Source: Tetramitus jugosus (lineage: Eukaryota > Protista > Heterolobosea). Taken from it: DNA of 64,000 bases. Below, piece by piece: positions 1 to 64,000 of the stretch; the first letter of the stretch is position 1; every line of letters begins with the position of its first letter. The notes under the pieces are model-generated. The model was not told where the DNA came from, made no database searches, and saw only the letters and a program-made list of their open reading frames with translations. Both the position numbers and the translations under genes were made by a program. Where the stretch lies: the NCBI GenBank assembly GCA_937625935.1, contig OW569367.1, positions 427,108-491,107 of the forward strand, in the 5' to 3' direction.

Positions 1-2743
1 CGGCCAACTTGAAGGAACCAAACTCAATCTTCTCTCCAAGGTAAAAGATGCCCAACAACACAACCAATTGATAAATTGCCTGACCAATGATCGAAACCCA
101 CATCTTCTTTGTAATCAAGCTCTCAGTTCTTCCGTATGGTCTTCTGTTGAGCAAATCTGGGATAGGTGGTTCAGTGGCAAGAGCAAGAGCAGCAAAGGTA
201 TCCATGATCAAATTGACCCACAACAATTGAACAGCAGTCAATGGAGTAGCCAAAGTGGTTTCTCCTCCAGATTGTGGAATGATGAATGAGGTCAAAGCAG
301 TGATAATAGTCACAACAAGGGCAACAATGTTGACCGTCAATTGGAACTGCAAGAACTTTCGAATGTTTTCAAAGATGCTTCTGCCCCACAAAACTGCCTT
401 CACAATGGATGAGAAGTTATCATCGAGAATGATAATATCAGATGCTTCCTTTGCGATTTGAGTACCAGAAATACCCATACTCAAACCAACATCAGCCTCC
501 TTCAAAGCAGGTCCATCATTTGTACCATCACCAGTAACAGCAACAACTTCACCCTTTTCCTTCAATCTCTTCACGAGCTTGAACTTGTCGGTTGGAGAAG
601 AACGGGCCAAAACTTGCAATCTTGGCAAAATCTCATCCAATTCCTCATCTTCCAACTTTCTAAAGTCTGGACCTTCCATGGCAATACCATTGTCATCCAA
701 GATACCACACTCACGGGCAATGTGTTGAGCAGTCAAAATATTGTCACCAGTGACCATTCTGACGAAGATACCAGACTTCTTACATTGAGTAACAGCATCA
801 ACAACCTCCTTACGCAATGGATCCTTGATACCAACAATACCAACCAAAGTCAAATCCTTTTCCATCAATTCTCTGTCGTGCCAGTCACCTTCAGTGCTTC
901 TGTCCAAAGGTCTGTATGCAATACCAAGAGTTCTCAAACCAGTCTTTGCCAAAGTTTCAATAATTCCAATAAAGTGCTTTTGTTTCTCATCAGTCATTTG
1001 AGAAGTGCTTCCATCAGAGTTCAAGTATCTAGTACAGATGCCAACAATAATTTCGGATGCTCCCTTGACGTGCAAGTGGGCCTCACCTTGCTCAGTCTCA
1101 ACAACAATACCCATTCTCTTCATCTTGGATGAGAAGGTGTACACTGCTTGAATTCTCTTGTTCAATTCATATGAATCTCTGACTTGCTTATAATCGATAC
1201 CCATATCTCTCAACATGATCAACATGGCACCTTCAGTCTTGCTTCCCTGAACTTCAAATTCCTTCTTGCTGTCTCCCTTTGGTTCAGCGAGATTGGCCTT
1301 TGAATTGACAGAGATGCCATCAACCAACAAGTTCAACACAGTGGAGTGGAGAGTGGAGGAGGAAGGTGCTTCATCAAAGAACTCAGCGTTACCAATGTAA
1401 GACTTGGTCACTCTCATCTCATTCAAAGTCAAAGTACCAGTCTTGTCGGAACAAATGTTCGTAGCACCACCCATAGTCTCACAAGCAGCCAAATGTCTCA
1501 CCAAATTGTTGTCCTTCATCATCTTCTTGACAGAGTAGGCAAGAGAGATTGTGACAGCGAGTGGAAGACCTTCAGGAACAGCAACCACAACAATAGTGAC
1601 AGCAATCACAGCATAACGAACAACAGTGGAGATATCGGACCAGGCAAAGTTGTGAGACTTGTCTCCCTTCTTGATGAAGACAATCTTTTGAATCAACCAT
1701 CCAACAGTCAACACCAAAAAGGTGGCAACAGCAAAACCGACACCAGCCTTACCAATGAGAGCAGCCAATCCGTCCAACTTTTCTTCCAATGGTGTCTGTT
1801 CATCATCGTCGTCAGAGGTCAATTTAGCCAAAGTCTTACCCCATTCAGAGTTCAATCCAACCGCAGTGATCAACATCTTTCCACAACCTTCAGCAATTTG
1901 GCAACCAGAGAGCAAAAATGGAGAATCACGATTCTTCTTGATGGCATCAGGCTCACCAGTCATCACAGACTCATCAGCCTTCAAATCATAACCTTCAATC
2001 AACAAACCGTCAGCAGGGATTTGATCACCAGTGTCCAACTCTACGACATCACCCACCATAATCTCATCGATAATTACATTGCAATTCTTGCCTCCACGAA
2101 TAACCTTGATTGGAATCTTGTTGCTCTGCTTGGACAATTCTCTAAACTTTAGCTCTTTTTGATAATCGTTGGTTGCAGTAACAGTACTGACAATCAACAC
2201 GGCAGAAATGATGGCAACACCTTCAATCCATCCATACTTTCTCTCATCAGGGTGCTCTGGGAAAGCAAGACCCAACACAATAGAAACAACAGCCAAAACC
2301 ATTAGAATAATAAGCATTGTATCACCCAATGCTTCAATAAATAGCTTGATCAAGCTCTTCATTGGCTTGGTAGGATACACATTTTCGTCATATCTATATG
2401 AGAGGTGATGATGATGATGAGATGATGAAACACGTATGGATCATCAAAAGCAGACAAACGAACAAAAGGAAGTAGACAAGTTCCAGTGTGTGAGCGCCAA
2501 CAGTCCAAAAAACAAGTCGTCGGAAAAAAATTGTTGTAACACAAGAAAGAAGGCGGCAGTTACATACTCTCTCTTTCTGTCGACAAAGCCTTCGCGTGCT
2601 TCTTCTTCACTTAAACCTTGAATCATGTCAGAGTCAAGAGCCTGTACAATACCTTCAATTCCACCAAATTCAGCCAGGTCATTGACATCACGGGTTTCAT
2701 TCAGGTCGGAAAGTTCCTTTTTGGAGATGGTGAAGTGAACCAT
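1..2743 (-). CDS. PMCA: P-type IIB (PMCA-like) Ca2+-transporting ATPase, runs off the left edge
   Basis: Minus-strand translation shows SDKTGT (~1435-1452), GDGTND (~515-533), VAVPEGLPLAVT and LQFQLTVN. Exon 1 is 2743-2568, followed by a GTATGT...TAG intron at 2567-2394; exon 2 is in phase (..DRKRE-YDENVYP..). Confidence 0.95.
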
Positions 2744-3076
2744 GGTTTAAAACAAGAGCAGCAGTAATGATGATTGTTGCCTTGGAGGACCTCCTTGTTA
2801 TTTATGCTAGTGTTATGGTTTACTTTTGTTTTTTTTTCTCAAAAGTGGTTTCGCCTTTTTACGCAGAAATTCGGTTTGCACGAGGAGCGGGTGTGTGATG
2901 AAATTTTGTGCGAGGGGAGTTTTAGAGCACTTGAGAGACGGTTGTCCTCGGACAAATGCCAGAGGGGGTCAAAGGGAGAGAACTCAAGGGTCAATAATAG
3001 GGTCATTGTCAAGAAAAGAGAGCGAAATTTGACATTTTATGAGTGTAAATTGTAAAGTACATCGTTCCAAAAGTTG

Positions 3077-3593
3077 GTCCTCGCACAAATATCTTGGAAA
3101 GCCCATCTACGATTCATCCTTTCACCTCTGTTGGACAGAGGCGTCTCTGAACTTTGGAACTTCAATTCGTTGCTTGGAGTTTATTTGAATACATCACAGA
3201 ACTCATGTCGCATCCAAATGTAGGTGGTACTGTACCTTTCAGTTGCGTGATGAAACAGTTCTAACTCTGCCATCTCACCAACTTCTTGTTGTGAGAGTCG
3301 ATCTTCATGCTGAATAGGTAGGGAGAGGAGTTGTTTCGTCAAAGGAAATCTCTTTGTGGGTACCTTCGTTTGAAACCATTGCCCTTGACAACCACCAAAT
3401 ACAGGGCTTTTCTCTGTGTCATTAGATGGTGGTGTGAGACAGATCGGTCTCCTCATCCTTCTACTTCGTGCAGCACCGTACACTCGGGCGCGAACACGTA
3501 AGAAGTTGTAGCACGTTGGTGCATGCCCCTTCGAAACAAAAGATCGTCCTCGCACAAATATCTTGCGGAAAGCTCCATTTGGACGATCTACGA
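3077..3593. repeat. 20-bp direct repeat GTCCTCGCACAAATATCTTG (3077-3096, 3546-3565), with related copies at 2944-2957 and inverted at 2905-2915
   Basis: Read directly; both direct copies are followed by GAAAGC and then ATCTACGA. Confidence 0.75.
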
Positions 3594-3678
3594 ATAGAAC
3601 CTCACCGGTTTCTCCTTTTCAATTTGCCGCTATTTTCGTTCGTCGAACTCAGTTTCTCCTCCACAAAAAAAAGCACAA

Positions 3679-4622
3679 ATGTCATCTACAGCGATCAAGC
3701 AACGAATACGGAAATGTGTCTTTGAGCTCAATCAGCTCTTTTCACAACTGTTGAACGAAATTGTGCTCAGTACAAAGACACTCACAGACACAAACCCACT
3801 ATCCAAAGAACACATTCCACAGTCGGCTCACCTTCAACTCCAACTCAATGCACAACGAGACTCAATCATGAAGCTCACGAATGATCTCATACGAAAAGAT
3901 CGAGAGCTACAGTTACTATTGGACGAATGTAAGATCTTCACCACTTGACAATATTTTTTTCACCACGAAAAAAAAACAACCCAATGCACTCACACTCATT
4001 CTTTCCACAGTGATCGAACACCAAAAATTTCAACAAAAAATCAACGAGTTGCAACAATTGGTCGACCAAAAAAACAATCAACTCAATCACTTGTCCAACA
4101 CGCTTCAAAAAGTTCATGGCAAGTTGTTGGAGACGATTCATGAGACGAAACCAGTGCTTGAATCCTGTACAGTCAAAACAAAGAGACTCAATCTCAATGA
4201 TCTATTGTCCTATGCGTATTCGATACGTGGAACAACAAGTGGTCCACCAAGTGATGAAAAGGGATTGGAGACTGTGTATTTTGAATCATTTCCCGTTCAA
4301 CAACAAATTAGTCAATCGTTGTTATATCCTAGTATGTTTGTTGATTTTTCTTAGTGTGAATCATATTTCGATGAAATGTATATGTATATATATATTAACC
4401 ACATTGATAAACTGAATAGAGAATTTGAAGGCACTCAGACAACGGAAGGAACAAGAGAAGCAAACGGAACAAGCATTGGCAGAGTTTGCAGAACATCGAC
4501 CATTGATTGCATTCAATCGTGCTACACTATCATCACCTAGAGCTGCTACGATGCAATCACCTCGGAGTAAGCCTGTTATTCGACTATTTGGTGACTCTGA
4601 TGAGGAAGATGAGGATGAATGA
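3679..4622 (+). CDS. MED4: Mediator subunit 4 (3 exons: 3679-3928, 4011-4331, 4420-4622)
   Basis: Coiled coil followed by the Med4-type segment LNDLLSYAYSIRGTTSGPP...FP....SLLY, plus an acidic tail. Both GT-AG introns keep phase. Confidence 0.75.
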
Positions 4623-5204
4623 AGAAGATTAGCTTTAATGTTTGAATCTTTTTTCTTTATCAAAATTAGACGACATGTATTTGTTAAAAGAGTAAGGATA
4701 GTAAGAATGATGATGACGATGATGACAATATGGCGAAGGTGTGACACCACATCAAAGAATGATGCTATCATGTATGGAAAAATCGTGGTTGCCATATGAA
4801 TAATCGAGTGGATAAATACAACGACCGAGACACTTCACTACTCGGCAACGACACAAAACAATAATTATACGAACAATCATAATCATAATAATAATGAATA
4901 AAAACAGATCATTAGTCTATTCGTTATGGTTCCATATAGGGTTGAGTGCCAGGCTACATTTGTGTGCAATTCTCCACATACACACACAGGTGTAAACACT
5001 CTCTCACACATAGGATTTTGATATCGTACACAACACACACACAACAGATCTACTTCAACTCAAAACCAGTTCTTCCTCTTCTTCGCATCATGTTTCAATA
5101 GACTTTTGAAAAATCAATTGTGTCGTCTTTTCTGGTTCTCGCACTTTTTCTCTCTTGATTCTGATCGTTTCTTTGTTTCAAGCAGATTTTTTTCTCTCAA
5201 GAGT

Positions 5205-5621
5205 TTATAAATTATCTACATCACCGTACACTGCAATAGCATACATTCCTTTGGCCTGATTTGGTTTCATTCCTTGCCATCTAGCCACCCAACTCTTATC
5301 AGGATCAGTCATTGCAATCAATCCTTCAAAAGTTGTGCTTGTGCATTCTTCGACTCTTCCCTTCTTGCCTTGCATGTTCAATTCTGGACAATTTTCACAT
5401 CCACTCTCAACAAATTGATCCATTGATTTAACGAGTGCACACTTCAGACAAGCTCTCAACTATTGTTGTTATTATCATTATTATTGGTATTTGTTGTTGT
5501 TATTGTTGTGATTTCAAGTAAAAGAAGTGTGAGTGTTTCTGTGGTGTTTTGATGAAAACATGTACACGAGTATACTTACGTTTCTAAGTGATCTTGGTAC
5601 GGCTGGTGTTTCATCTGACAT
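5205..5621 (-). CDS. SPT4: Transcription elongation factor SPT4 (exons 5621-5580, 5459-5205)
   Basis: LRACLKC..GCENC..CTSTTFEGLIAMTDPDKSWVARWQ..GMYAIAV. A GTAAGT...TAG intron (5579-5460) gives the N-terminus MSDETPAVPRSLRN. Confidence 0.95.
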
Positions 5622-5764
5622 GGTTCGCTAAAAAGTTGTTGTTGATTTTGTTTTTTGATTTTGTTTCAATCAGAAAAGAAGAATTTTGTTTTTCGAATCG
5701 GTGTTTTTATTTTTTCGATCATTTTATTCGAGGAGTTTTTTCACGGACAACAAAATCTAAGAAA

Positions 5765-7207
5765 ATGAGGCAACTAATGAGAAGAACAGCTTCAGCAAAA
5801 ACAATCACATCATCGACACTATCACGTACTTTGATTCATCCACACAACCACCATTTCCCTTCTTTTGCTCCGTCAATTTCTCCCCTCCGCCCACATTTAC
5901 TCCGCTCATTTGTGAAACTTTACAATGTACAACACCAAAACGAACACTGTGCGTTATCGCGATTCCACAAAAATTCAATCAAAACAACATCATTAACATC
6001 ATCAATATCAACAACATTAACAAACACAATCATGACCATCACCACACACATTCAACCATACAGAGTCATCTCCTCACTCTCAGAGCTATCCTCTGAAGAA
6101 CGTGAAAAATCAAAGCTTATTGGTACTCATAGTGGAAGCTTCCACTGTGATGAAGCATTGGCTTGTAGCTTATTGTCACTTTTGCCTGATGAATTCTCTC
6201 CCAAATCCACAATTCTTGTGAGATCCAGAGACGCACCCACTCTCTCTCAATGCCACATTCTCGTAGATGTCGGCGGAGAATTTAATCCAGAGACGTTGAG
6301 ATTTGATCATCATCAAAAGGCGTTTGACGATTTGGAACCGACTGAAAAAACATTGACTTCAAAGGCTGATGACAGTAAGGTGTACAAGACAAAGCTCAGC
6401 AGTGCAGGACTCATTTACAAGTACTATGGCAAGAGAATTTTGGATCGATTGATGAATGAGACACAACAAGGTGAAGAAAAGAGTCAAGTATTGTTCTCCA
6501 GAGATGAAATTATTGGGTCCATGACGAGAGAGGCCTATGATCAATTGTTGGAAGACTTGTATCATCGAGTGTACAAGAATTTTATGGAGCACATTGATGC
6601 GATTGATAACGGTATTGACGTGAGTGATGGTGAGATCAAGTATCGCATTTCTACTTCATTGTCTAGTCGTGTAGGTCGATTGAACAGCAATTGGAACAGT
6701 TCAAAGGAAAAACAGACATCTGCACATGAGAATGCACAGTTCCAGAAGGCAATGATCATGACTGGTGAGGACTTTTTGGATGTTGTCAACGGGTATTTGG
6801 ATCAGTGGCTACCAGGACGATCCATTGTCATGAAAACAGTTCAAGATCGTTTCAATGTGGATCCAAGTGGCAAGATTATTCGATTTGATCAATTCTGTCC
6901 ATGGAAGGATCACTTGTTTGTGATTGAGAAGGAGTTGGGTATTGTAGGACAGATTGAATTGGCATTGTTTGCTGACAATAGTGGTGCATGGAGAATTCAA
7001 TCTGTGCCAATCGAAGGCAGAGACTTTGACAACAGACGTCCATTGCCAAAGGAATGGAGAGGATTGAGAGATGCTGAATTGTCAGAGAAGTCTGGCATCA
7101 ATGACTGTATTTTCGTTCACATGGGTGGTTTCATTGGTGGAAACAAGACCTATGAAGGAGCATTGCAAATGGCACGTGAGACACTGAGGCTCACATCATC
7201 AGAATAA
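5765..7207 (+). CDS. MYG1: MYG1 family exonuclease (DHH-like) with a probable mitochondrial targeting N-terminus
   Basis: IGTHSGSFHCDEALA, VDVGG, FDHHQ, KLSSAGLIYKYYG, DAIDNG, WRGLRD, FVHMGGFIGG. ATG at 5765, head-to-head with SPT4. Confidence 0.95.
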   Translation: MRQLMRRTASAKTITSSTLSRTLIHPHNHHFPSFAPSISPLRPHLLRSFVKLYNVQHQNEHCALSRFHKNSIKTTSLTSSISTTLTNTIMTITTHIQPYRVISSLSELSSEEREKSKLIGTHSGSFHCDEALACSLLSLLPDEFSPKSTILVRSRDAPTLSQCHILVDVGGEFNPETLRFDHHQKAFDDLEPTEKTLTSKADDSKVYKTKLSSAGLIYKYYGKRILDRLMNETQQGEEKSQVLFSRDEIIGSMTREAYDQLLEDLYHRVYKNFMEHIDAIDNGIDVSDGEIKYRISTSLSSRVGRLNSNWNSSKEKQTSAHENAQFQKAMIMTGEDFLDVVNGYLDQWLPGRSIVMKTVQDRFNVDPSGKIIRFDQFCPWKDHLFVIEKELGIVGQIELALFADNSGAWRIQSVPIEGRDFDNRRPLPKEWRGLRDAELSEKSGINDCIFVHMGGFIGGNKTYEGALQMARETLRLTSSE

Positions 7208-7294
7208 ACTGTTCAGTCACTGAAAATTCAATTTTATTCAACGTGTCTTGAAGCAACAATAAGACAATAAATAACTCGAAACTGGATTCATTCC

Positions 7295-10200
7295 TCAGAG
7301 TCCATTCTTCCTGTCCAATGCTTGTTGTGCTGCGTTTGCTTCCACGCGTGATGTGCTGGAGCTCAGGTGAGCCACTTCCATGAATCGACGATTGATGACC
7401 ATGTATTCCTTTATGCCCAACCAGCCAAACAATTCTTCATCCGAAAATTTATCATGCATCACCTTCCAATTGCGCACACAAACATCTACACATACATCCT
7501 CCAGATCTCTGAACACTCCTGGATACAAATTCAAAAAGCTGTGCATGAATGGCAAGACGTTGTCTTCATTCAATCCATCGGATATTATCTCCTGGCATTG
7601 AATAGACACGGGATCATTGATGGGCATGCAATAAAAGTTCCATATGTTGAGCAATGCGACAGCATTGGAGCTGTCAATGTCAATCTCTGATGTGTACAAG
7701 TATCGAATGAATTGTCGCTTGACTTGTATCTGCAATTGTTCTTCTTCTGGCGATCGATTACTGGAATCTCCATCCAAAATTGGATCGTACAGTGGAACGG
7801 ATCGTGTTTTTTGATCCATCATTCCAATGGAGAACTTTCGCTTAAAGTATTCACAACGAGAGGCGAGAACGACGCGATTTGCTCGAATGGCCTCCTTACC
7901 TTCTCGATCTAATATAAGTTCCACGTCTCCACCATAATTCCGTTGATTATTATCGTAGAATCGTCTCATATCGCTCTCAAGGGAGCCAGCGGGACAATTG
8001 GACGCATTTGTCACAGTAGACTCCAAATTGAATACAGCGTACTTTGGTGCTTGCAAAATATTCCACAGGTGACGTTGACCGGACAGTTGCAACCTTTCAG
8101 CACCAGGCAGATGAGTAAATGTGTCACTGAGCACCGATTTGTGCAATAATTGATAGATGAAGGTCTGAATGAGATTCAAGATATCATGCGAATCGATAGT
8201 TGATCCAGAGTTGTGATTGGTACTCGTATAATTTTTAGACAATCGTTCGAGCAGTATGATTGCGTTGTCTGAGCTCAGATTCTGAACAAGTTGTGACACG
8301 AGTAGGAACAAGAGTCGGTTGTGTGTCAATTGTAAGTGTTCTGGCTGTGGGTCATTCTGCTGAATAAACTGAATAATCTCCAATAGAATAAACGCATTTT
8401 TCGTCGCTTCAGAGAACGATACCATCTCGGATCCCTCATTGTCTGATGGTGATCCCTGATAGTTTCTGTGCTGTATTATTGGTAAATCATCACTCAGGCA
8501 ATAGTATAAAAGAATTCGAATGGCTTCATCAGAGAGGTTGACTTCTCTTCGAGGGCCCTTTCCCAAGCAGGGGCACCGTATCTCCACAAATTCGCCACAG
8601 ATTGGAAAACTGGAACTCTCTTTGCCAATAATTTCACTATCAAACATTAACTTTTCCATCTCTGGCATATTTTTGACCGATTTTCTCAAGAGTTCATTCT
8701 TTGACTTGAGTGCTTCTGTTACGATAATCGTGTGTACTGTACCACACTTTACATCAACGATTCGCTTGTGTTTCAGTGCAGGATGTCTCACTCTCTGCAA
8801 TGTGTGAACCTTTGCATTCTCGTGGCCCAATGCCAACTGTCCAGCAGTGTTGTATCCACACAACCACAGTTCATTCATGTCTGTAATGAATGCAGAGTGA
8901 GCTGCACCACATGTAGTCACTCGTACGCTCGTGTTTCTTTGCTCGAAAAATGTCAATTTCTCAAAACTTCTTCGATCTTTCAAATCTCCTAATCCCAATT
9001 GACCATAACCATTCCATCCACCCACATAGATACCGCCACTCTTGAGCACGCAAATCATGTGATGCTGACCACAATATATATTTTCAATTTCTTCATCATT
9101 TCGATAAATAGGATTATTCGTTTCATTATTACTATTACTATTATTGGTACTACTACTACTATTACTATTGTTCGAATCGGATGACAAGGATGTTGTCAAT
9201 GACAAGGGGAGTTGTTCCGGTGTTTTCCAAGGCAACAAATTATCAGGAATCTTTTGAGGAACGTTCAATGGAGTCACTGTTCCCTGACACAACTGTCCAT
9301 AGTGATTTCTTCCACACGTATAAATATCATTGTTATCGGTGACAAAAACTGAAAAATAGAAGCCACACTCTACTTTGATCACTCGTACGTTGGCAAACGT
9401 TGGAATGAGTGTAGGCATTGGCACAGATTGCATATTGCCCAATCCCAATTGACCATTCTCACCTGCACCACAACTGTAAACCTTGTGATCTTCTGTTAGG
9501 AAAATGGTGTGCTCTAATCCGCAGGCAATCATTTGAATCCGTGTCTGTTCAAAAAATGTGACTCTTGTGGGCAGTTTGGCTAAATTGTTGGGTGCTTCTT
9601 GAATCGTAAGGCCTAGTTGTCCCTTGTGATTACCTCCACAGCTCCACACATGTCCCTTTGCTACAATCACGTAATTTCCCCATTGTTTAGCAACCAAACG
9701 ATGCTATTTCAACATGAAAAAAAAGAACAACATAATAACAAACAACATACTAGTGAGAAATAGAGTATGATTCTCTCCGCATGCCACCTGTTTCACATGC
9801 TCCTTCAAAAACTCTTCTGGTTCGGTAATTTTAGTCGCTATTCTCTTCTTTGTCACATCTGCACTCTTCTCACCCAATCCCAACCTACAATTTCCATTGT
9901 TTCCACAAATGAAAATCTCATTGTCCGAAGTGATAAAAATAGAGTGTAGAGGAGCACAATGTATGCTTGATATTTTGGCAGTGGTGAACTCTGGTGGTGA
10001 TTTGATGCGTTCGAGAATGTTGATACGTTCAGAGGAGTCACCTAGTCCGATTTGACCTTCCTTGTTGGAACCTGATTTTCACATCATCACGAATGAGTAT
10101 AGAGGATAAAAGCATAAAAAAATTTACATGTTCGTTTTTTCCATGTCAACAACAACAACAACAAAAAAAAATGAAAAGTAAGTGAGGAGTATGATCATAC

Positions 10201-10495
10201 CTGCGACGAGTAAATACTTGTTGTGATCAATACGGAGTTGAGTGACTGGTATGGGATCCGATTTGGAAAAATTGGATGGTAAGACACTATCATTCAATGG
10301 ATGATGACTGTGATTGTTATTATTATTGTTGTTGGTGTGTGAAGAAGAAGAAGAAGATGGATCATCTGATGATGTGATATCAACTGTAGTCGTTGTCGTT
10401 GTTGTTGTAGTGGAAGATGATGATGATGCACCAGAGTGATTTGTGTTCACAAGTGTGCTGTTGTTGGAAGAGGTTGGTTGTGTAGTAGACATCAT
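7295..10495 (-). CDS. RCC1-repeat + BTB/POZ domain protein (exons 10495-10201, 10071-9751, 9660-7295)
   Basis: Multiple GxNxxGQLGLG / IACGxxH RCC1 repeats and a C-terminal BTB segment (IRANRVVLASRCEYFKRKF..FIRYLYT). Both GTATG introns are phase-compatible. Confidence 0.9.
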
Positions 10496-10939
10496 TGGTG
10501 CGAGCGGTGAGCTGCTTTGTGTGTCAGTGTGAGCTTTTTGTTGTTGTTATTGTTGGAAGTGAAAGCTTTTTGCGTGTTTTTTGTTGTTGCGACGACAGAC
10601 TCAAATGGGAAATATGAGTTGGAGCTCAGATTTCGGGATTATAGTTGCAGTGAGAAAGAAGGATCGTTGAGCTTTGAATGTATTTTTGGAGTCAAATAGG
10701 ATTGGTTCTGGAGATATGAAGAAGTTCTCTTTGCTGATGTCCTTTTTGCTTTTTGGTTCTTTTTCGCTTGTGAGAAGTCTGGTATCTGTTGTAATAACAA
10801 TAGTATCTCGGCTGCCAACGGAGCTTGTTTATTCAAGTTGCTTCCACAAAGGTTGTTCTGAATGCACCCCCATAGCGATCCATTATTTTTGTAATTTTCA
10901 CACAAGCCAAGGTTGACAAAAAACAAGCAAGCAAAGCAA

Positions 10940-11212
10940 ATGATTTCGAATTACAAAGCTGTACTTCTGCTCACCTTATTATTCCTAGTCTTGTTTCTAC
11001 TGGCGTCATTCAACCAAGCTCAACATGGAGCACACCACCGCCATCATGTTTCCAGAGATACTGTAGAGGAGGTCAATCTCCAGAAAGAAAGAGAAAGACT
11101 GTGGAGGAACCTATTCAACGTACCTCAGCTTAAAACAACAGTTCAGCATGATCATGTCAATCAAGAAGGCGGTCAACATCAACTTCCTAAGAGAAAGAAA
11201 AGTAAGAATTAA
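10940..11212 (+). CDS. Small putative secreted protein (possibly only a first exon)
   Basis: Signal-peptide-like MISNYKAVLLLTLLFLVLFLLASFNQA and a His-rich segment; possible GTAAG donor at ~11202. Confidence 0.45.
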   Translation: MISNYKAVLLLTLLFLVLFLLASFNQAQHGAHHRHHVSRDTVEEVNLQKERERLWRNLFNVPQLKTTVQHDHVNQEGGQHQLPKRKKSKN

Positions 11213-11660
11213 CTTCGGATCCTTCATCCAAACAAGCTGGTTGTTGTGAATGATTCAGCTGAAGCGCAAAAATAAACTTCGAATCTCAGATTACAATGAA
11301 ATACACTTCCGGGGCTGGATTCTGGATCCACTTCTCGGTTTTGAATATGTTCTGCACGACAAGCTTGCGGACCCAAATCGGATGTGAAGAATCTTACCAT
11401 GAATCTCACCTAGATCTCTAACATTTGCTCGTAATTTTGATCAACCAATCCACAGGCAAGGAGAAGATTCATTTGGGACTTATTCCTCCGTTAGATTGTA
11501 GTGATGATCAGACGCGTATAAACCTTTTTCCCAAACGAAACAAACAATACTATTCCAGACTTCATAATCGGTTGTTCCACTTTTCTCAACCATCACCTAC
11601 TCATCTCTATTGTTGCAGCAATACCGCTCTTCTATTGTTTTACATCCATTTCAAACAGCC

Positions 11661-12131
11661 ATGAACCGTACTTCTCGCGACCAACAGCGCTCTGATTTTC
11701 ATCCACCTAAACTTCAAAGACTGAGACGAGGTTCTCTGGTCACTCCCTCCGAAGATTTCGATTGTTTAAGTTGCAGAGTGAATGACATCCTTGAAAAGGA
11801 GTTTCGTCAGTTTGAAACAGGAGAGGCACAATCGCCCATCAAGGCAACGACCTTCCAAGTCAAGAAAGAGATTCAGAGGTCTATTAGGCGAATGAGTTTT
11901 GATGAGAATACAATCAAGGACTTGACGAATCAAAAGAGTCAGACCTCACAAAAACCTGCTCTCGATAGAAGGAACAGCATAGAAGAGAGTTCATTGTTGC
12001 GAACAAGAGAGAAGAAGGATGTTGTGAATGGAGAAAGTGAAGACATCATTGAGGTGCTACGACCGGTCGTAGCAGATGACTTTGACAACATCCTCAAGGG
12101 CACATCTACGGCAGCAACCTTTCAACAATAA
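11661..12131 (+). CDS. Hypothetical protein with RRxS motifs
   Basis: ATG-initiated 156-aa ORF with RRGS/RRMS/RRNS motifs, convergent with fimbrin. Confidence 0.55.
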   Translation: MNRTSRDQQRSDFHPPKLQRLRRGSLVTPSEDFDCLSCRVNDILEKEFRQFETGEAQSPIKATTFQVKKEIQRSIRRMSFDENTIKDLTNQKSQTSQKPALDRRNSIEESSLLRTREKKDVVNGESEDIIEVLRPVVADDFDNILKGTSTAATFQQ

Positions 12132-12196
12132 ACAAGCACACCAAGGATTTTTGTTCAAAAATAATAAGTAGTTTTGTATTACGAAATGAGGTCGAT

Positions 12197-13753
12197 TTAA
12201 GCCTTGGTGGACAAAGCAACCTTCATCAATGAAGCGCAGAAGGCAAAAATTGGCTTTGGCTTTGCTTCAACGATATCTTCCCACAACAAGAACACGGCAG
12301 CACCAATCTTTCTGGCAACAGAGATGGCATACTTTGCGTTTTGAGCAGAGTCCTCTTCGGTCTCACCTGGTGTGATCAGATCCATGTTGACAGATCTTGG
12401 AGAAATCTTGGCACACAAGTTGCACAAGAAGACACCAGTCTTCAATGAACCATCACCAAAGCTTGCAATAGAGGAGTCACCAACCTTTTGGTTAGCCCAT
12501 TGGAGAACATCATTATCAGCGACAGGCTTTCCATTGCCCAACTCCTTCAATGTGTTCAACAAGTTGTGTCTCATCAATTGCCAAATCATACCCAAGATCA
12601 ACTTCTTGTTCTTGTCATAAATCTCTGGACCAGATTGGTTCACAGTGACAAACTTGAGTTGATCAGCCAATTGAATGCAATAGTTTGTGTTTTCAATGGC
12701 TTGATACTTGTTCTTTGGGTTCTTGTTTGCCTTCTTCCAGTCAACAATACCTGGCTGGACACGGTCGAACAATTCCAACAAGACTGCACCATTTCTCAAA
12801 TCTTCGTACAAGTTGTTAATGTCCAAGCCTTGAGATTGGATCCAGAACTTGAAGGACTTTTCTTCACGAGATCCCTCACTGTCAAAATCGAGCAAATCAG
12901 CATAGTCATTTGGATTGACAGCTTCCAAAGCAGGGAAGTTGTTGAACAAGTTGGCAACAAAGGCCAAATTGAGCTTGGAGTTACCCTTGGTCACGTCCTT
13001 TGGAGTCACAAACTTGCGGCATCCGAGACGATCAGCACCGTTCAACATCTTGTCTGCCCTCTTCTCCAAATCACTTTCACTCAATGGAGTCATGTCGCAC
13101 TCATTGTTTGGACAAATTTGCTTCAACAATGTAGTGTAGACAACAGAGTCCTTGATATCAGAGGCAAAGTTGGCAATTCTTCTGTCGCTCTTTGCTTCCT
13201 TGAGGTGATAATTGACCCAACGGATCAAAATTTGTTCAGGTGACAACTTTAGCAAATCACTCAATTCTTCACCGTCGTTCAACAGACGAACGAGCTCAGG
13301 ATGCTCCTTGAGATTAATGTCAGACAAGAGACCAATCTTGATGATTTGCCAGACGAGACCAAGGACAATGTGAGGTCTTCCCTCAGAGAGAGTCTCTGGT
13401 TGAATGTTGACAACGCTGCAACCGATACCTTGAGCAGAGTTGATGGCCAAGGTGTGATTTTCATTCTTTTGCCATGGGTTGTTGTTCTCCTTGAGATTGA
13501 TCACACGTTCATCGATCGTTCCTGGAATAGCAACGTTGATTAATTTACAGAGCAAAACACCATTCTTTACAGCCTCAAAGAGACCGTCGTGAGCCAATGG
13601 CATGACAGATGACAGATGGTTGTCATCTTGGAGGACAGAGTTGATGTAGTCAGTGAAGGCCTCAGTTTCTTCAGAGGTGTAGGAGTGAACACCAACTTCT
13701 CCGCCAACTTGTTCAACGTTAGCTTTGCGCGCCAATAGGGTTTGTTGGGACAT
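12197..13753 (-). CDS. FIM: Fimbrin/plastin-like actin-bundling protein (4 CH domains, no EF-hand headpiece)
   Basis: GVLLCKLIN..PGTIDERVIN, LGLVWQIIKIGL, PEQILIRWVNYHL, KLNLAFVANLFN, NAKYAISVARKIGA. Confidence 0.95.
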   Translation of the reverse strand: MSQQTLLARKANVEQVGGEVGVHSYTSEETEAFTDYINSVLQDDNHLSSVMPLAHDGLFEAVKNGVLLCKLINVAIPGTIDERVINLKENNNPWQKNENHTLAINSAQGIGCSVVNIQPETLSEGRPHIVLGLVWQIIKIGLLSDINLKEHPELVRLLNDGEELSDLLKLSPEQILIRWVNYHLKEAKSDRRIANFASDIKDSVVYTTLLKQICPNNECDMTPLSESDLEKRADKMLNGADRLGCRKFVTPKDVTKGNSKLNLAFVANLFNNFPALEAVNPNDYADLLDFDSEGSREEKSFKFWIQSQGLDINNLYEDLRNGAVLLELFDRVQPGIVDWKKANKNPKNKYQAIENTNYCIQLADQLKFVTVNQSGPEIYDKNKKLILGMIWQLMRHNLLNTLKELGNGKPVADNDVLQWANQKVGDSSIASFGDGSLKTGVFLCNLCAKISPRSVNMDLITPGETEEDSAQNAKYAISVARKIGAAVFLLWEDIVEAKPKPIFAFCASLMKVALSTKA

Positions 13754-14156
13754 GATTTTTAATGTGTCGTCGTAGTGTGGGGTTGCTTTATTTTACAGAT
13801 GAAGTGTTCAAGCGATGTGGTCGATCGTTTGATTCTCTCTTTGTTGTTGGTTTTGTGTTGTACGTGAGAAAAATAATTGGGCACACCACAATCTGTTGAT
13901 AAAGCACTTGATTCGCTTTGCAGCCTATTCAGTTTCAAGTTGATCAACACGTCAATCAAACGTCATGTGGAAATGAAAATTACAACAAAAAAATAGCGCG
14001 GAGTATTCTGAAGCATGCCGGTATGCATCAACGTCAGAGCGAAGCACAAATCCAATCACGTTCAAATGAGGATCTCTGCTTACAACTCACAAGCTTCTAC
14101 GAAAAACCAGCTGCACATAACACATTGCCAATTCCTTGGTCAGACATGCGGAAATC

Positions 14157-15758
14157 TCATTCATAGCAATTATGAAGTAGAATGCTCGACGAACCAAACA
14201 CCCTCTTGTACGCCTTCTTAAGGTTATGAAACTGCTTGTACAATTCTTCGTTGGAGGCATGGACAAGATTGGATTTTGATTGAGATCTCCTCCTCTCTTC
14301 TCTGTTGTCATTCTTCAGTACTTCTCTTTCCTCTTTCTTTTCTTCTTTGTTGCTTCTATCTCTCCTAGCTCTTCGATTCTCAGCTTCTACTTCCTGCTTA
14401 ATTTTTCTGTCTATCCTCTTTTTTTCCATCTCTCGACTCTTGTTTGAAGCAAGTAGAACTATCTTGAGTTGTTCTCGAATGAGCGTACTTGCTTCTGCTA
14501 ATTGGGTGTTTTGACTCGACAGTTCATCGAGCCTGTTCGAATATTCCTCCATTCTGGCGACGTGCTGTTGAAGTTTGGACTCTAGGTGGTTCTGTAACTT
14601 GGACAATTGTTTGTTTTCAGAACTTATCCGTTTATCATTGTTGATTTTGTCTTCTTCTTGAGCTACTTTCATGAGTCGAAGGGTGTTGAATAGTTCGTTA
14701 AACTCGTTGTTGTGTTTGTCGATAGAGTGGACTAGCTCTGTTTCCATACTTCTCAAAGCCTTGTTGGTTTTGTTTGATAGTTCTTCGCGATGAGACACTT
14801 CTGCACTAATTCTTTGGTCCATCTTACTTAACCTTGCCTCCATGTTCGAAAATTTTTCCTCAAAGCTGTCCATCTCGACCATGGTAGCTTCGAGCCGAAC
14901 TAATCTCTGATGGACACTTCTCAGTTGTTTCTTTTCTATGATTGCTGATGGTTCATCGGTTGACGATGTGGATAGCTTGGATCCCACGCTTAGTCTTCCT
15001 TTAGATCCAATTGATGAGAGTGACAGACGAGGATTAGTTGTCGAGAGAGATTTTAGTTCCTTGAAGCTCATATCTTCCAGATTATCTGTTTTGTTCTTCA
15101 ATACTTTTAATTCCCTCTCCAGATTTTTAATTGTTCTTTCCAAATTGTTTTCCTCTCTGTTGCTACGTGTTGAAGCGGCCAAGCTCTTACTTGGTTGCTT
15201 GGTTTTGGGTTGTTTCTTCATCATTTTTTTGGATCTAACTTCAATAGGGAGTACCAATGAATTACTTTTTCTCTTAGAGGATGTGACACGCTTCTCAGGT
15301 ACTTGATCCTTCGATCTAGATCGTGTTACACCGTTAGAAACTGATTTATACTTGCGATCATCAGAAAGATCAGATGACACTTCTTTGACTCTTTTCATCT
15401 CACTTTTCCCACTCCTAGACAATTTTCTAGTCCTACTGTTCGGTTCCTGCAATCTCATATCATGTTCTGCTTCAGAAAAGAGGTCGTCATCGTCGAGGTA
15501 GTTGCTATACTTAACGAGTTTTCTCAACCTACTGAGAGAGAGTTTCCCAAAATCCGAGGAAGGTGCACTCGATCGCGTTTTAGAATGGTGAGAGTAGGAC
15601 GGTTTTCTTTCGTCCACAGATGAAGGTTCTTCAGAGGAAAAGGTGATATCACCTATACTACTCTCGTCTGAAAAGGAGTCTATTCATTCAAAAAAAGGTT
15701 GAATTGATCACTTTACATTTACATCTCGAAAGTACGATTACATACCTGTGGAGCTCAT
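14157..15758 (-). CDS. Ser/Lys-rich coiled-coil protein (micro-exon 15758-15746, exon 15679-14157)
   Basis: The long ORF extends upstream through a GTATGT...TAG intron to ATG AGC TCC ACA G. The C-terminal half is heptad-rich. Confidence 0.65.
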
Positions 15759-16792
15759 TTTGATGAAATAATTTTTGTTCATGAAACGGTTTCGTAAAAA
15801 AGATGGCGGGAAGGAGAAGAGATCGTTGAGACTTCATCTTTGGTCCTGGCTGTGGTGGGAGAAGAGAAAAAAGAAGTCTCAATGGAGCACTTGTTCTTCT
15901 TGTACAAGCATGGACCTAAAGTTCTTTTCCTACAACATTCGTACTATGGACTGAAATATGTCGCTAAGTAACGAAACAACCTCTGCTCTATTTAAATCGT
16001 CAATCATATGAGGTACAAGACAATTTCTAGAAGTTGTGGTGAAAAAGAAGAGAAAGAAGAGGACATGATTCTCACTGGAAACAAGGGTCCCCGAGCGATG
16101 ATGTAGCTCCAGATACTGTATAGGCTATTGACTAATCTTTTGAGAAGGAAGTTCTGTATTCCGGTAACTCCTTTAAAGATAAAAAGAGAAAATTAGATCT
16201 GGTGTTGTGTTGTTGGGTGATCTGAGAGTTCGTATGGTTCTGGACAAGTACGGGAAAGAATGGACTCTTGTCGAATTTATAGCTATCCACTCGGGTGGGA
16301 GTACATCAACTGCGTCTAACTGAACTTCCAACAAGAAGAAGCAGGCAGAAACCCGATTCATTCAGAGTGTGATCCATGTCAAAAGGATGTAAAACCAAAC
16401 AAGAGCATGACATACAATTATACATCAGTGTTCATCATCAGAAATTTGCAGTCATGTACAAGCGCAAGGTTCTTCCAACACTGGTAGATTGGTTTGGCGG
16501 AGTACCTGCATGTATCAAGGAATACATGGACTTACACTGACACTTCTGATAAATTGGACTTTCATTTTTCAAGAACCGTTGATGATTCCTTTAGCTGTTG
16601 CTTGAGAAAACTCACTTGAACGGGCAGAAGACGCCAAGTAATCACCTGTTTGTACCCGCTCTGTGGTTCAGAGACAAATCTTCGGCCGGTGTGTTACACT
16701 CCCGACCTCCAGAATAACAACTTAACCTCAGCGTCTCCAGAGAAGAGCGATGCACCTGTTGAAAAATCAGGCCGTTTATTGATCACTACGAT

Positions 16793-18097
16793 TTAAATGC
16801 CGTAGCGAAGTTTCAAAGGACAATTTCTTACACAACAATTGGCAATAGAGTTGCTGAGTTGCTCCTCTGTGTCCAAACTAAGGACAGTATCAAAGCTCCT
16901 CTTCATCATGTCCATCTCGAGGCTCATTCTCTTCATATCTCTTTCTAGGACAGAAATCCGATTCTTCATATTTGCGTTCTGCTCCTCGAGATCAGCTTTC
17001 TGCTCTTTCAACTCCTTGTTCAGCTCTTCAAGTCTGACGTTCTGCTCTTCAAGTCTGATATTCTGATTCTTCAGATTTGCATTCTGCTCTTCGAGATCAG
17101 CTTTCTGCTCCTTCAACTCCTTGTTCTGCTCTTCAAGTCTGATATTCTGATTCTTCAGAGTTGCATTCTGCTCCTCGAGATCAGCCTTCTGCTCTTTCAA
17201 CTCCTTGTTCAGCTTGTCAAGTCTGATATTCTGGTTCTTCAGAGTTGCGTTCTGCTCCTCGAGATCAGCCTTCTGCTCTTTCAACTCCTTGTTCAGCTCT
17301 TCAAGTCTGGTATTCTGGTTCTTCAGATTTGCGTTCTGCTCTTCGAGATCAACCTTCTGCTCTTTCAACTCCTTGTTCAGCTCTTCAAGTCTGACGTTCT
17401 GCTCTTCAAGTCTGACTTTCTGCTCTTCAAGCTTATTTCGAATAACGACATTCTCTTTTTGGAGCTTTTCAATGAAAAACATCACCTGCTCATTGAGGCC
17501 ACTTCCTTTAGACACTGAAACCAATTCTTCTTCAACAACTCCCCCCTGGACAGCTCCATGAGTACTATCGATTGGATTAACGGTTTGTTCAGAGCTGTAC
17601 TCTTCTAAATCTCCAGGACCTTCCTTTTGGCTTTCATTCTCAGTCTTTGTTTGCTCTTCCAAGGGTTCAACATTCGGGGGGAGAGCTTCTTGAGGTTGTT
17701 GTCGCTGTACTTTTGGTGCTTCCTTTCTCTGACCTTTGTCTTTGGTATTCTTCTTTTTGGTTGAAGCGAGTGTAGGCATCTTGTTTTCAGAAGTTTTTTT
17801 ATCAGCTTTTCCTTTGTTTTTTCGAGTCTTTGGATTCTCAAAGCTCTCAATAAGTTGCATACTTTCCTCTTCAATTTTCTTCAGTTCTTTGTCAAACCTA
17901 TCCAAAATAATAGCTCTGTTGTTAGCAATATGAATGGTAGCTTCAACTGTTGAAGTTGGTTGTGGAAGAACCCTCATGACATAAAACCACAGTCTGTCTC
18001 TGTGAACACTGTTTGTGTTCAGCCAGACACTTGGACGTTCAATAGTGAGGAGACGGTTCAACTCTTCTAGGAATGGGTCAATATTTATCTCAGTCAT
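16793..18097 (-). CDS. Coiled-coil protein with a 28-aa tandem repeat; the only full-length member of a 3-copy local family
   Basis: ORF from ATG 18097 (MTEINIDPF); repeats of LEELNKELKEQKADLEEQNANLKNQNIR. Confidence 0.65.
   Translation of the reverse strand: MTEINIDPFLEELNRLLTIERPSVWLNTNSVHRDRLWFYVMRVLPQPTSTVEATIHIANNRAIILDRFDKELKKIEEESMQLIESFENPKTRKNKGKADKKTSENKMPTLASTKKKNTKDKGQRKEAPKVQRQQPQEALPPNVEPLEEQTKTENESQKEGPGDLEEYSSEQTVNPIDSTHGAVQGGVVEEELVSVSKGSGLNEQVMFFIEKLQKENVVIRNKLEEQKVRLEEQNVRLEELNKELKEQKVDLEEQNANLKNQNTRLEELNKELKEQKADLEEQNATLKNQNIRLDKLNKELKEQKADLEEQNATLKNQNIRLEEQNKELKEQKADLEEQNANLKNQNIRLEEQNVRLEELNKELKEQKADLEEQNANMKNRISVLERDMKRMSLEMDMMKRSFDTVLSLDTEEQLSNSIANCCVRNCPLKLRYGI
16975..17430 (-). 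repeat. Coding minisatellite, 84-bp unit built from 21-bp (heptad) subunits
   Basis: TTCTGCTCTTCAAGTCTG / TTCTGCTCCTCGAGATCAGC units recur on the + strand. Confidence 0.9.
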
Positions 18098-21000
18098 GTT
18101 TCTTTTGTGTGCAACAGCTCTCCAGTTTTTTGAAATTTTGTCTGTAAATCTCGGTTGGCTCCACTCCCAACATTGAATGTTCAACCAGTTGCTTGTTGTT
18201 GGGTCTCATGATGCGGCGATAACCAAAGGTCCAACATCTCTTCATGGGAATTCACTCATTCAATCTTCCTCTCTCTGCTCTTACTCATCACTCTGACTAA
18301 AGTCTTTCTCAACCTCTTAAGTCAATCGACTTCAAACAACGCACAAGTAAACAAAAAATCAAAAAAACACAATGATTCTCGGCTCTCAAAAAATCATTCG
18401 TTGTATAGAAAGGTCTTGTATTTTGTTTCATATCAGCAGATAATCAGGTCATCACAGCTTCCTATTGGCTACTTTCGAGCAGTTCATCTCTGAGACATGT
18501 CAAAATCTTGCCCAACAAGTTCAATCCCTTCCATTTCGATCGATCCTTGCACTCATCGACATCTTGTTCACTCCAACCAATGCCCCAGATGTTGTCACGA
18601 GGTGAAGCCTCAACAAACTCCTTCGTGAATCTACGGAAAGGAGATGTGCGGAAAAGATGGGAACCGTACCCATGTCCGAGCGGACTATAGTGTGTACGGA
18701 GAGTTTTTTGTAATACAACACAGTTGCCATGTCGGTAACGGACTCAATTTGTAAAGGACGAGCGTCAACCAATCAAAAAGTAAAATGGAGAAACAGCTGG
18801 ATTTTGTTTTTAAACAAAAAACGCTGTTCTCCATCTCTTACGTTCTCGGAGAGCATCGCATCTTTCTTATCCACAACTCTGGAAAACCAAGGGCCTTTCG
18901 ACGCGCTACCTCTGGTTTCATTCCAATTCTAGAAAGTGGATAATCATCTGTTCGATCGTTATCAAGCACCACCTTACCTGAGATACTCCTTGACCATCAG
19001 GTAATTGATTAAATCAAGTTCTTCACAACGTCATTGAATAACTTCGTACAAGTCGTTATTTCACACTTCAAATTGAACATGGAACCCATCTCTTGACAGA
19101 GTGTAAGTGGTTCTTGCATTCCAACTGTGATACAATTCTGCACACATACATTTTTCTCAATCTTCGAGAACAATCTTTCATACCACAGCCATTACCAACA
19201 TATGTGTTTATATTATAGCTATAATAACTCAAAACTTCTGATCCTTTCATCATTAAAAATATTTTTCCTCAGCTGAACAACTTGAACAATGGCATAGTTG
19301 TCAGATTGTACATCATTCACGGGTACTTTGGGAGTCATCAAGTTAGATATGATCACGTTGTTCTTAGACAAGCCATGAAGTAACCTCAGTCGAAGCCAGA
19401 CTGGCAATGCTTTATCACCTTGGTACGCTTATCGCTAGTGATCAGAACAATTTTTGAGCAAGTGTCATAGAGCTTTCCTGGTCGCACTACTTTTCGATCA
19501 AGTACTTTTTTCCCGCTGCAGCTGAATACAAAATAATCCACTGTAGCGAAATGTCGCACAAGAGAAGGAGTTTAAGTCATGACAGCAACGAGAAGCAATT
19601 CCAAGAAGCAACCAAACTACAATGCACCTCACTCACAGCAATTCTGCCCAGGACTCAAGCGAGACAATACACAAGCATCGAGTGATAAACCAAGAGCCTT
19701 ACTAGATGGAAACAACCCTTTGTTTAGAAAGTCATGTGAGATCAATCGCGGGATGGAATTCTGCACAACTGCCCGTACCATACTATGGAACCGTTTGCAA
19801 CCCAATGTACTTCAATATGATCGAAATCTTGTCATTGGTTCTTGTCCTCATCATGTTCTCAACCTTTGGGTTAAGATGCAAGGGGAACATAAAACGAGAA
19901 GTACGCGATATGTTAACGGTGAAAAACAGAAAGTTCGATTTGATCATTATATTTTTGAAGCAACGATGCCTGATCTTGGTGGACATTGGACTGTTAAGTG
20001 TTTCCAAAGAGGAACAACACTTTTCAGAGTGTTCTACACTAGAGTTTCGTTCATCATCAATACTATAGACTACCGAGTATACTGCTCTTGGACACAAGAA
20101 ACACAGTTCTTTGGTTTCCAATCGAAATGGTGGAGTGTTTAGAAGTTAGTTTGATCAGAATTATACTAACAAGAATTGATACGACCAAGTGGAAGTTCCA
20201 ATCTGGGTTCCTCTCCCAATCAATTGTTACATTCTGTATCGCAATGAGAGGGGATTGAGCTAGAATCGTTTTGGGTGGTTCTTGTCCCAATTGACATTGG
20301 TTCCATCCACCTTGTACTTTTTGACGGCTTCCACAAACAATTTTGAGATAGGTCATAGTGACACAACACTGAGTACTCACAGTGAATGAAGGAGATGGGG
20401 CATCACCAATCACAATGTTGGTACGTCCGTTCTTTTGTGAGACAGTCAGCTCTTTCCGTTGAACCTTATTCGAACTCCCAGACACACGGTTCAAGCATTG
20501 TCAGGCAATGGACACCCTTAGTATACTTTTGAAGGATGATTACCAATACACAGCCAGCCACTCTTGGATATAGATGGGCCAATTCCTCAGATGGTCCTGG
20601 TAACAAAGTGCTCCAGAACTTCGGCACTCATTTGTCGGATTTGTACAATTGCTAGATGGATTTGGGAACTGGATCAGTACGGAAACCGAAATAATGAACA
20701 TTGAAATTCGTTTGGGAGTTACGAGAGCCAAACACACATTCAATGAAATAGACTTCTCGGCCTGTTGTGTTGTTTGGTGTCTGAAGGACTTGGCATTGAA
20801 ATACGGAATGATAGGTTCACAGGATTGTATGTATCCAATTTCTCACGGTTAATTGATGCATCAATGCTAGATCATCTATTGTCACATTGAGTTGTTGTTT
20901 TCCCACGTTTGTGACCATGCCCCAATAAAATTGTTGTTGTTGTTGATTTGGTCATACACGATCGAAGCTCCAGATATCTCAGTAGGAGCAAATAGAGAAT

Positions 21001-24000
21001 ATGGAAATTTACTCCAGGTAATGAGGTCCCAGATGGTTGTCCGACATTTTGGACATTCCATTAATCTTGAAATTCTTCTGTACCGTTCAAAAAGGGAGCC
21101 AACGTTGTATCATCAAGAGTACGGCGATTTGTTTTGGTGTTGCTTGTCATAAAGTTAAGGCGTTCTATTCCTTCTGTATTCATTTTCCATACCAACAACC
21201 ACTATTGACACCATCGATGAAAGTGTTTGTGATATGCTTGGCCACCATACGATATGTTTTCTTTTTGAAGAAAGACCAATCATAGAATGCGACTGAAGCC
21301 CAGTACTCCACTTTTGAAACTTGATCTTGAGTTGGGCAATGACTTTTCATTACTTCAATCCATTTGCGCAGAGCCAGTTTCGATACACAATCATTACTCT
21401 TAATCATTGATTCAATTTTTGGCCTTATCAACAGAACTGTGGAAGCAGCGTAACATGGAATCATGATTCTCTTTGTCATTGTTTTTTCAGACAAAAAAAT
21501 CAAAGTTGATACCTAATCTATCGAGCAGTTGTTGAACCAAAATGAGGGTTGGAAACACTATTGGCAGTATAGTTGAAGAACGTTCACTCAATAATGAACA
21601 TGCCGACTCAATAATGTTAGTCACACTGTACGAATACTTGTACTCATCGTCCCTTAAACGTTGAACAAATAGGTTCTTGTCTGTTACTATCGCATCATAT
21701 ACAATCTGATCTCGCAAACTTTTCCAATTGACGAGCAACAAATGTGATGTCAAACATTACCCGCTCTGGTCCATACGTTTTAGATGCTGAAGAAGGGTAG
21801 TCATTGAGAGTTTTGATGCGACCAATAAGATTATTGTCCATATCGTGTTCACACCCAAGACATGATTTCGTGCCCCAAAGAACGCTGCCAGTTCTTTGTA
21901 ATCTGAACATAAGAACATATCGAACAACACCAGTTCGCGAGTTCCGTCCCATCGTTTTACCAACAAATAGTATTTTTTAAACGCATCAAAGTAGTTTTCG
22001 AACAAGTATCTATTCAACCATTGCATGTTAATTTGGGTTTCTGTTAATTCCATGTATGCAATAAGAGTGAAATATAAAAGGAGGGTCTTGAGTTTCCAAC
22101 TGTTCCCACTGGGAACAAGCAAACCAAAGTTTTATCCTTTCGGAATTGTTCGTTTAGTATCGCAACTGAAAAGCCAAGAATGCTTCTTCAACTTAATGAC
22201 AATGGTTCCGTCCTCGTTCATCGAAAAGCTATTCGATAGCATACTTGGGATAATCTCATGAAAGCTCACACATCAAAGAGAGCACTAACACTTGTTGTGA
22301 ATCCTTCATGGGCAAAACTCTTTCCAAGTAGAATCTCATCAAAGCAAGTCGTGAGTACTTGTCGGAGATCTTGTCATAGTGCAGCAGTGACAAGCTCTGG
22401 TGAAGCATATTCTTGAGTGAACATACTGGATGGAGCAACTAATACTGCTAAATTCTCTAACTGCTAGACATAGGATGGTGATCTTTCTTTCATTGAAAGA
22501 CACGGGCAAACGCGAAACCATTGTGATCACACCCATTGAGTCTGGAGCATCTTCTATTTCAAATCGAAATGCATTGAATAGACGGATATGACTCGGAGAA
22601 GCCAATTAATTTCCTTCGGAAGCTAGAGAATTTCGACAGTATGCAAAGAGGTTCTTGCAAGAGATAGACTCGTCGTGGTCTGTGACTGGTGGAAGGTACT
22701 ACGTTTCGTTACGGGGTGTATTGCGAGTAGTCTGTAAATGTCGTTTATGCTCACTACTGGATGGATTTCCAGATTATTTTGAATCAAGTCATACTCCTAG
22801 TGTTGCCACTGTCGCTAGATATTCCTCATTGATATTAGTAACATATTTTCGACAATTGAGGTATCCATAATATTTTGCCGATCAGAAACTTCTAGATTAA
22901 ATCGACTTTGAAGAAAAATTGTGAAAAGAGTCCTATCTTTGCGTTTGAAGGAGATCGACAATCAATTGAAAACAATGAAAAAAGAAGCAGTGTTCATGAA
23001 AAGCTATTGCAATCTCACAGACATGCAATGGTTAAAACTGAGGTACTTCTTTGTCAAAAAAGGAAGAATATGATATTTGTAACGACGATATGTGGTGTAG
23101 ATTTTACACTGTCCATTTGTTAGCTTGAAGGTGAAAGAGGGGAGAATCATATCAAAGCGAAGCTTTACAATCGAATGCCGCTTGGACAGATGCCGATTAA
23201 GGGTCGTGGCTTTGTTTTTACTCTTTCCATTGTTCGAACTTATTGATTAATTTCGTGAAATTCTCTAGGGCACACTAAATCTGACCATCTGATGTCAACA
23301 CAGACGATTAATCACCTGCGACAACTTGATTCACTGGCAGACCAAGTACTGTTGTACACACATGAAGAGGATATCTGTTGTTGTTCCGTGACCAGTTGTC
23401 CTTTGCGTTGGCACCTCAAATATAAACACCTTGAGTCAGAGCAACCAGAATTGGTCTGTTTCCGCATTGTCAATAGTCATGAAATGTTCTTCTTGGGTCC
23501 TGAAGTATCGTTCGCTCAAAGTAGTTTTTGCTTTCTTGTTGGTTCAAAAAAACTTGACGGCGTTTTTCACAGCGGTGGAAACAACAAAACAATCACCAGA
23601 CTGAAGCTCGGCTTTGTGAAAGAAAAGTCGATAAATTGGTCGGTTTGACAGTGAAGATGTTAGTACCGTCTTTTCCACGTAGTTTTCCTCTCTGTCCATC
23701 TCCCCGAAAACTAACTGCATCTTCAAGTATTTTGACTGAATTGAGCTCTACTATGATCAGTGTCTTTAACACGGTTATCAAACAACACTCAATTCCCACC
23801 AAGCATTTGCGGGATACATCTTTAATTCTCGATTGGAAAAGACTTCAGTGATAAGTGAATTTACTTTCTACGGTTACAGAGTGATGTTAGTGATGGGAAA
23901 TCCATTAGATTGATCATTCGGTAGAGGTATTAGTATGCGTGATCACTAGATGGATTCTGTTAAAGAAATTGGTCCAGAGTGTAATTATTCTTATGTGTTT

Positions 24001-25255
24001 TTGAAGCAATTCGTTGAAAATTAGCCTTTGACCGCTTTGCATATGGTCGTATGATGTGAAGCAGAGTTTTCTCGATAAATCAAATAAAATGTAAGAATGG
24101 GAATGAGAGATTGATTTAATACCTGTAACATTTGGGAGAATGTCTGCTCGGAATGTTCGTACTGATGGAGTATCAACCTATTTATTCAATTTAAGTATCT
24201 AGAAGAGGCATCGCAAGATTTGATGGTGATCGCTTTGATTACAAATGCTAAGTCGCCAGAGCAAGTATCATTGATATAAAATGTTATTATATCATATTAT
24301 TATGGATTTTATGGTAAGTCAGTCGGAGTTTTATCTGACCAAGATAGATCAACAAACGAATAATTGATCAGCAATTGGATCTCATTCGTCACTATGAATA
24401 TTTATTGTCAGTGAATAGTATACCACTCATGTCACCTTTCGTTTTTACAGCACCATCCACCCTATCAACCACCACAGCAGTTCCAACACCATCAACTCAA
24501 TCCATTGATACTTCAAATGTGTGGGATCGTTAGTGTGATATGCCACACTTCGCCTGAACTTTATTCTGCGACAAAAGATAATAGAAGGGAATTAGTCCGT
24601 CTTATGAATGATACAGATGTGATTGGTATCTCCCTTACTCCGAGGAGATGTCTTGTCAAACTTCAGATTTCCTAACTTGGAAACTACGTAACTAGAATGG
24701 TTGAGAAACATGGTGGTTATGATCACTGTAAAGACATGAAGCTATTTACGAAAATAGCTAAACTTATTGGTAGATGGTTTCTGGGTATCAAATCCCAGTT
24801 CGATCTTTGCCCCGTGCTGATTCAGTAATGAAAGAACAGAAGCAATATCTTGTTGGAATGGACAATTCCGCTCAGATTCGAAGTTGTGTCAAGAAAGAAA
24901 ACGACAAATACTTTGTGCACTATTGCTGTTTCACAGAAAGTGTGCTGATTTTTGGGCGCGTGGCTGGTCTGGCGGGAAATCCAATGGTCGTCCCAGGACA
25001 CGTGATGGATTGCGGTCGCCCGAACAAATCCAGGTCGAATCCAGGTTTTGTAATCCAGGCAACCAACGTCAAATAAAAGTCGGTTGGTTTCTTTCACCAA
25101 CCAAAACAACAACAATGACACAACAACAGTCACAACAACCATCACAACCACAACAAGAAGAGGAGTATGAAGTTTCTGCACTCTGGGGGATGAGAAAAAG
25201 AAGAAAAAGGAACCAGTTCTTGGTTCAATGGGCGGACCCCTACTCCAACATCGAA

Positions 25256-28200
25256 GCGATGCTAAGAAAAACCCGATCCCTAACCAACAAACCCGATGAG
25301 CCAAGATCAAGGTCCAAAAAATCCCATGGAACGAAAGACCCGAACAATAAACCATCATGAGAACTCATACAGAACACAAACTTTCATGGATGTAGATATA
25401 GAGTTTCGCGCCTAAATTTTCGCGGGAAACACAATAAAAACCAAAATGAAACGAACGCAAACCACACCCACAAAGACCGGACTAACTCCTACCCAAAAAA
25501 GAAGAAGAAGAAGAGTCCAACACAAAGAAACTCGTGTTAAATCATCTTTTTCCCTTTCACAGCTCGACTTTGAAAAAACATCTATTATTCGCTTAAAAGA
25601 AATTTGCAGAGATAACAGAATTAACGACAAAGCTAATGCAAAAATTGTGCTTATCGCAAGGATGATGGATCATTTTCGTGATCATTCAAGAATTGAGTTA
25701 TTTGACACTCATGACATTGCAAATATCTGCCACACATTGGGCCTCAGTTCATATGGAACAAGAGAAGAGAAAATTCAAAGATGTATTGATCATATCTCCA
25801 AGAATGAACAAGAAGACCGTAGCCAATATGAGAAAGATGATACCCTTGTTGAGCCAAGTGTTCTGGATTTATCTCAAGAACTTGGACACCTCGATCTGGA
25901 AACTGATGCTGAACTTCCAGAAGACGAATCAACCATGTTACTGACGGAGAATCATTGCAATGGAGATTCTGGTAGGACAGAGTCTATCGACGGACAAAAT
26001 ATACAGCAGATAGTAGTAGAAGATACAACTGTTTTCGGCGGCGAGGAACTTCAAGAGGAAGAAGAGATGACAGATGCACAAACTGTGTTTAGGACAATTC
26101 CTAAGGTACTATTCTTAGAGAAAAGAAAATTGAGAATGGAGCCCACAGAAACTAGTGGTACATGGGCCAATACTGACTTTGGAAGCGAATTCATTTTTGT
26201 GGCTCGTTGTCATGTTTGCTATATTGAGTCAAAACTCCAAGAAATCCCTTTCTTTCAAACAATTATTGGAAGCCACGAACTGAAGATGAATGAATCAAGT
26301 AAGGTTGTGAATGAACCAATATTGAGGGAACATAACTACAAATTATTGAATGTGCGTTTAAAGAAACGCTTTCCCTATTCAAATAACCCAGATCTTCCAG
26401 GAAAAAGTATTTTGTTTTACGAAACAGTATTTTGTAAGCATCCTCTTTGTTTGGAATCCAAAGGGTCGTTTCTGAAGAGAGTGGGGAAGGTCAAGTACCT
26501 TACAAACTGTTCTGCTAAAGGCAAAATCGTTATTTACAACGATGATACCAGTCAAGCTTTTATCTATGCGAAAGGACAACATGATAGTACGTTTATTCCC
26601 TCAATTGACCCTCGCAGAATAACACCGGATAAACGAGAACAAGTGGTAGAGGCCTACAACACACTTAAGCCAACTGTAAAAAGGTTGTCACATGCTACAG
26701 GACTTTCTAGAAAACAAGTCACCTCTATCATCCAATATGAGAAAAAGTCAAAGCAATTAGCTTCAGATCCTTTCTTGTCGTTCAAGCTGAGATTAGCGAA
26801 GTTGAATGGAACGAAGGATATTGTCGTCCTCGTTCCAAGTGGTATGACACTTATGGATATGAACGAAACAAATTATGTTGTTCTTGTCCTTAATGAGAAA
26901 CTGGTCGACATAGGCCTGAATAGCGGTAAGGGGAAACTGATTCAAGGCATAGACTCAGTTTTTAAGATTACAAGTTTTCATTCCCCCATCAATGTTATTG
27001 CCACAATTGATGACAACTTTAAAGGAGTAATACAGGCGATATCAATTGCTCATGACAATAGTCACCAAACATTAATGCAGATATTGGATACCTTCCTCCA
27101 ATACAATAAGCGAAAGGATCCCAACTTTCGACCACAGTGGATGATGGATGCCGCTAAAGCCAACTTAAGTGCTATGCGTCGACTCAGCCTCCCCTATACG
27201 CTATGTCGATTCCATATCTCAGAAAGATGGAAAAAACATCTATCAAAGCTTCCATCACAAGTTCAAAAAGAACTCGCGAAACATCTGGTTTACATGGGCA
27301 TATCAAAAGATAGTGAAACATACTTGAAGTACTACGGTCAGTTTCAGAAGTACTGTAAGAAACAAGATGAGAAGACCAAGAACTTTTTGCAATACTTCAA
27401 TCAAAAGTATCATAGTTGTCACGAATCATGGACAGCGGAATCTAGACTCTTGGATATGAACAGTATCGGGAACACGAACAACATCTGTGAGAGTCAAATA
27501 AGACTTCTGGAAGAAACTGCTTCTTCGAGAGTAATTCAAAGATTGGACTATGTTATCGACCCAGTTGTGGAACGATTGCAGGAAAATTACGAGACTCTCG
27601 GTGATATAACACTTCCTGCTCCCAAAACTGTACAAGAGTTTAACAAGCGTCTTGAGAAGGGTATTGTATACCATAATAGTGGATACGTTCGAAAATTTAT
27701 TGGTGCAGAATACGTTTACCGCATACAGAAACCTGATAGTGATGATATTCACTACTGTGATATCAGGGGTATGTTTTGCAATTGTCTCGATTATGTTAAT
27801 AACTTTGGAAGGGTATGTAAACATCTGAACGCTGCAATGGTGACTTTTGCCGTTGAGAATGGAGTGAGAGATGTTGAAAGAGATGGATTTAAGTTCTTGC
27901 AAGTGATCAAGGATATCGTTAATAAGAAAGATTCCGCTCCTTCTAGTGTTGAAGTACTGAATTGCACTAATCGTGTACAGAATTTGGTAGGAGCTCCTGT
28001 TGCCTCAAGAAAACCATCTAGAAAGTTTCCTTTGAGAAAAAAAACAGGTCCCAAGAAGAAACAGAACGTTCTTGAAGTGGATTCAACCAACCAAGTTTCG
28101 ATTGAGAATGTTCTTGGAGTGAAAAAGAATTCAGCAGGAAATCCAGTCTTCTTGGTAACAGTCAATGGATCTAATATATGGGAAGAACAGCAGTATATAC

Positions 28201-28541
28201 GTGAATCCGACTTGCTTGAAGAGTTTCTTGAAGAGCTTATTGAGCTATATTCGACGTTAAGACAGAGATCAGAGAATGATCATGTAGTTATTGAGGAAGT
28301 TCGTTATATTGATGATGGTTATAAGTTGCGTGTACGAGGAAATGATTCTTTTACTCGTATCACTAAAGAACACAAGGTCCCACTGTTCTACTATTTGGCT
28401 CAATTTACTAATGTTGATGTTCAATAAAGCTTCTTTTGATCGGGTTTTTTAAGTTGTCAGGGTTGTTTGGTCGTGACCACAGGGTTTTTCTGTAATCGGA
28501 TTTTAATGGCCGGAACATCGGGTCTTTAGGATTTTCACCGG
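25256..28541 (+). mobile_element. Mutator-like element (MULE), 3286 bp, 9-bp TSD, no long TIRs
   Basis: AACATCGAA at 25247-25255 and 28542-28550. AAACCCGAT-like motifs at 25269, 25289, 25334 and inverted at 28439, 28495, 28517. Confidence 0.9.
25446..28427 (+). CDS. MULE transposase: SAP-like x2, WRKY/FAR1-like Zn finger, DDE core, SWIM finger, C-terminal chromo-like segment
   Basis: Catalytic motifs IDSVFK (D1), MMDAAKANLSAM (D2), CRFH and TNNICES (E); SWIM CNCLDY...VCKHL. Uninterrupted 993-aa ORF with AATAAA at the stop. Confidence 0.9.
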   Translation: MKRTQTTPTKTGLTPTQKRRRRRVQHKETRVKSSFSLSQLDFEKTSIIRLKEICRDNRINDKANAKIVLIARMMDHFRDHSRIELFDTHDIANICHTLGLSSYGTREEKIQRCIDHISKNEQEDRSQYEKDDTLVEPSVLDLSQELGHLDLETDAELPEDESTMLLTENHCNGDSGRTESIDGQNIQQIVVEDTTVFGGEELQEEEEMTDAQTVFRTIPKVLFLEKRKLRMEPTETSGTWANTDFGSEFIFVARCHVCYIESKLQEIPFFQTIIGSHELKMNESSKVVNEPILREHNYKLLNVRLKKRFPYSNNPDLPGKSILFYETVFCKHPLCLESKGSFLKRVGKVKYLTNCSAKGKIVIYNDDTSQAFIYAKGQHDSTFIPSIDPRRITPDKREQVVEAYNTLKPTVKRLSHATGLSRKQVTSIIQYEKKSKQLASDPFLSFKLRLAKLNGTKDIVVLVPSGMTLMDMNETNYVVLVLNEKLVDIGLNSGKGKLIQGIDSVFKITSFHSPINVIATIDDNFKGVIQAISIAHDNSHQTLMQILDTFLQYNKRKDPNFRPQWMMDAAKANLSAMRRLSLPYTLCRFHISERWKKHLSKLPSQVQKELAKHLVYMGISKDSETYLKYYGQFQKYCKKQDEKTKNFLQYFNQKYHSCHESWTAESRLLDMNSIGNTNNICESQIRLLEETASSRVIQRLDYVIDPVVERLQENYETLGDITLPAPKTVQEFNKRLEKGIVYHNSGYVRKFIGAEYVYRIQKPDSDDIHYCDIRGMFCNCLDYVNNFGRVCKHLNAAMVTFAVENGVRDVERDGFKFLQVIKDIVNKKDSAPSSVEVLNCTNRVQNLVGAPVASRKPSRKFPLRKKTGPKKKQNVLEVDSTNQVSIENVLGVKKNSAGNPVFLVTVNGSNIWEEQQYIRESDLLEEFLEELIELYSTLRQRSENDHVVIEEVRYIDDGYKLRVRGNDSFTRITKEHKVPLFYYLAQFTNVDVQ

Positions 28542-28831
28542 AACATCGAACATGACTCCTGGGAATGGGAGGAGGACATCTCCAAAGAACTTGTACAAGA
28601 GTTTCTGTCAAAGTATAATCCTAGACGTCGGCTTGAACTGTATTACTTACAGCGTCATAAAAGAATCCCGGTCTATCTTGAATCAGGTCATGGAATCAAG
28701 AAGAAGAAGAACAAGAAGAAGAAGAAGAACAACAAGAAGAAATAAAAACCAGAATAGAAAACGAGGCGGATGACTGCGTCCTTGTATCATGAGTGGCAGT
28801 CAAAAAAATCCGAGTCCGTTTATTCTGGTGC

Positions 28832-29829
28832 TTAGCTTCTTCTCCATTTTGACGCACAGTGAGCAACACAATGTTCGACATGGCCTACAGTGATGGATGA
28901 CAGGGAATTATTGATTGCTTGGACAAGAGATATTTGCTCGTATGTATAATATTTCAAATTACTTTTGAACAATGCAAACACTAACTCAATTGGATTGAAA
29001 TCTGGTGAGTATGGCGATAAAAACAACTATTGCATACCGATTTCATTCTTTGTATCACACGCTCGGAACGATGAATACGAGCATTGTCAAGAACAACAAC
29101 ATGGTAGTGTTGAAGATATGGCCTCAATTGCTCGAGAAATGCGAGGAAATCTTCCTGATTTATGCCATTATGAGTCGTGTTCTTCACATAGGGACTTATC
29201 AATCTATTACTGGTCATACCCAGAATGACGCTATAGGACTCTCGATTAAGATAGTGTTGATGCACTTCAACTTGTTCTCCTGAGCGAACATAGCCGTACC
29301 TTCGGCACAGGTCCCTTCTGTCCACATGTGTTTCGTCAATGAACACGAATTGATCGAGCAAATAGAGAACAGCCGTTCGACAAAAGGACCTCCTTAACAT
29401 CTGGACCCTTTCAGACATTCTCCTCATGGCAACAAGAGTCAGTCTCCTCCTCTTAAACAGAAGGATGTGTCTCCTGATCTTACACAAGAAGGACAATGAG
29501 ATATTGTGATGTAAATGTCTCGATATCAACACTTTCAACTCCCAGAGATAGAGAGTTGGGTCTAGGAGGACCAATAGTTCTACAAATCGAACTAGATACT
29601 GCTTGTGCGGTTGATTTGATATCGGCCTTCCTAATGGACGTAACGGTGAGTTCAAGTGCGTGAGATACTTTCGAACTGTTCGGATATCCAGAGACAGTTG
29701 CAAGGCCACAAGAGTTTCATCTCTGACGATGTCATATCTTTCAACGATTTTTCGTTGTAATTGTGGTGATAGTCGTTGTCCTCTTGTTGACATAGATGAT
29801 TTGCGTTGATTTTTTGAACGGAGAATCAT
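28832..29829 (-). pseudogene. IS630/Tc1 DDE transposase, single frameshift at the A5 run 29019-29023
   Basis: N-terminal HTH + GRP, then FIDET, VLDNARIH and FLSPYSPDFNPIE. One extra base in the homopolymer joins the two ORFs. Confidence 0.92.
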
Positions 29830-29858
29830 GATTTATTGATCAACATGATGATTGAACT

Positions 29859-31176
29859 TCAATGACCGGGGTTCCTACATATTGGACAACTGGGTTCCCT
29901 TGGCCTGACGTAGTTCATTTCGATAATTTCTCCATCAGCATCAATCTCCACACTACCCCAATCCCCGGTGCGCTGGGAATCGAACCAGCGATGGATGCAT
30001 GTTGAATGGAACAAGTGTCCACAAGGTAGGCGCGAGTTCGTCCTGTCTTATGATATCGTAGCACACAACACACTCATCCTCTGATGGATCTGGCTGTATT
30101 TGACTATCATCCTCATCCATATCGGGTAGTTCGTCCCGGTGATACTGCGATGAGTTCGTGATGACTGTGGTGGAAGTATTCTCCACGATTGTCAGGGCAG
30201 TAGGTTGAGAGGACATAATCAAGGAGTCGCAGATGGCAGCAGCTCTCGTCAAACCCTGATTCAATCGATGAAGTTCGGACTGATACAATCTCGCTCTTTC
30301 CTGAGCCTCTTGAGCAACTTGATGAAGATGTTGAACATGATTGGTTAATCTGGAAACAAAACTCTGGACATCATGGTGATTTGCTGGGTTCACGTTGAGA
30401 TAGATGTTGTTGTTGATCATATTAGGGAGCTCCTCATCTACAAACTCCATATTAATCTGAGATTCGGCCAAATTTTCTGTCTCTGTTGAGTTTGGGCGGA
30501 TGGGAGTTTATATATCGTCCGGGTTTCCCTGTATATCTTCATCGTCACTGACTTCATCCAGTTGAGATGAAATAGCAGGAAGACCCAATGTTCTACGGCG
30601 TATGTTATCGGGTTGATATATGTTGGAGTGAATGTTGTTGTTATGAATATCTCTGTGAAGACGCTGTGTCTCCAATAGTGCGCTCATATTTCTATCAGAT
30701 GTCTGGCTAAAGAATGAATCGTTCAAACGATCTACCTGTTGAGTAATCTGACCTCTCTGTGTATTCCTCTCTCTATACATTCGGATCCATGACTCTTTGT
30801 TATTCTCTATGTATTGATCCATATGTGCGAGTGCAGAAGAGCAATATAAGGCCCAGTTGGTTGCATTGGGACGACACGGGAGTCTCATATCCTTTCCTTG
30901 ATGAGAAAATCTTTGATGTCTTGTGTAAATATCCTTCCAGAAAGATTCAAGATCTCCTATAAATTCATCTCTGGTGATATTCCAACTCAAGAGTGCACTC
31001 TCCACCTTTCGAACAAAGATGTTTGAAACATTGACTCTGTTACCCAAGGTTCTCTGTGATGTTGCTTGTGATTGTGAATTGTATGGATGAGATTCGTGTG
31101 ACAGTGTAGTGGGAGAACTTACTGTAGAGAGTTGTTGAAGTCCACTCCCACTTTGATTTGATGAAATTGTTCTCAT
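29859..31176 (-). pseudogene. ~439-aa protein with a C-terminal RING-H2 finger (putative E3 ligase), transposon cargo
   Basis: ORFs 31176-30508 and 30471-29953 are in one frame, separated by a single TAA (DDI*TPIRPNSTETENLAES). A frameshift at ~30030-30034 hides LPCGHLFHSTCIHRWF...CPICR, which completes CVVC. Confidence 0.85.
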
Positions 31177-31888
31177 TTAATTGCCTTGTTTTTCTTAACT
31201 TGTTTGTCTGTTTTTTCACACATGCGGCACAAGTGTGACTTGTGACAAGCCTCAGCCATGCCTCAGCCATGGATGGGATCGTGGTTTGAGGGTCGGGGTG
31301 TCCTGGTGTCTGTGGTTGGGATGTCTGGGCGGGCCGACCCGCATCCTTTTCGTGAAACAGCAATAGACGTTAGGTCTCTTGCACTTGATGTGGATGGGAA
31401 GATTTATCGGTTTCGTATTATGAGTTCGATGGTACTTCTGTTGATTCGAATGTACAAACTATGGAATCTCGGTATCATCAACAACGAACTATGTGGCGAT
31501 TAATCCATCGAATAAAGCGAGTGGCACGATGATTCAAAGGTAGAGAAGGCCGGTAGGCTCGACTTTTCTTTGCAATTACGATTGAACCCCCAAGAACTCT
31601 TCCGTTCTGACCTTACAGACAAGCAGAAAAGTCAAGTCAAGAAGATTATGGTCGTGTTGTACACATGGAACTTTGGTTCCTTTCCTTGCCAACTCACAGA
31701 GACCGGCTTGACAGAGGTGGAGACTTCTGTTCGATCAATCCGAGCAACCAACAACAACGCTTCCTCTTTAAGAGCGCCCGAAGTTTGGCAGATAACAAGG
31801 ATGCTAATCTTGACCTCAAGGTTGCAGCCGGCGGAGATTCATATTTGCGATGTAAAGTGATTCCAATGTCACTGATGAGAGTGCTGCT

Positions 31889-32747
31889 ATGTATGGAACT
31901 CAGTATCATGATATTACATTTCAACTGTTGGTTGAGAGGATTCAAAGAAATCATCTTGAAGAACCAAAGAATCCTTATGGTTTAGTTCGGACTTGTTGTA
32001 ACTTTTCTGGGCACTTCACTTCCAGAGAAAGGTTCGATTGTTCTGCCCATCCCCTACATAGGATTTTGAATTATGTAACTGAACATAGAATCTTGGCTAA
32101 TTTGAGTAGAACTTCATACGATGAATATGACAGAGCTCTAAATTGTATCTACAAGGTGAGGTTAAACTTCACGATGTTCATTGTGATGGGTGGTCATTTA
32201 AGTGCAAGTTCAAAGAACAAGATTCGATATTTGAGGCTACATTATCTCTTTCTGACCTGACCAAGTGGATCAATAACTGTAGTAGAAGCTGCAATTGCAC
32301 AAATACTATATACCGCCATCTTCTTGTGCCCTTGATCTATCTGCACTTCAATAGGAAGAACAGAAAGCTTGAAGATTTCGAATTACATCGTATTAAGAGA
32401 TGGTCTGACGTATCGCACAACATCCCTGGAAGATATCATCGGACCTTGGAGTGGTTCAGAGATGAAGTTCCTCTGTTGGAAACGGAAGATAAATTTGATA
32501 CTTCTCTCGAAGAGAGCCGAATCAAAGATGAGTTTGGGGAGTATGTCACAAAGAGCAATATGAATCACAGCGACGCAAAATTATGTGCTCTAAAATCACA
32601 AACAATTCATTTTGGTAAGGATGATAACCTCATAACAAACTATGAACCCCATGGAGTTCATTCGACAGTACTCTTGGAAACATGTGATGCGGGTTTCTCC
32701 AGAGAAGACGATGACCATGAAATTCAACTTGCTCCAGCTGTTATTCC
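31889..32747 (+). pseudogene. Frameshifted SWIM zinc-finger-like ORF remnant
   Basis: YDRALNCIYK/GEVKLHDVHCDGWSFKCKF...SCNCTNTIYRHLLVPL resembles CxC-x4-CxH with the third Cys replaced by Tyr. Confidence 0.4.
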
Positions 32748-34142
32748 CAGAAATTTGCAGTCATGTACAAGCGCAAGGTTCTTCCAACACTGGTAGATTG
32801 GTTTGGTGGAGTACCTGCATGTATCAAGGACTACATGGACCTCCAGAATAACAACTTAACCTCAGCATCTCCAGAGAAGAGCGATGCACCTGTTGAAAAA
32901 TCAGGCTGTTTATTGATCACCACGATTTAAATGCCGTAGCGAAGTTTCAAAGGACAATTTCTTACACAACAATTGGCAATAGAGTTGAAACTAAGGACAG
33001 TATCAAAGCTCCTCTTCATCATGTCCAGCTCGAGGCTCACTCTCTTCATCTAGGACAGAAATCCGATCGATTGGATTAACGGTTTGTTCAGAGCTGTACT
33101 CTTCTAAATCCCCAGGACCTTCCTTTTGGCTTACATTCTCAGTCTTTGTTTGCTCTTCCAAGAAGAAAGATTCAACATTCGGGGGGAGAGCTTCTTGAGG
33201 TTTTTGTCGCTGTACTTTTGGTGCTTCCTTTCTCTGACCTTTGTCTTTGGTATTCTTTTTGGTTGAAGCGAGTGCAGCCATCTTGTTTTGAGCTTTTCCT
33301 TTGTTTTTTCGAGTCTTTGGATTCTCAAAGCTCTCAATAAGTTGCATACTTTCCTCTTCAATTTTCTTCAGTTCTTTGTCAAACCTATCCAAAATAATAG
33401 CTCTGTTGTTAGCAATATGAATGGTAGCTTCAACTGTTGAAGTTGGTTGTGGAAGAACCCTCATGACATAAAACCACAGTCTGTCTCTGTGAACACTGTT
33501 TGTGTTCTGCCAGACACTTGGACGTTCAATAGCGAGGAGACGGTACAACTCTTCTAGGAATGGGTCAATATTTATCTCAGTCATGTTTCTTTTGTGTGTA
33601 ACAGCTTTCCAGTTTTTTGAAATTTTGTCTGTAAATCTCGGTTGGCTCCACTCCCAACATTGAATGTTCAACCAGTTGCTTGTTGTTTGGCATCATTACG
33701 CGGCGATAACCAAAGGTCCAACACCTCTTCATGGGAATTCACTTATTCAATCTTCCTCTCTCTGCTCTTACTCATCACTCTTGACTCTCAAGTCTTTCTC
33801 AACCTCTTAAGTCGATCGACTTCAAACAACGCACAAGTAAAGATCATCTCTTCCTCACACCACGCTCAAGGTGCCATTGGAGCAATACCCATTCTCGGCT
33901 CTCAAAAAATCATTCGTTGTATAAAAAAAGGTCTTGTATTTTATTTCATATCAGCAGATAATCAGGTCATCACAGCTTCCTATTGGCTACTTTCGAGCAG
34001 TTCATCTCTGAGACATGTCAAAATCTTGCCCAACAAGTTCAATCCCTTCCATTTTGATCGATCCTTGCACTCATCGACATCTTGTTCACTCCAACCAATG
34101 CCCCAGATGTTGTCACGAGGTGAAGCTTCAACAAACTCCTTC
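32748..34142 (+). repeat. Copy 2 of the triplicated segment, with multiple internal deletions
   Basis: Begins CAGAAATTTGCAGTC like 16439 and ends CAAACTCCTTC like 18624. Lacks the coiled-coil repeat and most of MAEA. Confidence 0.95.
33003..33584 (-). pseudogene. Internally deleted copy of the 16793-18097 coiled-coil gene
   Basis: Same N-terminal ~190 aa; the deletion joins ..VNPID directly to RISVL. Confidence 0.8.
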
Positions 34143-34155
34143 CAAGAAGATAGAT

Positions 34156-34593
34156 TCAACATTCAGGGGAGAGCTTCTTGAGGTTGTTGTCGCTGTGCTT
34201 TGGTGCTTCCTTTCTCTGACCTTTGTCTTTGGTATTCTTCTTTTTGGCTGACGCTGGTGTAGGCATCTTGTTTTCAGAAGTTTTTTTATCAGCTTTTCCT
34301 TTGTTTTTTCGAGTCTTTGGGGACTCTTTCTCAAAGCTCTCAATAAGTTGCATACTTTCCTCTTCAATTTTCTTCAGCTCTTTATCAAATATCTTCAAAA
34401 GACGATCTTTGTAGTTGGCAACATGACTGGCAGGTCCCACTTCAGTTGAAGATGGAGGTGGAAGTGCACGGATTACAAGAGGCCACAGTCTGTCTCTGTG
34501 AACACTGTTTGTGTTCTGCCAGACACTTGGACGTTCAATAGTGAGGAGACGGTTCACCTCGTCAAGGAATGGGAGAATTTTTATCTCAGTCAT
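34156..34593 (-). pseudogene. 3'-truncated third copy of the coiled-coil gene
   Basis: Same N-terminus with a divergent central patch; truncated at the copy 2/3 junction (~34140). Confidence 0.75.
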
Positions 34594-34894
34594 GTTTCTT
34601 TTGTGTGCAACAGCTCTCCAGTTTTTTGAAATTTTGTCTGTAAATCTCGGTTGGCTCCACTCCCAACATTGAATGTTCAACCAGTTGCTTGTTGTTGGGT
34701 CTCATGATGCGGCGATAACCAAAGGTCCAACACCTCCTCTTCATGGGAATTCACTTATTCAATCTTCCTCTCTCTGCTCTTACTCATCACTCTTGACTCT
34801 CAAGTCTTTCTCAACCTCTTAAGTCGATCGACTTCAAACAACGCACAACAAATAAACAAAAAATCAAAAAAACAACAACTCAAAAAAACACACA

Positions 34895-36616
34895 ATGATC
34901 AACAACAACAACAACAACAATAATGATCATCTCTTCCTCACTCCACAACAACAATCCATGAGAGAATTGGAACATCCGTTTCTCAAGGTGCCATACGAGA
35001 GTCTCAATAAAGCATTCAGAGCCTCACAAAAGTCAATGGAAAAGGATTTGAGTGTCATTGAAAAGGCAGTCAAAGAAATGAACAAGAAGGCTAATAAATC
35101 AAAGGTTTCTCAGGATGATGCATGTAAATATCTGGACAAGGTTGTTAGCAAACTAGTCGGAGTCAAGAGAAAGGTTTGTTTTTTCACATTGTTTTCACTG
35201 TTGTTTGTTGTTTACAATGATTATAGGTGTAGGTGTTTATAATGGATGATTTTGTAAAAAAAAAAAATATATAGTTGGAAGAAACAGATGTAGAACAGGA
35301 GAGACACTTGAATATATGTAGAGCAAGGATGGAGCACTTGGATCCAACTACCGTGGTGACGAATACTACTGCAAAACGATCATTATTGCATCATACTGAT
35401 CGATTGAGTGATGCTGATGATGGTGGTAGTGATCATAAAGATGATGAAAAAGATGGTGAAGAAAATGATGAAATGAAAGAAACAGCGAAAAAGAATGTAG
35501 AATCGTGGATAAAGAGTGCAAGAGTAACGAACAGCGAAACAGAGTGGAACAAGATTCGATTGAACCGAGTGTTAGTTGATTATTTTTTGAGGAATGGATA
35601 TTATGAGTCGGCGAACCAATTGGCGAACACGAATCAGATTCAAGTATGTGTGTGAGTTTTGAATCACTTGTTGATTTGTTACAATGCGAATAGAGTTTGT
35701 TTGTTCACTCGTTATGTTTGTTTTTTAACGTTGAAAAACGTTGTGCGACCACGATGGCATTGTGTAATTGTGTGGTGTTGTTGGATGTTGTTGTTGATGA
35801 TGTGAATGAATGTAGGATTTGGTGGATATTGATGTGTTTTTGCAGTCGAGGAAAGCGATTGATGGACTCACGGCAAAGAATTGTACAGAGGCACTCAATT
35901 GGTGCAGCGAACATCGATCCAAGTTAAAGAAATTGAATAATATGTTCGAATTTGAATTGAGACTTCAAGAGTTTATCGAACTGGTGAGAGCAGACAAGAG
36001 ACAACAAGCCATTGCCTATGCTCGCAAATATTTTAAACGAGAAGAGTCAACGGCATCAAAAACATCAGAGAGCGAGTCAATACTGACAAGAAAGCAAGAA
36101 GATGAAGAATGGACCAAACGAAGCAAACAGATTCAACAAGCCATGGCGCTGCTTGCGTTTGGAAAAGGCACAACACTATCGCCCTATCGAGAGTTCTTTT
36201 CCGATGATCGATGGCAATTCTTGATTCAATCATTCCAACATTCGTACTATGAACTGTTTTCGCTAACGAAGCAACCTCTGCTCTACTTAAATCTTCAAGC
36301 AGGTTTATCTGCACTCAAGAACCCACTGGTATATCATCCAGAGCACTACAATGTGCATGATCCAATGTGCCACAAGCTATTCCAAGAGGTAGCAGAAAAT
36401 CTTCCATTCTCATTCCATGTTCACTCAAAGCTGGTGTGTCGGATCACTGGAAAGTTGATGGATGATCGAAATCCACCCATGGTACTTCCCAATGGCAACG
36501 TGTACAGTTTAGAGGCCATGGAGCAAATGGCTTTCAGAGGGAATGGAACGATTGAAGATCCAAGAACAAACGAGCAATATCCATTCTCTGCTCTCAAAAA
36601 ATCATTCGTTGTATAA
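34895..36616 (+). CDS. MAEA: MAEA/Gid9/Fyv10 subunit of the CTLH (GID) E3 ligase (exons 34895-35173, 35275-35643, 35816-36616)
   Basis: LEHPFLKVPYESLNKAFR, LisH (RLNRVLVDYFLRNGY), CTLH/CRA (ALNWC..FELRLQEFIEL) and degenerate RING (HSKLVCRITG..NPPMVLPNGNVY). Both introns are phase 0. Confidence 0.92.
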
Positions 36617-36669
36617 AAAGGTCTTGTATTTTATTTCATATCAGCAGATAATCAGGTCATCACAGCTTC

Positions 36670-37227
36670 CTATTGGCTACTTTCGAGCAGTTCATCTCTG
36701 ACACATGTCAAAATCTTGCCCAACAAGTTCAATCCCTTCCATTTCGATCGATCCTTGCACTCATCGACATCTTGTTCACTCCAACCAATGCCCCAGATGT
36801 TGTCACGAGGTGAAGCCTCAACAAACTCCTTGTTTCTATACTTTTCAGACAAGAGCTCTGCCAACAGCTCTGGATTCTGGGTGTACTTGGCCTTGTTGGT
36901 ACGATAAACAATATCTTCTCTGTGCTTGTCCCACAGTTCATGATCAAACGGAGACACCTTTCTGCCCAGTGCCTTGTGTTTTTTTGGATCGGATGTCTGA
37001 AGAATTTGCTTCATGGTGGAAGTATCTCCAAACAGCTTTGCCTTCTCGTACATCATCATTTGTTCCGCACATGTAAAGGTCACATTGTCAACGGTGAATC
37101 GACTTGGGTGCCATTGACTGAACACTGTTTTGTTCTGATAGAAACAATGAAATCTGTTATATTTACTCTCGTCGTATGATGACTCCTTCAGTGTGAAGAG
37201 TGGAGTGGAAGTACTGTTATCGCTCAT
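36670..37227 (-). CDS. NADAR (YbiA-like) family protein
   Basis: FSQW, AEQMMMYEKAKLFGD, KALGRKV, KYTQNPEL, VEASPRDNIWGIG, GLNLLGKIL. Confidence 0.93.
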   Translation of the reverse strand: MSDNSTSTPLFTLKESSYDESKYNRFHCFYQNKTVFSQWHPSRFTVDNVTFTCAEQMMMYEKAKLFGDTSTMKQILQTSDPKKHKALGRKVSPFDHELWDKHREDIVYRTNKAKYTQNPELLAELLSEKYRNKEFVEASPRDNIWGIGWSEQDVDECKDRSKWKGLNLLGKILTCVRDELLESSQ

Positions 37228-37329
37228 GTTGTTTGATTTCTGTTTTTTTCTGACGATCAATCTAAGAGAATACCGACGGAAACTGAACTGATTTGGATGT
37301 TCGACGATTTACTTATTTACAATAAAACC

Positions 37330-38709
37330 TTAGTAATGAAAGTGTTTTTGTGGCAAGCAAGACAAGAGTAAAGAATGTTTTGTCAAGTTGCTTGCTTGTT
37401 TCATTTTGTCATCCAGTGCTTTCAGTGCTTCTTCTGAAGGTGCGACACGATTGTTTGAAAACGAAAACAGAGAAACAACTTCTTGTTCAATCTCTCGCTC
37501 CATATCTTGTTCCATTTGATCAATCATGGATGCAAAGTCACCTAATTGATCATTGTTGTCCATTGTTACATTGTTATCACTCTTTCTAGAGAAATGAGGC
37601 ATGTGCTGTTGCTGTTGTCCTATTGCTTCTCCTACTACATTTGCCGAACTCGAAAGAGTACCTGACGCTGATGATACGAGCTGAAACACGAGTTGTTTCA
37701 CTTCAGAAAAGGTAATACTCGATGACAAATACAGTGAACACAATGAATTCAATTGCTGTTCAAAGTGTTTGGCTCGATTGCACGAAACATCACTCGTTTT
37801 GTTGTGCATCAATGTTGCAACAACAACACTTGACGAATTCAAATTGAGAAACAAGTGAGAGTAACTCGTGTTTAACTCGTTTAGAAATTGAATCCAATGA
37901 CTATACTTTTTCATTAACATTGATGTGTCCATTGTACTTATCCCATCATTGTTTGAGTGATTCGAAATATTATCATTTGAAAAGAATCGACGAATGTGAT
38001 CATTGATATCATGCATGAATCCCAATTGACTCAACAAGTCATTCAACACTTGATTCAACTGCTCTATTTGCTTCTTTTCCAATTCCTCTTGTTGCCGTCG
38101 TACTTGTTCACCACCAACACCTTGATTCAATTGCAATGCATTCCCATTCCGTTGCTCTTGTGGTTCTTGTGGTTGTTGTTGTGATTCATTATGGTTCATG
38201 GAATAGATCCGAAGTGCAATGCCCGAATGATCAAAAACAAATGAAATGGAAGCAATGTGTGATTCGACAATGGGTCGAATGATGCGAGTCATCTGAGTAT
38301 GATCAATCACAAAATTTTCATCATCTATTGTGATACACAAGAATGTGATATTTACATTTGTATTATTGTTGTTGTTGTTGTTGTTGTGAAAAGTGAGTAA
38401 TGTGATTGTACAGGTCATGGCTGAATGATCTCTTAGCTTTTCATTGGTTTCAAAACGAATAAATTGAGGTAATAATAATTGTTGTTGTGGTTGTGAATCT
38501 GTTGTTGATTGTGAAGGTGGTGTGTGAGATTGAGTGGGCGACTGTTGTTGGAGTGGCAGTTGAGAGGAAGATGTGAGCTGAAAGCAACAGTAACCCTCGA
38601 AAAGTGTTTGTTGAGCTTTGAGGTGTTTGTTGAGAGTGAGTTGAGAGGAAGGAGGAGCTTTGAATGCCCATCGTTGTGATTGCATAAAGTGATGTCTGTT
38701 GATGCCCAT
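37330..38709 (-). CDS. Hypothetical Q/N-rich protein
   Basis: ~460-aa ORF with poly-Q/N tracts like neighbouring host genes. Confidence 0.6.
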   Translation of the reverse strand: MGINRHHFMQSQRWAFKAPPSSQLTLNKHLKAQQTLFEGYCCFQLTSSSQLPLQQQSPTQSHTPPSQSTTDSQPQQQLLLPQFIRFETNEKLRDHSAMTCTITLLTFHNNNNNNNNTNVNITFLCITIDDENFVIDHTQMTRIIRPIVESHIASISFVFDHSGIALRIYSMNHNESQQQPQEPQEQRNGNALQLNQGVGGEQVRRQQEELEKKQIEQLNQVLNDLLSQLGFMHDINDHIRRFFSNDNISNHSNNDGISTMDTSMLMKKYSHWIQFLNELNTSYSHLFLNLNSSSVVVATLMHNKTSDVSCNRAKHFEQQLNSLCSLYLSSSITFSEVKQLVFQLVSSASGTLSSSANVVGEAIGQQQQHMPHFSRKSDNNVTMDNNDQLGDFASMIDQMEQDMEREIEQEVVSLFSFSNNRVAPSEEALKALDDKMKQASNLTKHSLLLSCLPQKHFHY

Positions 38710-38848
38710 TTTATCGCTTGTTGTTTTGTGTGTTTGTTGGTGGTCGTTCTGGTTCGAGCAAGTTGTGGAAGTGTGATCGGACAATAGAAAACAAAAGTTT
38801 TTGGCGGGAAAAGGGTTTTGTATTGGATTGGGGGCAAAAAGTAGTCAC

Positions 38849-41800
38849 CTACTTCTTGGCATAAATGTGCACAGCATCATTGATTCTAGCTCTCGTATTC
38901 TTCAGAGACTTCTTAATTTGCTTTCTAAAGTGTTTGGTAGCTTCTTCCTCGGAGGATTCAAGCTTCAATACCTTGCGCAACCATTCGATATCTTCGATGC
39001 AGCTCAGTTCTGGGATACCAGCTGGTAGCATGAGCAGGAACATGTTCATCAACATGTGACCAAACTTACGAAGAACAAGGAAAGCATCACAACCCATTCT
39101 CACAAATTCCTTATAGTCGTCAGCATCTGTACCACCCATCACGTGAGCATACATGGGAGTGAAGACAAATGGTGTGGTTTCTCTCTTGTAAATACCCTTG
39201 AAGCTCTTAAAATTGCCAAGGAAATGACCAAAATCAATATGGAACAAATCTCCCTTCTTTGTTAACATAATGTTGTCATTATGTCTGTCACCAATGCCCA
39301 ACACGTATGTAGCAACACAATATCCAGCACAACTCTTGACAAAGTTCTTGACACAATTCTCAAATTCTTGATCCGAGTTGCAATTCTTTCTGAGCCATAC
39401 AGTAAGTGGATCGACAGAGAAGGCAGCAGATGCACCACCTCTCTCGTGAGTAATATTAGCTACCGTGTCAGAGTTCAAGACAACTTCGATCATACCGATC
39501 ATATCACCCAAGCAAACACAACCATAGGGGTTCAAGCGCAAATTCAAATTGGTGCTCTTCCAGAGCACATCCATGCTATTCAGCATTTGAAGCGTCAGTA
39601 AATCTTGTCTCAAGTCATCACCAGCCTTAAATATGACATAGACTGGACTACCTGTTTTATCAGCATTCTCGAATACGAGCCACAATGGTAGCTTCTTTGA
39701 ATTCATTACTTTACACTTGTCAACTAATATGCCACTCAAATCAACCCTTGTGGACAATGGAAGCTTGAATTTTGGAGGGATAGTCATCTTGGCTAATTCC
39801 CTTCTCAAAACTGACACTTGATCAGCCTTCTTCGTCTCTTTGATCAACATTGCAATGCTGAAAAGTTGCTCAACGATACCATTTTGCTTCAACAACTCCC
39901 TTCTATGACTGCCACAATTGGTTAAATACTCCTCAAGAATCAGGCCATAGCGCTCAGAAACACTTGGATCATGCATTTCAGATTTCATGTGCCAGAACAA
40001 CACATGACCAATCATATGCGTGGATTTCAAGCTACGCTCAACCAAGAAGCGAGCTAGAGCAGAATCATGATACAATTCAAACTTGAGTGTTTGTACAAGC
40101 TGTAGTAGTAAGCCCTTAAGCTCATTGTCTGATAGTTTGTTCAAAATTTTGACGGCATATCTTCGCAGCCTGCTATTTGTGTAGTTGTAGTTAAGCAAGC
40201 CAATGGCATCAATTGGTTCCATGTTCTCCCATTTGTCCAATAGTTGCTCAGCGATAGCTATTGCCTGAGGATGCTTCCATGGAACGCTTTGCATAAACTT
40301 AAATAACACTCGAGGATCGCTTGTTAGGAGTTGGGCACTTCTAACGGACCAAAGTCTATACCTCTCTTCATCATTGAGTTGATACAGTGGATCCGTGCTA
40401 ATAATTCTATTGAATTCTACTAGCAAGTCGCTATGAGACAACTTTGGATACTGATTGATTCTCTTCTGTTCAAACATAATCCATCTCTCGGAAAGTTGAG
40501 GAGGAATCTTCTTGTAGTCGTCGCAATACACAATTGTTTGACCTCTGGTATCAAACTCGATTTGAATGAAGGGAGCATCTGAAGAGGAATCCTTATTCTC
40601 TGAATAGATGTACTTTCTCATTCCTGGCCACATTCTATATCTTGCAACGCCTGACTTTAACTCAGCATTGAAGGTGTATAATGGAACGTTGATTGAAGAA
40701 ATAAGGACATCTTTTGGACCAACAGAAACAACGGTTCCGCTGGAACTCTTTGATCTACTGTAACAAAGTATGTGCAGTGTAGCTTCTCTAGGTATCTCTG
40801 AGACTAGCACATCATTGAAGTTAATATATTGGCCAAATCTCACAGTACTTTCGAGCTCAGATGCTTGTGAGAATCTCTCTTGACTCAATGGAAGATTACC
40901 CATCAGCAATTGAGCAGATATATATATTTCTGTGTTGCCAGCATGGCAACTCATGTTTTCAAGATTGATCATCTTAAATCGGAATGGTTCTGCCACATTC
41001 CATGATATGATCTGATTATTACTCGTTCGAGTATTATCGTCTGACTGGACTACTTGATCAAATTGGTAGTCGATTGACTTTAGGGAAATATCTTGCAAAT
41101 CTAATTCATTCCAAATACTATCCCAGCTGGCCACCGTTAAAGTGACACGATTTCCCGATTTTAGACAATTCCATACATGCTCAAACTCGATAATGGCTGT
41201 ATCGCCATAAATAAAATCAGAACTGAATCCTGATGCCTTGAAGAGATGATCTTCTTTGGTCAAATGTAAATGACCATCATTACTCACCTTACTCATGAGT
41301 ATGTCTAAGAGTTGACTTGCATAGGTACCTGCAGGGCACATAATTGTCTTGTAGACGTTAATTTCGGGAATATAAATCTTACACATGATATCCTTGGTCT
41401 TTTCGAATTGAGACACAGCAGGATCATTGGTGATATACAAGGGTGGAAGAACAGATTTGGTTGCAGCTAAAGACAATCGAACCTGGTTGTTTGCAGCATG
41501 AACGGCAGCCATACTACTCCTAAATTGTCTGACCTCTTCATTCTCTGTGCTCCAATTCTGTCTATCACTCAACAACAATGAGACTTCTTTGGCGATTTGA
41601 ACCTTTGTGGAGACGCTGGCTCTTTTAGTTGAAGTGTGCTCATCCTCACACATAATTTCCTTGTACTCGGTAAAATCAGCTGTCGCTGTCTTTCTTTTCA
41701 TCAATCGTTTCAACGCCTCATCATATGAGTTCTGTTCCATCTCAGAATTATCAATAAACTCCATGTGCGATTCATCTAGAGTCATCAAGTCGTCTTCTGT

Positions 41801-43093
41801 TGACTCAGTTCTTGCAGACAACATACCACTCGTAGTAGTCGTGTCATCTGTCGCGTGAGTTAGTTGTCTTGGACTAAGATTTGGTACACGTGATGGTGGT
41901 TTGATTCCTTGCCTCTCTTTCTCAAATCGCTCCAACAAGATGCGCAGCTCTCTTTTCTCATCAGAGATTACCTGTTTCTCACGGCGCATATAATCCATAA
42001 ACTCTCGCTTCATCTTCTCAAACTCTCTCCTTTCTCTGTTCAGTTCATTCTTCTGTTTCTCAAGCTCCTCTACTGTGAACGTGATGTTTTCATCATGTTC
42101 CTTGTTGTGATGGTGCAAAGGAGTTGTTCCTGCGATAGTTTCAGGAAGATTCTCATCACCTGACTGTACATGCATGTAGGGGGAACAAGGCGTTGAAGTA
42201 GTGGAGGCATCTGACAATGATCTCGTCAGATGAATGGCAGATCTGGACCTAGGCCTATTGATATTAGGCACCAGTACTGTGAGATTATCGATATCAGCAC
42301 GTTTTTCTTCACTGGGTGCAATCGTCGAATGACTGGTACCAGTCACCACATGACCATCGTCAACTGCTTTCACACCATTTCTAGCATTATTGATGACTCT
42401 CACATCATGTTCATTATCACCATCGTCGTCCTCTGTTGTAACAATGGTGACTGGTGGTGGTGGCAATGGATTCTCCCTTAAAAACTCCTCAACAATCGGT
42501 GGCAACGATTTCAAATGAGGAGACAATTGAAGAGGTGATGCATTGTGGTTGTTGTTGTTTCGGTGACTGGGACTACTACCACCACCACGATAGTCTGGAG
42601 AATTGGCTTCTTTGATCGTGATGGGAGAAGAAGAAATGCTCTCTGTGCGAGTCGTATTTCGTGTTGTTACAATGGTTGTGAGTGAAGCCTTGTTACGCAT
42701 CGTGGTCACTGAAGTTGTCGTTGTCGTGGACGAAGAAACATGTTCCTCTGCATCGTCTGGTGCGATTTCAACAATGGAGGGTGACGATGATGATGACGAC
42801 GATGGTTTTTTTGCTTGCATCTCTGACATGAGACTGCCCCAGTGAACAGTCCGGATGGATTTCACTCGACCTGCATCAGTTGTTGTTGTTGATGCTGTAT
42901 TGTCTCGATCTTTGACAGACGTGTTATTGTTGTTGTTGGTGTTTGATGCTACTGTTGTTGTTGTTGTTGTTGTAGCTCTGGGTGGTGATCCACCAACACT
43001 AGAGTTCTTTTTTGGTGGTACAGCTGGTGGCTGATTGCTGTTGTTGACTTGCTTGTCTGCAGTCTTTCTTGGTGTGCTGCCCTTTCGTTTCAT
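38849..43093 (-). CDS. Class I phosphatidylinositol 3-kinase (disordered N-terminus, RBD, C2, helical, kinase domains)
   Basis: SKKLPLWL, FKAGDDLRQD, GIGDRHNDN, HIDFGHFLG, RETTPFVFT. Start assumed at MKRKGS. Confidence 0.95.
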   Translation of the reverse strand: MKRKGSTPRKTADKQVNNSNQPPAVPPKKNSSVGGSPPRATTTTTTTVASNTNNNNNTSVKDRDNTASTTTTDAGRVKSIRTVHWGSLMSEMQAKKPSSSSSSSPSIVEIAPDDAEEHVSSSTTTTTSVTTMRNKASLTTIVTTRNTTRTESISSSPITIKEANSPDYRGGGSSPSHRNNNNHNASPLQLSPHLKSLPPIVEEFLRENPLPPPPVTIVTTEDDDGDNEHDVRVINNARNGVKAVDDGHVVTGTSHSTIAPSEEKRADIDNLTVLVPNINRPRSRSAIHLTRSLSDASTTSTPCSPYMHVQSGDENLPETIAGTTPLHHHNKEHDENITFTVEELEKQKNELNRERREFEKMKREFMDYMRREKQVISDEKRELRILLERFEKERQGIKPPSRVPNLSPRQLTHATDDTTTTSGMLSARTESTEDDLMTLDESHMEFIDNSEMEQNSYDEALKRLMKRKTATADFTEYKEIMCEDEHTSTKRASVSTKVQIAKEVSLLLSDRQNWSTENEEVRQFRSSMAAVHAANNQVRLSLAATKSVLPPLYITNDPAVSQFEKTKDIMCKIYIPEINVYKTIMCPAGTYASQLLDILMSKVSNDGHLHLTKEDHLFKASGFSSDFIYGDTAIIEFEHVWNCLKSGNRVTLTVASWDSIWNELDLQDISLKSIDYQFDQVVQSDDNTRTSNNQIISWNVAEPFRFKMINLENMSCHAGNTEIYISAQLLMGNLPLSQERFSQASELESTVRFGQYINFNDVLVSEIPREATLHILCYSRSKSSSGTVVSVGPKDVLISSINVPLYTFNAELKSGVARYRMWPGMRKYIYSENKDSSSDAPFIQIEFDTRGQTIVYCDDYKKIPPQLSERWIMFEQKRINQYPKLSHSDLLVEFNRIISTDPLYQLNDEERYRLWSVRSAQLLTSDPRVLFKFMQSVPWKHPQAIAIAEQLLDKWENMEPIDAIGLLNYNYTNSRLRRYAVKILNKLSDNELKGLLLQLVQTLKFELYHDSALARFLVERSLKSTHMIGHVLFWHMKSEMHDPSVSERYGLILEEYLTNCGSHRRELLKQNGIVEQLFSIAMLIKETKKADQVSVLRRELAKMTIPPKFKLPLSTRVDLSGILVDKCKVMNSKKLPLWLVFENADKTGSPVYVIFKAGDDLRQDLLTLQMLNSMDVLWKSTNLNLRLNPYGCVCLGDMIGMIEVVLNSDTVANITHERGGASAAFSVDPLTVWLRKNCNSDQEFENCVKNFVKSCAGYCVATYVLGIGDRHNDNIMLTKKGDLFHIDFGHFLGNFKSFKGIYKRETTPFVFTPMYAHVMGGTDADDYKEFVRMGCDAFLVLRKFGHMLMNMFLLMLPAGIPELSCIEDIEWLRKVLKLESSEEEATKHFRKQIKKSLKNTRARINDAVHIYAKK

Positions 43094-43334
43094 CTTTGTT
43101 GTCGTCAAGTGCTGTTGTTGTTGTTGTTTTTGATGATGATTATTTCTCTCTGTATTGGGTGGGATGATGTAGAGGACTTGAACTGCGTTGTTTGTCTTCT
43201 TGGGTTTTTTTGGACGTTTGAGTTTGTAACGACCACTCATTGTGTCGGCTGGTGTTTTTTTATACCCACCAAGATTCGGTGTCATTTCAAATGTCGTCAA
43301 TAGCGGAGCTTTGTACGTCACTCTGTGGGTTGTA

Positions 43335-45077
43335 TCATTTTTTTCGTTCTTGGGCAGCGTCTTCGCCTCGCTGTTCAAGGTGAGTCATGGATTGGGTACT
43401 ATTCCACGTTTTTTCTTGTTCCGAAGCTTTTTGACACAACTCCTCGTAAATCTTACGAATCTTGCTGACATTACGATTTTGGGTGTGAGGATAGTCTGGA
43501 GCCAATGGATGCAGTATTGTTGTGTCATTATCACCAGTTGTGAATAAAGGTGTTGGTGGTAGTGGTTTTCGTGCTTGTTTTTCGAGCTGGCGAAGTCGGT
43601 GTTGAAGCTGCAGTTGTTGTATATCCATCTGTATAATGTAGTTCATTGTTGTTTCGAGAGTCGCGATCGAATAACCTGCTTCTCCCTTCAACAAATCTGG
43701 ATGCATAAAATCATTCAGATAATTTAGAATAGCAAATAAGCACCTCGGATTCGCATGACATAGCACATAAGAGAATATTGATACGAGATCATCGGCAGCG
43801 AGGTGTACATCGGTCACTTCCTTGAAATTTTCACACAGCTTTTCATAGTACCTCGTTACGCATTCAGATATTTCTCTTAGACTTCCTATAATACACAGAA
43901 TGATATCTTGAGGGGAGAACTTGTCAGCATTAATTGTCTTCAGGATATCGATAGCAGTTTGATATGGTTTCTCGTCGGACGAAAGAGATTCATCATACTC
44001 TAACCTAAATTGCTCTTCGACCTGAAAAAACTCCATCGTTTTGGTCTGTATTTGTTGAATACGATTACTGAGAGCTCTATCAGACACTGTGTTACTAATA
44101 CAATACAGGGAGAAGAGCTTATCATAAATATCACGCAGTGAAAGTAGTTCACCCAACGTGCAATAGTATACAACATTCTCACAGTCTGATATTCGCTCAT
44201 ATATAGAATCGGTGATAAAGTGAGCCCAATATCGCTTGAGTAGGGACTGTACAAGTCGGTCACAAAATGAGCCCACATCGAAAACGGCCTTTTTCACTAG
44301 TTCGCTGGCCATCTCAATCCTCTTCTGTTCTTCGTACCGACTCAAAAAAGCAGAATCATAATGACGTACACACTTGTTACTCAATGATACAATCGCCTTA
44401 TGAATGGCATGAGAACTATCACGTATTATCTTTTTCAAATAATCAGTCAATAGTTGTTTTACATGTAACTGCAATGAATTGTCCTGATATTCCATCGAAG
44501 GATCTATGAGCATTGCCTGTGTTGTGAACTGGGTCAAAAAATTGTAGTCATCTCGCATCTTTTCATTACTCATTTTCATATAATCAAAATTGCTGTCCAC
44601 GAACCTTGTCCATTTATCTGCACTATATCCGATCGCAGACCACTTAAATTTGTTGTTGGAAAACATGTTTCTCTTAACAGCACTAAAATCTGTGACCACA
44701 ACTTTGTCTTTAGGGACATCATGCTTAGCACTCGTTGAAGGTTTCTTCTTGCTGCTGTCATCCGAAGAAGAAGGTGCAGTTACTGTACTTGAAACTTCCT
44801 TCTTCCGACTCTTAATGATTTGGTGGATCACTTTAATGTTCACCAAGCATTCATCTGTCCATCGAACAATTTCACTGACTTGATCTTCCTCAAGCTCAGT
44901 TGGAGAGCTTTTGTCAAGCACAGCGATTTGAATGCTACTCTGCTTTAACATTGCTACACTTTGTTCAGCAATAGAAATATAACTAGCATAAGCTTCTTGA
45001 TATTGTTCACGATTGAGCAGCTCTGCTGCATCTTGCATATTTTCTCTCATACGGCTCAGGACTAGAGAGACCTGCAT
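43335..45077 (-). CDS. VPS9-domain Rab5 GEF with an N-terminal MIT-like helical domain
   Basis: LAADDLVSIFSYVL..GEAGYSIATLET VPS9 motifs. Confidence 0.88.
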   Translation of the reverse strand: MQVSLVLSRMRENMQDAAELLNREQYQEAYASYISIAEQSVAMLKQSSIQIAVLDKSSPTELEEDQVSEIVRWTDECLVNIKVIHQIIKSRKKEVSSTVTAPSSSDDSSKKKPSTSAKHDVPKDKVVVTDFSAVKRNMFSNNKFKWSAIGYSADKWTRFVDSNFDYMKMSNEKMRDDYNFLTQFTTQAMLIDPSMEYQDNSLQLHVKQLLTDYLKKIIRDSSHAIHKAIVSLSNKCVRHYDSAFLSRYEEQKRIEMASELVKKAVFDVGSFCDRLVQSLLKRYWAHFITDSIYERISDCENVVYYCTLGELLSLRDIYDKLFSLYCISNTVSDRALSNRIQQIQTKTMEFFQVEEQFRLEYDESLSSDEKPYQTAIDILKTINADKFSPQDIILCIIGSLREISECVTRYYEKLCENFKEVTDVHLAADDLVSIFSYVLCHANPRCLFAILNYLNDFMHPDLLKGEAGYSIATLETTMNYIIQMDIQQLQLQHRLRQLEKQARKPLPPTPLFTTGDNDTTILHPLAPDYPHTQNRNVSKIRKIYEELCQKASEQEKTWNSTQSMTHLEQRGEDAAQERKK

Positions 45078-45179
45078 CGCGAGTTTTTGTTTGTGTTGAA
45101 ATATCGCGAAACGACAACGTTCTTGAGGATTTTCAAGTCGTCTCCAACCTCGAGCAATGAAAATGTGCGGCCAACTTCG

Positions 45180-46175
45180 TTAACAAATATTACATTTATT
45201 ACGAGGCGGATTCTTTGTCGTCATGGCCACTGGTCGTTCTTGTTGTTTTGTCGTCCTTCTTGCGGGAGAGAAAGTAGTCAACCGATGAAGGATTATATCA
45301 GACATCATGGAGACATTTTCTGCATTGATCTCGAAGTACTCTATGGGAAGAATTGTGAATTCTCTGGAACAATCCTCCAAATATCTTTCCTTTGTTATCT
45401 TTGCGTCTAACGGCCAAGTACCCACACCGACAATCAATGCAGCCTTACAAAGTGTTCGATATCCTTCTTGACACTTTTGCAATACATCCAACGTAATGGA
45501 CAACGAATTGGTGGTACTACCCAGAGAATAATTCGTTTCATCTAGGGCATCGTTTGTATCTAAAGTAAGGACAATACAGTGAAGCTTCTCATAGTAGAGA
45601 TTCCTTATTGTTTGAAAGCGAGCATGCCCTGAAGAGGAGTATGGCATCAGTATTGAAGTATCAGAGATAATGCTGGGTCTCTTGGATCTCAAATGTACAG
45701 TGGATGAATCATAACCTGATCGACGATAATTGTGCGTTGGTTGATCATCTAGGATCAGCTCTTTGTTCATCAAGCATTTCACAGCCACTTGGTTCATAGG
45801 TCCATCTGGTACCAGGAATCCGACTCGTACACTAACTGGAGTTGGTTCATCACATAAATCTTTATTGCTAGCCACTCGTTCATAGGGAAAAAAATTTCTC
45901 GCATAACAAGCGTACTCTTTCATTTCATGACAACTGCAACTGCAAAAACAATCAAAAGTCTTGAGCAATCCATAATTTCTCTCTGTGAGATGCTGTCCCA
46001 GAGTCGATCGATGACTGACTAGTGTTGGAAAGTCTCGAGCCAAAAGTAATGACCACAGGGAGACTTGAGAACGAATAGTGACATAATTTGAGCGATTTGT
46101 CTGCGAGAAAATGCAAATGTCTGTCGCAGGCATAAAAAGAACCACTTGAATCAACGCATCCAGACACAACAACAT
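45180..46175 (-). CDS. F-box-like + degenerate Ras/Rab-like GTPase domain with a Cys-terminal (prenylation-like) end
   Basis: N-terminal LDALIQVVLFMPATDICIFSQTNR...LWSLLLARDFP; SGHARFQTIRNLYY resembles AGQERFRTITxxYY; YFEINAEN resembles G5; ends KCNIC. Confidence 0.6.
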   Translation of the reverse strand: MLLCLDALIQVVLFMPATDICIFSQTNRSNYVTIRSQVSLWSLLLARDFPTLVSHRSTLGQHLTERNYGLLKTFDCFCSCSCHEMKEYACYARNFFPYERVASNKDLCDEPTPVSVRVGFLVPDGPMNQVAVKCLMNKELILDDQPTHNYRRSGYDSSTVHLRSKRPSIISDTSILMPYSSSGHARFQTIRNLYYEKLHCIVLTLDTNDALDETNYSLGSTTNSLSITLDVLQKCQEGYRTLCKAALIVGVGTWPLDAKITKERYLEDCSREFTILPIEYFEINAENVSMMSDIILHRLTTFSPARRTTKQQERPVAMTTKNPPRNKCNIC

Positions 46176-46434
46176 TTTTGTTCAAATTTTTCAGGAGTTG
46201 CATGTGAAAAAGTCCGACTGTTGTCTGTTCTTCCTCCAAGAAGTTGAGAGAAGATGGGAGATTAGTAAAAAGAAATTGAGATTAGTTAGGAAGATCTGAA
46301 CCTAGAAACCATAATTCGCATGTGCATAACCCATTTGGCACCACCTTGTTTTCACGGCATTTTGTGACATAGCTTGGTCGAATTTTAGTTCCGAGAGCCG
46401 AACACAGCAGAAATCCAAACAACAAGAATCAGCA

Positions 46435-47730
46435 ATGGATAAGAAACACATTAATCTAGTCGTCATAGGCCACGTCGATTCTGGCAAATCGACTACCACT
46501 GGTCACTTGATCTACAAGTGTGGTGGTATAGGTCGGAGCACCATTGAAAAGTATGAGAAGGAAGCTGCTGAAATGGGGAGGGGATCATTCAAGTATGCTT
46601 GGATCATGGACAAGTTGAAAGCTGAAAAGGAAAGAGGAATCACTATCGATATCTCCTTGAGCCAGTTCCAAACTACCAAGTACCGATTCACCATCATTGA
46701 TGCTCCGGGTCACAGAGATTTCATCAAGAATATGATTACGGGTACCTCTCAAGCAGATGCTGCCATATTGATGATTGATTCTACAACTGATGGCTTCGAA
46801 GCTGGTATGTCCAAGGACGGACAAACGAGAGAGCACGCCTTGTTGGCTCAAACACTTGGTGTCAGACAAATGATTGTTTGCTTGAACAAGTTCGACGACA
46901 AGACTGTAAACTACAGAGAAGAGAGATACAACGGAATCGTTAAGGAAGTCGCTTCTTACTTGAAAAAGGTTGGGTACAACCCAAAAGAGGTTCCCTTTGT
47001 TCCAATTTCAGGATGGACCGGTGACAACATGATTGAAAAGGCTACCGACAAAATGCCATGGTACGAGGGACCATGTCTCCTTGAAGCTTTGGACGCTATC
47101 ATCCCACCAAAAAAACCAGCTGACAAACCATTGAGAATACCCTTGCAAGATGTTTACAAGATTGGTGGTATTGGTACTGTTCCAGTCGGAAGAGTCGAAT
47201 CAGGTATCATGAAGACTGGCATGAGCGTGACATTCACTCCGGGTTATCATACTACAGAAGTCAAGTACATTGAAATGTTTCACAATCGAATAGACGAAGC
47301 TGAACCCGGTGATAATGTTGGTTTTACGGTTAGTAATTTGACCTTTGGTGATGTCGAGAGAGGTTTTGTCTGTTCTGATTCCAACAGAGACCATGCGAAG
47401 CAAGCTGAATCTTTTGTTGCTCAAATTATCGTTATGAACCACCCTGGTGTGATCAGAAATGGCTATACTCCAGTAGTGACTTGTCACACTGCTCACATTG
47501 CTTGCAAGTTCGCTGAGATCCAATCCAAGATCAATAGAAGATCTGGTGTGGTCAAGGAAGAACTTCCAAAGTTCTTGAAGAAGGGCGATTCTGGTTTAGT
47601 TAAGATTGTACCACAGAGAGCCATGTGTATTGAATCCTATTCCGAATATCCACCTCTTGGTAGATTCATTGTCAGAGATATGAGACAAACCGTTGCCTTT
47701 GGCATCGTCAAGACTGTCGAAAAGAGGTGA
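46435..47730 (+). CDS. EF1A: Elongation factor 1-alpha, divergent paralog
   Basis: [55 protein letters not shown]. Confidence 0.97.
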
Positions 47731-47909
47731 CACTCAGTCCACTTTTCTTGACAAACATTGAAGCATCTATTGTATTGTCGGAAAAAGTCCGATTTTCCAA
47801 CTCGGAGTTATTGCCGAAATCGAATTCCTTTTGTTGTGAATAAAAAGACATCAACAACACCAGCAACTCACACCACCCACACCACCCACACCACCCAACT
47901 TGAAGAAGA

Positions 47910-48695
47910 ATGCAGTTACTTTATTACTTGTCTTTGCTGATCACCACCCTTCTCATTCTATTGTCATTCTCTCATCATGTGACAACTGCCAGTACTTTAT
48001 GCGTGTTGAAAACATCGGCCGGAGACATTAATCTCTCACCTCTCAAATCCTCCAGTTACTATCAAGTAACAGCCGATCATAAAAGTTTCTATGTCAATAT
48101 ATGTGGCAATGCAATCAAATCGTGCAACGGTCAAGACTATGCTTCCATGTATTTTTTGTCGACATCCGACTCTGATTGCTACTACTTGGGTCAGTTGAGT
48201 CAAATGAAGTTGTCTCCATTGAGTACCAGTGATCCCAAGAAGGGTGTTTCTCTCGTCTACGGCGGAGGAAAGACTGTTGTGGGACTCAACAGAAAGACCA
48301 AAATATCGTTAAAGTGCAATCAGAATGTTAAATTGTCGCCTTCTCAGTTGAAGATGACATTTTTGAATGATCATGTGGATGGTACGGATCATTACTTTAA
48401 TTTTGAGATGGAAACAAAGTATGCTTGTCCTGTGAGCAACAGACGACGTGTAGTTGGATTTGGTGGTGCTTTGTTAATTATTCTACCATGTCTATTCTGT
48501 ATCTATATGCTAGTGGGTAGCTTGGTGATGAAGTTTCATTTCAAGAAGGAAGGAACAGACATTATTATACATTATCAATATCTGAAAGAGATTCCATTGT
48601 TAATATGGGAGGGTATTTTGTTTATCAAGGAAGGTGTGATGGCACTGGTGAATAAGGCTTCCGGACGTTCTGGTTATGAGACATTGCAAGCGTGA
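47910..48695 (+). CDS. Mannose-6-phosphate receptor homology (CD-MPR/ATG27-like) type I membrane protein
   Basis: Signal peptide, FYVNIC, YGGG..RKTKISLKC, FEMETKYAC, a TM helix and a YETL sorting motif. Confidence 0.85.
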   Translation: MQLLYYLSLLITTLLILLSFSHHVTTASTLCVLKTSAGDINLSPLKSSSYYQVTADHKSFYVNICGNAIKSCNGQDYASMYFLSTSDSDCYYLGQLSQMKLSPLSTSDPKKGVSLVYGGGKTVVGLNRKTKISLKCNQNVKLSPSQLKMTFLNDHVDGTDHYFNFEMETKYACPVSNRRRVVGFGGALLIILPCLFCIYMLVGSLVMKFHFKKEGTDIIIHYQYLKEIPLLIWEGILFIKEGVMALVNKASGRSGYETLQA

Positions 48696-49042
48696 GCGTA
48701 CGGGATTATGAAAGTTATGATGTTCGTAAATGTTATTTATTTGTGTTTGTTCATCGCACATACACACAATTGAAATAAAAGAGTTGACACCTATATTACT
48801 GTTACTTTGGAGGTTATGCTGAAACCTTTTGGAGGGTCAACAGTTTGTCCTGGTTCCTCTTGGGAAGCGCGAAAGATCTTTGAAGGTGGAACAAATTCTG
48901 GTTGGCCTGAAATCATAGATAACGCGGAAGAGGTCAAAACTATTCTAGACCCATAGACCAGTTCCAAAACTCGAACAACTCCAGGAGAACAGAAACTCAC
49001 ACAACTTGTAACAACGACACAAAAAACAACAAAGCAACATCA

Positions 49043-50554
49043 ATGACCCAGAAAACACTTTGCAGGGACACATGGTCGAAAATCATCGAATTTTGTGACA
49101 CTCGAGAATGGTTACAATTGAGCTATACTTGCAGAGGAATTAATCAATTCAAATTCGATCGACTCCTCATGTCCAACAAGAGAAGGACACTAAAGTCCAC
49201 TTTGGGTTACAACCAGATTACATACTGCTTTCAATTGGGGAAAGGGACACTGTTTAATGTTCACTTGAACAAATATCCCTATATTCTGGATGAACACTTC
49301 CAGTATTTAGAAGGAATTCACACACTAGATATGAATGGTGTCTCTTCCATTACAGACAATGCATTTTCTCATTTAACTGGCATCCACACGCTAGATATGA
49401 GTGTTTGTCAAGTCACAGACAAGGCATTCAGTCATTTGACTGGCATCCACACACTTAGGATGTCTTGTTGCAATTCTATTACAGATAATTCATTTGGCTT
49501 TTTGAAGGGTATTCACACGCTCGATATTAGCTTTTGCCAACAAATCACAGACAATGCACTTTCTCATTTGACTGGTATTCACACGCTCAAAATGAATAAT
49601 TGTCCTCAAATAACAGACAATGCATTGGTTAATTTGACTGGCATTCACACACTACAGATGAGTGGCTGTAGTCAAATCACAGACAGGGCATTCAGCCATT
49701 TGGCTGGCATTCACACTGTCCATATTACTGGTTGCAACCTGATCACCGACGGAGCACTGGTTCATTTGACTGGCGTACACACTCTCCATATGAGGAGTTG
49801 CCCTGGAATCTCTAACAAGGCATTGTCTCGCTTGACCAGTCTTCGCACACTCGATATTAGTGGTTGCCAACAAATCACAGACAGTGTATTTTATCATTTG
49901 ACTGATCTTCACACACTAGATATGGCCTATTGCAATCAACTCACAGATGATGCCTTGTTCCATTTGACTGGACTTCACACACTCAATATGAGTTATTGCA
50001 AACAAATCACAGATAATGGGCTTTGTCAGTTGACTGGTCTGCATACACTAGATATGACTTGTTGTGATCAAGAATCGATTACTGAGAAGGCATTGTTTTG
50101 TTTGAAGAGTCTACGTACACTCAATTGGTTATGTAACGGACGAAATGGATCTTTCATCAAAAAGCTGGTTGAGCATTTTGAGTCCCGACCAACAATTCCT
50201 CTCTCTGGGAATTTTTTGGTTGGTAATTTGTCCAATTTATCTGCCCCATATGGTGGCCCTTATAGTTATTATGGCAATGGTGGCACTTATGGTTATTATG
50301 GAGGTGTCAATGGAGGCGGTGCTGGTTATGGCGTTGGCTACGGTGGTGGCTACGGCGGTGCTAATGGCGTTGGCTATGGCGGTGGCTATGGTGGTTATGC
50401 TGGAAGAGGTGGTCATAGAGGTGGCTATGGTGGCAATGCTGGTGGCTATGTTGGTGGCAATGCTGGAAGAGGTGGTCGTGGAGGTGGCTATGGTGGTCGC
50501 GGTGGAGGCCGTGGTGGTTCTCCCTACACAGTTTACAGTGTATTGAATATGTAA
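49043..50554 (+). CDS. F-box-like + 22-aa leucine-rich repeat protein with a Gly/Tyr/RGG-rich tail
   Basis: About 12 repeats of LTGIHTLDMSxCxQITDxAFSH; N-terminal LCRDTWSKIIEF..LSYTCR; tail GGYGG/RGG. Confidence 0.88.
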   Translation: MTQKTLCRDTWSKIIEFCDTREWLQLSYTCRGINQFKFDRLLMSNKRRTLKSTLGYNQITYCFQLGKGTLFNVHLNKYPYILDEHFQYLEGIHTLDMNGVSSITDNAFSHLTGIHTLDMSVCQVTDKAFSHLTGIHTLRMSCCNSITDNSFGFLKGIHTLDISFCQQITDNALSHLTGIHTLKMNNCPQITDNALVNLTGIHTLQMSGCSQITDRAFSHLAGIHTVHITGCNLITDGALVHLTGVHTLHMRSCPGISNKALSRLTSLRTLDISGCQQITDSVFYHLTDLHTLDMAYCNQLTDDALFHLTGLHTLNMSYCKQITDNGLCQLTGLHTLDMTCCDQESITEKALFCLKSLRTLNWLCNGRNGSFIKKLVEHFESRPTIPLSGNFLVGNLSNLSAPYGGPYSYYGNGGTYGYYGGVNGGGAGYGVGYGGGYGGANGVGYGGGYGGYAGRGGHRGGYGGNAGGYVGGNAGRGGRGGGYGGRGGGRGGSPYTVYSVLNM

Positions 50555-50871
50555 GTAAAGCTCTGATCTCCTCATTGTCTGATGTTCAAAATGAGTGGTG
50601 AGGCTAGCATGCAACTATTCGCTCGTTATACATTCGATCTATGAGATTCATGAACGTTTTCAAAGAGTGTTTACATTCATTCTGTGGAAATCATTCAAAA
50701 GTACCCAGTTTTCAGCCGTAGTGTAATAAATGTTGCTTCGTACGTTTTGTTTCTAGTTTCTGAGCGGATGTATCTTACCTCATATCCAACACAAAAAAAA
50801 CTTCTCCTCAATGCTTCAAGCTCCAGTAAAATGAATCATCAAGTTGTTTATTGTGAACTGGTCTTCATTCT

Positions 50872-53800
50872 TTACACAGCACCAGACTTTGTAGTGTCAG
50901 TGATTGGCACTGGGAATGTGGATGCTGATCTCAAGCCAGTCGTGCATGCAATATTGTTGTAAGACACCGAGTAAAGCATGAAGGTTGTTGCATATGATGT
51001 GGATGCTGTGAGTGGACTGCTGTACACGTAATAGCCATCGCTAGTTTGGAGATAGGTTGGCACAAGAGTTGGAACAGGCAGACTCACAAGAGCAGACACT
51101 GCAGGTCTGAAACTGAAATACTGTGGAGATGCTCCATTCGCATAGAACTTGGTGGAGGAACGAACTACATACTTTTCTGTTTGCAAACTCCACAGAGCAA
51201 ACGATGAGGCGATAGAGCTTTGGGAGTTGACCTTGGTACCAAAGTTACTACACACAACCTGGAACAGAGTTGCTCTACTGTCAGAGGAGTTGAAAGTATT
51301 GGATGTGTATGTCATGGCTGTCGCGCTATCAGTAACATACCACTGATACGTACCTGTGGAGATGCCAATAATTTGACCACAGTAAGCGAAAATATCTGTT
51401 CCTTCAGTGTATGTGTCGCTACCCACAGAAGTATCAACCAAATCACAACTCTGGGATTGAATCGTTGAAACAACAGTGCTGAGTTGGGTCCAATCAACAG
51501 ACAATGACAGGTCCTGATTGTAGGATAAATCACGAATCAGAGCCTTGGCAGTGGGGTTACTCAAGTAAGGTCCAACACCAATCGACATAATTCTCCAGTA
51601 TCCATCAACATTACCTGGCTTTTTGGCATTGATTCTTCTGGCTTCAGATAGTACATCACCACAAGGGTTGCACTTTAGAGGACCGCTTGAGGTACAGTGA
51701 TTGCAATCTCTGGCTGGGTATCTTGTACTCACACAAAGGCTAGGGCTCAAATATGTGGCACTTGAGCATTGAGAACAAGAGCAAGGAGTATTGGGTTCAC
51801 CATCGAAAATAGTAATTATCATCTTTGGCACTGTTGCACCTCTGCTATTTGTTCCCATTAGTACCTTTTCAGCACTGAGGACACCACTTCTAATGTTGGT
51901 AGCTCCAGCAGGGTAAGGCATATTAGCCATAGCATTAGTAATGGTCGTTTTGGATGACGTCAGGGGAAGAATATTGTAAATATTGTTGTCAAACATAACG
52001 ATACCAACTTGGGATTGTGTCGCTCCAGTACCAATATCGAGAGGGGCAACAATCTGCTGGATGAAGCTTCTCATCAGAGCAAAGTTCGATGTACCAATAG
52101 AACCTGATCCATCAATAACGAACACAATATCCAGTGGTAAGGAACAAACACAACCTTGGAATCTGACATTAAGAATGGCGTATCCAACCTGTGAAGGATC
52201 TTGAACGGATTGAATTTGATATCTGAAACGTTGAGTCTGGCATTGACTGGAAGATTGACTCAGCTTCCATGTTCCAGCACTAGGGGAGGTTGGGCTCACA
52301 TTGCCACAGAAGCCGTTTGCTGGAGGTGGACTAGCAGAGCAACCATCTGCAGCGCTAACATAGAATCCAACAAATGCTAGAGTACCACCCAGAGGATCGC
52401 TATCACTACTCATAATGGATGGTTCGGTCATGGTAAAGAAGGCGCCGTCTTGGCTAGTAACTGTGATACTTTGACCAACAGCATTCAATCCAGAGGTAGT
52501 TATGACAACAGTAACAGTGTTGGTGATACTCAGATTGTCGGGATCCGAGGTCATGACCTTGATCTGACATGTTGCGCTAGAGTAGGTATATTGACGAACG
52601 AAGGTAATGATACCATTTGCACTGTTGATCGTCATGGAATCTGCCCCTGTACAGGTATGAGAGACAATACTGAAGGTAACTGTGTCGCCGTCAGGATCAG
52701 CAGCACCAGATGTCGTAGGGTAATTCAATGTGTGAGTTCGAGAATCTCTTCTGGCAAAAACGTTCCAAGTAGTATCGTTGGCAGTTGGTGGTTGACCTGT
52801 GACGGTTATTGCCAAGTTATTGCTTCCTGTAGCACCAACTCCATCTGTTCCAGTGAATGGAACAGTATAAGCAACTTTCACTCCATTTGGAGCAGCAAAG
52901 TTGAAAGTGGTTCCTGATTGAGTCAAACCTGATGGGAGAGTACCGGTGGTAATTGTAATAGGATCATTGTTTGCGTCTGTGCACACAACAGTAACACTCT
53001 TTGATTGTCCCTTTGGTACAGAGAGGGATGCTGGTTGACAAACTGGAGCACTGTTAGTGAAGGCGATTGTAGCTGTTGCGACAACAGAATTCACAAGTCC
53101 ATCATTATACACATATTGGACTTGAATACTTGAAGCAAAGTACTCAGCAATGGAAACAACAACATCATTGCCAGTACCCGCCATCTGACCTCCTGAGATG
53201 ACAGAGAGTGTGAGAAGATCAGAATCACTATCAACTGCTCCAATTTCCAGCAATGAAATTGGTCCAGTCAATGTGTATCTGCTCTGTCCATAAATTCTTG
53301 AGATTGAAATATTCACATTGGGAGCAACAGGAGCGGTATTTGTGAAAGTGATGGAGATTGTTCCTTGAGAAACAACAAGACCATCTGTGACTGTGTATGT
53401 AACAGTAAGACTACCCGTGGCCTTAATTGCATTGCTTGGAGTGAGGGTGATGACTCCGTTTGACACAGTGTACATAGTTGAGCTCAAGCCCACCAATGTG
53501 CTTTGAATACTCAAGTAGTTAGCATCAAGAGGGTCTGCATCGGTTGCATCAGCCTGAGCGGTGAATGTGTACGAAGTACTTGCGGACCAATGAGAGCTTG
53601 AAGAGTAAGACTTTGCAACTGGTGGAGTGTTGAAAACAGTAATGGTTGCTTGTCCAACGGCAGTTTGGATACCATCAGATATAGTGAAGGTAACTACTTC
53701 TACTCCTGTAAAGCTTGAAGGGGGATTATAGGTGAGTGTACTTCCGGAGAAAGAAATCCTTCCAGGGGTCGAACCTTGGTTGGAAGTGACCGATAGAATG

Positions 53801-56800
53801 GTAATGGTATCAGAATCAGTTGGAGTTTGAGCAACCACATACAAAACATTTTTCTGTCTCCAGTGCACAGAATCAGTGATGGTCTTTGCGATAGGAGGCT
53901 CATTAGTAATAGTAACAGTGGCTGTTTGTTGAGCTATTGAAGCTCCATCAGAGACAGTGTAAGCAAAACTGAAGCTGTTTCCAACCAAGGTAGCAGGAGG
54001 AGTACCAGTAAGGTATGCCTTGCCACCAGAAATCACCAAAGAAGATGCAGCATTGGAAGGAGAAACTGATCCTAATGAATAAAGACTCACTGTATCACTA
54101 TTTGCATCAGTCGCTCCGCTAGCAACGTCGAGAAGCAACCCATTCTTGTAAGATGACCAATGTACAGAATAGGTCTGAGAAATTGGTACAGGTGCATCAT
54201 TGGTCACATTTAACGCAGTTAAAGCAGTGAATGATTGAACTAGATCCGTAATAGTGTATGAGAATTGAACAGTACCTGATCCGACATAGTAAAGACCATT
54301 GATAGCAGGTCCCAACAGATAAACAACTTTGCTTGAGGAAAGTGAAACACTTCCTGAACCTGAAACAAGAGCAGTAGATGTTAGAGTGATAGGATCACTA
54401 TCCCCATCACTGGCACTAGATAAAACATCGAATCCTCCGTAAGAAGCAGTCAGAAGAGTACTCCAATGAGCTGAAACAACCCTGTTTGGAGCAGTTGGGG
54501 CAGTATTAGTGATAGTGATGGCTACTGTAATCGTCTGCGTAGTGATAGTATCAGTGTAGGAAACTGCAAAGTTCACAACTCCAATAGTTTTTGCTACAGG
54601 TGTGTATGTAACGTTTTGTTTGTTGGATTGGATTACAACATTACCTGTATAAGCAAGGCTAGACGATACACTTGTCAAGGAGAGCGGATTTACTCCGGTA
54701 ATACCATCAGTAAGATTCAAACTTACTCCACTTTGAATGTCTCTCCAATGGAATGTGTAGAACTTTTGAGAGGGTTGAACAGAAGTATACTTGACAGTGA
54801 TTGCAATTGTGTTGGTTGCATCATCAAGTCCATCGTTGATGGTGTAAGTGAAAATATCTGTTCCAACACTATTGAGTTTTGGTTGATAATGAATCTTGCC
54901 GTTCAAAACAGATGCAGTACCGTTGACAGTTCCTGATGCTTGAATACTCTTGATGTACAAGAATGGAGTATCTTCGGAATCTTTGTCAGTCGCCTGTGCG
55001 ATAACATCGATATCAATACCAGAATTGATATATTGAGGATCCAATGCGAATGCAATGCCTGCAGCTGTAGGTACATTGTTGTACACAGTTACTGAGATGG
55101 AACTAGTGTTCGATGAGGCACCATCACTCAAAGTGTAAGTGAACGAAGCTGCTCCCTTCTTCCAAGTCGCAGTGCTAGAGAATCTTAAAGTTGAAGGAGA
55201 GTTAGAGACAGTGTTCAACACAACTAGACCATTAGTCGGTGAAGTGTATGTCAAGGTCATGGAGTCTCCATCCAAATCCTGCACAGAATTGTAGGGAGAG
55301 AATTCAGTGTACCCTGCCGTTTGGAGAGTTCTCCAATGAATTGTTCTCGATAGTGGAACTGCTGATGGTTTGTTCGCATTTGTAACAGTCATAGAAACTG
55401 TAGCAGGAATTGCAGATTGTTGAGCTCCGTCAGTAATACTGTATGGGAATGAACATGTCCCTAATACAGGAGGAGAAGGCACAGAGAAAATGATGGTTCC
55501 AGCAGTAACATCGACAATACTTGCAGTTCCCACACCAACAGGTGTGACAACTAGTGCAGATGACACAATCTTGACCGGATCACTGTCTGCGTCCACGTCA
55601 TTAGTGAGAACTTGAATTGTTAAACTTCCGGTTCTCCAATGCAAACTGAACGCATCATTATTGGCAACTGGGAGAGCGTTCGTGACTGTCACAGTAACAC
55701 CGCCATCAGTTGCCATACTCCAATCAGAAACTGTGTACTTAAATGTCTCAGTTCCAACAAATGGCTGAGTTGGCACATATCGCACTCCGAGTCTTCCATC
55801 TGAAAGCGTAACTATGCTCGAGTTTCCGTTCTTGGGTGAAGAAACCGATTTGACATACAAAGGATCACTTTGTGCATCGGTATCATTAGCTACTACATCA
55901 ATTGCGACACCTGTACTGATTCTCCAGTGTAGTGTGGCAGCATCTGCATTGGCAATTGGAGCAGTATTAATTACTGAAATTGTGACAGTAGCAGTGTTAC
56001 TGAGATCAAAACTGTCGGTAACACGATAGATGAATGAATCAGTGCCAACAAAACCATTGTTTGGAACATAAAGGAACTTGCTTCCGGACAAAGACAAAGT
56101 TCCACTTGAAGGTTGAGTATAGGTGGAAATTTGAATAGTCTCACCATCAGGATCGTAATCATTATTAAGTGGAGCAAGAGATATTGATCTATTCCAGAAT
56201 GCAGAAAAGGCATCATTCACAGCAACAGGAGGAGTGTTCGTAATAGTAACAGTCACCATAGCAGTACCAGTCATACCGAGGTCATCTGAGACAACATAAG
56301 TGAAATGAACTTGACCAACAGTGGTGTCAGCCTTGAATTGGACTGTTTTCTTATCCGAACTGATGGAAATCACAGAGGAACCGCTGTCTGGACCAGAGAC
56401 CGAAGAAATTGCCATAGGGTCACCATTTGGCTCGAAATCATTGCTCAATACATTAATCGTAACAGCATTCTTCTTAACAACAGTTGCTGTGTCATCATAT
56501 GCAATTGGGGCCTCATTGTAAACATTAATGTAAACACTGGCAGTAGCTATCTTGGATTTTGATGGAGTCATTACAATATCTCTCATGGTGTAAGTGAAGC
56601 TATCAATACCGACAAGTGTTGAAGGAGCAGTGTATCTCAACACCTTGCTGGAAACCATGCTGACTGATCCTCCTTTGGTGGTAGTGATGGATCCTGAGAG
56701 CACAACCTCCATATCATCACCATCGGGATCGACATCATTAGCAATGACATTAACGTCGATATACTTGTTTCTGCTGCAGTTTGCATGATCATTATTGGCA

Positions 56801-58170
56801 ATAGGTGCCGTGTTCAAAAGCATAAAGTTGATAAATCCAGTTGCATCATCGTAGGAGTCAGTGACTGTATACTGAATAGAATCATCGATATCACTTCCGT
56901 GACTCGGGGTATAGAGAACAGCGTAGACATTCAGTGGAAGCTGGAACCAAGAGTCATCAGCAGGACCACCAGAATACAAAGCCTGCCTAGTTTCTTGGGT
57001 CTCAACCAATTTGATAGATCCATAACTTGGATTCTGAGTAATAGAAGCAGTCACGATATCAAGGTCATCAATATCAGAAAACTGGAGATACACCTTGTTA
57101 TCCACAGTGTTCTTAATCACATTGACAGTGATGTTCTGAGCAACTGGTGGAGTGTTGTACACTTCAATAGTGGCAAAAGAAGTACTGTTCAAAGGTTCAA
57201 AATCGCTAATCTGATATTCAATACTGTCGAAATATGGATCTGTGGTTGCAGGTGGCCAATAGAAAATCCTGGTGCTATTGTCATTCAACAGAGCATTACC
57301 CCTTGAGAATCCATAGTACGTAATGGTGATTTCATCACCATTTGGATCATAATCGTTGGCCAACACATCCAACTCATGAAACACATTCTTTCTCAAACGA
57401 TAATGGTCCACTTGTGCCACTGGAGGATCGTTTCTCAATTGGAAAGTGACAGTACCGTTGCAACTGTTGTTTCCATCAGTAACATAGTAAACCAAGGATT
57501 CGCTGAGACTGAACTGATGAGCAGGCGTATAGAAAAGCGTAGTGTTGTCAAAGCGAGCAGATCCACTGACTGATGGCTGATCAATTTTGAACAAGAATAG
57601 TTCATCATTGTCAACGTCAGAGATGGTCTTTTCGCCCTGACTAATAGTAAACAACTTGTAGGCATTGTCCATGGAGTTTCTTGAGACAGAGAAATCGAAA
57701 TCAACGCAGTCTGGAGCATGATTCATCACAGTGACATTTACATAGGTCTTGGAGGACAACTTGTCATTGGAAACAGTGTAATAGAACATGTCTTGCCCAG
57801 CATAGATGCCATTACCACGATAGGTGAGAGAAACCTGATCCAAGTTAATAGTAACTGAACCATAGGTAGGTTGTGTAACCTTTGTAATTCTAAGGGCAGC
57901 ACCTTTGGGATCCTTGTCATTAGCCAATGGAAAGATGCTGAGAGAATCAGGCTTGTACAAAGAGACAAAATCAGGGTTGGCAATAGGAGGTTGATAACCA
58001 ACACCAGTACCAATCAAAATGACTGTGGCTACTGTTGCCGCTATGACCACACTTGTGACGACGACCCCGAGTATTGTTTGACCGAGTGTGCCAAGCTTGA
58101 GCAGGGAGACATTAGCGGCACTCACGCCGACAGTCTGCTGGGTAGACGAAATAATCACGTTATCGTCCAT
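50872..58170 (-). CDS. Giant type II membrane adhesin-like protein: tandem bacterial-type Ig/cadherin-like repeats + vWA domain
   Basis: N-terminal TM segment; many PxAxxD...NDxDxDGD...FTYxVSDG repeats; LDIVFVIDGSGS MIDAS motif. ATG at 58170. Confidence 0.9.
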   Translation of the reverse strand: MDDNVIISSTQQTVGVSAANVSLLKLGTLGQTILGVVVTSVVIAATVATVILIGTGVGYQPPIANPDFVSLYKPDSLSIFPLANDKDPKGAALRITKVTQPTYGSVTINLDQVSLTYRGNGIYAGQDMFYYTVSNDKLSSKTYVNVTVMNHAPDCVDFDFSVSRNSMDNAYKLFTISQGEKTISDVDNDELFLFKIDQPSVSGSARFDNTTLFYTPAHQFSLSESLVYYVTDGNNSCNGTVTFQLRNDPPVAQVDHYRLRKNVFHELDVLANDYDPNGDEITITYYGFSRGNALLNDNSTRIFYWPPATTDPYFDSIEYQISDFEPLNSTSFATIEVYNTPPVAQNITVNVIKNTVDNKVYLQFSDIDDLDIVTASITQNPSYGSIKLVETQETRQALYSGGPADDSWFQLPLNVYAVLYTPSHGSDIDDSIQYTVTDSYDDATGFINFMLLNTAPIANNDHANCSRNKYIDVNVIANDVDPDGDDMEVVLSGSITTTKGGSVSMVSSKVLRYTAPSTLVGIDSFTYTMRDIVMTPSKSKIATASVYINVYNEAPIAYDDTATVVKKNAVTINVLSNDFEPNGDPMAISSVSGPDSGSSVISISSDKKTVQFKADTTVGQVHFTYVVSDDLGMTGTAMVTVTITNTPPVAVNDAFSAFWNRSISLAPLNNDYDPDGETIQISTYTQPSSGTLSLSGSKFLYVPNNGFVGTDSFIYRVTDSFDLSNTATVTISVINTAPIANADAATLHWRISTGVAIDVVANDTDAQSDPLYVKSVSSPKNGNSSIVTLSDGRLGVRYVPTQPFVGTETFKYTVSDWSMATDGGVTVTVTNALPVANNDAFSLHWRTGSLTIQVLTNDVDADSDPVKIVSSALVVTPVGVGTASIVDVTAGTIIFSVPSPPVLGTCSFPYSITDGAQQSAIPATVSMTVTNANKPSAVPLSRTIHWRTLQTAGYTEFSPYNSVQDLDGDSMTLTYTSPTNGLVVLNTVSNSPSTLRFSSTATWKKGAASFTYTLSDGASSNTSSISVTVYNNVPTAAGIAFALDPQYINSGIDIDVIAQATDKDSEDTPFLYIKSIQASGTVNGTASVLNGKIHYQPKLNSVGTDIFTYTINDGLDDATNTIAITVKYTSVQPSQKFYTFHWRDIQSGVSLNLTDGITGVNPLSLTSVSSSLAYTGNVVIQSNKQNVTYTPVAKTIGVVNFAVSYTDTITTQTITVAITITNTAPTAPNRVVSAHWSTLLTASYGGFDVLSSASDGDSDPITLTSTALVSGSGSVSLSSSKVVYLLGPAINGLYYVGSGTVQFSYTITDLVQSFTALTALNVTNDAPVPISQTYSVHWSSYKNGLLLDVASGATDANSDTVSLYSLGSVSPSNAASSLVISGGKAYLTGTPPATLVGNSFSFAYTVSDGASIAQQTATVTITNEPPIAKTITDSVHWRQKNVLYVVAQTPTDSDTITILSVTSNQGSTPGRISFSGSTLTYNPPSSFTGVEVVTFTISDGIQTAVGQATITVFNTPPVAKSYSSSSHWSASTSYTFTAQADATDADPLDANYLSIQSTLVGLSSTMYTVSNGVITLTPSNAIKATGSLTVTYTVTDGLVVSQGTISITFTNTAPVAPNVNISISRIYGQSRYTLTGPISLLEIGAVDSDSDLLTLSVISGGQMAGTGNDVVVSIAEYFASSIQVQYVYNDGLVNSVVATATIAFTNSAPVCQPASLSVPKGQSKSVTVVCTDANNDPITITTGTLPSGLTQSGTTFNFAAPNGVKVAYTVPFTGTDGVGATGSNNLAITVTGQPPTANDTTWNVFARRDSRTHTLNYPTTSGAADPDGDTVTFSIVSHTCTGADSMTINSANGIITFVRQYTYSSATCQIKVMTSDPDNLSITNTVTVVITTSGLNAVGQSITVTSQDGAFFTMTEPSIMSSDSDPLGGTLAFVGFYVSAADGCSASPPPANGFCGNVSPTSPSAGTWKLSQSSSQCQTQRFRYQIQSVQDPSQVGYAILNVRFQGCVCSLPLDIVFVIDGSGSIGTSNFALMRSFIQQIVAPLDIGTGATQSQVGIVMFDNNIYNILPLTSSKTTITNAMANMPYPAGATNIRSGVLSAEKVLMGTNSRGATVPKMIITIFDGEPNTPCSCSQCSSATYLSPSLCVSTRYPARDCNHCTSSGPLKCNPCGDVLSEARRINAKKPGNVDGYWRIMSIGVGPYLSNPTAKALIRDLSYNQDLSLSVDWTQLSTVVSTIQSQSCDLVDTSVGSDTYTEGTDIFAYCGQIIGISTGTYQWYVTDSATAMTYTSNTFNSSDSRATLFQVVCSNFGTKVNSQSSIASSFALWSLQTEKYVVRSSTKFYANGASPQYFSFRPAVSALVSLPVPTLVPTYLQTSDGYYVYSSPLTASTSYATTFMLYSVSYNNIACTTGLRSASTFPVPITDTTKSGAV

Positions 58171-59086
58171 TGTATGAGTGGGAAATGTACAACCAAGGAC
58201 TTGAAAAGATTCGAGGTAGAGTTTGTCTTGGAGAGTATTATGAGTTGTGTTCTTATTTTGAGATGAATACTCGAGGAGTGTATCTCTGGGCAGTTGGCTT
58301 TTGAAGTTGAGCAACTTGATTTGAGTGTCGAAGAGTAATACCCATTGTTCGAAAGGTTTGACAGGTTGGCACAAGTCCAATACCTATTGCTTCGAATAGC
58401 TCTGACATGAATCCTCTAGTTGTTGTTGTTGACCTTTCGAAACATCACCTCGCGAGAACATACACCTCTTTGCCCAAAAAAAATTTCAATAATTTTTTGG
58501 TACGTCAATCAAAAAAAGCCAAAATCAAATTTCAAAAGTAAGTTGTACATGATTGTACTTTGAGCCAAAGAAACTTACCTCGATGCCCTCAATCTTCCCT
58601 CACTATCTGCTAATACAGCCTCTCTCGAATGCAGCAAAAAGGCGTTGTTGGGAGACAATATACTAAATCTTGTCTTGCATTGACAGAAGAACTATTAGAT
58701 AAGCCATGGACAGATCACATTCGTCCATGGCCACGTCAAATATTCACTTCCTCAATTTATTGCTTGTAATGGTCTTTTTCTCGCTAATTCTTTCTCATTA
58801 AACAGGATTGTTTTCGTCCAGGAGAAGGAATTGAATGTTGTTGCGGATGGATGTCTCGGTAGAAACACCCACTATCCAAACCAACACCCAGCCATCAAAA
58901 GTCATCCTGACCAGGTTAATTGGATTCCATCTCAGTACTATCTCAGATTGTTTGAATTAAAGAGCAATAGACAGAGGAACATTCTCAAGACCAACAGATT
59001 CACGAATAGTCATCAATGAAAGCGTTTTTGGGCCCTTGTGATCGTTTGATATTGTGTTGTTGCTAGTTGCAAATTTTTGAGTAACA

Positions 59087-61615
59087 TCAGACAATGGTGT
59101 TCTCTCTTTGGTTGATGCTTGTACAATTGACCCTTCTAATCTCATGGTTAATGTTCTGAACGTGTCTCCATGCATCTCTCATGTTCATTCTCTCATGCGA
59201 AGTAATCATACAGCCTTCGATTATCGCTTTAAGATGATTGAAGCAAGGGGTGTACTCAGCGCCAAACACTGACGCAAATGCTTCGAGTGACTCACTCATG
59301 TATTTGGATATCATTTCGTGGCACTTTTTGCTTTCAATGGGGCCATAAATTGGATGGAGAAACCATTCATCACCCGTCAGTATCAATTTTAGATAGTGGG
59401 CAAACAAGACACCCATCGAAAAACAATCCATATCCTCATTAACAAACACATCTTCCTCACACACAAATGGTCGTGTGCTCCCAATGCTACCAGTTATTGA
59501 GTGAGTCATTGAATAACTGCAATTCATATCGATAATCACAGCATCATGCAATTCGAAATCATCTTCTACAACAATGTCCGTTTTTCTGAACATAATGTTA
59601 CAAATGGATAAATCACCATGAGTAATGTTCCTCTTGTGCAATTCCTTTATCCCTCTCATAACTCCAATCATGGTGTGAAACAGGATTTCCAATTTAGATT
59701 TTCCACAAAGTTGATGAATCTTGCTGTAACTCAAGTATTGATCATATGGTACAAGTGTTTCCGTTACTGTTAAGTAGCATATTTTCTTGGATTCAACATC
59801 GCCCTCCATTTTTGTTTTCCACTCAATCGGTGCCTTTTTCGCTCGCTCATGGTTAAAAATTTGAACCAAATTCGTATGTTTTGGCACTTCACTCATTACT
59901 TTCTCTTCATCAACTGTTCCAATTGAAAGTTTCACAAACACTGGACATTGTGATTTGTGAGAGATAAAAGCAAAACATTTGCCATTGTGCATCAACTTTC
60001 TGTCAATTGTGAATCCATGCTCTTCTACAATCTCTGCCATTGACGAACAATAGTTCATCATAGAGTTTCTTGTTGAAACGCTTGAGGAAGATGTAGATCC
60101 ATCACTCTTCCCTCTGCTTTGAGATCTCTTGTCATTATTGTGACTGGCAGAATTGTTTTTCTTGTTCTGTTGATGGTCATTGTTGTCATTCTCATCATTG
60201 TTATCGTTATTGTCATCATTGCCGTCATCCAGCTTGTTGTCAGTCAACTCACACATTCTTTCAGATGCTGCTTTTTTAAGGACTCCTTGCTGAGTGTGAT
60301 ACCCAGAATCATCTCTCCAAATGAGATCAATTTCACGTGTCCCCTGCCTCGAGAAAACATACAATTGACCGTTTGCTCTGATAAAGCCCAGGGAACGATC
60401 TGACCAAAGAGATCTCATAAGCATAGAGATGAGTTTGTTTTTTTCCTCAGTTTTCTTCTCTCCTAAGATTTCCACCATTCCGAGTTGATGAACCTTTGCA
60501 AATGCGAGGCTCGTGTTAATCTCTTCTAGTTTGTCATAATAATTGGTTACCGCACTTGTATCAAAGAGCACTTGCTCATATCTAAATACACCCTTGTTAA
60601 ATGAGCCATTCGACATATGTGAGGCTTTGGCACTGTCCATGAACTTTTCCTCTGTTGGTTCCAACTCATTAAATTGTTCAATTGTTTCGGCAGCAAAGTT
60701 TCTCAACATATCTATACATTGATTGACCTGGGAATGGTCATTGTATTGAAAAATTTGCGACTCCCTCAACTCGAAAAAGAGGAGTTTTTGACCATTTCCA
60801 GTGACCGTCGAAGTCCATGTAGTGACAGCCAAGATTGCCATCCCGTTTGCACCAGCCAGTACACCATAAGCAGTTAAATTTCCTTCTTTTGGTGAATAAG
60901 TCCTCATGACGTCATTAAGCATATTTCTCAAGGCAAAACACACTTTGAAGTAGTCCTTGTGTTGCTTGACATCAGTTAATATGTCTCTCTGCATTTCCAC
61001 AGTTACAACATAAAACGGATCCCGTGGATGAAGTTGCGGGAATTGTTTGATATTCAATTCTATAGTCATATCAGCCTTGATATGTCGAACAGATAATGTT
61101 GACTTTTTCTCCTGGATAGTCCTGGCAACAGATTCAGATTTATAAATAGTGTTGCTGTTAAATTTGAAGTAGCTAGGAGTTAGACAACCGACAGCCGCTC
61201 TTAAAAGTTGTACAACAGTGAATTGCTGGATACACATCTCTGCCCATGAATTCGAGTGTTGCTGTACAAAGGTTAACCAGTCTTCTTCTTGATTTAACAT
61301 TCTTATCGCATTGACCTTTGTAAGCTTCCTTTTTGTTGGTGTTCTATGTTCTGATGTTTCGTTTGGTTCTGGTGTTCTAGAATATTGCAGAGATTCTTCT
61401 TGTGTTGGTGCAAGGGGTGTATCAATGTACATTATCAGCCAGGAATTCAGAAATGTTCTCAGTATTTCTGGCAATTCCTTGGTTGCGTTGTGCTGTGTAA
61501 CATAATTTTCATCATTGCCAAGTGGTCCATGTGGAATCTCCGATAAATGATGCAGTCGATAAAACAAATTTAACCATTCATTTTGTTTCCTTATAACCTG
61601 CGTATGACTCTGCAT
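59087..61615 (-). CDS. Atypical protein kinase with a long unrecognised N-terminal region (Crinkler/FunK1-like?)
   Basis: FVKL, HGDLSICNIMF, IIDMN, GSTRPF, DCFSMG; N/D-rich linker. Confidence 0.7.
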   Translation of the reverse strand: MQSHTQVIRKQNEWLNLFYRLHHLSEIPHGPLGNDENYVTQHNATKELPEILRTFLNSWLIMYIDTPLAPTQEESLQYSRTPEPNETSEHRTPTKRKLTKVNAIRMLNQEEDWLTFVQQHSNSWAEMCIQQFTVVQLLRAAVGCLTPSYFKFNSNTIYKSESVARTIQEKKSTLSVRHIKADMTIELNIKQFPQLHPRDPFYVVTVEMQRDILTDVKQHKDYFKVCFALRNMLNDVMRTYSPKEGNLTAYGVLAGANGMAILAVTTWTSTVTGNGQKLLFFELRESQIFQYNDHSQVNQCIDMLRNFAAETIEQFNELEPTEEKFMDSAKASHMSNGSFNKGVFRYEQVLFDTSAVTNYYDKLEEINTSLAFAKVHQLGMVEILGEKKTEEKNKLISMLMRSLWSDRSLGFIRANGQLYVFSRQGTREIDLIWRDDSGYHTQQGVLKKAASERMCELTDNKLDDGNDDNNDNNDENDNNDHQQNKKNNSASHNNDKRSQSRGKSDGSTSSSSVSTRNSMMNYCSSMAEIVEEHGFTIDRKLMHNGKCFAFISHKSQCPVFVKLSIGTVDEEKVMSEVPKHTNLVQIFNHERAKKAPIEWKTKMEGDVESKKICYLTVTETLVPYDQYLSYSKIHQLCGKSKLEILFHTMIGVMRGIKELHKRNITHGDLSICNIMFRKTDIVVEDDFELHDAVIIDMNCSYSMTHSITGSIGSTRPFVCEEDVFVNEDMDCFSMGVLFAHYLKLILTGDEWFLHPIYGPIESKKCHEMISKYMSESLEAFASVFGAEYTPCFNHLKAIIEGCMITSHERMNMRDAWRHVQNINHEIRRVNCTSINQRENTIV

Positions 61616-62439
61616 CTACATAGTACAAGTTTCCAATTGCATCTCCATTGAATAATACGCAAGCATGTCTCACAGTGCTATCGAAATGTGATTAGTATGG
61701 TAGCTTGTCACATGATTCGAAACTACTCGAGTGGAAACAAAAACAGAATAGTCTACGGAGGCCGCTTATGTAAGGTGAACTTGCAAAAATGGATGAAGCG
61801 TTGGCAAATGAAGATGCAGATGACGAAGAAACAAGTTGCAATTGTGAGATGATGAATCAAGTGTATGATGAAGTGCATTGAATAATTCAAGGAAAACCCG
61901 TGCGATCAGACCAGAATGTAGAACTCTTTGTTGGAACTTTAGAGAGAAATGGAATCAATCATTGGATTACGTTGAAATATGAATTGGAAGTACTCCTCAA
62001 ACCAAGTGATGTCGTCATCTAACATATGGAATCTTGGTAGCTTGTGGACATGATGAGCAAACAATACAGTTGCCTTTCCAATTTTCAGCTCATCATAAGG
62101 ATGTACCAAGTAATAGATATTTTATAACATCTCTCACTTCGTTTGTCCTAAATGAAGTTCCACTCTTGATGTTCTTTCCTCTTCCTTTTAACTTGGTGAG
62201 AATGAAAATCAGGGCGAGATTAGTCGATTGATTGGTTAACTAAAGTGGTAATATCTATTTCTCAACGATATTCCCGGATGAAATTTTTTTGACTCCTGAG
62301 CCGCTCCACCTCCATTTTGTTCTCTCTTCTCAAGCACACGAAAGAACAAGCAACGTGCCCCAGGTTCGAGACAAAGAAGGAAAAAACCACGCCAAGTCCC
62401 CTTTTTGGTTGATACCTGGAGAAGTCTGCACATGCGTCT

Positions 62440-62460
62440 GGGTTGGGTTTGGGTTTGGGG
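62440..62460 (+). repeat. Interstitial telomere-like tract GGGTTGGGTTTGGGTTTGGGG
   Basis: Read directly; an inverted copy CCCAAACCCAACCC lies at 63154-63167. Confidence 0.7.
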
Positions 62461-63394
62461 ATACATCCAGGATTCCCCAACCTAAGGAAACGATTTCCTT
62501 ATATGGTAATTTTTTTTTTGAGATTTTTTATTGCTCTGGGAGCTTCAGCTGGATGAGATGAAGAGATTAGCGTGGTTTTCAACTCGACTTGAGCTTTATC
62601 GGTTCGTAGAGCCGATATATCTGTGCTGTGTTTAACAGATTTTTATCGGCAACAGTGTTAAAACTGCAACAGATTTTAGACGACTTTGACTCTGTACTGG
62701 GGGTAAGACGTACGAATGAGACATGATTTCTTTGTTTTGGATCAGAGTATTGGGACATTATTTGATCATTTTTAACATGATTTCTTACTAACTATACTTT
62801 TTGACTTGATATCTTATGACTTGTTTTTTCTGAAATTTTTACTGACTTGATTTTGCGTTTCTCTGAATAGAATCGACAGTTTTTATCAAACAATCACGGT
62901 AGAATCAGATATTTTATCTGTTCCGAGACTTTTCGATATGAAATTCTGTAAGACAGTTAAATAGTGAAGTTTCAAATTTGAATCCCAGACGCAACCCATC
63001 AGAAATACAGAGTACTAGCGTTTTCTGAATGACAATTCAGTTTTACCAAGGTAATAGACTGAAAATGCTGGGAAATATGGTTTTTCTGAGAGATATTAAC
63101 TCTGATAGAATGAGAATCCCAATTTTGTATTTTGTTGAGTGCAGAGTTGAATACCCAAACCCAACCCGTCATAACTGAAGTGAAATAGAATTGATAGCTC
63201 ATAAAACATGTATTTACTCACTTGATTGCCTTTTATCCTTCCAGATGTTGAGCAATTAATGAGAAGAGTTCGGGTTTCGACAAAAACAAAGGAGGGAATG
63301 GAAAGATGGCTGAGTAGTTGGTAACTTCAGTTTATTGCTTGACCAGTTTTTGAGATTTTGGGTATGAAGATTTGGTTGATTTTTGAGAAGTAAA

Positions 63395-63831
63395 TTTGGG
63401 TTTGGTTTGGGTTTGGGTTGGGGTTTGGGGGTTGGGGTTGGGGGTGGGGTTGGGGGGGTTGGGGGGTTGGGGGTGGGTTTGGTGGGGGGTTGGGTTTGGG
63501 TTTGGGTGGGTTGGGGGGGGGGGTGGGGGGGGGGGGGTGGGGGGTGGGGGGGGTTGGGTGTGGGGGTGGGGGTGGGTTGGGGTGGGGGTTGGGTTGGGGT
63601 GGGGTTGGGGGGGGTGGGGTTGGGGGGGGGGTGGGGGGGGGGGGGGTGGGGGGGGGGGGGGGGGTGGGTGGGGGGGGGGGTGGGGGGGGGGGTGTGGGGG
63701 TGGGGGTTGGGGGTGGGGGTGGGGGGGGGGGGGGGGGGGGGGGGGGGGGTGGGGGGGGGGGGGGGGGGGGGTGGGGGGGGGGGTGGGGGGGGGTGGGGGG
63801 GGGGGGGGGGGGGGGGGGGGTGGGGGGGGGT

Positions 63832-63909
<78 letters not shown>

Positions 63910-63936
63910 GGGGGGGGGGGGGGGGGGGGGGGGGGT

Positions 63937-63972
<36 letters not shown>

Positions 63973-64000
63973 GGGGGGGGGGGGTTTGGTGGTATTGGGT
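63395..64000 (+). repeat. Telomeric array (TTTGGG-type) degrading into poly-G
   Basis: TTTGGGTTTGGTTTGGGTTTGGG... then T1-3/Gn runs to the window end, with the G-rich strand pointing outward. Confidence 0.88.

Follow-up and report, generated by a model that had tools for sequence, protein, structure and literature searches.

The textbook IS630-Tc1-mariner (ITm) transposon has a single gene; the few that have more carry extra genes of no known function. The ITm transposase binds to the terminal inverted repeats (TIRs), cuts the element out and reinserts it at a TA. A locus of the heterolobosean Tetramitus jugosus raises the question of whether a chromodomain gene and a RING-H2 gene beside such a transposase belong to the element, and what they did for it. 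It lies in a window of 64,000 nucleotides (the whole stretch analysed, from contig OW569367.1), and its features are collected in Table 1. The ITm element spans 24923-31363 between TA duplications and measures 3146 bp once a nested MULE-type element is removed. This reproduces the length given in a preliminary description of the locus, and the MULE is absent from copies C38 and C17, while runs X1 and X3 contain MULE-free joints. The MULE has a 9-bp target-site duplication (AACATCGAA at 25247-25255 and 28542-28550), an intact ORF of 993 aa (25446-28427) and a second, 98.5% identical copy on C4.

Table 1. Features of the ITm element and its nested insertion, in window coordinates.
Feature	Position	Strand	Remarks
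Left TA target-site duplication	24921..24922	.	TA also flanks both ends of four complete relatives
Left TIR	24923..24945	+	Begins TTGCTGTTTCAC; 12/12 bp perfect, 19/23 extended
Left subterminal motifs	24993..25059	+	CCAGGACAC at 24993; AATCCAGG three times, at 25027, 25038 and 25052
Chromodomain gene, 5' part	25115..25255	+	Q-rich leader, first chromodomain strands; PF00385 positions 1-25, E 0.03
MULE-type element	25256..28541	+	Not part of the ITm element; interrupts the chromodomain gene; 3.3 kb
Chromodomain gene, 3' part	28551..28745	+	Last strand, helix, conserved extension, Lys-rich tail
ITm DDE transposase	28832..29829	-	~330 aa; DDE_3 (PF13358), E 5e-14
RING-H2 cargo gene	29859..31176	-	~438 aa; zf-RING_2 (PF13639) over cut-off
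Right subterminal motifs	31249..31306	-	GCCTCAGCCAT twice, at 31249 and 31260; inverted CCAGGACAC at 31298
Right TIR	31341..31363	-	Pairs with left TIR 12/12, 19/23 extended
Right TA target-site duplication	31364..31365	.	Sequence comparison with the TA ends of relatives

The TIRs and flanking TA first described are confirmed, with copy alignments in addition. TA plus the 12-bp core alone has a chance occurrence of ~8% in 8.5 kb, so the placement of the ends relies on other copies. At the left end C47 can be aligned from 24924 and at the right end C15 up to 31361, and three contigs of a groundwater run (X3) diverge at 24921 into different flanks. A search with both flanks found no orthologous empty site, that is, no locus joining them, and no long reading frame crosses the flank junction. 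A genome-wide search for the TIR pattern gave 29 matches, nearly all due to chance after comparison of the downstream bases. The proposed CTAG target preference does not hold, as the empty sites of four elements read CTAG, TTAG, TTAC and GTAG; CTAG is no family preference. The reported subterminal repeats and three AATAAA sites are all in place. The left subterminal motifs are present in the C38 copy too, and the C15 copy has one GCCTCA unit in its right subterminal region. The left motifs are likely to be extra, putative transposase-binding sites.

The transposase has the motifs D-E-T, D-N-A and N-P-I-E and is 56% identical to P0001, an intact DD34E enzyme. Its N-terminal paired HTH region contains an L-G-R-P linker (GRPR-like) that aligns with P0001, of which residues 18-57 give a weak HTH match in the PDB (E 0.007). 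The DD34E spacing is 34 in the nine close relatives listed, but is unreadable in the window copy because a frameshift (29027-29037) lies between the second D and the E. The phylogenetic placement first proposed is obtained in part: a tree of 121 rows gives a 62-row clade (96 SH-aLRT) apart from unnamed IS630-like rows. Four complete relatives, two of them from Acrasis kona, start with TA|TT and have extra genes in every case, none encoding a chromodomain or RING, and other clade members have unrelated coiled-coil or acidic proteins as cargo. In a JGI metagenome scan, generic IS630-like matches at 25-33% swamped the signal. The protist ITm clade is apparently undescribed and its members appear to carry exchangeable accessory genes.

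The RING-H2 protein consists of a low-complexity N-terminus, a probable coiled-coil middle, an acidic linker and a C-terminal C3H2C3 RING with a ~30-aa insert. An in-frame TAA (30508-30510) and a frameshift (near 30035) interrupt the gene, with 8/8 zinc ligands present across the frameshift; read-through forms occur in C32, L161, X1, X3 and X12. The zinc ligands, a helix Trp and an Arg after the last Cys are E2-binding hallmarks of RING domains, and all, including 8/8 ligands, are found in both the window copy and L066, a metagenome contig from ENA. L066 has the same RING-H2 with the same insert directly upstream of a 56%-identical transposase, and L161 carries the RING at 93% DNA identity. 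The L066 copy may be broken or spliced because its RING frame has no upstream start codon. In P0007, the nearest relative after P0001, the upstream gene is weakly similar (score 88-93, z 3.7) and lacks a RING, and the RING is therefore dispensable in the clade. An atlas search with the N-terminal piece of the gene found no match. In an oligo-dT run bearing another organism label (X12), contigs cover the RING gene and none lies on the transposase body or chromodomain; the RNA contigs are shallow and may be of DNA origin. Database searches and folds used pieces of the chromodomain and RING proteins.

The two parts of the chromodomain gene encode a small, basic product of 111 aa, and the stop falls inside the AATAAA at 28741. 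The uninterrupted C38 copy matches Pfam Chromo (PF00385) at 9-52 with E 3e-5, and the profile is thus matched in two pieces (1-25 and 9-52); the best score, 24.3 bits against a cut-off of 25.1, comes from a copy with residues missing. The Tyr and Trp of the aromatic cage are in register and the third aromatic (Tyr) is offset by one residue relative to HP1-type domains. A single-sequence fold of the truncated C38 domain gave no structural match. A homologue search covering 0.55-1.75x lengths and requiring shared words found none beyond this organism, and no chromodomain linkage was found outside it either. The host has at least eight other chromodomain genes and 22 SET matches.

The preliminary description correctly recognised chromodomain, RING-H2 and DDE genes but missed that all three are broken, by the MULE in the chromodomain gene, the stop and frameshift in the RING gene and the frameshift in the transposase. 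The window copy is dead. The same gene order is preserved at eight further loci, all decayed, of which C38, C47 and C32 retain parts of all three genes, and this order, together with the TIRs, TA duplication and DDE domain, upholds the identification as a three-gene ITm transposon. No intact copy was found in this genome, where every copy detected is broken. Tiny introns were rejected as the cause of the breaks, since P0001 is uninterrupted and the frame stays open through the breaks in other copies. Assembly error is also unlikely, with an X3 contig spanning the transposase frameshift without a gap. The best explanation is a family of formerly autonomous cut-and-paste ITm transposons that is extinct in this genome.

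The cargo is part of the element. Absence from other copies and single-copy host versions had been named as grounds against this; other copies carry the cargo, and a genome search matched it to element copies only, with no host version of either gene. The suggested dN/dS analysis gave 0.14 for the chromodomain gene (p 9e-9), the most constrained of the three, 0.51 for the RING gene (p 3e-5) and 0.37 for the transposase (p 9e-4), in non-independent comparisons, all of which include the window branch. Shifted-frame controls gave 0.86-1.42. All three genes are shown to have been under past purifying selection. The two cargo genes were probably separate acquisitions, and their products do not have to work as a single complex.

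The likeliest reading, at about even odds, is that the cargo acted for the element on host chromatin and ubiquitin defences. The predicted chromodomain protein would bind methyl-lysine chromatin, such as H3K9me-type silencing marks on element copies, and may act as a decoy for host readers or displace them. The predicted role of the RING-H2 protein would be to recruit a host E2 and ubiquitinate a host silencing or surveillance factor. The conserved gene order, the restriction of the cargo to element copies, the selection, the RING linkage, the E2-binding hallmarks, the X12 contigs over the RING gene, the host chromodomain and SET genes and the repeated uptake of Chromo readers by TEs count for this reading; the failure to find an intact copy, the cage shift, the uninformative fold, the lack of chromodomain linkage elsewhere, the L066 frame with no upstream start, the dispensable RING, the non-independence of the dN/dS comparisons and the shallowness of the RNA contigs count against it. 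It is doubtful that the two proteins formed one reader-plus-ubiquitin-writer machine, parallel to CBX-RING1, which would remove or rewrite host repression on silenced element copies, as one cargo set in a large clade swapping counter-defence genes as phages swap anti-defence genes. The likeness to CBX+RING1 goes no further than resemblance, since two separate genes are involved and no linkage of the chromodomain was found beyond this organism.

The chromodomain protein may instead have been an adaptor bringing the transpososome to methylated heterochromatin for safe-haven insertion, a tentative reading in which it would supply in trans the function that the integrase chromodomains of chromoviruses have in cis. 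Element copies lie in gene-poor pockets (long-ORF cover of 0.29 within 1.5 kb vs 0.73 at control loci), the strongest constraint is on the chromodomain gene, and the MAGGY chromodomain, which targets H3K9me regions, provides a precedent. However, selection keeps old dead copies in gene-poor DNA regardless of targeting, and complete relatives transpose without a chromodomain gene. Action on the element itself is rather improbable; here the RING protein would ubiquitinate the element's own transposase or help to dismantle the post-integration complex, limiting damage to a compact genome. The RING and transposase genes follow each other in tandem, with the RING stop 30 bp before the transposase ATG, as L066 and L161 also have them, and RAG1L transposases bear a RING zinc finger (PMC7204232), but the RING-less upstream gene of P0007 and the unrelated cargo of other members argue against such a role. 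Passive, Pack-type capture of host gene fragments, taken up once with no benefit to the element, would fit the variable cargo of the clade, the decay of all copies here and the commonness of RING and chromodomains in hosts. It is very unlikely given the purifying selection among element copies, the absence of a host donor in the genome and the survival of the RING linkage at 56% transposase identity. Least likely of all is an origin in a giant virus of amoebae, which would have left an IS630-like unit with its viral chromo and RING genes in the host genome. CBX-like Chromo genes do occur in giant viruses, and the contig around one relative (L162) is gene-dense, has 22% GC and shows a weak PHROG match next to it, but IMG/VR scans with the transposase, RING and chromodomain came up empty, the cargo has no PHROG match, element GC equals host GC and named relatives sit among Acrasis nuclear genes.

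There are precedents both for ITm elements with several genes, namely TBE, Tec and Dici, and for readers encoded by TEs. TBE and Tec, cited earlier as the exceptions, do have extra ORFs but are not the sole cases, as Dici has three CDS and the present clade is itself multi-gene. TBE of Oxytricha is a three-ORF DD34E ITm element with purifying selection on all ORFs (PMC4724952, PMC7325037), and shares with this element the three ORFs, one small ORF in opposite orientation and a zinc-finger accessory protein. It differs in its telomere-like TIR tips and ANT duplication (TTGC tips and TA here) and in its cargo of a 22-kD unknown and a 57-kD zinc-finger/kinase protein, in place of chromodomain and RING-H2. 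Dici of the yeast Diutina catenulata has three CDS and an IS630-side, Gambol/Hiker-related transposase (bioRxiv 10.1101/2025.11.06.686975). It resembles this element in its CDS number, central transposase, short TIRs, TA duplication and DD34E motif (the last seen here in relatives), whereas its TIR starts CAGT/CACCT, its transposase has 432-478 aa (TTGC and ~330 aa here) and its cargo is a small unknown protein and a transposase relic. Tec of Euplotes likewise has three ORFs, DD34E and one ORF on the complementary strand (PMC7325037), but its TIRs are ~700 bp long and one ORF encodes a site-specific recombinase, features not seen here.

The closest functional analogy is with RAGL transposons (PMC7204232), which have TIRs, convergent genes, a RING and a methyl-lysine reader (PHD) on a partner protein. 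They are not homologous; their transposase is of Transib type and fused to the RING, the TSD is 5 bp and a kelch protein bears the reader. TEs have repeatedly recruited Chromo readers, as in chromoviruses and hAT-Chromo fusions (bioRxiv 10.1101/2021.11.30.470311), where the chromodomain is fused to the TE enzyme; in the present ITm element it has a gene of its own (111 aa). The vanC gene of VANDAL/Hiun (PMC6446971) is likewise a TE anti-silencing accessory gene, but VANC belongs to a plant MULE. The literature search found no report of a chromodomain and RING-H2 cargo pair on an ITm element. The cargo genes have recognisable reader and ubiquitin-ligase domains and show element-level selection, so two small domains offer a direct test of what ITm accessory genes do. 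The clade, with 62 transposase clusters and multi-gene structure in 4/4 complete relatives, is also a source of candidate anti-silencing proteins in Discoba and further unsampled protists, in which transposon silencing has barely been studied.

IS630-Tc1-mariner (ITm) transposons move by cut-and-paste at TA dinucleotides. The ITm element of the window has inverted repeats that are perfect over 12 bp (19/23 when extended) with TA beside each, as the preliminary description had it, and the subterminal repeats and AATAAA sites noted there all lie at the described places. By itself the core of the repeats is weak evidence, with a chance expectation of ~8% within 8.5 kb. The ends are fixed by independent copies: the alignment of a genomic copy on contig C47 begins at 24924, that on C15 runs to 31361, and three contigs from a groundwater sequencing run (X3) diverge at 24921 into different flanks. 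A proposed preference for CTAG did not hold, as the empty-site contexts of relatives do not favour it. The genome searched comprised 26,350,207 bases in 56 contigs, the published assembly being 26.3 Mb in 55 scaffolds plus the mitochondrion (PMC11106597). A repeat survey gives T. jugosus a TE content of just 0.14% and leaves Tc1, mariner, and IS630 unmentioned (bioRxiv 10.64898/2026.06.24.734286).

The element is split by a MULE-type element with a 9-bp duplication. Without this insertion it measures 3146 bp, the length originally reconstructed, and the uninterrupted form occurs in copies on C38 and C17 and as joints in runs X1 and X3. The MULE-filled form is also found in X3. The MULE ORF is intact, and a partial copy with 98.5% identity lies near the tip of C4, which ends in telomere-like repeats. 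A low-confidence model predicts a chromodomain-like fold for the C-terminus of the MULE transposase. Most of the top Foldseek matches to it are chromodomains (CDY1, Rhino, CDYL2), the top five having probabilities of 0.94–0.99 and E values of 0.03–0.06, and four related C-termini were found elsewhere in the genome. On this model, chromo-type domains occur here in both DNA transposons, which are unrelated. The flanks of the ITm element form a gene-poor decayed island, of which the left side has no ORF of ≥200 aa and recurs at 82–90% near several chromosome ends.

Features of the window and of related loci
Feature	Contig	Position	Description
Stretch at both sides of island	window	about 17800-18300; about 33290-33780	duplicated, ~500 bp, 94% protein identity
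Left flank	window	18600-24920	
Left inverted repeat	window	24923-24945	
MULE	window	25256-28541	
MULE ORF	window	25446-28427	993 aa
MULE transposase C-terminus	window	28059-28427 (+)	
Right inverted repeat	window	31341-31363	
Right flank	window	31366-33000	
Chromosome end	window	63395-64000	TTTGGG-type repeats decaying into poly-G, probably low-quality consensus
Partial MULE copy	G000:C4	2101-4256	
Paired element copies	C47	122300-125240	two decayed copies, inverted orientation, common outer flank
Complete relative (Acrasis kona)	L157	5775-8145	2367 bp, 2 genes; convergent Q/P-rich cargo ORF, 298 aa
Complete relative (Acrasis kona)	L158	5825-8416	2588 bp, 2 genes, 130-bp TIRs; convergent Q/P-rich cargo ORF, 406 aa
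Complete relative	L067	18-2990	2969 bp, 3 tandem genes, 36-bp inverted ends
Complete relative	L162	1-3779	3775 bp, 5 genes; perfect 28-bp inverted repeat including TA

The three genes first described, encoding a chromodomain protein, a RING-H2 protein, and a DDE transposase, are all recognisable; the preliminary description was silent on all three being dead in this copy, through the MULE insertion, a stop and frameshift in the RING gene, and a transposase frameshift. In the chromodomain gene (+, 111 aa) the match to PF00385 is divided between two pieces and reaches its best E value, 3e-5, in the C38 copy; two aromatic cage residues are in register and the third is offset by one. The RING gene (−, about 438 aa) encodes a C-terminal C3H2C3 finger with a ~30-aa insert. 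At the position of its in-frame stop, X3, the oligo-dT run X12, and the outside contig L161 have CAA, and both C32 and L161 keep the RING in frame; the breaks in this gene are therefore lesions of the window copy. The transposase (−) matches DDE_3 and has DD34E close relatives; its frameshift falls between the second D and the E. Database searches and folds were run on gene pieces; local scripts read the RING and transposase breaks as X and removed the MULE for local alignment only.

The cargo had been assigned to the element, and on sequence comparison it does belong there. Eight further loci hold decayed copies full of deletions (70–96% identity), with pieces of all three genes in conserved order on C38, C47, and C32, the chromodomain linked to the transposase end on C17 and C4, and the RING gene linked to the right TIR on C15. 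Protein searches of the genome found no close match to either cargo gene outside element copies. The C47 pair is a local inverted duplication of element and flank, not two insertions. Pooled dN/dS, from pairwise codon counts against older copies, is 0.14 for the chromodomain, 0.51 for the RING, and 0.37 for the transposase, vs. 0.86–1.42 in shifted-frame controls; the comparisons share one branch, so p-values are optimistic. As neutral decay drives the ratio towards 1, past constraint was at least as strong as measured. The chromodomain linkage is seen within the T. jugosus genome; outside it, the linkage is of RING and transposase. The ENA contig L066 carries an intact transposase (56% identical) with the same RING-H2, including the insert, directly upstream, and the junction of the RING and transposase genes is also found in L161 (93% DNA identity). 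Contigs from X12, which bears another organism label, cover the RING gene and not the transposase body, which is only suggestive of transcription.

Three-gene ITm elements are already known as TBE (PMC4724952, PMC7325037), Tec (PMC7325037), and Dici (bioRxiv 10.1101/2025.11.06.686975); the first two had been named as exceptions, to which Dici is added. The window element lacks the defining features of all three as they are described. Chromo domains have repeatedly been fused to TE proteins (bioRxiv 10.1101/2021.11.30.470311). The closest functional analogy, not homologous, is with RAGL transposons, which encode a RING and a PHD reader on convergent genes (PMC7204232). In the literature covered, which was partial and outside subscription journals and Repbase, neither this clade nor an ITm element encoding a chromodomain and a RING-H2 as free-standing genes was found described.

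We favour, with evenly balanced confidence, a candidate role for the cargo in element-level counter-defence against the host. The small basic chromodomain reader would bind methylated chromatin and compete with host readers, while the RING-H2 E3 would mark a host factor. The relevant machinery is present in the host, which has at least eight further chromodomain genes and 22 matches to SET. Tethering of the element to heterochromatin is rather unlikely: copies do lie in gene-poor pockets (ORF cover 0.29 vs. 0.73 in controls), but survival bias would give the same placement. Self-regulation of the transposase seems less probable still, and passive capture of the cargo quite improbable. Least probable is a viral origin of the element, as the transposase, RING, and chromodomain have no match in IMG/VR.

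A profile search recovered many related transposases. A tree of 121 rows places the window among 62 that a branch with an SH-aLRT of 96% separates from IS630-like metagenome rows; the named members of this clade are from Acrasis kona. In all four complete relatives, each end shows TA and then TT, and 3/4 of them start with a window-like TTG/TTA-x-x-GTTT motif. Their cargo is varied: the Q/P-rich ORFs have no significant Pfam match, and L067 encodes unannotated proteins of 87 aa and 358 aa (acidic, probable coiled coil). The gene-dense L162 contig, with 22% GC, could belong to a virus or to an AT-rich protist. Four further partial contigs have tightly packed neighbour genes. No chromodomain or RING was found in the cargo of the complete relatives or partial contigs; in the next-closest relative, the upstream gene shows weak similarity to the central part of the RING protein and lacks the finger. 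Judged from these sequences, the multi-gene state looks like a trait of the clade, and the pairing of chromodomain and RING is a trait of a sub-lineage.
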